The notes beneath the pieces were generated by a model. The model saw nothing but the letters and a program-made list of their open reading frames with translations. It had not been told where the DNA came from and ran no database searches. This document shows positions 1 through 64,000 of a DNA stretch of 64,000 bases, piece after piece. Positions within the stretch are counted from its first letter, which is position 1. Every line of letters begins with the position of its first letter. The stretch is from positions 1,612,001 through 1,676,000 of the forward strand of contig OX337234.1 in assembly GCA_946965045.2 (NCBI GenBank), given 5' to 3'. A program made the position numbers and the translations under genes. This DNA comes from Epithemia pelagica (lineage: Eukaryota; Protista; Bacillariophyta).

Positions 1-3000
1 GTTTGGTACATTTGGAAGTTTGGGACATCGACAACACGACACTGGTATGGTCTACAACAAGACTTTTGGTCTGCGATACACGAGTTCAAAGTCTATGACA
101 TCCATGCCTATGATACCCCAATTGTCTCTACCGGAATTCGGAGCGATTCAAGTTATAGAAGGGCGTCTTTGCTCCATGTCCATGGAAGTTTGGGAAATGG
201 ACAACGCGACACTGGTATGGTCTACAACAAGACTTTTGGTCTGCGATAAACGAGTTCAGAGCCTATGACGTCCATTCCTGTGATACCCCAAGTGACTCTA
301 CAGAAATTTCGAGCAATTCAAGTTATAGAAGGGTGTCTTTGTTCCATGTCCATGGAAATTTGGTACATCGACAACACGACACTGGTATGGTCTACAACAA
401 GACTTTTGGTCCGCGATAGACGAGTTCAGAGCCTATGACATCCATGCCTATGATACCCCAAGTGTCTCTACCCCAAGTGTCTCTACCGAACTTTGGAGCG
501 ATTCAAGTTATAGAAGGGTGTCTTTGCTCCATGTCCATGGAAGTTTGGGACATGACAACGCAACAGTGGTATGGTCTATAACAAGACTTTTGGTCTGCGA
601 TAGACGAGTTCAGAGCCTATGACATCCATGCCTATGATACCCCAAGTGTCTCTACCGAACTTTGGAGCGATTCAAGTAATAGCAGAGTGTCTTTGCTCCA
701 TGTCCATGGAAGTTTGGGACATCCACAAGGCGATACTGATATGGTCTACAACAAGACTTTTGGTTCGCGATAGACGAGTTCAGAGCCTATGACATCCATG
801 CCTATGATACCCCAAGTGTGTCTACCGCAATTTAAAGCAATTTAAATTATAGAAGTTTGTCTTTGCTCCATGTCCATGGAAGTTTGGGACATCGACAACG
901 CAACAGTGGTATGGTCTATAACAAGACTTTTGGTCCGCGATAGACGAGTTCAGAGCCTATGACATCCATGCCTATGATACCCCAAGTGTTTCTACCGAAA
1001 TTTGGAGCGATTCAAGTTATAGAAGAGTGTCTTTGCTCCATGTCCATGGAAGTTTGGTACAACGACAACGCCACACCGGTATGGTCTACAACAAGACTTT
1101 TAGTCCGCGATAGACGAGTTCAGAGCCTATGACATCCATGCCTATGATACCCCAAGTGTCTCTACCGAGATTTGGAGCGATTCAAGTTATAGAAGAGTGT
1201 CTTTGCACCATGTCCATGGAAGTTTGGTACAACGACAACGCCACACCGGTATGGTCTACAACAAGAGTTTTGGTCCGCGATAGACGAGTTCAGAGTTTAT
1301 GATATCCATGCCTATGATACCCCAAGTGTCTCTACCGAAATTCGGAGCGATTCAAGTTATAGAAGGGTGTCTTTGCTCCATAACCATGGAAGTTTGGGAA
1401 ATGGACATCGCGACACTGGTATGGTCTACATCAAGACTTTTGGTCTGCGATACACGAGTTCAGAGCCTATGACGTCCATTCCTGTGATACCCCAAGTGAC
1501 TCTACAGAAATTTCGAGCGATTCAAGTTATAGAAGGGTGTCTTTGCTCCATGTCCATGGATATTTGGTACATCGACAACACAATACTGGTATGGTCTACA
1601 ACAAGACTTTTGGTCCGCGATAGACGAGTTCAGAGCCTATGACATCCATGCCTATGATACCCCAAGTGTGTCTACCAAAATTTGGAGCGATTCAAGTTAT
1701 AGAAGGGTGTCTTTGCTCCATGTCCATGGAAGTTTGGGACATCGACAACACGACACTGGTATGGTCTACAACAAGACTTTTGGTTTGAGATGCACGAGTT
1801 CAAGGCCCATGACATCCATGCCTATGATACCCCAAGTGTGTCTACCGAGATTTGGAGCGATTCAAGTTATAGAAGAGTGTCTTTGCTCCATGTCCATGGA
1901 AGTTTGGTACAACGACAACGCCACACCGGTATGGTCTTCAACAAGACTTTTGGTCCGCGATAGACGAGTTCAGAGCCTATGACATCCATGCCTATGATAC
2001 CCCAAGTGTGTCTACCGCAATTTCAAGCAATTTAAATTATAGAAGTTTGTCTTTGCTCCATGTCCATGGAAGTTTGGGACATCGACAACGCAACAGTGGT
2101 ATGGTCTATAACAAGACTTTTGGTCCGCGATAGACGAGTTCAGAGCCTATGACATCCATGCCTATGATACCCCAAGTGTTTCTACCGAAATTTGGAGCGA
2201 TTCAAGTTATAGAAGAGTGTCTTTGCTCCATGTCCATGGAAGTTTGGTACAACGACAACGCCACACCGGTATGGTCTACAACAAGACTTTTAGTCCGCGA
2301 TAGACGAGTTCAGAGCCTATGACATCCATGCCTATGATACCCCAAGTGTCTCTACCGAGATTTGGAGCGATTCAAGTTATAGAAGAGTGTCTTTGCACCA
2401 TGTCCATGGAAGTTTGGTACAACGACAACGCCACACCGGTATGGTCTACAACAAGACTTTTAGTCCGCGATAGACGAGTTCAGAGTTTATGATATCCATG
2501 CCTATGATACCCCAAGTGTCTCTACCGAAATTCGGAGCGATTCAAGTTATAGAAGGGTGTCTTTGCTCCATAACCATGGAAGTTTGGGAAATGGACATCG
2601 CGACACTGGTATGGTCTACATCAAGACTTTTGGTCTGCGATACACGAGTTCAGAGCCTATGACGTCCATTCCTGTGATACCCCAAGTGACTCTACAGAAA
2701 TTTCGAGCGATTCAAGTTATAGAAGGGTGTCTTTGCTCCATGTCCATGGATATTTGGTACATCGACAACACAATACTGGTATGGTCTACAACAAGACTTT
2801 TGGTCCGCGATAGACGAGTTCAGAGCCTATGACATCCATGCCTATGATACCCCAAGTGTGTCTACCAAAATTTGGAGCGATTCAAGTTATAGAAGGGTGT
2901 CTTTGCTCCATGTCCATGGAAGTTTGGGACATCAACAACACGACACTGGTATGGTCTACAACAAGACTTTTGGTTTGAGATGCACGAGTTCAAGGCCCAT

Positions 3001-5486
3001 GACATCCATGCCTATGATACCCCAAGTGTGTCTACCGAGATTTGGAGCGATTCAAGTTATAGAAGAGTGTCTTTGCTCCATGTCCATGGAAGTTTGGTAC
3101 AACGACAACGCCACACCGGTATGGTCTTCAACAAGACCTTTGGTCTGAGATGCACAAGTTCAGAGCCTATGACATCCATGCCTAAGATACCCCAAGTGTC
3201 TCTACCGAACTTTGGAGCGATTCAATTTATAGAAGGGTGTCTTTGCTCCATGTCCATGGAAGTTTGGGACATCGACAGGGCGATACTGATATGGTCTACA
3301 ACAAGACTTTTGGTCCGCGATAGACGAGTTCAGAGCCTATGACATCCATGCCTATGATACCCCAAGTGTGTCTACCGCAATTTGGAGCAATTCAAATTAT
3401 AGAAGGGTGTCTTTGCTCCATGTCCATGGAAGTTTGGGACATCGACAACGCAACAGTGGTATGGTCTATAACAAGACTTTTGGTCCGCGATAGACGAGTT
3501 CAGAGTCTATGACATCCATGCCTATGATAACCCAAGTGTCTCTACCGAAATTTGGAGCGATTCAATTTATAGAAGAGTGTCTTTGCTCCATGTCCATGGA
3601 AGTTTGGGACATCGACAACGCGACACTGGTATGGTCTACAACAAGACTTTTGGTCCGCAATAGATGAGTTCAGAGCCTATGATATCCATTCCTGTGATAC
3701 CCCAAGTGTCTCTACCGAAATTTGGAGTGATTCAAGTTATAGAATGGTGTCTTTGCTCCATGTCCATGGAAGTTTGGTACATCGACAACGCAACAGAGGT
3801 ATGGTCTATAACAAGACTTTTGGTCCTTGTTAGACGCGTTCAGAGCCTATGATATCCATGCCTATGATACCCCAAGTGTCTCTACCGAAATTTGGAGCGA
3901 TTCAAGTTATAGAAGAGTGTCTTTGCTCCATGTCCATGGAAGTTTGGGACATCCACAAGGCGATACTGATATGGTCTACAACAAGACTTTTGGTCCGCGA
4001 TAGACGAGTTCAGAGCCTATGACATCCATGCCTATGATACCCCAAGTGTGTCTACCAAAATTTGGAGCGATTCAAGTTATAGAAGGGTGTCTTTGCTCCA
4101 TGTCCATGGAAGTTTGGGACATCGACAACGCAATAGTGGTATGGTCTACAACAAGACTTTTGGTTCGCGATAGACGAGTTCAGAGCCTATGACATCCATG
4201 CCTATGATACCCCAAGTGCCTCTACCGAACTTTGGAGCGATTCAAGCTATAGAAGAGTGTCTTTGCTCCATGTCCATGGAAGTTTGGTACAACGACAACG
4301 CCACACCGGTATGGTCTACAACAAGACTTTTAGTCCGCGATAGACGAGTTCAGAGCCTATGACATCCATGCCTATGATACCCCAAGTGTCTCTACCGAGA
4401 TTTGGAGCGATTCAAGTTATAGAAGAGTGTCTTTGCACCATGTCCATGGAAGTTTGGTACAACGACAACGCCACACCGGTATGGTCTACAACAAGACTTT
4501 TAGTCCGCGATAGACGAGTTCAGAGTTTATGATATCCATGCCTATGATACCCCAAGTGTCTCTACCGAAATTCGGAGCGATTCAAGTTATAGAAGGGTGT
4601 CTTTGCTCCATAACCATGGAAGTTTGGGAAATGGACATCGCGACACTGGTATGGTCTACATCAAGACTTTTGGTCTGCGATACACGAGTTCAGAGCCTAT
4701 GACGTCCATTCCTGTGATACCCCAAGTGACTCTACAGAAATTTCGAGCGATTCAAGTTATAGAAGGGTGTCTTTGCTCCATGTCCATGGATATTTGGTAC
4801 ATCGACAACACAATACTGGTATGGTCTACAACAAGACTTTTGGTCCGCGATAGACGAGTTCAGAGCCTATGACATCCATGCCTATGATACCCCAAGTGTG
4901 TCTACCAAAATTTGGAGCGATTCAAGTTATAGAAGGGTGTCTTTGCTCCATGTCCATGGAAGTTTGGGACATCAACAACACCACACTGGTATGGTCTACA
5001 ACAAGACTTTTGGTTTGAGATGCACGAGTTCAAGGCCCATGACATCCATGCCTATGATACCCCAAGTGTGTCTACCGAGATTTGGAGCGATTCAAGTTAT
5101 AGAAGAGTGTCTTTGCTCCATGTCCATGGAAGTTTGGTACAACGACAACGCCACACCGATATGGTCTACAACAAGACTTTTGGTCCATGGTAGATGAGTT
5201 CAGAGCCTATGATATCCATGCCTATGATACCCCAAGTGGCTCTACCGAAATTTGGAGCGATTCAAGTTATAGAAGGGTGTCTTTGTTCCACGTCCATGGA
5301 AGTTTGGGACATCGACAACGCGACACTGGTATGGTCTATAACAAGACTTTTGGTCCATGTTAGACGAGTTCAGAGCCTATGACGTCCATTCCTGTGATAC
5401 CCCAAGTGTCTCTACCGAAATTTGGAGCGAGTCAAGTTATAGAAGGGTGTCTTTGCTCCATGTCCATGGAAGTCTGGGACATCGAC
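1..5486. repeat. 170-bp tandem satellite, ~32 monomers, open at the left window edge, with higher-order repeat structure
   Basis: Anchor CAGAGCCTAT recurs at 257, 427, 611, 781, 951, 1121 ... 5371 (period 170). One 184-bp monomer results from a 15-bp duplication at 456-485 plus a 1-bp deletion. Block 781-1970 is nearly identical to 1971-3160. Confidence 0.98.
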
Positions 5487-5498
5487 GTCTGTTTTAAT

Positions 5499-6770
5499 TT
5501 AAGTCGCGGTATTCTCTTTGAGGTTCATGATGGCTTGGAAACAGTATCGGAATAACACCATGTAATTGAAAAAGGGACCGAAGCAGGTTGATACCAACCA
5601 TTTTGTCCACTCGACCTCTGTTCCCATGTGTATGAAGGGGCTAGAGAATTGTGATGATTCATTGGGGTACCGGAGGTCCTTGTACATCTGTTGAACTGCT
5701 GTGACTATGACCACCTGTGTGTATCGGGGTATCCCTCCTACCCCAGAAGTCAGGTCAGGCCTGTATTGATTCAAGAGTAAGGCTCTTCGAACGATCATAC
5801 AGAAACGCCATATGAAATATTTATTGTTGGACTTCCAACAGACCCGAATACTGACACATTCTCCATTTGAATTGCATGGTCGGAGGCAACCCTTACATAC
5901 GATTGGAACATAAGTACATGTGCGATCCACAAGTTTATCATGGAGTTTCCCATCGTGGTCGAAAATGCATTGTCGGCATTTGTAGTCATTGCCACCTGTT
6001 TCGCATACATCACAATGTACCCCACAACCGTAACAATGGTCACGGCACCGGTGAGTAGTACCAAAAGGATGCCAGAATTTTCCTGTTAAATACCGATCGG
6101 TTGTTGGGTTATCTTGAAACAAACAAACTGGACAAATGGCATCTGTTATATTCTCTGTAGAACCCAATACCTTGTTGGCAAGTCTGGTGAACTTAACCAC
6201 TTCAGGGTGAAAGTCTGCATCTCGGTCACCAACTCGATCAGAATAACTTGGTGATTCCGGAGCCAATGGTATTGTCTTAAATTTCGCAGTGACCACAGAG
6301 GGGTCAATGATACGGCTTTTGACCGCATATGGATTGCGAATGACCGTTTTCTTGGGATTAGTATGAGGAACGATAGTTGTATCGGGAATGGGTGGTGGTA
6401 CAACAACGTTACCAGGAGTCTCTGTTTTCTTTGGAGACTCTGTTTTCTCGTGATGCCCTTCGACGGATATACCTGGTTCAGGAGAGCTGACATCTCCTAC
6501 TCGTGGTGCCAATTCACCGACGTGGTTGCTGTTGTTATTTTTGTGATGTCCTTTTTTCTCTTTCTGGAATTTCTCTTCTCTCAATTGAAATAAATCCTCG
6601 AGAAATGTGATGTCGCCGTCATTTTGGAACTGGGTTTCTTCTGGATGAAGATTGTTTCCACGGCTTTCACTAAGTACCCCCTTGTTTTGTGGTTTGGTAC
6701 TTTGTGGTTTTCGGCGTTTGTTGTATGGGTTCGTCATGGTGCGTGGTTTTTTGTATGGATTGCTCAACAT
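5499..6770 (-). CDS. Hypothetical Cys/His-rich protein (423 aa), probably an accessory gene of the adjacent Plavaka-type element
   Basis: Uninterrupted ORF with a basic/low-complexity N-terminus and a Cys/His-rich C-terminal half (CPVC, HRCRDHCYGCGVHCDVC, CRQC, CKGCLRPC). No family recognised. Confidence 0.6.
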   Translation of the reverse strand: MLSNPYKKPRTMTNPYNKRRKPQSTKPQNKGVLSESRGNNLHPEETQFQNDGDITFLEDLFQLREEKFQKEKKGHHKNNNSNHVGELAPRVGDVSSPEPGISVEGHHEKTESPKKTETPGNVVVPPPIPDTTIVPHTNPKKTVIRNPYAVKSRIIDPSVVTAKFKTIPLAPESPSYSDRVGDRDADFHPEVVKFTRLANKVLGSTENITDAICPVCLFQDNPTTDRYLTGKFWHPFGTTHRCRDHCYGCGVHCDVCETGGNDYKCRQCIFDHDGKLHDKLVDRTCTYVPIVCKGCLRPCNSNGECVSIRVCWKSNNKYFIWRFCMIVRRALLLNQYRPDLTSGVGGIPRYTQVVIVTAVQQMYKDLRYPNESSQFSSPFIHMGTEVEWTKWLVSTCFGPFFNYMVLFRYCFQAIMNLKENTAT

Positions 6771-7163
6771 TGCTTAAGCCAGAGAGTATTATCACACCGC
6801 TTGTGTAAAAATGATTACTTGATGATCAAACAGAATGAACCTATCACATTCAAGAAAAAGAAGAGACGAGACATCTACTAAGATGTCTTTGTTTTTTTAT
6901 GAAGAATAAAGGGTCGGCTGCCGTTTGTGGATACCACATGGACATCTATCTCATACTATCCCTCATCACGTGTCACTCTTTTTAATAAACGGAGTACCAC
7001 TCCGACATGTTGGGGAGTATATTATTGGGACTACTTCTCTGAAATAAATATTATGGAAACCACTCGGACATCCCCCATGACCTTTGTTGGTGGTTGGAAA
7101 CCCCCACCCCCACCCCCACCCCCACCCCCTATTGGTTATACAGAACAACTTTCACTGACACCT

Positions 7164-10100
7164 TCATGATCCAGCAGTGTTACGATCTGTTGTTGTTGTT
7201 TGTGAAGGATATGATGATGATGTATATCTTGCTCTCAACGAATCACTTGCTGAGTCATTGAACTCCTTGGCCCATTTACTGGCAGGAAGTACCTCCCATA
7301 CAATATCGGAATAGTTCCTGTGATTCCGAGTATATTCAAGCAATATTTCTCTTTCCGCATCAGAATGCAGGTATTCCGGTACCTTATCTCGGTGTTGGAT
7401 CATTTCCGGGTTTTCATCGATCACTCCTACCAATTCAACTATATTGGTGATAGGAACCACTACAAGATCGGGAACACGGGAATTCCGGGTAAAGGCCTTG
7501 CTCCATCGAATGAAAAGGACGGAGGACTTCTCTTTATCCTTGTCACTACGACGATAAGTGGTTCGTAATAAAGCATGTGTGACATCTCCCGGATTTTCTT
7601 GGTGGATTCTTGATGTACGAGCATCATTTCCCTGTTCTTGCATGCGACCAGCACTTTCCCGTTGTTCCCATGGTCTGCGTATGAAGCATAAAACCTGACA
7701 GAGTACCAAGATATTGTCTGTTCCCTGATTACCTGTTGCAGTGTCAGTGAATGGTGTTCGCTGGTGTCGTGGGATCCATGCTTTCACCCAGTCTCTCCAA
7801 GGACCCTCACTTTGGAAATTCGGATGACATCGGATACCACCTATGTTTTCGTCCCTGAATTTGACCTCTGTACACCCATGGATCATGATGTTATCACTTG
7901 TGTCATTCTGTTGTATAATATTCATTTGTGTGAAGAGTGCACCTGCATGTTTCACCAGAAAGTCAAGGATTACTTTTGGGAGGATCATACCAGTATTTGT
8001 TTTCGAAATATACTTGTAAGCACACTTGACCACGGGGCTCTCTGTCCGTCCAGATCTGACCAATTGGATTTGTATTGTTGTCCCTCGCCCCTTGAATTTA
8101 CATCTATCTTCTTCATCTTCCTCGTCATCATTCTCATGACTATGATACACTTGACTTCTTTTTTTCCTTGCAGCAAGGGTTGGAGATTGACCATTTTTTA
8201 GTAGCTCCACGTCATCTTGTTTGATCCCAGATGCTTTACAGAGCAGATCCCATGCCTGCATCTGCCATATATTATCACCAAGTTGACTGTCAAAGACACC
8301 CTTACCCCGCTTTTGTACTGTTTTGGCATTCAGTTTGACGATTTCTTTGTGGTTACTCTCCTCTGATTCAGTGTCGGATATTTTAACTGGGCCGAAATTG
8401 GACACCTGTCGAACTATATGTACCAAGTTGTGGTATTTTGGGATCATCTAACCATTGCACATCAGTTTCCCTTTTTTATCCAATCGTGGTGCATACCGCC
8501 GTATACCATCCATCATTATCTTGACAGATTCAACTGATCGCCGCGCTGTTTCCTTCGCGGCAGGAGAACGTGGGTCGCTATCCCAAAATCTATCCATCCT
8601 TGTCCAGTTGTTGAAACAGAGTATTGTCTCAAACAGGAAGAGGAAATCCAGATATGGTTCCCGCTCACCTTCATCCCAGATCGATGCATATGCCACAGGG
8701 TCATCGTCGAATACTGTTTTGCTCGTAACCTGTACCTCAATGTCAGGTTCACAATATTGGTAATCTTCATTTTCCTGTACATGACCGGGCAGATTGTCGT
8801 TGATATTTGTGGTTATTTCTTCGTTCCTATCATCCACAGATGAGTCATTCTCATCCAAATCGGATGAATCATCAGCGATACTGTGGTGTACAACCCGTTT
8901 TTTTTTCGATTGTTGTTGACGTTTATTGTTGGTAGAGGATACGTTGTTTTGTCCAGCGCCCATTCGTTGTCGTTTTTTCTTTTTTTTCTAATTGTTTTTT
9001 CTTTCTCTTCTGTTCTTTCTCTTCTTCCTTTTTCTTTTGTCTCTCTTCTTCTTCTTTGCACCATTGTTTCCACTCTGCAACTACTTTTTTCCATTTCTCC
9101 GCCATAGTCGAAGCGAAAATAAGATGACCACGAACAGAAACACACAAAGCGGCTGAGACAAACATAATACCAACCCATTCATTGGCTGTTACCTTTGTTA
9201 CATTACTGATACCTGCAGAGAAGGATGTTCTGGGGTACCCCCAACTAGAAGAATAAGAGAATACCGACTGCCGGTTGGCTCGGAAGACAGAGCTGTACAA
9301 GAAATCAAACATGGCTTTTTCTCTCATTGTCATCAGAGCAAAGAAATCAGTCATGATATATTTCATGATCCCCGATTTCAAAGTATGTAATACATCACAA
9401 CATGCCGCGGTAAAAATCCCATGTGTTTTATTAACACCCTCACCCAAATACAAATGGTTGTAGATGTTGTTCACTGGGTATTGTCCAATCTGATGTAAAA
9501 TTTTCTTGGAATTGTTCACAGGTTCTCTCCAAGGATCCTCTCTCGGATCATCTATACCGGGTTGTCCAGAATCGATAACTACTGGGTTTCCTGATGGTTT
9601 ATCTAAACCAAGCACACGGAGGCTTCTGAAATGGATAGGGTTTTTGAAGAGGTAGTTGCATGTGGACCATGGGTATCTAGACTCCCGAGGTGTGTAATCA
9701 CACTGCCAGACAAGCCGGCCAACACTTTGATGATGAGATGCATATCTTCCTGCGATGTTATCTTGTGACTTCGCATCTCCCTTTATCATGATCACGGGTA
9801 ATACTAATCTCACCACCTTCTCGATCCCATGGATCCGTAATCGCATCCACAATCCACCTCGATTCTGTATCTTCAAAAGAGCTTGGTGTATTCGCGAGAG
9901 CTGTGCATGATAATTCCGACAGGGGACCCCCTTTCCAAGATGTATTTGGCCGCAGATGACTTCCGTTCCATATCTGTGATCAACCCTAAGGTGATTTGTC
10001 TATTCGGCTTTCGCATTTCAGACATCGTCAAAAATGAAGGTACCATAACAACTGGTTCCGCATTAAACCGACCATCCCCCGTCGCGTGTGTCTTATCCAT

Positions 10101-11291
10101 ATAAGACAATAAACCAACAACGAAAGTATCGTTGTCATGTCTGTATTTCCGTACGGTACGTTGGAAAACATGGCCATCTTGTATGTTTTCGAGACATTTA
10201 TTCGGTATATAAGGGCGATACGGGTCGTCATCACATAATATTGTTTTATCCTTGGAAGTGGCTTCAGGATCTTGCAAGACCCGTCGAAGTTGATGCACAA
10301 AATCAAATATAACGGTATCAACGGACTTCTCGCTGTCTGGAACAATTATATCCTTTTTGGTTGTAACTTCCATTGGGACGGTGACAATCTTTGGTTTGGG
10401 GAAATCGAAACCTCTTTTTTCGAATTTCGCCATGAATCCCTTTCGCCGTGGATGTTTTTTATTGAAAAAACGTGAGCCACAACACTCGTTAGTAGAATCA
10501 ATCCATGCCAAAATGGCATCGAACATGAACTTCGGACACCCAGCATTCCGGAGGAGTATGGCCAACCTCAATAAAGCCTTGTCATCTTCGGAAAATCGGA
10601 GACCATTTTGTTCAAGATACACTGGAAATTCCAAAGGATTGTCTTTTGAGTTTTCATCGATAACATGGTCATCACTGGATGAACCTTTGCCTTGGACATC
10701 CTCATTGTCATCGACAGTTTGTTGGAGCCCATCATCATGATCTGCTGGTGGTCCCTCTTCTTGGTCCTCATCTGATTCTTCCTCATTCTCAGATGACAGC
10801 AAGGAATGAGCAATATTTGTACTATTCCGACATGGCTGTCTCACGATGGGTTGTTTTTGTGTAGTGGGTTGCAGATCCTCTCTTTCCTCATCTTCTCGAT
10901 CGTCCGCCCAGGGTATCCCTACAGCACTATCATCGGTTCCTCCATTTTCTGAAATCCCTACAGCACTATCATTGGTTCCTCCATTTTCTAAATGATTTCC
11001 CTGATCTTTATCATGAGAGATATTGTTCTCGACTCCAGCAGTTTCGTGGCATATCATGGACGATTCGTGCTCCAATGCATGTGAGACCAAAGTGCCGTTT
11101 TCTCTCTTGGTACTACAAACCCTTTCATGTTGGAAGATACCGGAGACGTGGAATAATACATGACAATTTCTACATTTACGACATGGAAGAATGGAACCAC
11201 CTGTACTCGCATTTGGATCTTCGCCCACCCATTGATCTTTGATGACGGAAGGTTTATTTCTTAAATACCTTGGTTTACAAGGACGGCCCAT
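7164..11291 (-). pseudogene. Plavaka-type (CMC-related) DDE transposase, ~1375 aa when reconstructed, disrupted by 2 frameshifts and 1 nonsense codon
   Basis: Four consecutive ORFs carry motifs YMDKT..EPV, (frameshift) CRNYH, KGDAKSQD..GRY, CDVLH..G..KY, PRTSF..G, NG*MIPKYHNLVH, ESEESNHK, RCHPNF...GPWRDWV. The breaks are a C5/G5 run at 9927-9931, a poly-A run near 8975, and TAG at 8448-8450. Confidence 0.8.
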
Positions 11292-11711
11292 GGTATTGGT
11301 TTTGTGGTCCTTAGTCTTTGTGGAATGAGAATCATTGCTAGTGTGACGACTGACACGAATGGTTTCGATTTTATGGTCGCCCGGCTCGCTTTCTCATTGG
11401 TTGTGGATGGATATGGTTTACCCCCCCCCCCCTACTATTCCACATAAACTATGAGTCTATCAGTACATGGGATCGGAACGAACACAAATGCCCATGTGGC
11501 ATTGGACGTTTGAATGTATAATTGTCGCCTGTCGATTTGGTTCAATTCAAAAAAAACCGGGTGTACTCGGAACAAACGGCTCAACTTTTGAAAGTTGATA
11601 GTCGAAAGGTCAGACCTCAATGAAAACGGATTGGCATAACATTCTCCTCTTGTTGCATCCAAAACTCATTGCATTGTCAACACTTCTTATATCAGGTATA
11701 CTCTTCTTGTC

Positions 11712-14042
11712 ATGTCGCCCCCTTCTGAAACAAACCAGGGGACCAAGAATAGAAAACAAGGAAGCCAACGCTGTGGTGATCCAAAGCAAGATAAAAAGGA
11801 CAACCAAAGCAGTAAGAATTCAGCGCTCCATGGTTTATCTGGTGGCAAAGATGCTGGAGAAAGCAGTACCGATGATGAAACAGACGACGAAGAAATAACG
11901 ATCAGAGATGTCAACAACAAGAATAGCAATGATGACCGTAACCAAGAGGATTCAGGATCCGTATCTGAAAAGAGTCAGGTAATATTTCAGGAAAGAGGAG
12001 GGCGGGGAGCTTCATCCAACGAATCCCAGGACCAAGGTAGTAGTACCATGAGCTGTACAAGAACCCGTGGTGTTACTAATACAGGAGCACCTATGGAATC
12101 CGAACACAATACTGCTGTTATGAATGGAGTCGACCATGGTCAACGAGTTCCTTATAATGCGAATGGAGTTGCTCCATATCTGAATCATACCCATCCTTAT
12201 CCTCACCAGCAACCAAATCCATCGGTGTTGTCATTTCTTCCTCAAGGGCAACAACAACATCAGGTCCATACACAGTTCAATTATTCCCAAGCTCCTGTTG
12301 GGGGGCAACAACATCATCATTTCCCGGCGGCCTCATCATCTACGATTTATCCACAACAAGGAACTGGTATTATGGTGCATCAAGGATACCCACAACAGCA
12401 GATGATGTCTGTCCCATACCCACCCAATGGGGGCGTTCTGATGCAAGGAGGCGCTGGTGTTCACCAACCACAGCAAACACAGATGCACCATATGGATACA
12501 AATAATATTGAGTGCGCAGCTAATGACAATGGTGGTGTGACTGTAATGTCGCACCAAGATGTTGAAAATATTATGGAAGAGGTTATGGGTGGTGGTGGTG
12601 GTGGTGGTGGAGGAGTCAGTCGCGTTTGTAAGTAAGGTGTACTTCCTTTGTTTTGTTTGTGCCCTATCGGTATTGACTGGTTAGAGTGGAACTCTAATCT
12701 GGGTTGATGTGGGTTTGGAAATGTACAATCAAAAAAGATGTGGACTTCTGGATGGATGATGTTTCCTCACTTTCTGATCTCTCTTGGTCGTCATCATCTC
12801 TTGTAGCCATGGAAGTCGGAGGCGATAGCTCAATGGTTGCATCATCTATCTATGGTACTAGTGATGGTCAGAGTTCTGGGGCTAATGCAACGGCTGGTGA
12901 GAGGGAAAGAAGGAGAGAAGACAAGAGGGAAAGAAAGAGAGAACAGCAAAGAAAGAGCAGGAGCAAATACAAGGATCTACCCTTAGCTTGTCGTACGGAT
13001 GAGTTCCAGACTTTTGTGCCTGATGTTGCTTGGAGGTACGTGAAGTATTTCTCACTTGCCGATGATTGTGATGCAGATGATAATGGATTATGGCATTTGG
13101 GGAAGGATCACTTCAAGGCGTATTTCGAACGAGAAAAGATTATTGGTGATGTGGCTAAGGCAAAGTGGTGGGAAAGGTATTCCCCCCATTTGAGGAAAGA
13201 ATTCAGACGCAAGAGATCAAATGTTCTACAATCACTAAGGTTCAGGTTCATGAGTAAGTCGGTACTGTCTTGCTATCTTGTTCTCATTCTTGTGGAAAGT
13301 TTTGCTCTAACATGAGCCTTCCTGCCTGGCAGAACATTTCTCGTTGAATCTATGGAGAACACATGGTGGTGGAATTGTTCAGCGACCATTCCCTAAGTTA
13401 TTGGTTGACGATGAAAATCTAGGTCCTATGCCAAGTCTTGAAGAGATGATGCAAATGAGAGGAGTGAATGGAGACAATGATGCTTATGTTTTCATGTTTG
13501 AAGTATTTGGGGGGTCGGTTTATGGAGATGGAATGGTGAGAGATATCACTAATCAAGATATTACAGCTAATACACCAGAAGCACAAAAGCAAGCAATATG
13601 GAAGGAAGCGATGAGTAAGTTTACTACAAGTGATGAAGCTTTCATTCTCTTGGCTCTTGAAGATTCATGGGATGCATGGGCTCTGAGGAGCAGACAAGAC
13701 TTCAAACAAAAGTTGTACAAAGAAGACCCTGCTTGGTGTCAAGCGCACCAAATTAATGAGGACATTGATACAGATGGAGTAGAACAATACAAGTATTCAG
13801 GTTGTGCACACAAAAAGGGACGTGGTATGAGTGATATTGGCCTTGATCGTCTTGATGAATTACAGCAGAATTTGAGGGATGATCGAGAATATGTATCAGT
13901 TGATGGACTGTTTCAGAGACAAAATGTGTTCATGGAGAATCTTCTTAAGAAACATCGGGAGAGGATGGGATATGTGAACAGTGCTGATCAAGATCAACCG
14001 CAGCAGAAAAAGCGGAGGAAGCACGGACTCTGGTTTTTTTAA
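11712..14042 (+). CDS. Multi-exon hypothetical gene divergent from the Plavaka transposase (probable TE accessory protein; may contain a frameshift)
   Basis: ORFs 11712-12635, 12704-13315 and 13344-14042. Intron 13254-13332 (GTAAGT...CAG) joins the last two in frame (RFM|KHFSLNLW). The first junction needs a putative intron 12615-12684 plus a 1-bp slip in A6 near 12731. Motif TTSDEAFILLALEDSWDAW. Confidence 0.55.
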
Positions 14043-14131
14043 ATAGTATCTCTTCATTAGCTTCTGTGCATGTTTTCACATTCTTCTGTGGATGGTATCG
14101 ATTGTGTTGTGAAATGAGTTACCATAAGTGT

Positions 14132-14323
14132 GTGGCTTCTGCTGGTGCTTTTGGAGCCTGAGATGCAAAAGGTGGGTGGCTTCTGCCGGTGCTTTCGGTG
14201 CCTGAGATGCAAAAGGTGGGTGGCTTCTGCCAGTGCTTTCGGAGCATGGGATGCTAATGGTGTGTGGCTTCCGCTGGTGCTTTCGGAGCATGGGATGCAA
14301 AAGGTGAGTGGCTTCCGCTGGTG
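14132..14323. repeat. 44-bp minisatellite, ~4.4 copies
   Basis: GTGGCTTC starts at 14132, 14176, 14220, 14264 and 14308. Confidence 0.95.
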
Positions 14324-15981
14324 TCATTGGAGAATGGGATAGGAGAGATTGGGGGTTTGCCCTTGTGTTATTGCACCTGTAGAGAGGGTGTATAGATACC
14401 TTGTTCCGATGAGGTTGCTACTTTGTGTTCAGAGTGTTTTGGACGTGGAGGGCAAGGTCAGTGTGCTTAGAAGGTAAGTTCTCTGTGCGTGGAAGATGGG
14501 AGTGTGCGTGCGTGGAAGCTAGGGTCGCCGTGAATGTGTATGATGTTGTATGTGCGTGGTGGTGGGGAGGATTAGTCAAAATGGTGTAAATCCGTATAAA
14601 AAAAACTGGGTACGAAAAATGGCGCATGCCGACGGCGCGTATGGGGTGTGCGTTTTGGGGGCGCGTGACGCTGCCCTTAGACGGAGGCATATGACAAGAT
14701 GATTGAATTCATGAAGACAAAAATGCCACCTCCTCTGTCGTCAGACGACTATGACTTGATACTGGAGGGGTGAGAGTTTAAATTAAAATGGCTAGCTTCG
14801 TCGATTTGCCACTAGAAATACAATTTCTTGCGTGTACGACATCGTATATTCTTGGTTTTCTCTCACATCCTATGTTCAGGCCCGAGCAAATTATCGAACA
14901 TTCTTGCTATTCTCTCACATGCGTTGTTCTGTTTGGAAAAAACAGAACGTATAATCTTAATTATCCCTCACATCTAACATTTGGAGATGTAGGGGGGGGG
15001 GCTCAAAAATGATGTGGGGGGTGGTTTCTGAATCCCATATATCAGACAAAAATTCTTCCGAGCTACGACTACTAGGAGTAACTAACTAGGTAGTCACAGA
15101 AGTACAGACCAGTCATATAACCCCGTGCAGGAGTTGCAGATGGATGGCCAACAGGTGGGAGTATGGAAAGGATTTCTTGTCGCGTCATTAGGGTTAGGTT
15201 GTAAAATTCACACTTCTTGCGCTGCATTGTAGTAGCTGGGTGGCTCACAGTTGGGAGTATGAAAAGGAGTTCTCCAAATGTGATTGGATCTCTCAGTCAC
15301 GACCGAATTATTGTAAATTCTTGATTTTTTCTCGCAGCCGAATTATCGTAGATTCTTGACTTTCCCTCACATTAATTCTTCTTTTGTCGACAGAGATCGC
15401 ATATTTGAATTTTGGAACCGCGCTTTTCCGTAACAGATCTGGAAATTTTGGTCTTGTCGGGTTGTATGTGACAGAAAACCAATAAGCTACGATAAAGTTC
15501 ATGACAAACAAAAATCCATAAATAAGCGGAAAAAGCAACCAAAAAAGAGTGCGCTTGTGTCTAGAGAGTCTAGGTTTTTGCACGCGCGCATTTGTCCACA
15601 AGTTGATGACGTCGTATTCATGACTTGGAGTCGGATCACGGACCGACTTCCAACTACTCCTAAGAATCCTGTTTTCCTACCCACTATGCATTGGAGGGCC
15701 TACCGCCTACAAGCTGGTTTCAGGGATTATACAAGTGACGTAGAATCTACAGGGATTCTTACCAGAGGAGTAATCCTCGATAGCGTTTTGCGTTATTAGT
15801 GTCCGACAAGCGACTTCCTAGTGGCTTAAATAAATATTTTACTATGTGTTTTGTTATGTGTGATTTCTTCCGAACGCTAGAATTTCGTCCAAAAGATTAC
15901 GAAAAAACCGTCCATTGTTGACCATGGTGGAGGGCCGTCCCGACCTGTTCAACTGTTGCCGAGCTGCATCCAGCTCCCTTA

Positions 15982-16025
15982 GGCCGACCCTTAAGCCTCT
16001 ACGAAACGAAAGTTGAGAGCTGACA
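15982..16025 (+). repeat. Left TIR GGCCGACCCTTAAGCCTCTACGAAACGAAAGTTGAGAGCTGACA
   Basis: Reverse complement of 22393-22436 with 2 mismatches (positions 4 and 38). Confidence 0.95.
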
Positions 16026-16581
16026 TTTCGTTTTGGCGGGATTTTGCTTCCTTACCAATAGCAGCATTCTGTGCATATTGTGCGCGCATGGCGAGACCCC
16101 AACGTCCAAGATCCACCAAGATGTCGTATCAGAAACCCCCCACCAACTATGACCCAAACAGTGGCTCATCCTTTGTTAAATATAACCACCAAAATTTCAT
16201 TCCCAACGACCATCCGATTTTGGTTCTAAACTGCCAATGCAATACTCACTAACTTTGTCATCGGCCAACGGTCCAAGACACTATAAATACAACACAATGT
16301 TACGTTTTTGTCCGATGACAAAAGTAGGTAATATTCGTCGAGATACAACGGGTCCAATTGGTACCTTTCACACACAAACGAAATTTTGGGAAAAAAATGC
16401 GAGCACAGCACACCCACTCACACGTGCACACCTCTACAGCATTAATTTATATACATCAATGAATAACATATAACAACCTAATCGCCTTTCAATCGTAGTT
16501 GAGTCATCGGAAGTACGAACTCCAACCGAGAGAAGTCGACGATGAAACAATGAGGACAGCGCCATTTGAGTCGAGTAATAC

Positions 16582-19500
16582 TTGTATTATTACTTATCCT
16601 ATCCTCGTAGAATGCCAAAACAGAAGCCCCCGAAGAACTACGCAAAGAAGAGGCAACCCACCGCTTCCACTGAAGGTTCTCGGAAGTCTCGTCGCCTTCG
16701 AGAAAAAGAGACGGCATCAGATTCCAACGATGGAGGTGCCAAGGATAGCAGGTTCAAGACGGAAGAAGAAATTCTCGCCGAACTGGCAAAACGCGAAGCG
16801 GAGGAAGCCCAGAAGCTCCTTCCATCTCCCAACAAACAGACAAGGACCCGACGCAAAGAATCGAATATCACATGTGAAAAAAACTCTGTTGAGAGAAAGC
16901 AGATTGCCCAGATTGTTCTTGATTTTATGGACGAAGACCATGTCCCCTGCTCTGTTTATGGCAGAGACCGCGAGGAACGCTACCCAGGATACACCTTCTG
17001 TAGCCGATGCAAAAAGGCAGACGACGAGTCTGGTTTCCGTCCTTCTCACAAGATAAACCGCAAGGCAATAGGCGGTCGATACACCTGTAGATCCAAGCAC
17101 ACAAATTTCTGGCATCCCACATACATCGACCCAAAGAAGAAGAACTCTCCAAAACCACCGCCAATTGATTTGTTTTGTCGACCATGCAATGGCGACAAGT
17201 CCCTGAGAACGACTCGCAAACGCAAGAAACGACAGAGGAGGAAAAGATCAAGGATCAAACCTCCACCTCCATCATCCACTCTCGAAAGCATTCTGTACCA
17301 GCATCCACAAGGCAAGGATGAAACTAAGAACCCAACCCAAGGGAATGTTCCTCAAGACGATAACGACCTCATTAGTGAGATTGATGAAGACAAATACAAC
17401 GACGCTGCAAACAAGAAAGAAACTCCACAGTTTCTGTTCAACTTACCTCTTTTCCAGGACCCCCTCAGCCATTACAGCTTTTATGCTCATGATTCTCGAG
17501 ACCATGCAGTCGATGAAACCGAGTCGTTTGATGTCGATAATGAAGAATTAGATGACCTGCCCCCATTCGAAAATGCAGAGAGTCAGCAGTCCAGAGATGA
17601 GCAAGGCGACTCATCAACAACTGAAGAGACAAGAAATAGGACGTACCTTAGTAGTAATGAAACTCTAGATAATGCTGACGAATCTGCCAACATGGATTCG
17701 ACACAAGAAGACAACGAAGAAATCACACGTCTCCACAATCAGATCCATTGTTTGGAACAGGATCTGCTACAAGCACATCAAGCTGTGTCTGACTATCGCA
17801 AGTCCCTGAAGAAAGTAACCGACGATTTGACCGATTGTAGAAGAAAGCTGAAGAATAGATCAGATGACCTTCGGTATTGGAGGGATAAAGACGCGGAAAC
17901 AAAAGCGACGAGCAAAGAGATTGATCTCCCCGCCTCTTGCTACGACATCAAGGACCGTGAAAAACTGGTGTCACATATCCGAGAAATCCTCGTATCAAGG
18001 ACCAGTAGGATGGATGACACGAGTAGAGCAGCAGGAGAATTCTTCCGAGACGTGGCACAACTGTGCCTTGACAAATCCATACACAATGGGCTCATGTTCG
18101 AGAATACATATGGTGTATTTCGTAAATATGTACGCGATTACGTCTTCACACCGTTTAACATTCTACGGAAAATGGATCTCGCAGGTGGCGTCCTAAACCT
18201 TGGCGGCATTGAAGTCCTACGACAAGTGGAAAGCAATGGAGTTGCTAATACACACACACTTATCCCAAGTAGTTCTTGTATCCAGGATGTAGCCAAAGAA
18301 GTCGAGAAGTTTGGGAGTCTTCTCTGCCCCTACCGACTTTTCCGGCACAAGACTGATGGGTCGGAAGGATTTGCCTTCCGGGCAGCCGATGTTATGGCAG
18401 GAATATTAGTGGCAGGCAATTGTCTGTACGGAGACGCTCGTTGGCGGCCCATCCAGTTGGCACAGAGTTTGGACGGCGCTCTTTTCACTAAAAACTTAAG
18501 CCATACACTGGGAGGGCTGAAGTTCAACGACATGTCCAACCCTCTTGCCCAATCACGTAACAGTTGTTTTCCGGTTGTGTGTGTTTGTCGTCCAGAGAGC
18601 AAGGGCTTAGTGCGATCGATCTTTCGGAACATGATCGAAGAGATCCGCGAAGCTGCCGTAAAAGTACTTCCCACGAAATTCGGAGTATGGCCGCTCAAAA
18701 TATGCACTAATTGCGATATGAGTTGCGAGTGGAAGCTACTTGGGCGTGGTGGGGCCGCTCAACAAGTTAACTTCCCTTGTTCGAAATGTACTGTACGAAG
18801 TGGAGAACTCCATCTCCCCACAGGACGTGTCGAAGACTGCAGCCTGTGCTCGCAACTAGGACATTCCAAGAAAACAAACTGGGTATGTAGACATCACAAG
18901 ATGTGTACAAGGGCTCATGTAAACAGTCTACAAAAGGAAGTGGACCACTTCGTCAAGGAGATGCCTAGCATCTACGAGAGTCTAACTGATATATGGGGTG
19001 ATTCCGAGTTGATTATGCAAGAGGACCCCAGGATGGACCCAACCAAAGTTCAGAAGGGGAACATCAAGTCCATCCATTTTGATCTAGGCAAAGCCGATGT
19101 TGCCAAGCGTCTGGAATATGCGAGGTTCATAACCAATGATCTGGTGGTTAGAGAACTAGATGTGCATGGTACACTAGAGCAACGACAACGACGACTCAAG
19201 GCCCACCATGTCAAAGAGTGGATTTACTACCAAGCGAAGAAGGTGTTAGATGATTATAAGCAGTCCAAGACTGCTACCGCAATTGTCTATATGATGGACA
19301 CGGTCCCATGCATTCTCCATATGGAGAATCGCATGGGAATCAAGATTCTTACCATGTGTTTGCGACACGGTCTGGCAAGTGCAAAGGTCAAAGAGTTCGA
19401 TTGGATGCCTGAAGAATATGACAATTCAGAAATAAAGAGATGTAACCACTTCATCAAGCGAGTCCAAAAATGTATGAACCAGTCCATACTGGGAACGAGT

Positions 19501-20770
19501 GATATGCCGACGCAGTGGAAAGCACCGTATGAGAAGAAGAAGCGTAAACTTGGAACTATCACTATGGACAACGTCCGCATCCGAAGAATGTTGCCCAAGT
19601 TTGATGAACTGGTAGATATATGCATCGCAAACCCAGAGAAACAAGTCAAGTGGAAGCAGTGTGTAGCCGACTATGTCATTTCCATGGAACGACTTAACAA
19701 GAAAACCAACATGACAGACAGTGAGATTTTTGACTATCAGCGCAAGGCGGATGAGTTCTTTGCAACTTGGGTGGATTTGTGTGGTGAGAATGGGATAACC
19801 AACTACGCACACTTGATAGGTAGTGGTCACGTAATGGAATACCTGATCCATTGGCGCAACCTGTCATCCCACGCTCAACAGGGGTGGGAAGGTGAGTAGT
19901 AGCCTGCGAAAGCGAAAGAGGTTCTCTTGTTTGTTGAAAATGGCTACTCACCTACACTGTTACAGCATTCAATAGTTTATTTAAGACGTTCTATTTTTCC
20001 AGAACACAAAGGGGTGGTAGTACAAATAGGGGAAAGGGTAGGATGTCCAGACTAGAACCAATGGCGAGATGGTTGCAACGACGCATGGTTTTCATGTGTC
20101 GATACGAATACAGTGATATAACAGAAGGTAATGCAAATTGCAGCGAGGAAAATGCGCTGGCAAGGAAAACCTGGGTTGCAAAGAATAAGGGTACAATGGA
20201 ATTTTGTCGCAGAATTCCGGGTATACAAGACGATGGAGGTGGTCAACAGACAGGGAATGAAAGTGGAGGAGCCGGGCAGTCAAGAGATGAGAGTGGAGGT
20301 GCTGAGCAGTCGACGAATGAGAATGGAGTGCTGAGCAGTCGACGAATGAGAATGGAGGTGCTGAGCAGTCGACGAATGAGAATGGAGATGCCGGACAATC
20401 AACGGAAGTCACTGTTACTGCTGGACAGTCACCAACGGACAATGGAGCTAGCAATGGAGGCGCGGAACAGCCAAGAGAGGAAAACAAATCGGACGAACAA
20501 TCGGTAGAAAAATTGGCGGATATTATAGATCTAGATGACTGGGATTTTTTTGAACCTGGTACATGGACACCAATTGACGATGTAGACCAGATGACACATG
20601 GGACATCACTTGTTGTAGACCCTGAGGAAGATGAGGATAGTGACGATGACGATGACGAGGACTACTACGATGACAGTGACGATGACGAGGAGGACGACGA
20701 CGCGTCTTTGGGTACTATGAATGATGATGATGAAGACGAACTAGTTGCAGAAGATGAGTGTGAAACATAG
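16582..20770 (+). CDS. DDE transposase with a RAG1/Transib/CMC-type core; exons 16582-19891 and 19966-20770, with a 1-bp deletion near 20328 in the acidic tail
   Basis: Motifs SLDGA (D631), NCDMS (D712), CSKC (C733/C736), CILH, ITNYAHLIGSGH (H1077/H1083) and QQGWE (E1103). Intron 19892-19965 (GTGAGT...TACAG) continues the frame as WEAFNSLFKTFYFSRTQRGG...MSRLEP. Confidence 0.8.
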
Positions 20771-20809
20771 GATGATAAGTATCGAATGTAAACTACTGAT
20801 AATGGAATG

Positions 20810-21828
20810 TTAAGCAAACGAAAGGATGTCTTTGAGTAACTCTTCAGCGTCAGTTCGTTGGATAACCAGTGACTCTTTTGGGGATTTACGATTGAACCCC
20901 ACTCCACCAACACATCGACAGTCAAATTTGACATCAGTTTCCTGGCGGGTGATGGAAGAGACTTCCATGACACTTTCTCCCTTGTACATGTACTGATCGC
21001 CAATGTGGATCTTTGACACAGCCTTTGTGTACGAAGGTGGCTTTGAGTTCGTGTCGATAGATGACAGGGAGAAGTCACTTTCACTTGCCGAATCGTTTTG
21101 AGACTGTCCTTGGAGTATCTTTTCCAAATTGGGGCATGGAGGGAGGTGTTTGAGATTGCCATCACGGCTCACGGAATATTGATAACGCTCGTACGATTGG
21201 TAAGACGAACATTATAAGGTGAAAATATGAAATCGACGCGTTGGTCCACAATCCGGCGCTTGAATGGAGGTTCCGATGTTTCGTCGGATTCGTGGGGGTT
21301 GGAATCTTGAGCACCAGCAACAACTGTGAGGTTTTGCTCGCGTCGTAGCACTAGTCCTGTCCTGCCATCGTCGAGTTTAGGACGTCGTTCGGACGATCCG
21401 TACGTCGCACTGGGTCCCAATATCATGCGGAGGACATTCAATTCGGATTGGGTCTTGAAACGAAGAACACCGCCATGGAAAGAAATTTTCACCTGTTGCA
21501 ATGGAAGGAGGATTTAGACAATGGAATGGTGTGAGTGTTGTTATGAGGAATGAAGTGGTTCACATGCATGAGCGTGTATTAGAATTCGTACCTTTGATCG
21601 TGATAGGGAAGAGTCCAAATGAAAGAAGGACTTGGACAGTGAAATGGGGTGAGTATTCAGGGTAATCAATGTGTTGGCGACTTGAGAGATGTACTGAATA
21701 CTCTCCATTGCAACGCAACCAATGTTCAAGGAAACCACTTCTCTGTCAGCTCCCTGTCCTGAGCGTTTGTTGAGTAATTTGTGAATGCTCTTTCTGATTG
21801 TATAGAGGCCATTCCAAATGATTAGCAT
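20810..21828 (-). CDS. Second transposon gene (unknown function, ~300 aa), tail-to-tail with the transposase; one intron and one apparent frameshift
   Basis: Exon 21828-21592, intron 21591-21493 (GTACGA...CAACAG), then VKISFHGGVLRFKTQSELNVLRMILG. A slip near 21200 leads into YERYQYSVSRDGNL...KDILSFA*. The start codon is uncertain. Confidence 0.55.
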
Positions 21829-22392
21829 GCTTGGATGGAATGGATGTTGTGGTTCCGAGCGTGGAAACCGGATACGAATTAGGACAGAAAATGTGACATA
21901 ATATTTAAATACCTTTCGTCCTAGAGAATGTCAGCATGAGAAATAGGTGTTTGGGGTGAGGCAGATACTTAAAAGCGCGAGCCCGTTTTTTGGAGAGCGG
22001 GCAGTGCCAAAGAGGTGGGATTGAGCGTTTTGGCTGAAAATAATATACACAGAATGCTGCTATTGCGCGTCTGCGAAACGAAAACTAGAACCGCGCCTTT
22101 TCCCCCATTCATCCCCCATTCCCCCCCCCCATTTTCACTTCAATAAATTGAATACTAAAATAATTCTCATAGAATTGTGACGTACACAGGACGCACCGAC
22201 CGTTGGAGCTGAACGCCAGTCGATCAATACTCTTGAGCGTTATGAAGAACTTCACATTCATACATTGTCTAAACGCTTTGCACATCTGAAACGCCTTCTA
22301 CTTTCGTTGGCCTACGAAAGTTGGCGCCAACTTTCGTAGCCCCGAAAGCTGAAAAGCAAGAATACCCGGATAAAAGAGGTAAAATGATGACG

Positions 22393-22436
22393 TGTCAGAT
22401 CTCAACTTTCGTTTCGTAGAGGCTTAAGGGTCAGCC
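22393..22436 (-). repeat. Right TIR of the 15982-22436 element
   Basis: TGTCAGATCTCAACTTTCGTTTCGTAGAGGCTTAAGGGTCAGCC followed by TTAGGG. Confidence 0.95.
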
Positions 22437-23275
22437 TTAGGGTGTTGTTGGACCACCACCAATGGGGCAACAGTTCAACGCATCGGCATCATCCACAATA
22501 ACATGATCATCGGACGCACACGCACCCCATCCACGATAGTCTCGTACAAAACGAAGTTTTTCTGGGGGAACGCGAGATTGTCGAGTTTCGGAAGCACTTT
22601 TCACATGAGAGGCATGATTAGAAGGGCTATATTTATAAGATAGCTGGCGTGATTTACGTAGAATTTGTACTGTGAGGTACGTCACTCGCATTTCGTCTGA
22701 AACCAGCTTGTACTCCTACCTTTACCACTCGTTGTCCTACCTTTCCCCACTCACTGAGGACTCACTGAGGAGTAAGTCACTCCCCACAATCACACTACCC
22801 TAGCCCCAAAAATTACTGTACTTAGATGTTTAATTCTAGTGTAGATCGTGGTCGGGTCGCGAGTCGCGAGAGGAGTGGGGGATGGGAGACATTGACTCTA
22901 AGTATTCTGTCACACTATTTATGCAAAAAGCATGCCTCGGAGTTTGATTGGCATGCAATAATTGTGAGATAAATGATACTTCGACATAAAGCGTTTTAAA
23001 TCATCCGATAAAATCGGATGAGGTCACTTAAGTGACGGGGTTATTTGCAAACATTTAAAGATTACCTAGTGCCCCATCGAAAGTAGCAGGGTGACCGTTT
23101 AGACTGTCTAAAATATTTCGGGTCTAAAATAAATCTAAAAGTGCTTTAGACTGTCTAAAATGTCTAAAACAGGGTCTAAAATCTCTCCGTGTTTTTGTAA
23201 GGCGAAGCAATAACCCTATCCCTAGACAGCCAGCTACCTAGGAGCCAGCAACCCTAGACAGCCAGCTAGAGGATT

Positions 23276-24078
23276 GCAAGAAAAGTAGGGACAACATGTG
23301 AGTCGAGTGTGTGAAGTGTGAAGAAGGAAGCAGCAAGAAAAGTGGGGACACATTGCATGAAATAAAAAGCAAGAAAAGTGGGGACAAAACGTGAGCCGAG
23401 TGTATGAAGCAGAGAACAGCAAGATAAGTGGGGACACATTGCATGAAATAAAAAGCAAGAAAAGTGGGGACAAAACGTGAGCCGAGTGTATGAAGCAGAG
23501 AACAGCAAGATAAGTGGGGACACATTGCACGAAATAAAAAGCAAGAAAAGTGGGGACAAAACCTGAGCCGAGTGTATGAAGCAGAGAACAGCAAGATAAG
23601 TGGGGACACATTGCACGAAATAAAAAGCAAGAAAAGTGGGGACAAAACCTGAGCCGAGTGTATGAAGCAGAGAACAGCAAGATAAGTGGGGACACATTGC
23701 ACGAAATAAAAAGCAAGAAAAGTGGGGACAAAACCTGAGCCGAGTGTATGAAGCAGAGAACAGCAAGATAAGTGGGGACACATTGCACGAAATAAAAAGC
23801 AAGAAAAGTGGGGACAAAACCTGAGCCGAGTGTATGAAGCAGAGAACAGCAAGATAAGTGGGGACACATTGCACGAAATAAAAAGCAAGAAAAGTGGGGA
23901 CAAAACCTGAGCCGAGTGTATGAAGCAGAGAACAGCAAGATAAGTGGGGACACATTGCACGAAATAAAAAGCAAGAAAAGTGGGGACAAAACCTGAGCCG
24001 AGTGTATGAAGCAGAGAACAGCAAGATAAGTGGGGACACATTGCACGAAATAAAAAGCAAGAAAAGTGGGGACAAAAA
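23276..24078. repeat. 86-bp tandem array (~9 copies) inside the hAT element
   Basis: GCAAGAAAAGTGGGGACA recurs at 23369, 23455, 23541 ... 24057. The unit consists of two related subunits (50+36 bp). Confidence 0.97.
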
Positions 24079-24116
24079 CATAATCTATATAGGAAGTAGG
24101 AAGTTACCAAGACTAT

Positions 24117-27100
24117 CTAGCAATGGAAAGCTGACATGATCGTGGGCAGGTCCAACTTTCCATCACCTTCACTTTTGCTGAAGACTGCTGTTAAGGTGGC
24201 AAGGTTGTACTTGTCAACTCTCGGATAATCCCCAAATTGCCGTTCAATACTTCGAAGAGTCGAGTCTGTTTGTGCTGGCCATCCTGGGTGGTTGTTGTCA
24301 TCCTCAAATGATTCTGGGAATTTTTCACCCATTCTTGCATACCTTCCATATCTATGTTCTGCCGCAGCTGCGAGAAGCTCTTTTCCCCCATCACTATGGC
24401 TTTCATTCATGTCAGAGTCTTCCGGTACCTGGTTTTCACCCACTTCAGACTCATTATCATCCGTGGACTCTATGTCCTCTTGATGAATATTTCCCCTCCA
24501 GTCATCAAGTGTTTCTTCAATGGATGTGGGTAGATGGTCATCGTCTTCATCAATATCATTCATTTCACGCGACGACAAATTGACATTTCCAGATTGTTCA
24601 ATACTGCCGTTGGCAATGCCACTCTCCCTCTGACTACACTCATCCTCAACTTGCTCCTCTGTTGACTCTTCGTCATCTTTCCTTCGGTGCTCTGTGCAAC
24701 GGACAATACAATTTGCAGTTTTGATTTTTGAACTTCTTCTTTGGTCTTGTCCTTCCTCTTCGGATACTCTCTCCCTTTGCATTTGTATATGGTACTTCAG
24801 TTTTGTCAGCTTCGTTGTCGTGCATTGCTTCATCTGATTACGTTCTTTGGTGTGGAATCCAGAAAAATGCTTAAAAACTCTTTCGGCAGTTGCTGCCTGC
24901 ACTGGAGCACCAAGAAGAAACACGGCAAAGAAACTGAGCACTGGATATTCATCCTGTTGTAGTCTCCAGTATTCCAATGGAGAACTCTCGGTCTTACGAT
25001 CCCATTTGTCCAGACCAACCATTTTCTCCTTTTTAAGCCATTTCTTGAGGTTTGTTGAAAGCTTGTCAAGTGTCGTGGATGTGGTTTCGCCATCTCCGAT
25101 TGTCCATTCGCATGCTCTGGCCTTCTCTGTTAAGACAAACTTCTGCCAGTAGAACCTTGCAGCCATTTGTAGTCGTCCTACAGTAAGTGCATTACCACTG
25201 TTGTAGGAGCCATTTGTGTCGGTTGAATGGCGAAGAATGGCGGTACCAAGGGATTGATATTCAGGATGTAAACAAAAGGAAAGGAAAAATAGAGGCTGTT
25301 CTGCAGCTGCCCATCGATCTTCTATATCTTGTGCTATGTTTGTTCCTGAAGAGGTTCGTGGAGAATCTGATCCTCCATAGGAGTAGCATAGGTCATTGTA
25401 TAGATTCATGAGGGTCAGTAAAACATGTGCCATGGTATTTCCTTCACGTTGCATTAGATGCGATGCATCGCAAAATGGACGAATCAACAGTTCCGCCTCT
25501 TCAAGATCTACCCAGAATGTTGATTGTCCCCATGCCAGTAGCTCCCTTGGAAGTTTCTCCCCTTGACAATTCTTGTACGTGGTAACAAGAATTTCACAGG
25601 CACTTCTAATCCTCAATTGAGACGCGAAACAGGCCTGAGTGGAATTCCATCTTGTTGCACCAATATTATGGATGGCGACAGGAACATTGTGGCCGTACAA
25701 TTCTTTGGCCTTAAGACGTAGCCGTTTGTACCATTTTGAACTTGACTTGGTTACTGCCACAGCAGCTTTGGATGCCATTGTGAGTACCTCCTTGAATTCA
25801 GAACGCTCGAGCAGACATCGTACCATCAGATTGATCTGATGTGCCCAACAAAATCCAAAGACTATGCTAGGGTGTCGGCGAGCTAAGATGTTGCAAGCTC
25901 GTTTGCATTGACCCGCATTATCTGAAAGGAAATACGAGGGTTTTGTGATATCTTCACGGAGCTCAAGATGCTCACTCATGATTTTCTTCACTGCATAAAG
26001 TACCGTCTCTTCCCAAAACTTGGCAACTGCCACACCATTGTGGCATGCCCCAAGTGGATATGAATCAATGAGGAAGGATTGGTTTCCGAGAACCAAACAG
26101 ACTGCTTCGACGTCTTGTTTTGAAACGCTCGTCCAGGAATCCACAACAACACCAGGTTGTCTCCCTTTTTTATATAGTTCTTGCATCTCACTTGACATAC
26201 ATGTCTCTGCAGTAGCTACGGCAGAATCTAGAAGAGATGAAGACAATTTTGTCCTTCCTGGTAGGTTTTGAGAAACTCCAGGGCGTATGGAATCAACAAA
26301 CTTCCGAAATGAAGGTGAGTCAACAAGTCGAAACGGAAGAGCATTGTCAATTATGGCTTCAAGGCACTCTTTGTGCATAGCTTCTATTTCACTGTTGGTC
26401 ATGGGTGGGAAAAAATAATGATCCAGAGTTCGGGTGGAACCCGTAGCATGCTTGGATCGACTCTTGACATTGGATAACTGATGTGCTTCATCCGTTATTT
26501 CAGATATGGGGTTGTCAGGTGATGGAGCGTTGGAATTATTCTTTGATGCTTGCCGAGAGGCAATTCTTGACCGAGACACAACTATTTCTGTTCCACATCT
26601 GGATTTCCCTTCAGAGAGTGCCAGTATGGCCGAAACAGTCTCCTTTTCTGCTCTTCTCTTGAATTCAGGACAATGCTTTAAATGTTGGAGCATTGTTTTT
26701 CTGTAGTACCCTTTTGCTTCAGGTCGCTTCATCCTTCTATTGAATGTCTTGGCTTCAGAAAATGCAACAACACAGTGCCGGCAGACCATGACATAATGAG
26801 GTGTCTTCTGCCCTGTTGTGTTGCTTATTGTAAATTTCTTCACACCATCAGGAAATGTGAAATGCTCTCGAATCAGCTCAAGCTCCTGTTTTTTTGTAAT
26901 CGAAGAGCTGTACTTTTTTGCTTTTTGGGAGCTAGATTTTCTGTGGGGTTTCTCTTTTGGTGCAATATTGGTACTTCTATTGTTTTGAGATGGTGGTGGA
27001 GGTACCAAAATGCGATCTGGCCGATGGAGAATACTTGGGTCTTCCTTTCCAAGGTGATGAAGGTCTCCTGTACGAAAATCCCTGTACATGCGACCGAGTC

Positions 27101-27341
27101 CAGGATCTTGATATGGGCTCATTTCAATTTCTCTTTCATGGTTGATAAGTTCCAATTCACTCTGTTCGACTGCTTCTGTGTCATCTGGTAGTTCTTCATC
27201 ATCAGGGACATCAGAGGGGGAATCAGAATCTTCATGGCTCTCTTCTGGGTTTTGGTGTGACGAGGAATCGGAATAAGATGAATCACAATCAGAGGACCCC
27301 ATAGCTTCATCATCTAAGCTATTGGACGGTATGGATGACAT
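24117..27341 (-). CDS. hAT-family transposase (1074 aa)
   Basis: BED-like CRHC...H..C, VVVDSWTS (D), FLSDNA (D), CWAH (CxxH), TRWNS, and the C-terminal dimerisation motif AATAERVFKHFS. Confidence 0.93.
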   Translation of the reverse strand: MSSIPSNSLDDEAMGSSDCDSSYSDSSSHQNPEESHEDSDSPSDVPDDEELPDDTEAVEQSELELINHEREIEMSPYQDPGLGRMYRDFRTGDLHHLGKEDPSILHRPDRILVPPPPSQNNRSTNIAPKEKPHRKSSSQKAKKYSSSITKKQELELIREHFTFPDGVKKFTISNTTGQKTPHYVMVCRHCVVAFSEAKTFNRRMKRPEAKGYYRKTMLQHLKHCPEFKRRAEKETVSAILALSEGKSRCGTEIVVSRSRIASRQASKNNSNAPSPDNPISEITDEAHQLSNVKSRSKHATGSTRTLDHYFFPPMTNSEIEAMHKECLEAIIDNALPFRLVDSPSFRKFVDSIRPGVSQNLPGRTKLSSSLLDSAVATAETCMSSEMQELYKKGRQPGVVVDSWTSVSKQDVEAVCLVLGNQSFLIDSYPLGACHNGVAVAKFWEETVLYAVKKIMSEHLELREDITKPSYFLSDNAGQCKRACNILARRHPSIVFGFCWAHQINLMVRCLLERSEFKEVLTMASKAAVAVTKSSSKWYKRLRLKAKELYGHNVPVAIHNIGATRWNSTQACFASQLRIRSACEILVTTYKNCQGEKLPRELLAWGQSTFWVDLEEAELLIRPFCDASHLMQREGNTMAHVLLTLMNLYNDLCYSYGGSDSPRTSSGTNIAQDIEDRWAAAEQPLFFLSFCLHPEYQSLGTAILRHSTDTNGSYNSGNALTVGRLQMAARFYWQKFVLTEKARACEWTIGDGETTSTTLDKLSTNLKKWLKKEKMVGLDKWDRKTESSPLEYWRLQQDEYPVLSFFAVFLLGAPVQAATAERVFKHFSGFHTKERNQMKQCTTTKLTKLKYHIQMQRERVSEEEGQDQRRSSKIKTANCIVRCTEHRRKDDEESTEEQVEDECSQRESGIANGSIEQSGNVNLSSREMNDIDEDDDHLPTSIEETLDDWRGNIHQEDIESTDDNESEVGENQVPEDSDMNESHSDGGKELLAAAAEHRYGRYARMGEKFPESFEDDNNHPGWPAQTDSTLRSIERQFGDYPRVDKYNLATLTAVFSKSEGDGKLDLPTIMSAFHC

Positions 27342-28095
27342 TGTTCTTGAAGTCTCTAAGGATGAGAAAGAATAGTAACTGAGGCCTTGCTTTGTTCATT
27401 CAGACTGAGATGGCATTGAGATGAATGAGGCTGAACGCTCTCATACTCACACAGTGGTGGCGCTACTGAAGGGTTAAGGTTAATCGTGGTGGCGCTACTG
27501 AAGGGTTAAGGATAATAGTCTAAAACTTTTATTTTAGACTCGACCTCGGTCTAAAATAATTATACCCTTTTAGACCGGGTCTAAAAGTGAGGGTATAATT
27601 AGACTCCGGTCACCCTGAAAGTAGGGCAAGCTTAATTGTGTTACACTAATTAGGATCACGACTTCTAAGTATCCATTGAGAGAACCGATCACTTAGGAAG
27701 ACCGAAGATTACCTAGGGTGCGCTGGCACGACTCCTCGTGACACAGGAAGCTTACATACTTGAATAGCCCCGGGGGACTCCTCGGCGCAGGGCGCACCTC
27801 GTGGCCTAACTCCTCGTCGGGCAATAGCTTCTCGTCGTGGACTGCCCCCTCGATCCGCTTATGCGGATCTCACAGGGGCATTCCACTCCTCGTCGCTATT
27901 GCCCTTCTCGGAGGTAAGCCACTCCTCACACCCTAGCTCCTCCTCGTCCGCCCTCAGCTGTTAAAGTAGACTTACTACTAACGGCAACAACGAACAACGG
28001 AGAGACCGCTGCTACCCAATGCCATATGCAGGATGATGATTCGCAAAAAAAGCGCCCACATTCTTTTGTCGTCTTGAGATGGAACAAATTGGACC

Positions 28096-31000
28096 ATGGG
28101 AGTGTCAGCCATGTTGCACAAGTTCTTTTGCTTTCACTGTGTTTTGCTGCAGCTTACAATTTTACCTTTGGTTGTGCTTGCCTTTGTTGGGCCTGATGGA
28201 ACTTGTCCAATACAAGTATTTGCACCCTTCACGAGGTGCGTTCATTCAACTGTTTGTGGTTGGACTTGCAATTTGATGTCTGACCAACTCCACTTGCTTC
28301 CCATTTTCTACTTCAGGAATGGTGATCCTTACTATGGGCTTTTCGACCGCAACTTTACCGTTGGTTTTTCAGTAATGGCTGCAGCTGTGTTGGCGGTGGA
28401 CCATTTCAATGAACGAAATAGTTCCATGGTTCCCGACCTCGCCCAATTCGCACCAAATGGTGGCAGTCCTTGTGATGTACAACTGGAAATTGACAAAGTT
28501 TTCAACACTGATGGGGGAGAATCGCATGAGGCTAGTCGGATGCTTTGGGATTACGTTCTTTTCGAAAATGAGACAAGCACTGAAAGTGAAAGTGCCTCTT
28601 CAAAAGCAAAATCTCTGTGCGCATTTGCAGGCCCTATGCATGCACGCCCAGCAAGCGTAAGTCTGCTCCATGGTCTAAAATCTATGTCCAGATATTCGCG
28701 TAGTTGGATGGACCGAAGACGGTGAATCCAGGCTGATAATTTGTTCATACGTCCTTGTTTGTATTTGTGCAGGACATAGGAATCATGGCATATGCTGCTA
28801 ACATACCGATGATTTCCATTCTCAACGATGACATGGTTCGAGATTTTAGTAGACCCATGCGAACTTCGGTGTTTCCAGATCTTCTTGAATCTGCTATTGT
28901 GTTGGTGTCCTTCTTGTTGCATCTAGAAAGGACAGACTTTATTGCTTTTTTGTACCCGCTCACCGACAAGGGTATGCAACGTCGATCAGCTTTGGGGGTC
29001 ATGTTGGATTCCAACAATGTTCGATGGATGGCCAGCGAGTACGTCGATTCTGTCGCAACGACCAAAATCAAACAAAAGGAGGGCAAACTTGGTGCTGACG
29101 ATGTCTTAAACGCTCGCACAGTCCGAACCGCCGTGAAAAGGATCAAACAGAGTGGATTTCGCACTGTGGTCATCTCTCTCGATCTCAACTATGAACGAAT
29201 GTTTGAAGAAATTGCCGATGCCATTGAAGAGTTTGGAATGAATGATGGTGAGCACTTCTTTGTGTTCCTCGAACCCATCGGCTTAAGCGACTATGATATC
29301 GATTCGAATGTCAACATAAGAAAGCTGATCACAGGATCCGCGTTCGTTCTTCCCTTGTCGGATGATACTTACTGGATTGGAAACCCCCTAATTGAAGACT
29401 GGTCAAGATTGGGAGAGCCCACCCTCAATGAAAAGTTGAATTTTCTGAACCCGATCGAACCAGCCAGTCCTGCATATATGCGTGCAGAAAGCAGACTGTT
29501 CGAAATCGACATAGACAAGCCCGAAACTCAACCGGAATACGGGTCAGGTATGTTGTTAGAATGATTCAGGGCTCAGTGAGACATCGCTGATCTTACATTT
29601 TGTTCCCGATATCACCATTTAGCTTTCATGTACGACGCTGTAATGAGTATAGGCTTTGGTGCCTGCCTCGCGAGTCGTCGTTCCGACGGATCCGTGGATG
29701 GTCGAGATCATCACAATGCCATTCGCAGCTTGCGCTTCAAAGGAGCATCGGGAAATGTTGCGTTCGGCAGAGATGTGTTGGAACGAGGAGGAACGCGTTG
29801 GTGGCAAAGTCTGGACTGGGTTGCTATCAACTACAGGGAAAGTGGTCACTACGAGCTGGCGGATGTGCTGATTGCCCAGAACATATCGACACTCGACAAT
29901 CCGGATGATCCACCCTTTGAACAAATTGTGACAGCTTGGCGAGAAGGGGGATCTCTACCGTGGTTTCCAGGATCGCCGTTAGTCTATGCCGACGGAACAA
30001 CCACGGCTCCTATGCCACTGCGAGATCCAGGTGATCAACATCTGGTCGATCCCTATATGAAGGCCTTGGGACTTTCGCTCACGGGAGCGACAATGCTGAC
30101 ATCTCTTATGGTCATTATTTGGGTGTATCGATGTCGCCAACACCGGGTAATTGCTGCGTCACAGCCTATGTTCCTCTACATCATTTCCATTGGGACCGTT
30201 GGTAGGTGGAAATACACTTGTTGAGTTTTGACATAAAACGCACAATGGTCACCTACTTGTTGCTCATGATTTTGCCTTGCTGTGTCTGCTTCGGGAAGTG
30301 GAGGCAGCGACCGTCTTGGTGATATCATTCGATGATAGTACGTTGAGCCCTCAGCAACTCAGTCGTCTATGCATGGCACTACCCTGGCTCTTCGGCACTG
30401 GTGTTGTCATTGTGGTTTCTGCTCTATTCACAAAGGTAAGATGTGGAGGAGGTTTATTTATGGTGAGGTTTTGTGCTCACCAGTCATTATCATAGCTTCT
30501 TCGTGTCCATAAAACGCTGCAGTTTTCTCGAAAACGTGTACCGAAGACGCTCCTTATATTGCCGATGGCGCTTCTGCTATTTGCAGTTGTACTCATTTTG
30601 TCCTTGTGGACTGGTTTGGACCCGCTAGTATGGAAAAGAGAAGATCTTGATGACGAGACAATGGACAGCAGCGGCACATGTCGCAGCGGAGGCCAATTAG
30701 CGGCCTTTCTTGCTCCTTTTGTTGCTGTGCTTCTTTTGGCACTTCTCTTGTTGGCATACATGGCTTATAAGACGAGGGATGTCGATGAAGCTTATTCAGA
30801 AAGCCACTGGATTTATATTCTTATTATAATGCAGTTGGAGGTAGTCCTGGTTGCTTCCCCTGTTGTAATCAAGCTGCATGATACAAATCCGATTCCAAAC
30901 GTTAATTACATGGTCTTCACGCTCTTGTTGCTATCGTTTCCATGGACGACTCTTTGCTTTATCTTCGGGCCTAAGTTGCTTGCCTACTGGAAATCTATCC

Positions 31001-31197
31001 GAGGCATTGATCCCAATAAACCAAAACGAGGGCAGCTCCAATCGAAGCCACGCGTAACAGGGCTAGAAAAACCAATCACAGCCGTTCCCTCAATGTCCGA
31101 ACAGTTGCCAGGTGAGAAATGGGCAATCGACCAGGATGATCTACATGATTTGTCCGCAAAGGAAGAGGAACAGAGCGTGGACAGAAATACCCAATGA
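28096..31197 (+). CDS. Family 3 (class C, GABA-B-like) 7TM receptor with an extracellular periplasmic-binding-like domain; multi-exon
   Basis: Signal-like N-terminus, motifs LAVDHFNERN, FMYDAVMSIG, RVIAASQPMFLYII, LWTGLDPLVWKR, KTRDVDEAYSES and FIFGPK, with GT-AG introns linking the ORFs. Exon boundaries are approximate. Confidence 0.85.
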
Positions 31198-31255
31198 GTG
31201 TCCTTCTCTTCGTCTCTGCTTTTGATGACCGCCTATGATTCATTTCTTATGCTTC

Positions 31256-34200
31256 TCATGGTTCCCCCCACACGTCATCGTCAACATGGCCACCGCAAAT
31301 CTCCATCAGCAATTCCACCTCCTGACTCATAACTTTCAAAACACTTTCAACAGTGTTCAAAGACCGAGCTCCCACTCGCACACCGTTCATTGTGCAAACT
31401 ATATCACCAGGAGAAATATCAACGATTTCTGAGTCATGCGGAGTTATGGATAAGATGCGCCTTCCGGAAATTGGGCTGATGGTTGCTTCTAGAGTGAGAT
31501 TCCACGGATGTTTTAGAGATTCCCTAGTCACGTTGACAAGCCTTGTATCAGTGGCATCGTCTTCAAAACTACTCAACTTTTCGGTTTGAAAGTGATCGTT
31601 CTGTATAGTCGCTACTGGAAGCTTTTCGACTGGTGTGTCCTCCTTCATCATTCCCTGGTCCAACATAGAATTTGATGGCACATCCTGTTGAGGAGTTTCA
31701 GACGACAGGAGAGAGAACAACGTGTGCTGAAAATTGCCGCTCTGTGTCTGTCTAGCTCCTCCTTCTGGGAGTGCTGTAGCAGACTTTCGGTGAGTGAGAC
31801 AGTAAAAGCGGTCCACCGAGAAATCCCAATCTAAGGATTTTGCGCAGGTGAAGTGATAACAGTTTGTACATGAGGGTTCCTGACATTCAACTGTTGCTCC
31901 AGTTCGAGAGCACCTTTGACGAAAACACAAGCACCATTAATTGTGTGAGTCTGTCTTTACCATGGAAACGACAGTCGAATAAAGAAATTTACCTTCCACA
32001 TAGCCTGGACGAGTCCACAGCTTCGAAAATATTGGTATAATCATGCTCGAAATGACTTGAAGTGTTCTGTACAAGCTTGACAGTCGACGTGAAACGAGCA
32101 CAAAAATCGTGAACTGCCACCCGCCGATTTCCCTTCTGAAAAGCAATTAGTTCCCCTGCTTCTCTATTGTTTGACCCACCGCACAACGAACACGTCAACG
32201 ATGATCCGTTTTCTGAGCTCAGAAGCAAGAACTCCATGGAGATCTTACGACACTCATCGATGTGGGATCTATGATTTGGGCAAATAAATTCTTTTCCGTC
32301 CTCATCGAATCTCCAGCCTGTATCTTCGGCGCAACTAAAATGACAAGATTGCGGACAGTTTTCGACAGAACAACCTATCGTCGCACCCACTTCTCCACAA
32401 AGTGAGCACTCAGTGTTCTTGCCACGATTGCATGCTTTAATCACATTCGTCCAAACTCCATCCTGAACATCGACCTCGGGACTGTTCTCGGCGCATCTGT
32501 AGTGAACAAGAACTTCGCGAGAACCTCTCTTGAACGCCAGAAGTGACCCTTCGCGGATCCGCGACCCCGACAAGTGGCACAATGAACATGTCAGTTTCGC
32601 TTTTGGGTTCATTGCTCGAAAGAGAGGCAGAGGGATCGTCTTATCTATGCTTGAATCACCGGGGGAAGACACGAACATGGTATCGACAATTTCTTTCGCA
32701 GCGCGATAACCAGATAACATTGCGCCATGTACCTTCGACGGATGAAGTGCGGTCGTATGCTCACCAGCGAAAAACAAACGCATAGTTTCCGAAGCATCTA
32801 AAAGAACAGAATCTCCATTGCCATTAATTGGACTTTGAAGAACTCTGAAATCTTGATCTGTATTTCCTGGGGCAAGATACGTGTGGGAACCTCGAGAGAA
32901 TCGATCACGGCCCCACCTTGTCAACTTATACAACGAAGGATAAGGAACATACTGTCCTTCAAAAAGACACTTCAGAGTATGCATGACATCTGCTACAAGC
33001 TGTTCCTCGCTGAGGCATTCCGACACAGCAGCCTCTAAGCCAGATATGAGAGTCATGAGCACCGCAGGTGACGATGCTCTCTTACCACCCAACGTAAGAC
33101 CAATGTCAACAAACATGTAGTGATGTGGATTACAGGAAGAAGCATTTCCAAAAAGCGTTTGCCCCTCGTTCAAAACACTTCGCCAAAATGCGTTCTCTGG
33201 AGGAAACTGGAGATAGAGTTTGTCCAGTAGGCCAAATCCAACGGATTCGATAGCATCACGCTTTGAGAAAGGTAGTGATGGTTCAAAGAACAACTTGGCG
33301 GAATCATCCGGTTGGTTCTCTCGGTTGATTGAATCTTTTAGGACGCCTAGTGGCACAGCGCATACGACAAAATCACAAGGCAGACTTTCTGCCTCATTCT
33401 CAAATACGACTTGACATGTGTCGGAGAGTTCCAGAAACCGTTTGTGCCGCTGGATTCCGCCAAAAAATGGTCTGGTCGATGTTTTGCGGGCGTACTCAAT
33501 TCGTGAAACTGGAGTGTTCAACAAACAAGAAAATCTTTCGCCACGTTGTTTCAATTTGTTGTGGATATGATCAACAACACAAGAGTAACCCTGTTTCAAA
33601 ATAACATGATCGCCCTCGAACGCATGTCGTTCATCTATATCCCAGTACTTCATCGAAAGATCCGATATGTTTGCTCCGAGAGCATACTCAATGTTTTTAA
33701 TATTCCAGAGAAGCATGCGGTGCTCATCTTCTGAGAGAGATGCAACCTCATCTAATCGTCCTTTGGCAATGACCTTGCCCACGGCTTCGTCGACCGATAT
33801 GTCGGAAGTTTCTCGGTGACGGCCTACTGTGTGTCGGCCCGGGTCAACGGTAGTGATCTGCGAGCCTAAGTTTTCGTCGGTACCGTTTCTTGTGGGCTTG
33901 AACTCTGATGCATACCACCGCACTGCATGACGGCTGCCGTTTTCTCTGTTACTATCTTCATCACGCCAACAAGTTTCAACCTAGGTAAATGGGGCGGTGT
34001 TAGTTCTGGGCAATGGAAGCAAATCCCAGAGATATCTCACACGTACCGCTAAGTCAAGAAGTTTGTCGAAGAGCTCCCCAGCACGTTCGTCCTCACCCTC
34101 GTCTATAGTAACACGTCCTTGGCGCAACATAGTAACTTCCTCCGACGTCCATACGAAATCGACACTGGCTTCCTGCGCCATAACCGCCAGTGGATTGGAA

Positions 34201-35599
34201 TCAATCCCATGGATCCAACTGGCCCCCAGATCCACAGGAAAGGGAGTTTTACCGTCAACTGTCTTGAATGTCGTCCTGTCCGTCCACAAACGGCCTCCAA
34301 GGCGCGTCCGACCTTCAACCAAAGTAACCTCAACATCGATCCCTTCGCGGTCGCATAGTTGAAAAAGCTCCAGACAGCAGGATAGTCCAGCAATGCCACC
34401 ACCGACGACTACCACTCTATACCTCGACCGAGGGTTCATGGGTATCAGATCGGAAAGATCTGATTTGGCATCCTCCATGTGCTTGCTTTGATTCCACACT
34501 AACATACCGTTGTTGTCCTTCTTCATACCCAGGGTGTCGAGAACTTGCTGCTGCCCAATTTCCAAGTTGGACAGAGGAAACCACTCAGGAAGTAAGGTGT
34601 TCTGGAGAAAACTATGAAAGCCCATGGACATACGGAGACCGCGTGTTGAAGATGCTGTCATAGTGGTCTCTTCAGAAACAAGCGAGCTTGTAAGACTCTT
34701 GAGGTTCCAAATCACAAAATCGGCGAACTTGTGAGTAAATGCGCAAGTCTACAGAAGAGCAGGGTTTGAGCTTACCTCATATTGATAGTAGTACTTCCCG
34801 ACAAAGTCTCCTCCAGACTGACAAGCAGCTTCTATGAGTTTCATCCGCTCCTCATCATCTTCCGCAGCAGCCTCTGCATTGAGATATGTCGCTAATAGGA
34901 TACGGTATTCTGAACTAGTTCCGTTTGATCCTTCCATGAATTGAAACTTCTGGACCTGTTGCATTGCGGGACTTGTCTTTTCGGACCCACGTGATGGAGG
35001 ACCTGAACTCTGAGCAATCATTGGGGTTGGTCCCGTTTTCTCAGGTTCTTGAATTCTCGATGTGTCTTTGTTCTGCTGACGCTGCTTCATGATCCTCATA
35101 CGTTGGTTCAGTTCAAGGCCATACGCTGCGTCTTGAAAGTGGAGTAATGATGCCGACTTGAGCGCATCTTGATCGACGAGAGCACCATAGTATCGGCGGT
35201 TGTTAATGGTAGCTGCAACATAACAGGCTTCGCCAGCTTGTGTCGACCCACGAGAAGAGGGTTGCTTAAGAGCAAAGGTCTCTTCCACTCGCACATGATC
35301 TATTTCTTGATATTTTCTAAGTGCACCACGGGCTGATCGCCGTCGTCGACCGCTGTCAGAAGCCTGCGGACAAGTGATTAGTAGACAAGGAATATGAGTA
35401 GTAGATTAGAAACTAGTCATTATTGAAAAGCAGCACAGTCTGATCAGACCCTCGTCTTCTTTGACAGTCGGAAATGTTGCAACGTTACACGTAACAAGTT
35501 TGTCGAAGATTGTTTCTTGAGCTATGCACCTAATTTTGCGTCAACGAGTTGCAATGGTTAACATACCTCAGCTGTTCGATCCGATGATCTCCTCTTCAT
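31256..35599 (-). CDS. Flavin amine oxidase, LSD1/KDM1-like, with C-terminal extended-PHD-type zinc fingers; multi-exon
   Basis: VVVVGGGIAGLSC, GGRLW, DLGASWIHG, GFGLLDKLYLQF, WGRDRFSRGSHTY, LFFAGEHT...VHGAMLSGYRAA, then repeated CSLC...VH..CA...C..CG..GATIGC....C....HFSCA. Proposed first exon 35599-35567 is tentative. Confidence 0.85.
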
Positions 35600-35861
35600 C
35601 CAAGAACAACGTTTCCCAGAGATCAAAGTCTAACTGTTCTCTAGAGTCAATTCTTCTTTGGTTTTAAGTTCTATGCTTGCAGATGAGTTGAACAGATTCT
35701 CTTGTTGACTTCTTTCTTCATCCTCTACGTTGGTTCGTCTTTTGAAAGCATGGTGTGTCTTTCGGCAACAACCCAGCGGTAACGTATACCTATCGCCTTG
35801 TGTACATTGCGTTAAAAATTTCAGCGATCGCATTTTGCAGATTTCAGATGAACAAACAACA

Positions 35862-36665
35862 ATGCCGCGTTTTCAGGTCTCATTGTGGGCGGATGGTATC
35901 AGCTATGGATGGTTTCGAAAACCGAGCTGCTACGCTGTTTTGGAAGATGGGGAAGGCAAAGAAATCGGAAAGACAGAAGCAAAGGAGGCGGATCGAAACC
36001 CTGATTGGGTAAAAATTCTCTTCGTCGATGCGGATGAGGCTCGACTCGTGCCGCTCAAGGTGAAAGTTTACAACAAACGAACATACGAATCCGACCTTAT
36101 TGGGGAATCTTCTTTCGAGGCCACTGAAGTAAATCAGGCCAGTGGGCACACTATGACAAAAGACATGGGGAACGGCACAATCAGCATGTCAATTGTGGAA
36201 TCGGCACCAGCAACATCTGGTAAAGCTAAAATACATTTCCGTGGTCTGGATATCCGTAACGTGGAACCCGGCTTTCTCGGTCTTGGCAGGTCGGATCCAT
36301 TTTTTGAAATTGCGAAGAAAACAGCACAAGCGAGCACTGGGACCTCTCGCTGGAATGTTGTTTACCGGAGTGAATCCATCGAAGATCATCTAAATCCGTT
36401 TTGGGAACCTTTCCAAATTGGTCTTGAAGAAGTTTGTGATGGGGATCTTGATGCGCGATTAAGAGTGGCCGTATTCGACAACAAGAAGGGTGCTCACAGA
36501 TTAATTGGAAGTTTTGAAGCGAGCTTGAACCAGATCATGGAAAGAATTGGAATAAAAGGGAATGCAGATCGCGATATGGCCTTTGAATTGGGCAATGAAT
36601 CAAGCACTGACAATTTTGGACTTCTATGTGTCCTCACATGCGAAATCATGCCGAACGACCAATGA
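35862..36665 (+). CDS. Copine-like protein with two C2 domains, no vWA domain
   Basis: NPDWVK, GRSDPFFEI, RSESIEDHLNPFWEPF, LRVAVFD, LIGSFEASL. The likely ATG is 35862 (MPRFQVSL). Confidence 0.8.
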   Translation: MPRFQVSLWADGISYGWFRKPSCYAVLEDGEGKEIGKTEAKEADRNPDWVKILFVDADEARLVPLKVKVYNKRTYESDLIGESSFEATEVNQASGHTMTKDMGNGTISMSIVESAPATSGKAKIHFRGLDIRNVEPGFLGLGRSDPFFEIAKKTAQASTGTSRWNVVYRSESIEDHLNPFWEPFQIGLEEVCDGDLDARLRVAVFDNKKGAHRLIGSFEASLNQIMERIGIKGNADRDMAFELGNESSTDNFGLLCVLTCEIMPNDQ

Positions 36666-36933
36666 TACACGTGATCTTTGTTGATGGATTCAATTATCGA
36701 GAGAGATCTGGCACCTCTAACTACCGGAGTAACCTCCCATTGCTCAATACTAGAGGAGTAGATCACATAGTTCACTCCAATACGCCATAGTCAATTCGTG
36801 GTACGTTTGGTTCGTGATTGGAAATTGGAATGGCCGTCGGCCGGACAGACCTGCACAGTTTTTGCTGCCGTCGCCACATCCACACGCCGCGAGAAACCAG
36901 CAACGCACCGGTTCCCGGAGAACACCGACGGCA

Positions 36934-39900
36934 ATGGCGTCTTCAACGTTCTTTCACAAGCCAGAGCTTGCTCTTCGGAGGGCTCTGGAGCTTCAAGGAA
37001 TCGATCAGGATGATGCCGCGCTCGAATTGCTTCATGAGGTCATTTCGAGTCGAAGACAGCGTACTTGGAGTCCTGCCTTTGAGCAAATCATGATTGCGTA
37101 TTTGGATTTATGCCTAAAGTTGCTTCGGTCTAGGGAAGCCAAGGACGGCTTGCATCAGTACCGCAACCTTAGTCAGTCTCAAGCACCAGGGTCATTGGAA
37201 AAGGTCATCCGTTATCTCATGGACGCGGCCGAGAAAAAATGTAGCGACGCCAAAGCCTTGGTGGATGCCGAGCTGGATGGTATTGAAGATGACGACTTTG
37301 GAGCGTCTCCGCAATCAATTCTGCTTTCCACCATGTATATGGATCCAAGCAAGTCACAACGTGATTCTGCAATGTTGTTGCCTGCTCTTAAGTTCCTTTG
37401 GGAGACTTACAGGGCCGTCCTAGATATCCTTCGATCCAACTCCAAACTGGAACATGTGTACCATGTAGCCGCACAGAATGCGCTTCGCTTTTGCCGTACC
37501 TATCGGCGTCGTATGGAATTTCGGCACCTAACAGACATGTTGCGAACGCATTTGGGAAACCTTCGGCAACATGGGAACTTGTTCGACACGGAAGAGTCCT
37601 CGAAAACCAGTAACAAGGTAAGTTGCGTTGCATGAACAAGCCCCAGTTCCTCCTTTCATTTTTCTCATCGAGTCCATTTCGGCTAACAGGTTAGGGGCTG
37701 GGATGGTTGGAATGCGGAATCTATTGAGATGCATTTGCAAACTCGGTTTGCTCAGTTGGAGACAGCCTCTGTTTTGCATAGGTACACTGAAGGATTTCGT
37801 ACATGCGAAGACATCTTCAACATTCTTCAGATCAGCCAGGCTCGCCGCAAGATAGATCCCGATGCACCTCCTCCCAAGGCCAAACTCATGGCCTCCTACT
37901 ATGAGAAACTCACGACTCTTTTCTGGGTATCGGAGAACCATCTGTTCCATGCCTATGCCTGGTTCAAGTATTTTGCTCTTTGTAAAGAATACAACCGTGG
38001 CATGTCGGAAGATACCAAGCGCATGCTCGCATCTGCTGTGCTCTTGGCGGCCCTGTGCATCCCCTCGCTACCTCAGCAGGCAGGATTCACCAGCAACGAA
38101 AAGCAACACGGGATCGCGAGTACCGCCGAGGATGATATTGTCAAGCAAAAGATGGCTCGAATGTCAACCTTACTTGGTTTCCACACTCGAAACCCCACCA
38201 GAGAAGCACTCTTGACTGAAATTCGTTCGAAGGATCTTTTGGGACAGGTCCCTGAGTATCTTCGCAAACTCTATTTCCTCTTCGAGGAAAATTCGGACCC
38301 ATTGATTATGGTGGAACAGGCCCAGCCACTTTTGGAACAACTCAAACTTGAGATTGGCAACACCATCGAAGTGGGAGAAAACAATGAAGATGTTGAGGAC
38401 ACTACCCTGGGTCGGTATGTCAAACCCTTGACGTCTGTTTTGCTCTTGAAGCTTATTGTGAACTTGTCAAAGGCATATCATACAGTCAGTATTGACTTTT
38501 TGAAGTCTTTGACTGCTGGTCTCGAGATGTCGTTTGAACAAGTGGAAAAGAGTCTTGTGCTTTTCACTCAAACGAAGACTTTGTCGGTTCGCATTGATCA
38601 TCGTGCTGGCTGCTTGCGTTTCGGCGACACGCAGCTGGAGTCGGACTTGATGCGTTCTCAGCTCACTGTTTTGTCAAAGCAGTTGGAAGCGATTTCGCAT
38701 GTCCTCCGTCCACAGGACCAGAATGCCATCGAGAAGCGCCGGAGTGCATTGTATGGTGAGATTCGAGACGGCCTTGCTTCTGAGCATACGCGCATTATCG
38801 AGAGAAAGAATCTAATTGAGAAGCGCAAGGAACTGGAGGAGCGCATTGCGCGAGAGAAAGTCGTTCAAGAAGAGAGAAGAAAAGCCGAAGAAGATGCCGA
38901 ACGAAAGAAGGAGGAGGAACTGCGCATCAAGCAAGAACATATACATCGTGAACGTGCGAAGCAACAGAAGATTCAACAGGAACTCGAAAACAAGGAGAAG
39001 AAGCGTTACCTGGAAGCAATGGGCCAAAAAGCCGAGGAGATTTCCGAAGCGCAGATCGCAGCAATGAAGACAGAAGAACTTGAGCGAAAGCATCAAGAAG
39101 AGGTGAATCGAAAGAAAGAAGAGGCCGAACGTAAAACCAAGGAAGCTGCGAAGAAGCTCGACTACCTTGTCCGAGCGATCCGTATCGAATCTCTTCCTTT
39201 GATAAAGAAGAAATACGATGAGAAAGTGAAGCAAGATCGGGAACGTTATGAACAAGAGACGGTGGAAAAGGTAAAGATGGCGAAGGAGCAATGGGAAGAA
39301 GATGTAAAAGCGAAGTCAGCTCTCGAGGGTCATCGCGTCTTTGAATACATGACAAAATTTGAGGATCTAGTCATGGTAGGTAGAAAAGCGACACACAGAG
39401 TTGCCTGCAAAGAAGCAGATGCTGCAGCGGAAGTCGAAGCCGAGAAGGCGAAAATTCGAAGGGCGCGGAAGCGTCGAGACGATGAGATTAAGAAACGCTT
39501 GGATGAAGAGAAACGGGCGAAGGAAGAAGAGGAACGTAGAAAGAAAGAAGAGGAGGAGGAACGCGCACGAGAAGAGGAACGTCGTGCTCAGGAGGCAAAA
39601 GACCGAGCAAATCGCGAAGCCGAAGCGCAGAGGGAAGAGGAAGAACGGAAATCTCAACAGCCACGAAAGTATGTGCCGCCATCTATGCGAGGAAAGGGTG
39701 GAGGCACAGGTAGTAAGTTTGGAGGCGACGAGTTTTCTGGTGGCGGGCGATACACGAACGACCGTCGTGCAGGATTTGGCGACCGGGGGGATCGCCGTCC
39801 CGGTGAAGGAGAACGCCGTGGTGGTTTTGGTGATCGTCGAGATGATCGCCGTGGTGGTTTTGGTGATCGTCGTGATGGCGGTTTTTCATCAGATCGTCGA

Positions 39901-40038
39901 GCCGGTGGAGATGACCGTGGTGAGAGACGTAGTGGTGATCGCGGCTTCGGAGACAGACCACGGTACGGAGATCGTCGCGATGGTGGTGGTGGTGGTGGAG
40001 GTGAACGCAGTGGCGGAGGCGACAGGTGGCGTAAATGA
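36934..40038 (+). CDS. EIF3A: Eukaryotic translation initiation factor 3 subunit A; exons 36934-37617 and 37690-40038
   Basis: FHKPELALRRALEL, HQYRN, KFLWETYRAVLDILRSNSKLE, HLQTRFAQL, a long charged coiled coil and an RGG/DR-rich tail. Intron GTAAGT...CTAACAG is in frame. Confidence 0.96.
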
Positions 40039-40197
40039 GAGTACAAAATTGACAGATCATAATCAGCAGTTGCACTCTATAATATCGGCTTAGGAAAGTG
40101 CTACCAAAATTCTTTATAAGCTGTTATCTATCCGAACCCATATTAATGACACTTCATTTTGCCAGTCTACCATTGAAGTTTACGTACTATACCATTT

Positions 40198-42088
40198 TCA
40201 CATCAACTTCGATCCCTTCTCTACATTTTCCGGTTCCTTGATTATGCTCTCCTTCGTTCTGATTACTTCATGGCTTCCCCCACCAGCGGAGGGCATTGCT
40301 TCAATAATGCAACCCACCTCTTTCAACCAAGTTTTGTCAGATATCTGCAAACAATCATATACGAAATTAACTTCCAAGGTCGGTCGGTATGCACAACACA
40401 TTCGTTCAAGAGCACTTCTGCGAAATATCGGTGCCATTTTCTCCAGCAGAAAATTTTGAAAGCCGTAATTGGAAGGATACAAGCGAGAGAAAAACTCTTG
40501 ATAGTTGCCATCCTGTGCCGCAGAAAGAACATCCAGCGCGTGCTTGACAGACGGCTCAGTAGTTTTTTCGCTCCCAAGTATGTCTTTCATGTCAATGGTA
40601 GCTTTGTCACTGTGTAGACTCAAATAAACTGCATACAAAATACGATAGGAAAGAAACTCCGACCTATTCGGAAAAGTGGCACCTTCGACGGTGGGGTACA
40701 GATATTTGAGTTGCGTCTGGCACTGGTTAAACTCATTCATGTCTGCAATACCAAAAGATATTTGAGTATGAGAATATGGCTGGACGGGATCGGCGTCAGA
40801 GATAAGATGAAATCTTACCTCCATTTTCCAAGGCAACTTTGGCATGATACTCGTAAACAAAAACACAGAACTCATTCTTCAGGTGCTGCACTGTGCAATC
40901 TTGACGAATTGCTTTGAGTTGGGAACAAAACCACAAGTAATCACGACGTCGTTTCAAATCAGCATACTCGCTCTGCAAATTACGAAAATGTTCTTCCAGA
41001 ATGGGCTGTGGACGGACCAACTCTGGTTTGGGTGCTGAGGTGAGGCGCAAATACTCTTTTTCCAAGACTCGACAAGTACCAACAATAACATCGCCCTGAC
41101 TGCCTTCTTCAAAAGACTCGAATGAATTTTGTTGAAGAGAAGTGGCGAAGCGTTTCGCTCTTCGGGTTAGCGTGTCACTCGAGCTATTAAAGCCGGATGT
41201 TGCGTCCAAAGACTTTTTTCGCTTCGGGGAACCTGCAGGAGAAAAAGAAGAGGTAGAAGAGGCGGCGGAAGGACCGTAATAACTATCATTGACCGACGAC
41301 GACGACGACTGAAGGTAAGTCCGTTTGCTAGAAACCAAAGCTTTCGAATTTTTCTTACTGCTCTGCTTTTTCTTCGGTGATTTGTTCAAGGGATTGAGCT
41401 TTGGTGGAACAGTGCTAATCTCTCCTGTGAAGGAAGAGATGGATGGAGGTGGGGCAGTATTCTTGTTCTCACCGACACACGACGAGATCAACGGTTCCAT
41501 ACTCCAATCCTTCTTATGTAACTGACCCTCCTTAATTGAATTTTGGAGAACAAGCTTTGTATCGGCGATCATTTGATCCTTTTGCTGTTGCGTCTTGCAT
41601 TGCTGCAAACATCGATCTACGTAAACATGGAATGACTTGGGATCCGGTCCTGAATTCACTTGGGATTGAACTGTATTTACCTGTTGTACATTCTGCTGTG
41701 ACGACATTGCTGTCGAGGGATTACTCGCGTCAGAGCCGGGTGGAGCTGGCGGCAGATCATGCGGCGGAGCAGTCGTAGAGTATGGGTTTTGATGAAAGAA
41801 ATGGGCTGCTCGACTTGCCAAATCCGCATAGTATGTCGCCCATTCTTTCTCCGACTTTGTTGAAGCAGATGAGTCCGCGATTGCTTTCCATTCATGATAG
41901 TATCGAGTATACAAACCAATCTTGTTCGCATGTGAGAGAGGTTGTTGATGCTGTTGTTGTGGTTGCTGCTGCTGCTGCTGCTGAAACGAAGACACCATAG
42001 AGGACCCCGAAGAGAATCCACCATTATTCAGCGCTCGACCTGGCTGAAACCCAGTCCAGTTGCTTCCTGTGCGATAATTCATATTCAT
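40198..42088 (-). CDS. SAC3/GANP/THP3 (LENG8-like) PCI-domain protein; exons 42088-40819 and 40742-40198
   Basis: IVGTCRVLEKEYLRLTSAP...VRP, SQLKAIRQDCTVQH, VYEYHAKVALENG|DMNEFNQCQTQLKYLY. The 76-bp GT-AG intron is in frame. Confidence 0.92.
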
Positions 42089-42429
42089 TGAGGGAACAGA
42101 GTTATCACAACTTCTCTATCCATTGTTCTTCTTCTCGAGAATGGACAATCGACACTGATTTTCGACTTTAGAGGGTGAAAGGTGAAAGGTGAAAATCTGG
42201 CCATGAGGGGGGGGGCGCTGTAAAGAGGGGGCCGTCCGTCACTCGCATCTTTATCCCTAGTCCTATTAGTCAACCTATGGTGCTTTGTGGTCCAACATAG
42301 GGGTATTCTCAGTAGAATAGGAGTACTTCTTCCTACTCCTAGGAGTAGAGGGCACGTTGAAGCCCACTTGTTCGACTATTCCTACGAATCCCTATTTCTC
42401 GGCATATTGTCGGGGACCGTTGGTGTGGA

Positions 42430-44559
42430 TCACCCATTGTTCCTCCTGCTCCTACCTCCTGCACCCCTTCCCAGCACCACGTTCCAAACCAACGATGCCA
42501 TGACGACGAACATGGCAGTTGCTGTGGATTGCATGATCCCTTGATTCCATTGACGCTTTTGCCATATTTCGTGATAGGTCCAAATACGTGGGTCGTGTTG
42601 TTGGAGTAATTGGACCGGAGAGGGATGAAACAACCAGTCGTCTTGACCCAAGATGCGAGCAAGACGTTGAAACCCATGGTGTTGAATCCAGCGACTGGCT
42701 TGAAACTTGAATTGTTGCAGCCGATCGCCCCATGAGCGTAAATTGTATTGATAGGGTGCCATATGAGGCATGAGACGACAAATGGCCTCGGCTTCTTGGA
42801 CCGATTCGTGATTGTACCGTTCCCATGCCTGGATCAACATGGCATCTGGACTGTCGTCCCTGGGGTCCTTGGGTTCGGTGGACGTCGTCCATGACGACGA
42901 CGACGACGACAAGGTTTGCACCATGCGTTGGACATCCAACAATCCACTTTGCAATCCTTGTCCTACATCGGGTGGGAAATGACACAGGGCGTCACCCAAC
43001 AAGGCCACAAAGGCGGGCCGCGACAATGACTGTGTTGTTGCCGAAGAAGAGGGAGCGGCGACACGTTTGGTAGTGGCCGCGGTCCGACACCAAGCCGGTT
43101 GGCAAAAGACAATGGCATTGTTGTGATGATGATTGTTGGTCACAAAGGCTTGGACGGAGTCGGGTGCCATGGTCGTTCGGGCTTGCAATTGGGGCCATTC
43201 TCGATCCAAGGCTTGATACACTTGTTCGGTGGTGGAAAAGGGTTGATACAAGAAAAAATTGGCCCGTCGTGCCATGCCCGCCGGTCGATGAGTCGCATGG
43301 GGTACCATGTGAGGCAAGAGGGTCAAGGATTCGCCACTGGTCCCATGGACAAAGACAATGTCTTCGGGATGAATCGTCACTGCAGTAGTAGTAGTGTTTG
43401 CAGGAGTAGAGTTGGTTGTGTTGGTGGTAGATGCCGGAGGACCGACATGGGTGTTTGTCGCGTTCATGCTATTGTTTGATTCGAAGACGACCGTCCGGGG
43501 CGTTTGCACCCACAAACTCTTGTAAATCAATCCAGCACTGGGACAGGACACGCGAGACAAACCAAAGGGATTCTTGTTGTTGTTCCGCCACCACCAGCCA
43601 CTGGTTGGGGAGGATGGTTCGGGGTCCTGTCGTAAGGAGTAACGAACGACGGAATGAATGCCATCGCATCCAAACAAAAAGGGAGCACGCACGGTACAGT
43701 GTTGGATGGTAGTAGAAGTCGTCGTAAGGTTGATCATTTCCTCATGTTCCTCCTTGTCGTCCTCTTGTGGTTGCGACGACGACGACGACACGACGAGGTG
43801 GGCCAGGGTACGATTCGTCGGCGGATCCCAATCGTACTGAATGGAATGGACTCGTGTGTCATGTCGAATGGTCACTTGAGGGGCATAATGGCGTTGCTCC
43901 AGCACACGTTCCATGGCTTGAAGGTAGAGCTCTCGTTGCATACTGAATCGACGGGGCGGTTTCTGGGTGTGATTGTTGTTGACCGCCACTGCTTGTCCCA
44001 CAATGCCGGGGGCACGAGAAGACGACGACGACGACGATGATGATTGTGTGGACGTGTTGGTTGTGGTTGTGGTTGTGGTGGTGGTCGAGTCCACGGTGAG
44101 GTGTCCAAAGGTTTGGGTTTGCACGTAATTGTCGGGCGTCCAGATATGAACGGGACGATCCATGGGTCGAGGATACCGAAAGGAATGCATGACTTGGTTC
44201 AATGCCTCCACGATGGTAAGAGAATGATTGTCTTGTGGTTGTTGTTGGTCCAAGGATTCCAAGGCGACAATGCTGCGTTCCGTCAAACCAATAATATACG
44301 AGGAGGAATCTCGTGTGTTGTTGGCAGCCCTGGAGGAGGGACGGCCTTCGATTACTAGAATCCGTCGAATGTCCGCTGTCAGTTGTTGTCGTTGGGAGGC
44401 ATGCGCCAGTCCAATGGCCAAGGCCAATCCCACGGGTCCTCCTCCGACAATAATGGCGTCAAAGTAGCCGTCGTCCGCTCCTCCTCCTTGGGTGTTGTTG
44501 TTGTCGTCGTCAGACACGTGGACGTTGTCGTCGTCTGGTTGGTTCACCACCACCACCAT
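42430..44559 (-). CDS. FAD-dependent monooxygenase (kynurenine 3-monooxygenase-like family) with low-complexity insertions
   Basis: IIVGGGPVGLALA, FLFGCDGIHSVVR, LLGDALCHFPPDVGQGLQSGLLD and a C-terminal hydrophobic helix. The likely ATG is 44559. Confidence 0.85.
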   Translation of the reverse strand: MVVVVNQPDDDNVHVSDDDNNNTQGGGADDGYFDAIIVGGGPVGLALAIGLAHASQRQQLTADIRRILVIEGRPSSRAANNTRDSSSYIIGLTERSIVALESLDQQQPQDNHSLTIVEALNQVMHSFRYPRPMDRPVHIWTPDNYVQTQTFGHLTVDSTTTTTTTTTNTSTQSSSSSSSSSRAPGIVGQAVAVNNNHTQKPPRRFSMQRELYLQAMERVLEQRHYAPQVTIRHDTRVHSIQYDWDPPTNRTLAHLVVSSSSSQPQEDDKEEHEEMINLTTTSTTIQHCTVRAPFLFGCDGIHSVVRYSLRQDPEPSSPTSGWWWRNNNKNPFGLSRVSCPSAGLIYKSLWVQTPRTVVFESNNSMNATNTHVGPPASTTNTTNSTPANTTTTAVTIHPEDIVFVHGTSGESLTLLPHMVPHATHRPAGMARRANFFLYQPFSTTEQVYQALDREWPQLQARTTMAPDSVQAFVTNNHHHNNAIVFCQPAWCRTAATTKRVAAPSSSATTQSLSRPAFVALLGDALCHFPPDVGQGLQSGLLDVQRMVQTLSSSSSSWTTSTEPKDPRDDSPDAMLIQAWERYNHESVQEAEAICRLMPHMAPYQYNLRSWGDRLQQFKFQASRWIQHHGFQRLARILGQDDWLFHPSPVQLLQQHDPRIWTYHEIWQKRQWNQGIMQSTATAMFVVMASLVWNVVLGRGAGGRSRRNNG

Positions 44560-44693
44560 GGTTGTTGTGGGACAATGAACGACCAACGACGACCACACGA
44601 ATGGAAACGAGTGTGGTTTGCTCCTCGTCTCTCTTCTCTCGAATCCTCCTCTCCCAACTCCAACACCTGCAACGACAAGCAAGGAGATTTCAA

Positions 44694-44787
44694 GTGGTTG
44701 GTTGAAAAGAGGAGAGCACCACAAGATTTTTTATAAGATATACTATGGATATTTTCCATTTTTCTTCTCATAGATTTTATTTTCCGA
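44694..44787 (-). repeat. ~85-bp dispersed repeat, copy 1 (inverted relative to 49127-49210)
   Basis: The reverse complement reads TCGGAAAATAAAATCTATGAGAAGAAAAATGGAAAATATCCATAGTAT..T.TAAAAAATCTTGTGGTG, matching 49127-49198. Confidence 0.85.
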
Positions 44788-45081
44788 ACCACACAATTCA
44801 CTCCCTAGCGGGCGAGGATAACAGGGTTAGAAACAATCCCGCTAGGAGGTGATACACAATTGCGGAGAAACTTCGCGCGTATGGCGGTCGCGTGGCACTT
44901 GCGTGCCACACCACACACCATGACAGTGCCATCATTCGACCACCTGGAATTCTTCTGAAGCATCAATCGTATTTTTATCATCATTGTGCCACTATTATTA
45001 TCCCTTGTTTGGTGTATTGCCAGAAAGTGACAACGAACAGAGTACTATCCAAAGACGAACTGCAGCATTGGAGTGGAACGG

Positions 45082-46734
45082 ATGGAGACCCAGGTTCCCG
45101 ACCGAGAGATTCCAGTGACGACCAGCACGCAGGGAAACCAATCGACCACGAGCAGCAGTAGCATGGAGTGTCCCTACGCCGTGGCATTGCTGCAGCCCAG
45201 CAGCAGTCATTCTCGTCATGCTGCGGAGGAAACGGATGGAACGAGTGTCCAATCGGCGGATGATGCGTCGGTCGAAGATTTGTTGACCGCGACACGATTG
45301 AATTGTCCCGCCTTTGCCAAGGCCAAGGGATGTCCCTTCAAACATGCGTCCAGTCCGAATCAAGTCAAGGAAACACTCTTGCAAATTCCGCCCTCCCATT
45401 ACGAAATGTCCTCCTTTATGCAAGTCTTGCAAGGACTCCATGCCACATCGGGGACCTTGGCGGCGCCAGAGAAGGATCACTATCAGTTGCCTGGGGGATG
45501 TCCGGTCCCTCCGTCCATCAAATCCAGTGTGCCGGCCGGGGGTTTTCGGCATGTCTTGGAAACCATGTCGTTGGCTGCCATTATGGCTCAAATGGCACAA
45601 GAATTGGAAGACACTGATGAATTGGAAGGGTCCACCGACTTTGTTGAGGCTTCTATGATAACGGAAAACGTGGAATCCAACCCCCCTCTGGTCGACACGG
45701 CAACCGCATCCTCTCCCAAACCTACTACAACGAGCCAAATAGCCACACCACGCTTGTCGCAATCGCTCAAAACCGGAACGGCTGTGGCACACGAAGCGGC
45801 GGAAAATGTGCATTTTGTCAAGAATTTTATTCGTGGTCAAATCGATCGCCGGTTGTACGGAGACATGGTCGTGTCCTTGTACCACGTCTACAAGGCTCTG
45901 GAAGATGCCTTGGACCAGCATGGACCTGTGGAGTTTCCACAATGTCATTTTCCCACGGAATTGTCTCGAACGGGCGCCTTGCAAGACGATGTGGAATTTT
46001 GGCAGGCACCCCTCCCACCGCCCCCCAGTCCCGCAACAGTGGACTATGTGGCTCGCATTCAGTATTTGGCCAACGAAGAGCCCTTGTTGTTGTTGGCGCA
46101 TTCCTATACCCGGTATTTGGGCGATTTGAGTGGCGGCAAAATTTTGGAACGGGTGGCCCGACGAGCCTTGTATTTGGATCGACCGGCGCAGGGTGGTCCC
46201 ACGCAAGGCTTGGCCTTTTATCATTTTGCGCAAATTCCTTCGGCCAAACGCTTCAAGGATGACTATCGCCAAGCCTTGGATGATTTGCCCTTGTCGGCGA
46301 TTCAAATTCAACGATTGGTCCAAGAAGCCAATGTCGCCTTTTTACTCAATATGCGACTCTTTGAAGAATTAGATGTCGCCGCCCACATTCCGCATGCCTC
46401 GGTACGGCCCTTGGAAGATGTGTTACGAATCGGACCCGACCATGTGGATTCGACGCTCCCTTCCGACCACCACCACAATCCCGATTCGGCCACACGTTCG
46501 AGTGCGGATTCGTCCTCCGAGAATAAGTGTCCCTTTCTCGTGGAAAAACAGGCTGCTGCCGCTGCAAGGACGGGGGAACCATCCACCCACCATGCAGTGG
46601 CTTCCACCAAAGAAGCCAGTCGTTGTCCATGGCCCTTTGTCGTCTTTCATGACCCTCGTCAATTTGTACGGGATTGGCAAACCTGGGCCTTGCTGGGCAT
46701 TTTCTTGTGCGTGCTCTATTCGCAGTGGATGTAG
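45082..46734 (+). CDS. Heme oxygenase with N- and C-terminal extensions carrying six Cys-Pro motifs and a C-terminal membrane anchor
   Basis: LSQSLKTGTAVAHEAAENVHFVKNF, LLLAHSYTRYLGDLSGG, VQEANVAFLLNMRLF. CP motifs ECPY, NCPA, GCPF, GCPV, KCPF, RCPW. Confidence 0.92.
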   Translation: METQVPDREIPVTTSTQGNQSTTSSSSMECPYAVALLQPSSSHSRHAAEETDGTSVQSADDASVEDLLTATRLNCPAFAKAKGCPFKHASSPNQVKETLLQIPPSHYEMSSFMQVLQGLHATSGTLAAPEKDHYQLPGGCPVPPSIKSSVPAGGFRHVLETMSLAAIMAQMAQELEDTDELEGSTDFVEASMITENVESNPPLVDTATASSPKPTTTSQIATPRLSQSLKTGTAVAHEAAENVHFVKNFIRGQIDRRLYGDMVVSLYHVYKALEDALDQHGPVEFPQCHFPTELSRTGALQDDVEFWQAPLPPPPSPATVDYVARIQYLANEEPLLLLAHSYTRYLGDLSGGKILERVARRALYLDRPAQGGPTQGLAFYHFAQIPSAKRFKDDYRQALDDLPLSAIQIQRLVQEANVAFLLNMRLFEELDVAAHIPHASVRPLEDVLRIGPDHVDSTLPSDHHHNPDSATRSSADSSSENKCPFLVEKQAAAAARTGEPSTHHAVASTKEASRCPWPFVVFHDPRQFVRDWQTWALLGIFLCVLYSQWM

Positions 46735-47087
46735 TAGTCATGAGTGGTGTGGGCAAGGAGAGTCTTGTTCCAAAAAGGCTGCGGCACGGCTGGTGGGCCT
46801 TGGGCGTTTGTCGGAATGCCACCGTCCCGACTGTCGGATTTGCCGGCACGTCCTGCACAGTATGACATGGTTGTTGCAAACAACTCTGTTCTTTTGCCAC
46901 TGGCCGACTCACGCAATTGGCATTCCTTGTGGTTTGCTGGCCGTGACAACATGTTTATATATTACATATACGGAACACGATTCTAGGTAGTTCTTGTAGA
47001 AACCAAACTTGTTAGATAATACTAAATAATGGAAATGGATTCAAGCAACGATAATGAAAATAGATTTAACTTTGATACATCCTTTGT

Positions 47088-48965
47088 TTAACCTTGCACT
47101 TGGTGCGAGGTGGTGGTTGTGACTGAGGGATGTTGTTCGCCTTGGAGAAGGACGCCAGGTGGTTGATGGGATGGTTGCGGGTGGTCGTCCTTGGTGGTTG
47201 GGTCCTTGGTGGTGGAGGGTGGCACTTGGTAATGAGTGCCCGTTTCCACGGCAATTCGTTCTTTCACCTCACTGGACATGCCGTGTTCGACAATTTGACA
47301 GCCACACACGGGTTCGTCCGGATCGGGTACAATGGTATACAAGTCTCGAAATTGCACAAACAATTGTCCAAACAAGGCTTGCCAGATACTGTGCAATCGA
47401 TTCGAGGCCTGGACACTAAATTTGGTGACATAATCGGCGGCCGCTTGCGGGCTTTGGGAGTTGTACAAGAGGAGAGCCTTTTGATCCACTTGTTTAATCA
47501 ATTGTTCATGATAGACTTGGAGGGAGTCAATTTTGCGTCGAACAATGGGATACACCTTGTTCCATTGGGCATAACAGTAATTGGACACGACATTTTGGAC
47601 CCAAAAGGCCTTGCTCCAATCAAAGTGCAGCAGCGGTGTGCGGACCCCATCTTGGGCGCCTTGACCAGCATAGGGGTGGGCAATGCGGGTGCTGGCGGAA
47701 TAAATGGGAACTCGCGGTGCCATACTGGAATCATCGGCGGCAAACCAAATCAATCCACTCAACAATGGTGGCATCCAGGGCCGAATTTGGGCCACAAAGG
47801 ACCATCCCGTTTGCGGAACGGCAATACTCCGTTCATTGTGATAGGAGGTTCCATTCCAATCCCACATCAAGGGACGAGGACGATACGGAGAGGCATCCAA
47901 ACCACTTCCGACATCGCGACTGGCATCCAAGACGGTATCTTCATAGTGCGAGGTCAAGAGTTTCATCACGTCGTGGACGGACAACAACCGGTAGGGTTGT
48001 ATCGACAAGGGCATGCGATGCGTCAACTCCAACCCCATGGCATGCTTTTGATACAATTGCGAAAAGTTGCTGGCCGGATCGCTAATGTGGGAAAAAATGG
48101 ACCAGACTCGGGCTTCGCCATGTCGGGCACTGCCAAAATCCATGGGATCAAAGGCCTGCGCAAAGTCAAAGTCGTGGGGATCCGCGTCGGCCGCATACAA
48201 GCCATAATGAATGGCCACGTCCACAACGTCGGGTGCATACAAACAATTTTCCGAATCCTCCCAATCCCAGGTGGTAATTCGTGCTTGATTGGCATGGGCG
48301 GCGACATGACCATTGGGAATGCGTTGGGCGACCCAGACGGCACCGCGTTTTCCATAGGTCATGCCGCGTCCCACCACTTCCATCATCCAAACTTGTCCCG
48401 TGGTGGAATCCATGAGGGAAAAGGATTCGCCACTGGAATAATAGCCATACTCATCCAACAAGGCGGCCATGACGGCAATGGCTTGTCGACAAGTCTGGGC
48501 CCGTTGCAGGGTAATGTAAATCAAGGATCCATAATCCAACGTACCATTGGTTTGCCGCAAAAAGTCCCATCCTCCAAAGGTCGATTCACCAATGACCAAC
48601 CCATGTTCATTCGTATTGCCCACAACCTGGTAGGTTTCCGAAACTTCGGCAATGTCTCCCAAGTACACGCCGGTATCCCAATCGTAAATGGACCGCATCG
48701 TTGGATTTGTTGTACTGCTGTTGTTGCTGGAATTGGTGGCGGGATACTGATAAATGGTTCCATACAAATTGGCACTGTCGGCATTGTAGGCAATCATGGC
48801 CGACGAATCCTTGGACGCACCCGGTGTTACCAATATATCCGTACACGCATGACAAAGACCACCACCACCCTGCTTCGTCGACGGAAACCAACCGAGGACA
48901 ATTCCCACAAGGACTACCCACCCGAGGCGGCTGTTGCTGTTGCTGCTGCGGAACAAGCGAGGCAT
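47088..48965 (-). CDS. Peptidase C69 family (dipeptidase/secernin-like Ntn hydrolase) with a hydrophobic leader
   Basis: HACTDILVTPGAS (nucleophile Cys), NTNEHGLVIGESTFGG, YGYYSSGESFS, WMMEVVG, HANQARI. The likely ATG is 48965. Confidence 0.9.
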   Translation of the reverse strand: MPRLFRSSNSNSRLGWVVLVGIVLGWFPSTKQGGGGLCHACTDILVTPGASKDSSAMIAYNADSANLYGTIYQYPATNSSNNSSTTNPTMRSIYDWDTGVYLGDIAEVSETYQVVGNTNEHGLVIGESTFGGWDFLRQTNGTLDYGSLIYITLQRAQTCRQAIAVMAALLDEYGYYSSGESFSLMDSTTGQVWMMEVVGRGMTYGKRGAVWVAQRIPNGHVAAHANQARITTWDWEDSENCLYAPDVVDVAIHYGLYAADADPHDFDFAQAFDPMDFGSARHGEARVWSIFSHISDPASNFSQLYQKHAMGLELTHRMPLSIQPYRLLSVHDVMKLLTSHYEDTVLDASRDVGSGLDASPYRPRPLMWDWNGTSYHNERSIAVPQTGWSFVAQIRPWMPPLLSGLIWFAADDSSMAPRVPIYSASTRIAHPYAGQGAQDGVRTPLLHFDWSKAFWVQNVVSNYCYAQWNKVYPIVRRKIDSLQVYHEQLIKQVDQKALLLYNSQSPQAAADYVTKFSVQASNRLHSIWQALFGQLFVQFRDLYTIVPDPDEPVCGCQIVEHGMSSEVKERIAVETGTHYQVPPSTTKDPTTKDDHPQPSHQPPGVLLQGEQHPSVTTTTSHQVQG

Positions 48966-49126
48966 TGCTTTGGTCGAGAGAGAGAGAGAGAGAAGGGTGG
49001 TGGTTGGGAGATAGAGAACCAAAGAAGAGAAAAGGACAAGGCCACAAGGGCAATCCGCAATCCGTACAAAGAAACAAGAGAGAGTATCTTTGCCTCTCAT
49101 TTTTCTCTTGAAAATCGGAATTTAGA

Positions 49127-49210
49127 TCGGAAAATAAAATTTATCAGAAGCAAAATGGAAAATATCCATAGTATGTTTTGTAAAAAATCTTGTGGTGGAA
49201 CCAACCATTT
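49127..49210 (+). repeat. ~85-bp dispersed repeat, copy 2
   Basis: Matches the reverse complement of 44694-44787. Confidence 0.85.
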
Positions 49211-50694
49211 TCTGAATTTCCTAGCGTTCATAGTGGGAAAACGGATCGATAAATATTAATCAAGTTTAAAACGATTGCGCTGGATATTATAAAGAGACAA
49301 AGATACCAGACACGCCGTGCGACCGTCGCTCGGAGAGGGGGATCTTTCTGACGGACCACTCGTTGATTCCAAGGAAGGAAGGGCAACAAGGATGATGATG
49401 ATGATGGTGAAGAAGCAGGATGTGTTCGTGTCTAGCGTCCAAAGTGAAATGAGCCGAACGACTGAATGATCCTAGTCACATTCTCCTGCTGGAGCGAATG
49501 AACGATGTGATCCTGTCAACTGAGCGGTGGCTGTTCAACGAGGAGCACCAAAGATCCAAAGAGAGTGTTCACATGGACTTCATTTGATTGGGAGTTTCGA
49601 TGGAAGAAAGATAACTCGCGTGCTATTGTCAAGCTCTCGGTCGCTCGAGACACTGGATGGGCACGGTGATCGAGTACCCGTTGTCAAGGCTTTTGGAGCT
49701 CCATGTCGTTGTTATGGTGGTGGTGGTGGAGTCTCTCTATGGATCCTGTAACAGAATTCTCTCGGTGAGTAAGCTTCATACTGCGTTGTTCTTCCTGTTG
49801 TGGAATGTTCCACTTGGGATGCATTCGTGTTTTGGAGTTCGCCACGTACGATCATCACACACACACACACACACCTACAAACAACCACGAGGAACGAACA
49901 ACACAAACACTGATATAATGAGACAGAATTTACACATGTCGAACCGTTTAGAGGTATTGCAATGCTGAGTGGTATGGTGTGTGTGTGTGTTTGTCCATGG
50001 TGGTGGCCCCAACAAATGCCCCGAAGAGCGGCCCAACCGTGCACGACCAAGATGGAATGGTTGCCCTTCTTGTACCCGTCCAAACAAATCACAATCCACG
50101 GGACGACTCCTGACTTAGGACACCTTCAGAACTCTCTTTTTGTGAGTCATGAGAAGATTCCGTTTTGTTATTCGTACTGTCTGATGGATCTGTTGATTGG
50201 ACGACTGTAAACAGGGGCGGCAATTCTGTTTGGGGTGCACCACGGTTGCTGGAACAACGTGACCAGTGATGAAAAACCTGTTGCCCAATGACTACTGGCA
50301 TCTGCAATTTGTTTTTTTGAAGACTTTTTTTCAACTCAACTTTAATATACACTGAGGTCCTTTTGTTCGGGTTTGGGGGGTCGTGCCGAACACATGGTTT
50401 TGTGTTGCGGTTTCGAGCCAGGAGGCACTCACACAGACTCTTGTTCCATCTTGCATTCTTTTTTTGGTTTCCTTGTCAGATCCAAGTCAACTCATGTTTT
50501 ATCAACTGCACCGGGAGATGCAGGACGTCTCGTCCAGCTTCGTTCCTAGATCATTCTGGTTCTGGTCAAGGGAGAGACGAAGCGAAAACAAATCTTGCTT
50601 CTGTAAGAGCATTCATTCGAGATGCAGTTCTTGGAGGGTTTTCCAGGTTTGATTATGATATCTTTCTGTAATGGCCGGAGCATTCTTTTTCATG

Positions 50695-51547
50695 CTCTAG
50701 TGTCTATTCTACCCCGGTTTGTCCTCATATGAGGACAGCGCTTGTCCTCATATGAGGACAATCCTACTAAAATCATATCTACGTAGACCACAGTAGCTTT
50801 TGTACGAAGCTATCGACAAAAAATGTAACCCAACCATGGGAATCTGCCGTTCTACCAAAAAAATGAACAACTAAAATAGAAAAGTAATAGAGCACAATCA
50901 ACCATTATGTTCTATGTTTATGTGGCAAGACACTACCTGTGTTGGAAAATGCATCCATCCAGTTTATGTAGGGCAAATCCAACCATTTTGTCGAGGGAGT
51001 TCAACTGTCTTCACAGACATTGGCGGATTTGAGTCTCCCACTGCACTTTCCTGGTTCCCTGAAGGTGTCTGTGCTTCCTGTACATGAACTGTTGGGGTGC
51101 AGGAGGCTCAGACGCCGCATTTGACCCTGTATTGGTGTCGAATGCTGTTACGGTCTAAGAATTTTCCTCTGTGGTGATGGAGGCTTGTTTTGGCTGAATT
51201 CTCTCAATCTGATGCCTCAATCAGGCAAAGGACAACTGGTCATCATCACTAGGGATAATAACACTCATCAGGTTGATTGTCTTCTGTTTTATCCCCTCCA
51301 AACACTCAGTTTAGAAAATCACCATCGCTCCAACATGGATGAATTCTGTTTTTGATACTGTATCGTCACTACTCATCACAATTAAAGCATGAGAATATCA
51401 TGGGATACGTTTTCAAGTATGGAGATTACGAATCTGAACTTAAAAACCACTTAGGAGTACATGATTGATTTGATATTCTTCTTTTGAAAGTGTACTCATA
51501 TGAGGATTTGTCCTCATATGAGTACCGGGGTAGAATAGACACTAGAG
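50695..51547. mobile_element. Non-autonomous TIR element (MITE-like, ~850 bp)
   Basis: Perfect 24-bp inverted repeat CTCTAGTGTCTATTCTACCCCGGT (50695-50718 / 51524-51547). Each arm carries two CTCATATGAG palindromes. No internal ORF. Confidence 0.88.
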
Positions 51548-52115
51548 TTGGGACTAGGGGCAGGAGGTAGTTCATCAGATATGCAAGTAGCTCTCTCTAC
51601 ATAACGCGCGTACTAGGTGCGACTGATATTGTGAGGTCAGAGATCCAACAGGTTATGAGACTAAATGAATCAGGACGATGAATCTCCGCTCTCCGCTTCG
51701 CCCTCTCGCGAGATTACAACAACCACGCACGAGCACACCGAAAAACCAAAGACCACGTTCGACCCTTCAAGAGACGCAAAACCGCACGTCCATCATCCAT
51801 CATCACATTATTTTTTTTCGTCTGGTGTGCTCTTGCGTCAAAACGGCCATTGTATTTGTGTGGAGATCGAACGAAAGGTGAGGAAACCCATGCACTTGCA
51901 AACGAAAGCTATGGAGTTCAGGAAGTTCACATGACGATGACTCTGATACTCTGGGAAAGCAGTTGGAGTGTGGACAAGTACTGGTTTGCGCAGCATTGTT
52001 GTGGCGCCCCCCAAAGCGTTCCTGGTCCCACGATTTGGAAGAAGTTTGTCACTCATCTTCTTGTCCTTTTTGTTTCTTTTCATTTCTGTACCTAATTTCT
52101 GCAGATTAAAATACA

Positions 52116-55100
52116 ATGTCGTTGGAAGCAAAATTTGCGGAACTAAAGTTGGACGATGTCCCTTCGATCGTGTCTGCCGTCAAGGCGGACGGCGTCGAAA
52201 AGTCTGGTCTTGCCGCTGGCATGGCGACACTCATTAAGCGTTGCAGTTCCACCGACGAAGCGGAAGCCGTGTCAGCCTTCAAAACGGTAAAGGCATTGGC
52301 AGAAGAATGCCCAGAGTCGCAAGCCTTCACCAAGGATTGTATGACTGCATGTAAGTCCCTCGCCAAATGAAACGCGGCTGTAGGAACGTCGTGGGTGACG
52401 TATTTGCAGAATGTTTTGCACTCTTTGTCGCATGACGACACGCATTACGGGCCTTCTGGATGCGTCCCAAGCATTTGCGTTTGTTTGGACTTGTTTCTCA
52501 TTTTGGTTCTGTCGCTCTTGACAAACTTTAGGCTTGGAACAGGCTCTTTCCAAGAGTGCCGACGTGAGGACCGCCTCCGAGGAGGCTTGCAAAGCGCTTT
52601 GCGAAAAAATCAACCCCTTTGGTATGAAGGCTCTCCTGCCTCACATCTTCCCCAAACTCGCCGTCGAAATCAAGTGGCAAATTCGAGCCCGCGCGTTGAA
52701 CTGCATTACCACATTCACAAAGACAGCACCAAAGCAACTTGGTGATGCTCTTCCGGAAGTTGTTCCTGAAGTCACCGCTTGTATGTGGGACACAAAGAAA
52801 CAGGTCAAGGACGCCGCCTCTGAGGCCATGAAGGGAGCCCTTGGTGTCGTCGGAAACCGTGATATCGAGCACATGACGGGTCAGATTCTCGTGGCCATTA
52901 CCAAGCCTAAGGAAGTACCCGAAATCATGCACAAGATGGCTGGTGTGACGTTTGTTCAATCCGTCGAATCGCCCGCCCTTGCCATGGTTGTTCCTCTGCT
53001 TTTGCGTGGATTGCGCGAGAAAGCGACGGCGACCAAGCGTCAGTCTGCCGTCATTATCAACAACATGAGCAAGCTTGTGGACAATCCTATCGATGCCGCT
53101 CCTTTCCTTCCTCTTCTTCTTCCTGCGCTTGAGACAAACGCATCGAGTATTGCTGACCCAGAAGCTCGCGAAGTGACAGAGCGTGCTGTGGCCCAGTTGA
53201 ACCGTCTCAAGGGACTTGCCGACAAGCAAATGTCTGTTCGTGGAGATATTTCGAAAATCGAAGATGAGTTCAAGAAAGGCTTTGGTATTGAAGACGCTTC
53301 GGGTGGTCTTGAATCCGTTTTGAAATATGCCTCTACGATTGCGACTACGATGATGGACCTTAAATACATGGAGGATTTGCAATGGGAGAAGAATATTGCG
53401 TCTCAATTTGCTGGCTACTTTGACAAGGAGAAGGCCAACGAGAATACCGAAAAGGTTCGTGTGGAAGCAGAGAAAATGCTTGTTATCCCAGAGGAAGAGG
53501 ACGAGGATGACGACGCCGAAGAATTGTGTAACTGCACTTTCACACTGGCGTACGGTACCAAGATTCTTTTGCACAACACCAAGATGAAGCTTAAGCGAGG
53601 AAAGCGATACGGTTTGCTCGGACCAAATGACTGTGGTAAGACGACGCTGATGAGATCTATTGCCAACAACCAAGTCGAAGGTTTCCCGGATGTGGAACAA
53701 GTTCGTACCGTGTTTGTCGAGGCTGATATTCAGGGTGAACAGTCCCATCTCTCCTGTGTCGATTACGTGTGTGCCGATGCCAAGATTCAAGCCTACGGCA
53801 TCCCCAAGGAAGAAGTGCGAAAGGTTCTCGCCACTGTGGGTTTCACTGAGGACGGAAAAGCCAAACCGGATCACGCTGTGTCGACGTTGTCAGGTGGATG
53901 GCGTATGAAGCTCGCTCTTGCCCGTGCTATGCTTCAAAAGGCTGACATTCTTCTTCTTGACGAACCCACAAATCACCTTGACGTGATCAATGTTGCTTGG
54001 GTGAAGAAGTACCTTAACTCTTTGACGGATGTTACGTCCATTATTGTCAGTCACGATTCTGGGTTGTTGAACGACTGCTGTACCAATATCCTTGCATTCG
54101 ATAACTTGAAGCTTCAAACTTACAAGGGTAACCTCGACGAATACGTCAAGATCAACCCTGCCGCTCGTGCGTATTTCTCGCTCACCGCATCCAAGATGAA
54201 GTTCAAATTCCCCCAACCAGGACCAATTGAGGGAGTCAAGTCGAAGGGAAAAGCTTTGATGAAGATGGTGAACTGCACGTTCACATACCCAACGAACACG
54301 AAGCCAACCTTGTTTAACATCAGTGTCCAAGTTTCCTTGAGTTCACGTGTTGCTTGTATTGGAGAAAATGGTGCCGGAAAGTCCACGATGATCAAGCTTT
54401 TGGTTGGAGAGATCGTTCCTCAAGAGGGTGATGTATGGAAGCACCCCAATGCCCGTATCGCTTACGTCGCTCAACATGCATTCCACCACATTGAAGCTCA
54501 CTTGGACAAGACCCCTAATGAGTACATCCGATGGCGTTTCGCAAACGGTGGAGAGGATAAGGAATCACTTGTCAAGACATCCATGCAGTACACAGAAGAA
54601 GAACTTGCTTTGCAAAAGAAGCCGTACGAGCTTCAGATTGTCGATGAAGCCAGTGGTAAAGTCTCGAAGGTGAAGAAGGTCGTCGGTGAGCTCATGGGTG
54701 GCCGTAAGCAAAACAAGAGCAAGGAATACGAGTATGAAGTGCGATATGCTGGATCGACGGTGGAGCATGGTGAGTACCTCCCAGCAAAGACATTGAAAAA
54801 GATGGGATGGGAAAAGGCCATGAAGGCTGTTGATCTTAAGATGGCCCAGCTCGCTGGTATGCTCGCAAAGCCGTTGTCAGCAAAAAATGTGGAAGAGCAC
54901 CTTGAGGGTTGCGGTTTGGCCCGTGAATTTGGAACGCACTATCGTATGTCAGCTCTCTCTGGAGGACAGAAGGTGAAGGTTGTTCTTGCAGCTGCTATGT
55001 GGATGCAACCCCATATCGTCATTCTCGATGAACCAACCAATTACCTTGACCGCGAAAGTCTTGGAGCTCTTGCAGGCGCCATTGAAACATTTGATGGTGG

Positions 55101-55416
55101 TGTGATCATTATTTCCCACAACAACGAATTTGTTGGAAAACTTTGTCCTGAAACGTGGGTGATGGATGCTGGCCATCTCGAGACCAAGGGAGATGCCGAC
55201 TGGATGCTCAAGCAGGACACCAAAATTGAGGATCAAATGCAAATTACGGACATGACTGATGCTGCTGGTAACAAGGTCGAGGTTAAGCAAGAAAAGAAGA
55301 AGCTTTCGAAGAAGGAAGAGAAGGCTCTTATCAAAAAGATCAAGGCCAAGATCAAGGCCGGCGAAGCTCTTGATAGCGATGAAGAAGACTTGGCATACGA
55401 GAAAGAATTGCTCTAA
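52116..55416 (+). CDS. YEF3: Elongation factor 3 (eEF3; HEAT repeats, two ABC cassettes, chromodomain-like insertion); exons 52116-52350 and 52532-55416
   Basis: LAYGTKILLHNT, GPNDCGKTT, LSGGWRMKLALARAML, LLLDEPTNHLD, GENGAGKST, LSGGQKVKVVLAA, ILDEPTNYLDRESLGAL. The 181-bp intron is in frame. The symbol is the yeast ortholog name. Confidence 0.93.
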
Positions 55417-55583
55417 GCTTTTGTTGACAAACGTCATGTTAATGGAATTCACCCCGAGGGAGGGAGATACTCGAAGTTTCCAGAATTTAGATTTCACGTC
55501 CAAGAGTTGTAACTCATAATAGTCCATATTTTATGAAGTTGTGGTGTTCACATTTGAGCAAAGTAGATATGTTATTTTATTCA

Positions 55584-57197
55584 CTACTCTTGAGAATCGA
55601 TGGTTTGAGACTGTGGTCTGGAGTCCTCAGTAACGTAGTTCAATGTATCCGTTTGACTCATAGTATCAACTCCATTTCTCGAAAAGAAACTTGCAACGCG
55701 ATCAATATCGCGGATGAGAAACTCGTCGGCACTGGGGTGTCGGCAACCGACAGATTGGCCAAAATCGATTAGAACTGCTTGAACGTCCGTCAGCGGGTTT
55801 TCAATTGACTCGTCCATGTTCTCTACCATGTGGCCTGGAACGACCATTATGTTGTATTCAGAGAGGTCGCCATGGACAAGCTTTGCTCCAATGTACAGCG
55901 AACGAATGGCATCCAATACTTGTCGATAAAGCGCCTCCCATTTCTTGCTCCCTTTTCGAAAATTCGCTTCACGCAATTGTGGAGCCGGCCAACCTTCTGC
56001 TCCCATGAATCTCATACACAGCATATTTCCTTTAAACATGAGAGGTGTTGGAACTGGAACACCCGCACGATTGGCCCGTATCAAATTTCGAAACTCCTTT
56101 TCCGTCCACAAGTCTAGTTGTTGTCGTTTGCTTGCACTGTTGAACGATCCATCGAACCGTGGGTCTCCATCAACATACTCACCACGGTTCCGGAACTCTT
56201 GAATCCTCTTGAAAATTTTCACGGCGACATCGAAATCACCACTTTCTGAGCCTTTGTCGCCGTGATAGATGACTGCCTCTTTGCCTTCTTTCACGATTCC
56301 GTTCAATTTGTTTATCCAACCGGAATTGATCGCCTTGGTAATGTGCTCAAAAGAAGCCGCATCGAGAGCTCCTCCCTTGGTCCCGTCCGAATCTGATCCA
56401 GCTCGTCCTGTTCCGTGTGTTTGGACTCCTTTCTTTGTTTTGCGCTTCATTGATTTTTGAAAAGAATTAAATGTACGACTTGTAATTCCATTGAATCCCT
56501 CATCTTCCAATCCAAGTCTGTGAATATTTGACTGAGAGTCAAGCGCCCCATCGTGCTTTGTACGTACTTCATGATTGGGTCCAAGAATCGAGTTCTGGTC
56601 TAGCCGTGACCAGACGTGTTCAGATTTTGAATTCATACGGAAGCCAGCTACCAATCCAATGTCCGAATCATGCTGGTCCGGAAAGACGGACGACCCGGCC
56701 TTTTGTTGATACGGTTCATGGAAGTGTCTCTCTTGTGCGTCAAAATTCATGTAGGCGTCCACACATGATTCTTCTTCAGCCTTTAGTTCCGCTCTGGTCA
56801 TGGTTCTTACATTGCCCTGCACCGACGGACGAGACGACGTCACTCCCGGAAGCAGTTGTCTCTGTCTCTGCCATCGCTGATCCTCCTCTTGCATTCGAAG
56901 CGCTAACTGGAGTGACATGGCTTGTTCTTCATCATCGGCTTCTTTTATCGCTCGTTCAATAGCATCGGCTTCTTCCTTTGATATTCCTGTGTATTGGATT
57001 TTGCTTTCAATCGTGGATTGACTTTTCTCATTAGGCATCGTTTCGACGAGCCTGGTACCCTCCGTGTTAACAGTTATGGGTGAACCATCTATGGGTCCCG
57101 GGTCATCCGATTCCCTCAAAGCATTTCGAATTTGCTCCAGTTCCTCTGGAGACAAGAACTTTGAAGCAGCGTTGAGTTGCGAATCCATCTTTGCCAT
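55584..57197 (-). CDS. RIO-family atypical Ser/Thr kinase (RIO1/RIOK3-like)
   Basis: KEGKEAVIYH, VAVKIFK, FRNRGEYVDGDPRF, WTEKEFRNL, LVHGDLSEYNIM, IDFGQSV. Confidence 0.92.
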   Translation of the reverse strand: MAKMDSQLNAASKFLSPEELEQIRNALRESDDPGPIDGSPITVNTEGTRLVETMPNEKSQSTIESKIQYTGISKEEADAIERAIKEADDEEQAMSLQLALRMQEEDQRWQRQRQLLPGVTSSRPSVQGNVRTMTRAELKAEEESCVDAYMNFDAQERHFHEPYQQKAGSSVFPDQHDSDIGLVAGFRMNSKSEHVWSRLDQNSILGPNHEVRTKHDGALDSQSNIHRLGLEDEGFNGITSRTFNSFQKSMKRKTKKGVQTHGTGRAGSDSDGTKGGALDAASFEHITKAINSGWINKLNGIVKEGKEAVIYHGDKGSESGDFDVAVKIFKRIQEFRNRGEYVDGDPRFDGSFNSASKRQQLDLWTEKEFRNLIRANRAGVPVPTPLMFKGNMLCMRFMGAEGWPAPQLREANFRKGSKKWEALYRQVLDAIRSLYIGAKLVHGDLSEYNIMVVPGHMVENMDESIENPLTDVQAVLIDFGQSVGCRHPSADEFLIRDIDRVASFFSRNGVDTMSQTDTLNYVTEDSRPQSQTIDSQE

Positions 57198-60100
57198 TGT
57201 AAACGTGATGTGTACGAACGATAAAAAAATGTGAGTTGGTGGTGGAAGCGGTCTCTCCGTAGTCCGTTGTCTGTAGTGCTAAGTAGGTGGAGAACTCAGT
57301 ATTGTAAGTATATGGGATAGATCTCAGTATTGTAAGTATGGGATAGACTGCGACTCGGTCCCTGTTCTCCAGTAGCGAAGACAAATTCGATGTCGAACCA
57401 AGCAAGTTCCAGCTGTTCATCACGCTACTACTAAACCGAGCTAAGGACCTAGGCATGCTCGACTCACCAACTACGCATGGGAACGCCATGCTACCTAAGG
57501 ACCCAAAGAATCCCACGAATGATGGAGCCATCAACGTTATCAAGGACTACGGAAGAGCTCACCTGGAAGACATCACCAAGTGGGAGAAGGAGATCCTGAG
57601 CCAAGAATCCAGTATGAGTCAAAACTCCAAAATCCTTTTTGACCTCCTGATGAACTCCCTGACAGCAAAGGGAGCACAACGCATCCAAATCTGGCGATCC
57701 CAATACACGGTGGATGGGATGGATGCGGGAGCCTGTTTGTTCAAGATTATTGTCCACGAGAGTTACCTCGACTCCAACGCAACAGTATCAACAATCAGAC
57801 TCAATTTGACAAACTTGGACGAGTACATCAGGGAGAATGGAAGCGATCTAGTCGCTTTCAACGCCTACGTCCAAAGTCAAGTCGATGGCCTAAAAGCAAG
57901 AGGCCATAACACAAGCGAACAGCCACGAAGACGGATCAGTCGAGGTTGACGCGCCAACGCTCATGTTGCGGGCAGTTAACTTCTACAAGACGCGACTAAC
58001 CAGGAACGAATGGGAACAGCCGACAGAACAACAGAAAGAAGTGTTAGCGCTGCAAACCCAAGTGGAGTCCCTGAAAAAGCAACAGAACCGATCCAAAAAG
58101 ACGACGACCGATGGGAAACGCCAAGGAAATCAAGAAAGCGGATCCTCGAGCAAACCACCCCGTCCAAATTGGCTCCGTAACAATGTCCCACCAAAAGAGG
58201 GATCCGAGCGACGCTTTCGGACGTGGAACAATGCCAAATGGTGGTGGTGTGGTCCGGAAACGGGAGAAAACTGTGGCGGCGGATGGAGGACCCACCAACC
58301 GTCCGAATGCCGAACCAAGAAGCGCGAAGCTAGTCCATCCGCCGGCAAGAAGAAGGAAGATGGAGGTGGACGAAAGAAGTTGTCCAATTTCTCGGACAAG
58401 AAGCGAAAGCAAGATGCAATCAAGTTAGCGGTTGCCGACGAGTCCATCATGTCCGAAGACGAGGACAAGAACCATTCGGACGCGGAGGACTCTGAATACA
58501 GCACCTGACGAACCTGGAGAAAGTGGAAAATAAACATACTAACCATGATGGTATATATGTTCACCACTTTCTCCCTTAGGCACGCCATAGAATGGTTGAT
58601 TGTTGGAATAGCACACCAAGTAATCAAGGGAATCCTGATAATGACGGAACTCGTCACATTCATAGTATACGACGATCCCGAGGAGGAACAGGACCCACAA
58701 GATTGGTTGTTGCGTGCACTCCACGTCACCAATAAAGGAATAGAAGGGATAGCAGGCAGATTGCACGCCCGAATCAAGTCGAATCGGAGTGGTAGAATGC
58801 ACAGCATCCAACATCAATTCAACACAAGACGAAGGTACAGAGTGAGCCTCAGAGTCATGGCAGCCGTTATCGCCATGTCAGCAGGAATGTCCAACGGAGC
58901 ACGACAAGTTGGGACCTTCGACACTGACTCACGACTGGTCGGGATCGATAATCGATGCTCGGAATGCATCAGCCACAAACGATCCGATTTCCCGGGTGAA
59001 TTGTTGGAATGCAAGAGAGCCATCAAGGGATTTGGAGGCTCAAGGACGTACAACGTATGGCAAGGAACCTTGCAGTGGGACTGGGATGATGACCAAGGAG
59101 TCCCACACAGGATGATCATACCAAAGGCATACTACGTCCCCGATGGCAACGTGAGACTGCTAAGTCCGCAACATGGGCGCAATCAAGGCAAGGTGAGGAC
59201 AAACGTGAAGGAGCGGGTTCAACAACAACTGTCCAACACGTCACCCTGTTCTGGAACAAGAGGGAGTGCAAACGCACAGTCCCATTGAACCGCAGCCAAA
59301 CCAACGTCGCCACGTTCGCGCTCTCAAATGGTTACGAATCGTACCATCGATACTGCCAAGAGACGAACACTGGGAACCAGGAAGACGATCGGGACCCAAT
59401 CATCATAGACGAGCTTCAAGTCGATGCGACAGCTGTCATATCGGACGACGAAGCATCAATCAACGATGATCGAGGAGAGGAACGCTCGGATGAGCCAAAC
59501 GAATGGCCTGAAGAAAATGAGCAAAACGACAAACCCCGAGTTCGACCTGAATGGAAAACACACAACCGAGTTGGAGGAACCGGCTCCCAACATCATCATA
59601 GATGAGGAGGAAAGGTTGCCAACACCAACAGCAGAATTGCTTCAATGCCATTACGATTTTGGCCACTTACCATTTACCAAACTCCAGAGAATGGCGAAGG
59701 ATGGGATCCTTCCCTCGAGGCTGGCAAAGTGCAAGGTGCCAGTGTGCTCCGCATGTCAGTACGCTAGAGCGACCAAACGCCCATGGCGCTCACGCAATGT
59801 ACGCGACCGCGAAACGGAGCGACCAAACAACAGACCAGGAGCAGTGGTGTCAGTTGATCAAATGGAATCACCGACACCCGGTCTGGTAGCACAGATGACC
59901 GGATTCATAACTAGAGAACGGTACAAGTATGCAACAGTCTATGTCGACCAAGCGACGGGACTGGGATTCGTCTACCTCCAGAAATCATCCAACGCGAAGG
60001 AAACTCTCGAAGGAAAACGGGCATTCGAGAGGTACGCGATGGCTAGAGGCGTAACGATTGCGGCATACCATGCGGACAATGGCATCTTCAAGGCCAAAGC

Positions 60101-62529
60101 ATGGGTAGAGGCCTGCAACAACCAAAATCAACCACTGACCTTCGCAGGAGTTGGTGCACACCACACCAACGGCAAGGCTGAGCGACGAATCAGAGAATTA
60201 CAGGACATGGCAAGAACCATGCTAATACACGCCAACAGGAGATGGCCAAACGCTATCACTGCTAATTTATGGCCGTACGCAGTTCGTCACGCCAACGACT
60301 GTATCAATGCATCACCGAATATGCAACAACCCAACAAAAATGTCCCCACTGCAGCTGTTTAGCAAAACACCAGTGAACGTCAACAGGAAGCACTGGAAGC
60401 CATTCGGCTGCCCAGTCTACGTCCTGGACGAGGCATTACAAGGGAACAAACCCTTCCACAAATGGAAGCACAGGGCCAAGGTCGGGATATACCTCGGCCA
60501 GTCACCAATTCACAACCGGAACGTCGCCTTGGTCCTCAGCAGATTCACGGGACATGTCAGCCCGCAGTTCCACGTGAAGTTTGACAAGGCATTCGATTCC
60601 ACCAGACAGGAGAATCTCGAATCCCACTGGCAGTACAAGACGCACTTTACCAGCGCACCAAGTAAAGCGAGCGTCCATCGTACACCAGAGCCAGAGGGAG
60701 AAATGAAGGGTCCACCAAAACAAAGGAACAAGAGAATTAGGATCCATGAACCAAGTAACGATCCAGCCAATGATCCCCAAAGGGAGGATCACACCAATGC
60801 GCAAACAAACGATGACCCGCCAACGGTCCCAACAGAGGACGGCCAGGAACCCAGCGAACAAACCGGGACGCCGTACGCACAGGGTGAGGGCTCGGCTAGC
60901 CGACAACAACGACAAGAAACAAGTGGAATTGAGGGCCAGAGGGAGCATGGCGGTAGCACTCCCACCGAGCCAACTCCACCACAAAGATCAAGATTCGGCA
61001 GGATCGTCAAGCCGGTACAGCGGCTCATAGAAATCATGATGGCCAAAACGACGACCAATACCAAAAACAACAATCCTGCAGTAGACGGTGAATTGTTCTG
61101 TCTGGAGACGATGTTCCCAACAGACGACTCCTACCTGCTGGGCGACCCATTCCTCGCATTCAAAGCAGCGGCATCGGATCCCGATACCATGTACCATCAT
61201 GAAGCAATGAAGGAACCCGACGCGGAACGATTCATGGATGGGATGCAACAGGAAGTGGACCGACAATTCACCGACGGAAATTTTTCACTCGTCATCCACC
61301 GAAGCAAAATACCGAAGGGAGAAAAGATATTCCCTGGGGTATGGCAAATGCGAAGGAAGAGAGACATCAAAACGAGAGAGATTAAGAAGCACAAAGCACG
61401 TCTCAACTTCGATGGATCCCGAATGGAAAAAGGGAAGCACTACGATCAAACGTATGCCCCAGTCGCATCATGGGCATCCATCCGGCTCGTCTTGGCGCTG
61501 GTAGCCGCCAACAACTGGCATACAACACAGATAGACTACGTCCTGGCGTACCCACCAGCGCCTGTCGAACGCGAAGTCAACATGGAAATCCCGCGAGGAT
61601 ACGAGCTCGCGGATGGGAAGAATAAGCGCGACTATGCGTTCAAACTCCACGCCAACCTATATGGCCAAAAGCAAGCAGGACGAGTATGGTATCAATACCT
61701 GTCGAAACGGTTGGTCGAAGATGTGGGATTCACCAAATTGCGAGTCGATGAGTGTGTCTTCTACAAAGGAAACACCGTCTACGTGCTTTATATGGATGAT
61801 TCCATAATCACTGGACCAGACCAAGAGGAGATCAACCAAGTGAATCAAGGAAATCCAAGACGCCGGGCTAAACATAACGGTCGAAGGAACAATCAAAGAT
61901 TTCTTGGGGGCCAACATCGAAAAGCAAAAGGATGGGACCATCGAATTCACACAGCCACACCTAATCGACAAGGTGCTATCCGCACTGCGACTGGATGGGA
62001 ACACGGCGAAGCCAAAGGATGTCCCAGCGGCATCGTCAAAGATCCTCAAACGCCATGCCGACTCGATACCATTTGACAACCACTTCAACTATTGCTCAGT
62101 AGTGGGAATGTTAAATTACCTGGAAGCGGGATCACGAAGCGACATAGCCTACGCTACTCACCAGTGCGCACGCTTTTGCTCGGATCCACGCAAGGAACAT
62201 GGCGACGCAGTCAAATGGTTGGGCCGGTACCTGTTAGGGACGCGACAAAAGGGAATGACGTTTAAGCCCGACCAGAGTGCAGGATTGGAGGTATTCGTCG
62301 ACGCCAATTTTGCGGGCAATTGGGACCAGAACGAACCGCACAACGATCGCGATACGGCGCGCTCGCGACACGGGTATATCATCCGATACAAAGGGTGCCC
62401 AGTCGTGTGGAAGTCGCAACTACAGACAGAGATCGCCCTCAGTTCGACCGAGAGCGAATACACTGGATTGTCATATGCACTACAAGAAGCCATCCCACTC
62501 ATGGAAATATTGAAAGAAATGAAGGCACA

Positions 62530-63192
62530 CATCTAAGGAAGGAACGGTACGCCAGTTTATGGCGGTTTAATTATCGATAAGAAAGCACCCCTAAGCGCAT
62601 CCTACTAGAATCATCCGCGCGCAGGACACGCGCACACCTGCAAGAACACGCGCACACCTACAAGAACATGCGCATGCCCCTTCCTCACGTTATTACTAAA
62701 AATGTGCTTTCCAGAACCAGCAAGCGCATGACCCACATTTCACCAACTTCAACACCATGCACAGTCAAGAACCAATAGTCATCACATCCCTCCACCTTCA
62801 TGCGCAGTCAAGAACCAACAGTCATCACAATCGTCCACCTTCATGCACAGTCAAGAACCAACAGTCATCACATACCCTCCTATGTATGCACTCATCCTTG
62901 ATTGTGTCACATCACCATCATGTGCATTACTCAAGCATCAAGTGCAAGCAAGTTGAACACAGTGCATTTAACTAGCACCATGCACACACTCCCACTAAGA
63001 ACCAGCGAATGAATGGAACACAATACACGTAGCTATATAGGAGTAGTATATGAAATGAAACCAATTGTCACTCTGATCAATCACTGCCACGACCGTTTTC
63101 GCGGCCTTTTAGAAGGCCTTGTCACAGCATCATCATCTGCATACCCCATTCGAGAGCGATATTGCCCATTGAGAAACGTCAATATCGACTGG
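62530..63192. other. ~660-bp non-coding insertion interrupting copia RNase H
   Basis: Removing it restores EMKAHGIDIADTRAKLH(R)KVFEDNSGA. It contains a 43-bp repeat (62756, 62799, 62842) and CACGCGCACACCT repeats. Confidence 0.8.
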
Positions 63193-63477
63193 CATGGAAT
63201 CGACATCGCAGACACACGGGCTAAGCTACATCGCAAGGTGTTCGAGGATAATAGCGGAGCGCTCGAGATGGCTCGAGTTCACAAGTTCCACCCACGAACG
63301 AAACACCTCAACGTAAAGCTGCATCACTTCCGGAGTTATGTGGAACGAGGGGACATCACCATCCACGCAATCCCCACAACGGAGCAACTGAGCAATTACT
63401 TGACGAAGCCCCTGTCCAAAGCAACGCTCGACCCACTGAGAAAGCAAGTCATGGGATGGACGACCACAATTGTGCGC

Positions 63478-63486
63478 GAGAGGGAG
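63478..63486 (+). other. Polypurine tract GAGAGGGAG
   Basis: Immediately precedes the TG of the 3' LTR. Confidence 0.85.
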
Positions 63487-63661
63487 TGTTAAAATAATGG
63501 CATTCTCGCCTCGCGTGCTCAACGGTCACAACGTATACGCGACACAATTTTGGGGACGTTTACACGATCCCCAAAAGATCCAAACATTCTAGATCTTAAC
63601 CATAATCTCTTTTGCCACCTGAGTCCAACTCATCTACTTGGGCCGTAGGAGAGTTTTCACA
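63487..63661 (+). repeat. 3' LTR (175 bp)
   Basis: Starts TGTTAAAA, ends TTTTCACA (imperfect terminal inverted repeat), follows the PPT, and MITE sequence resumes right after it. Confidence 0.85.
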
Positions 63662-63960
63662 GGTGGAGGGCCATCCCAACCGCAAACGATGTTGCCGAGC
63701 TGCATCCAGATTCCTCAGGGTGTTGCTGGACCACCACCAATTGGGCAACATCATTCTTGGTTGGCATCATCGATCATCGGACGCACCCCACACACGATAG
63801 TCTCGTACAAAAAGAAGTTTCTGGAGGGATGGATGTTTTGGAAGCACTTTTCACAGGAGAGGCATAAAAAGAAGGGCTATATTAAGTGGATGGCTGGCAT
63901 TATATGAGTAGATTTCCTACCAAGCACTACACCATTGACATTCGGCTTGAACTCAGCTTG
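63662..63960. mobile_element. Right part of a second copy of the TA-MITE, lacking the 6.45-kb insertion
   Basis: Colinear with 15926-15981 joined to 22440-22710 (GGTGGAGGGCC..., GTTGCCGAGCTGCATCCAG, GGGTGTTG.TGGACCACCACCAAT, GATAGTCTCGTACAAAA, GGAAGCACTTTTCACA). It ends CAGCTTG|TA. Confidence 0.85.
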
Positions 63961-64000
63961 TATGAAAAACGAGTTTCACAATCTGCTGAAACATTTTTCA

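Follow-up and report, generated by a model that had tools for sequence, protein, structure and literature searches.

The window, that is, the whole 64,000-nucleotide stretch of Epithemia pelagica DNA that was analysed, holds between positions 15708 and 22712 a pair of convergent genes lying within nested inverted repeats, with the following features.

15708-15981, unstranded: left arm of an outer, high-depth and partly palindromic host repeat, from inverted repeats and alignment; right arm at 22437-22712
15979-15981, unstranded: TTA, duplicated on insertion of the outer MITE; second copy at 22437-22439
15982-16055, unstranded: left part of the outer MITE, of putative Harbinger/Tourist type; its 44-nt TIR (15982-16025) starts GGCCGACCC, and the unit without insert occurs in read contigs
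16055-16055, unstranded: C, left copy of a 1-bp target duplication; right copy at 22066; empty site CCTTA-C-GCGTCTG in read contigs
16056-22065, plus strand: transposon of predicted RAG1 fold (putative CMCT clade), 6010 bp, bounded by inverted repeats; the segment is absent from a read-contig join, and nine paralogues share its ends and gene pair
16056-16079, plus strand: left TIR, CAATAGCAGCATTCTGTGCATATT, from the inverted repeat and the alignment across loci
16612-19891, plus strand: transposase exon 1, ATG at 16612; N-terminal Cys/His domain, coiled coil and predicted RAG1-like core up to the catalytic E codon (19888-19890)
19892-19965, plus strand: transposase intron, 74 nt, GT..AG, directly after the catalytic Glu codon, from homology
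19966-20770, plus strand: second exon of the transposase, from AFNSLFK... through a basic stretch and 30-nt repeats (20255-20391) to the acidic tail
20810-21492, minus strand: downstream exon of gene 2, which lies tail-to-tail with the transposase gene; tblastn against the partner gene of locus L001, E 3e-74
21493-21591, minus strand: gene 2 intron, 99 nt, GT..AG, with in-frame stops, from homology
21592-21828, minus strand: upstream exon of gene 2, beginning at its first ATG; the ∼190-residue BAH domain of the paralogues is absent
22042-22065, minus strand: right TIR; 23 of its 24 positions agree with the left TIR
22066-22436, unstranded: remainder of the outer MITE, on the right; opens with the C that forms the right-hand copy of the 1-bp duplication; TIR at 22393-22436

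The transposase core lies in an open reading frame of 1105 residues (16582-19899) in which every motif named in the initial annotation was found in place: D631 (18472-18474), D712 (18715-18717), CSKC (C733/C736, 18778-18789), CSLC...CRH (753/756/769/771), PCILH (910/913), ITNYAHLIGSGH (H1077/H1083, 19810-19830) and E1103. D631, D712, C733/C736, C910/H913, H1077/H1083 and E1103 are invariant or more than 90% conserved in sets of 31 and 47 homologues, and the C733-x2-C736 pair, 21 residues past D712, is invariant in the 47 diverse members. The two His residues have H(5)H spacing, and the last His stands 20 residues from the Glu, the same distance as in RAG1. The spacings of 21 and 20 residues had been given before and were reproduced, and the RAG1 peptide quoted with them matches mouse RAG1 residues 932-969 exactly. 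BLASTP puts H1077/H1083 against RAG1 H937/H942 with a one-residue gap, and RAG1 H937/H942/E962 align to the H/H/E of the family (E 0.021 in a single comparison). C733, C736, H1077 and H1083 lie in segments equivalent to the ZnC2 and ZnH2 of RAG1, and we infer that they form a zinc site matching the RAG1 zinc ligands. The core also contains a second Cys/His cluster, which the initial annotation had described as an extra zinc cluster together with the N-terminal Cys/His region, the coiled coil and the acidic tail. All of these are present, the tail being out of frame in the window, which is without one G after 20327 that the read contigs have; with this G restored, the spliced protein has 1361 residues. 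The intron occurs at the same codon in 13 paralogues and, because homologues without it read straight through (GWEAFNS.FK..YF.RT..GG), the predicted splice completing WEAFNSLFK is confirmed by sequence comparison.

The AF2 model of the transposase, which is of high confidence (pLDDT 84.8, pTM 0.78), places the two Asp residues on beta-1 and just after beta-4 and the Glu at a helix start. As the initial annotation had anticipated, the Foldseek comparison of the model with the PDB gave RAG1, BbRAGL of amphioxus or HzTransib for all the best 49 matches (E to 7e-11, 660-814 columns), the only structures to match the model along its length. In VIA, both RAG1 and HzTransib 6pqx reached Z values of 17-18, over 410-534 aligned residues, and BbRAGL reached 16.7, the next best transposase being the P element (9.3), followed by ISCth4 (6) and Hermes (5.6); the same ranking came out of an unbiased search across 48,161 chains, and the similarity of language-model features to RAG1 clusters was 0.94. 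The predicted structure thus supports a RAG1/Transib multi-domain fold with the D-D-E and C(2)C...H..H pattern. Among the Atlas models, those of plant En/Spm (PF02992) gave TM values of 0.51-0.52 over 485-498 residues, and RAG1/Transib-like clusters gave 0.47-0.48. As the En/Spm models fit about equally well, the transposase is placed, by predicted structure and short motifs, in the CMCT clade (CACTA-Mirage-Chapaev-Transib), which includes RAG1. The defining features of this clade are the C(2)C and H(3-4)H motifs together with CA..TG termini (PMC12730594). The family has the DDE triad (D631, D712, E1103) within a core of predicted RNase H-like fold and, in 10 loci, termini of the CA..TG type (CAATA...TATTG). 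By sequence, Pfam gave no match at E<=1 among 78 members to families including RAG1_RNase_H, ZnC2, ZnH2 and Transposase_21 (PF02992), and profile searches of the PDB gave no RAG1/Transib match at E<=10. The family is large and unannotated, with 3834 representative clusters at E<=0.001.

Gene 2, which the initial annotation had proposed as part of a two-gene element, proved to be real and conserved, its tail-to-tail arrangement with the transposase being kept in 12 of the 12 loci examined, and to be truncated in the window copy. In the paralogues it encodes a protein of ∼500 residues whose N-terminus is predicted to adopt the BAH chromatin-reader fold: the best 50 structural matches are all BAH domains, with modest Z values (8.0-8.6), and the model is mediocre overall (pLDDT 64.7). 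No RAG2-type Kelch propeller was seen in this model. Removal of the intron restores LSRSKVKISFHGGVLRF, in agreement with the family consensus. In the window only 237 nt lie between the first ATG and the end of the element, and the gene has a frameshift at 21197 that is not in the read contigs; in all, the window assembly contains two frameshifts absent from 99.6%-identical read contigs of the same organism. Because its gene 2 is without the BAH domain and the assembly has these two frameshifts, the window copy probably depends on partners.

The two genes are enclosed by 24-nt TIRs that begin CAATAGCAGCA in the window copy, with a subterminal motif, TATTGTGCGCGC, at 16076-16087 that is specific to the left end. 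Across loci the ends consist of TIRs of 18-24 nt of the form 5'-CAATA[GC][CG]AGCA...TATTG-3', with the terminal 11 nt (CAATA[GC][CGA]A[GA]CA) kept, and they enclose the same gene pair in nine diverged paralogues (L001, L003-L007 and L009-L011) with 39-67% protein identity. A TIR was not found at L008, nor the right end at L002. The bases flanking the element are identical on both sides in nine of 10 loci (C/C, A/A, T/T, C/C, G/G, T/T, C/C, G/G and A/A), the tenth, a decayed copy, having A/T; at least nine identical pairs in 10 would arise by chance with a probability of ∼3e-5 (p=0.25), or <4e-4 with a conservative p=1/3. None of these nine loci showed a 2-bp flank match. The identity of the flanks therefore indicates that insertion duplicates one target base, on the evidence of 10 loci of one assembly and of one empty-site contig, which carries a single C and may represent a paralogous MITE copy instead of an allele.

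Outside these ends lies the repeat that the initial annotation had taken for the transposon termini. The GG...CC repeat does exist, at 15982-16025 and 22393-22436 with TTA on both sides, and its TIR pair (GGCCGACCC / GGCTGACCC) is nearly perfect over 44 nt; however, it does not form the ends of the RAG1-fold transposon. In read contigs, position 16055 is joined straight to 22067, giving a MITE of ∼445 bp without the 6010-bp insert. The host repeat around it, which ends in ...CCC adjoining TTA, is covered by very many read contigs, and a loose contig end at 15983 runs on into the letters of the right flank with one mismatch and hence represents a copy of the host repeat without the MITE. The MITE-free site reads CCCTTAGGGTGTT in read contigs, and the MITE-free form compared in the PIF/Harbinger test is CCCTTAGGG. 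PIF/Harbinger elements are characterised by GGCC ends together with a duplicated TTA, and the GGCC element has both the 3-bp TWA duplication and the GG-type TIRs of that superfamily. We thus assign it, from its ends and duplication alone, to the Harbinger/Tourist-type MITEs, which it resembles in its 3-bp TTA duplication, GG(C/G)C-type termini, ∼445-bp size, non-coding nature and many copies; it differs in that no autonomous Harbinger partner was identified for it. No DDE_Tnp_4 transposase or Myb-like partner was found inside it, as expected for a non-autonomous MITE.

That 15982-22436 could be a single element, whose RAG1-like transposase acts on the GGCC...GGCC repeats and generates TTA duplications, is suggested by the near-perfection of the 44-nt repeat, its TTA flanks and the inclusion of both genes, but we consider this most improbable, and a GG-terminated element was rejected, since the read contigs hold the GGCC unit without the 6010-bp insert, with the junction precisely at the inner inverted repeat. 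Moreover, the outer ends draw far more read contigs than the transposon body, the GGCC ends occur in none of 11 paralogous loci whereas the inner CAATA ends occur in nine, the combination of GGCC and TTA belongs to PIF/Harbinger, and the copy at L006 is likewise nested, in a different and unrelated TIR element. The gene pairs might instead be domesticated host genes like RAG1/RAG2 that are no longer mobile, as could be argued from the many diverged intact paralogues in this one genome, each apparently low-copy, from the gain of introns in a subclade and from the absence of a clear TIR at L008. Against this, which we judge very unlikely, stand the ten loci, at different places in the genome, with matched TIRs and a target duplication, the fact that the window copy breaks a MITE whose intact form occurs in the reads, and the decayed or truncated copies (L005, the fragment at L002 and the window gene 2, which has no BAH domain).

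There is also an unlikely, although less remote, reading in which the family is an ordinary member of a CMCT lineage that already has a name in Repbase, such as ESTA, Chapaev, EnSpm, Lanisha or a Transib subgroup, and so not new. ESTA transposases also match RAG1 by HHpred and the CMCT lineages are very diverse (PMC12730594), the duplication length (2-5 bp) and the terminal bases vary even between close Transib relatives, and the CMC Atlas models are as near in fold as RAG1. However, the 78 members lack a Pfam RAG1 or Transposase_21 match, the close homologues all lie in ENA, JGI or Logan sequences that lack annotation, with no name attached to any of them, and the target duplications of the clade are 2-5 bp (PMC12730594), a range outside which the single base found here falls; no paper with wording for a 1-bp TSD or 1-bp target site was found in the open literature. 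The descriptions of Lanisha, which came from a moss, and of ESTA, which came from rust fungi and makes TA duplications, also set them apart. We consider it likely that window positions 16056-22065 are a 6010-bp cut-and-paste DNA transposon of an uncatalogued CMCT lineage, nested inside the ∼445-bp Harbinger/Tourist-type MITE. The initial annotation had proposed an uncatalogued RAG1/Transib/CMC lineage with different end chemistry, of which the lineage is supported, by fold and by the lack of a Pfam family, and the end chemistry is not, the ends being CAATA...TATTG. The true departures from the clade are the 1-bp target duplication and the BAH-domain partner gene, both of which it had missed.

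The predicted core follows the same order as in RAG1, ProtoRAG RAG1L and Transib (4wwx, 6cg0, 6dbo, 6b40 and 6pqx), namely DDBD, pre-RNase H, RNase H, ZnC2, ZnH2 and C-terminal domain, with some alignments reaching the NBD region of RAG1 (model 8-721 against RAG1 388-1005). RAG1 and Transib also agree with it in where D, D and E are placed, in the C(2)C pair, in the His pair before the Glu and in E..N.LF[KR], and ProtoRAG shares a convergent partner gene within the TIRs. In contrast, there is no detectable sequence similarity between RAG1/Transib and the diatom family, which has CAATAGC ends instead of a CAC heptamer with 12/23 spacers, a duplication of 1 bp instead of 5 bp, H(5)H where RAG1 has H(4)H and CMCT is reported with H(3-4)H, an extra Cys/His cluster, a much larger helical insertion and a BAH partner instead of the Kelch-PHD RAG2 of ProtoRAG/RAG. 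The CMC superfamily (En/Spm-CACTA, Mirage and Chapaev) resembles the diatom family in predicted fold, CA..TG termini, short target duplications, common multi-gene elements and, in Chapaev, an N-terminal zinc domain. It differs in that its PF02992 is unmatched in the 78 members, its third terminal base is C and not A, its duplications are of 2-4 bp and not 1 bp, and its known accessory genes do not include a BAH partner. ESTA, Plavaka and Lanisha, from rust fungi, mushrooms and a moss and compared by description only, are similarly deeply diverged and recognised only from the C(2)C / H..H motifs and from a resemblance to RAG1/EnSpm in HHpred or structure, each with its own duplication length and passenger genes (PMC12730594); the TA duplications and TET/JBP genes of ESTA (PMC12730594) are unlike the diatom family.

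By analogy with the RAG, Transib and hAT enzymes, a transposase dimer would bind the CAATA ends, nick at the element boundary and form hairpins on the flanking DNA, so releasing the element, and the 3'-OH ends would then be inserted with a 1-nt stagger. The BAH protein could act as a chromatin-reading accessory factor, a functional analogue of the RAG2 PHD finger and not a RAG2 homologue.

For annotation, these data are a warning that an element nested in a TTA-targeting MITE can be given 'TIR + TSD' boundaries that look persuasive and yet are wrong. RAG1 relatives are the reference case for the conversion of a transposase into a vertebrate immune enzyme and, to the best of our knowledge, this group has been sampled poorly beyond animals, plants and fungi. 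With the present family, the complete core architecture of RAG1 would reach diatoms and a large pool of unannotated sequences, and the family suggests that the target stagger in the RAG1 fold is able to shrink to one base. More tentatively, and with considerable doubt, it may represent an unnamed superfamily-level branch of RAG1/Transib/CMC, widespread in marine protists (thousands of clusters), that inserts with a 1-nt stagger and whose BAH partner steers or licenses transposition via chromatin reading; if this is true, the partnership of RAG1 with a chromatin-reading RAG2 would have evolved independently. Irrespective of this reading, the family provides a second, independent case in which the gene for a RAG1-fold enzyme lies tail-to-tail with that for a predicted chromatin reader, and it thus makes selection for such partnerships in the clade directly testable.

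The DNA element encoding the RAG1-fold transposase is bounded by an inner pair of CAATA...TATTG repeats, and not by the GGCC-ended repeats that the initial annotation had taken as its ends. Two pairs of inverted repeats are nested here, within a third repeat:
15708-15981 and 22437-22712, arms of a high-depth repeat (TACAAGCTGGTTTCAG... and GTTCAACTGTTGCC)
15982-16025 and 22393-22436, outer inverted repeat, 44-45 nt, with TTA on either side
16056-16079 and 22042-22065, inner inverted repeat CAATAGCAGCATTCTGTGCATATT, 24 nt, bounding exactly the 6010 bp missing from a read contig

When read contigs were aligned to window positions 15600-21599, one of them reached 16055 and continued with GCGTCTGCGAAACGAAAACTAG, which is the window from 22067, and this contig represents the GGCC-ended unit without the intervening 6010 bp. 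Furthermore, the read-contig pile-up was far higher over the outer ends than over the element body (summed depth is used here qualitatively and does not equal copy number). The outer repeat showed no similarity to the paralogous loci of the same assembly, and in nine of these the same pair of genes is enclosed by CAATA[GC][CGA]A[GA]CA on the left and the complementary sequence on the right, in elements spanning 5.9-6.4 kb. A search for terminal inverted repeats in the paralogues that presumed a 3-bp duplication gave nothing convincing, and it was this empty result that exposed the inner CAATA ends. Neither a recognisable terminal repeat in locus L008 nor the right end in L002 was found. The read-contig join at the CAATA repeat, together with paralogues that share CAATA and not GGCC, overturns the earlier boundaries, and the "different end chemistry" deduced from them falls too, as the real ends are CAATA...TATTG.

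The outer unit, consisting of 74 + 371 bp with GGCC ends and a TTA duplication, fits a Harbinger/Tourist-type MITE. In another contig its insertion site is found without the unit and reads CCCTTAGGGTGTT, in a paralogous copy of the larger repeat. Midway in this partly palindromic, very high-depth repeat is the CCC-TTA-GGG site that the MITE occupies; the transposon is within the MITE and the MITE within the repeat, so that there are three levels of nesting. In locus L006 (4026-11154) a CAATA-ended element is likewise enclosed, here by a different TIR element whose 30-nt ends, CTACTCCCTCCGG... (CTACTCCCTCCGGCC...), are perfect. Nesting has therefore occurred more than once, with interchangeable outer ends. 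The outer CTACTCCCTCCGGCC... ends of L006 are reminiscent of Stowaway-type ends, and two of 10 copies lie inside other TIR elements, possibly a sign that such elements are preferred as targets.

With the ends set by the CAATA motif, we compared the base before the left end with the base after the right end.
Flanking bases (left / right) of the CAATA-ended elements
window: C / C
L001: A / A
L003: T / T
L004: C / C
L006: G / G
L007: T / T
L009: C / C
L010: G / G
L011: A / A
L005 (decayed copy): A / T

Each of the four bases is represented among the flanks, and left and right show the same base and not its complement; therefore the flanking base is derived from the target and lies outside the TIR. 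Finding at least 9 of 10 matching flanks by chance has a probability of ∼3e-5 at p=0.25 and <4e-4 at a conservative p=1/3, and none of the nine loci with agreeing bases showed a 2-bp flank match. The empty site in the read contig, CCTTA-C-GCGTC, has a single C. A 1-bp duplication falls outside the 2-5 bp reported for the CMCT clade (CACTA/EnSpm-Mirage-Chapaev-Transib, RAG1 included; PMC12730594), in which duplication length ranges from 2 to 5 bp even between close Transib relatives (2026 preprint). The wordings "1-bp TSD", "1 bp TSD" and "1-bp target site" are absent from the open-access literature.

The two ends are not equivalent in their internal sequence. A subterminal motif, TAT(A/T)GTGCGCGC, is located ∼20-32 nt inside the left end (16076-16087 in the window) and was seen in the window, L001, L002, L003, L004, L006, and L009; the right ends have in its place common T-rich...CAAAA(G/C) motifs. 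These side-specific motifs suggest that the ends are functionally asymmetric, by virtue of promoters or of differential transposase binding.

The coding part of the element comprises the following features:
16582-19899, plus strand, transposase ORF of 1105 aa, from ORF calling
19892-19965, plus strand, transposase intron of 74 nt (GT..AG), from homology, joining the ORF to AFNSLFKTFYFSRTQRGG...
20255-20391, 30-nt tandem repeat, 4.6 copies, in the transposase tail, encoding GGAEQSTNEN units
minus strand, downstream of the transposase ORF, smaller ORFs
21493-21591, minus strand, intron of gene 2, 99 nt, from homology

The transposase ORF ends at a stop two codons past that for Glu, where a GTGAGT donor lies. 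The splice is not a guess, because 17 intron-less homologues read uninterrupted through GWEAFNS.FK..YF.RT.RGG and in 13 paralogues the ORF terminates at the codon where the window ORF does. Exon 2 encodes the 30-nt repeats followed by an acidic tail, and is out of frame in the window. Read-derived contigs, from the only organism with this DNA, have one extra G after 20327, with which the spliced transposase is a clean 1361 aa; absence of this G may reflect an indel of the assembly, or near-identical copies may really differ here. In two element-body read contigs (X1 record 6 and X2 record 15) the alignment starts exactly at 16056 and the preceding 30-39 letters mismatch the window MITE, so a second, 99.6%-identical copy may exist at another site. 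None of the RNA runs contained the element.

At the protein level, the initial annotation was right and unusually precise. D631, D712, C733/C736, the CSLC...CRH cluster, PCILH, H1077/H1083, and E1103 are each at the position it gave, and the RAG1 peptide it quoted matches mouse RAG1 932-969 exactly. RAG1 H937, H942, E962, and N965 aligned to the family H, H, E, and N in a single BLASTP comparison (E 0.021). A word-indexed search returned 39 relatives from one ENA assembly and the JGI and Logan metagenomes, all of them unannotated and none with a Pfam domain, and an exhaustive profile search gave 3834 representative clusters at E<=0.001 (604 at E<=1e-30). Among 31 and then 47 diverse members, D631, D712, the C(2)C pair, a second C(2)C...C.H cluster, C..H (PCILH), TNY.H.....H, and QQGWE were invariant or >90% conserved. 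None of 78 members matched Pfam transposase families, including the RAG1 families and Transposase_21, at E<=1, and the five window ORFs and these 78 members gave only coiled-coil noise in Pfam. Searches of PDB sequences with a single sequence and three profiles found no RAG1, Transib, or other transposase match, and a search outward from the divergent member P0134 found only itself. The N-terminal Cys/His domain had Atlas feature scores of 0.81 at most and no match in the PDB.

We modelled the core of the intron-less member P0011 (288-1060; 48% identity with the window core) from a 31-sequence alignment, with pLDDT 84.8 and pTM 0.78. The best 49 Foldseek matches in the PDB were only RAG1, amphioxus RAGL, or HzTransib (E down to 7e-11, 660-814 columns), and the P element transposase followed as match 50 (E 0.067). 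VIA-align gave Z 17-18 for RAG1 and HzTransib 6pqx (410 residues of the latter at 4.2 A) and 16.7 for BbRAGL, with 9.3 for the P element, ∼6 for ISCth4, and 5.6 for Hermes; a Foldseek-independent search of 48,161 representative chains left this ranking unchanged. The alignments extend over model residues 82-721 and RAG1 459-1008, and in several of them the NBD region is covered as well. In the RNase H fold of the model, the D residues lie on beta-1 and just past beta-4, and a helix begins at the E; the geometry of the zinc site we infer. To our knowledge, there is no PDB structure of a CMC transposase. In the ESM Atlas fold search, plant En/Spm clusters (PF02992) had TM 0.51-0.52, RAG1 and Transib-like clusters 0.47-0.48, and rotifer and Mucoromycota clusters without names 0.53-0.56, so that Transib and CMC are not separable by fold, in agreement with PMC12730594. 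PMC12730594 takes C(2)C and H(3-4)H motifs as defining for the clade, along with CA..TG termini and duplications of 2-5 bp; our family shows the C(2)C motif, and its His pair is H(5)H.

Gene 2 (∼410-575 aa) is placed tail-to-tail with the transposase gene at every locus, and its products are 32-57% identical among eight loci compared. It had no Pfam match. For the L001 protein the model was of middling quality as a whole (pLDDT 64.7), with a confident N-terminal domain (∼18-190), whose best 50 structural matches were exclusively BAH, a chromatin-reader domain (ORC1, polybromo, DNMT1/MET1, SHL/EBS, and Sir3; Z 8.0-8.6 over 113-148 residues). The Atlas fold search with the whole model was uninformative and the BAH part alone was assignable; Atlas features were weakly BAH (0.85). 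A RAG2-like fold was rejected, as this is a BAH fold with no Kelch propeller. The window gene 2 matches only residues 194-499 of the L001 protein and has a frameshift at 21197 that the read contigs lack; once intron and frameshift are resolved it encodes 306 aa and the BAH domain is absent. Fungal TET/JBP genes are carried by CMCT-clade and other DNA transposons (PMC12730594).

Several other features were observed in the window and loci:
14128-14340, 44-bp tandem repeat, 4.8 copies, 87% matches
23319-24077, 86-bp tandem repeat, 8.8 copies (99% identical), immediately to the right of the nested elements
L003 2241-5489, minus strand, 1082-aa ORF, no Pfam match, just upstream of the paralogous element on the opposite strand
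L007 101-3361, minus strand, 1086-aa ORF, no Pfam match, just upstream of the paralogous element on the opposite strand

The 86-bp repeat yields long spurious minus-strand ORFs. The large ORFs of L003 and L007 may encode another unannotated mobile-element protein. L002 has two left ends pointing the same way (3933 and 10248) and a second transposase fragment downstream (12417-12874), which suggest tandem or nested copies; the right end missing from L002 is that of the first copy.

Finally, with the element anatomy, conserved catalytic and metal-binding residues, RAG1-type fold, matched TIRs, 1-bp duplication, and uninterrupted target all shown, transposition would probably proceed by DDE catalysis with hairpins on the flanking DNA, by analogy with RAG, Transib, and hAT, and by integration with a 1-nt stagger. 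The BAH protein would act as a chromatin-reading accessory, and the TAT(A/T)GTGCGCGC and T-rich...CAAAA motifs could serve as promoters or binding sites. The RAG1-fold element represents a new lineage that has diverged deeply within a known clade, and its 1-bp duplication and its BAH partner gene are two real departures from that clade.
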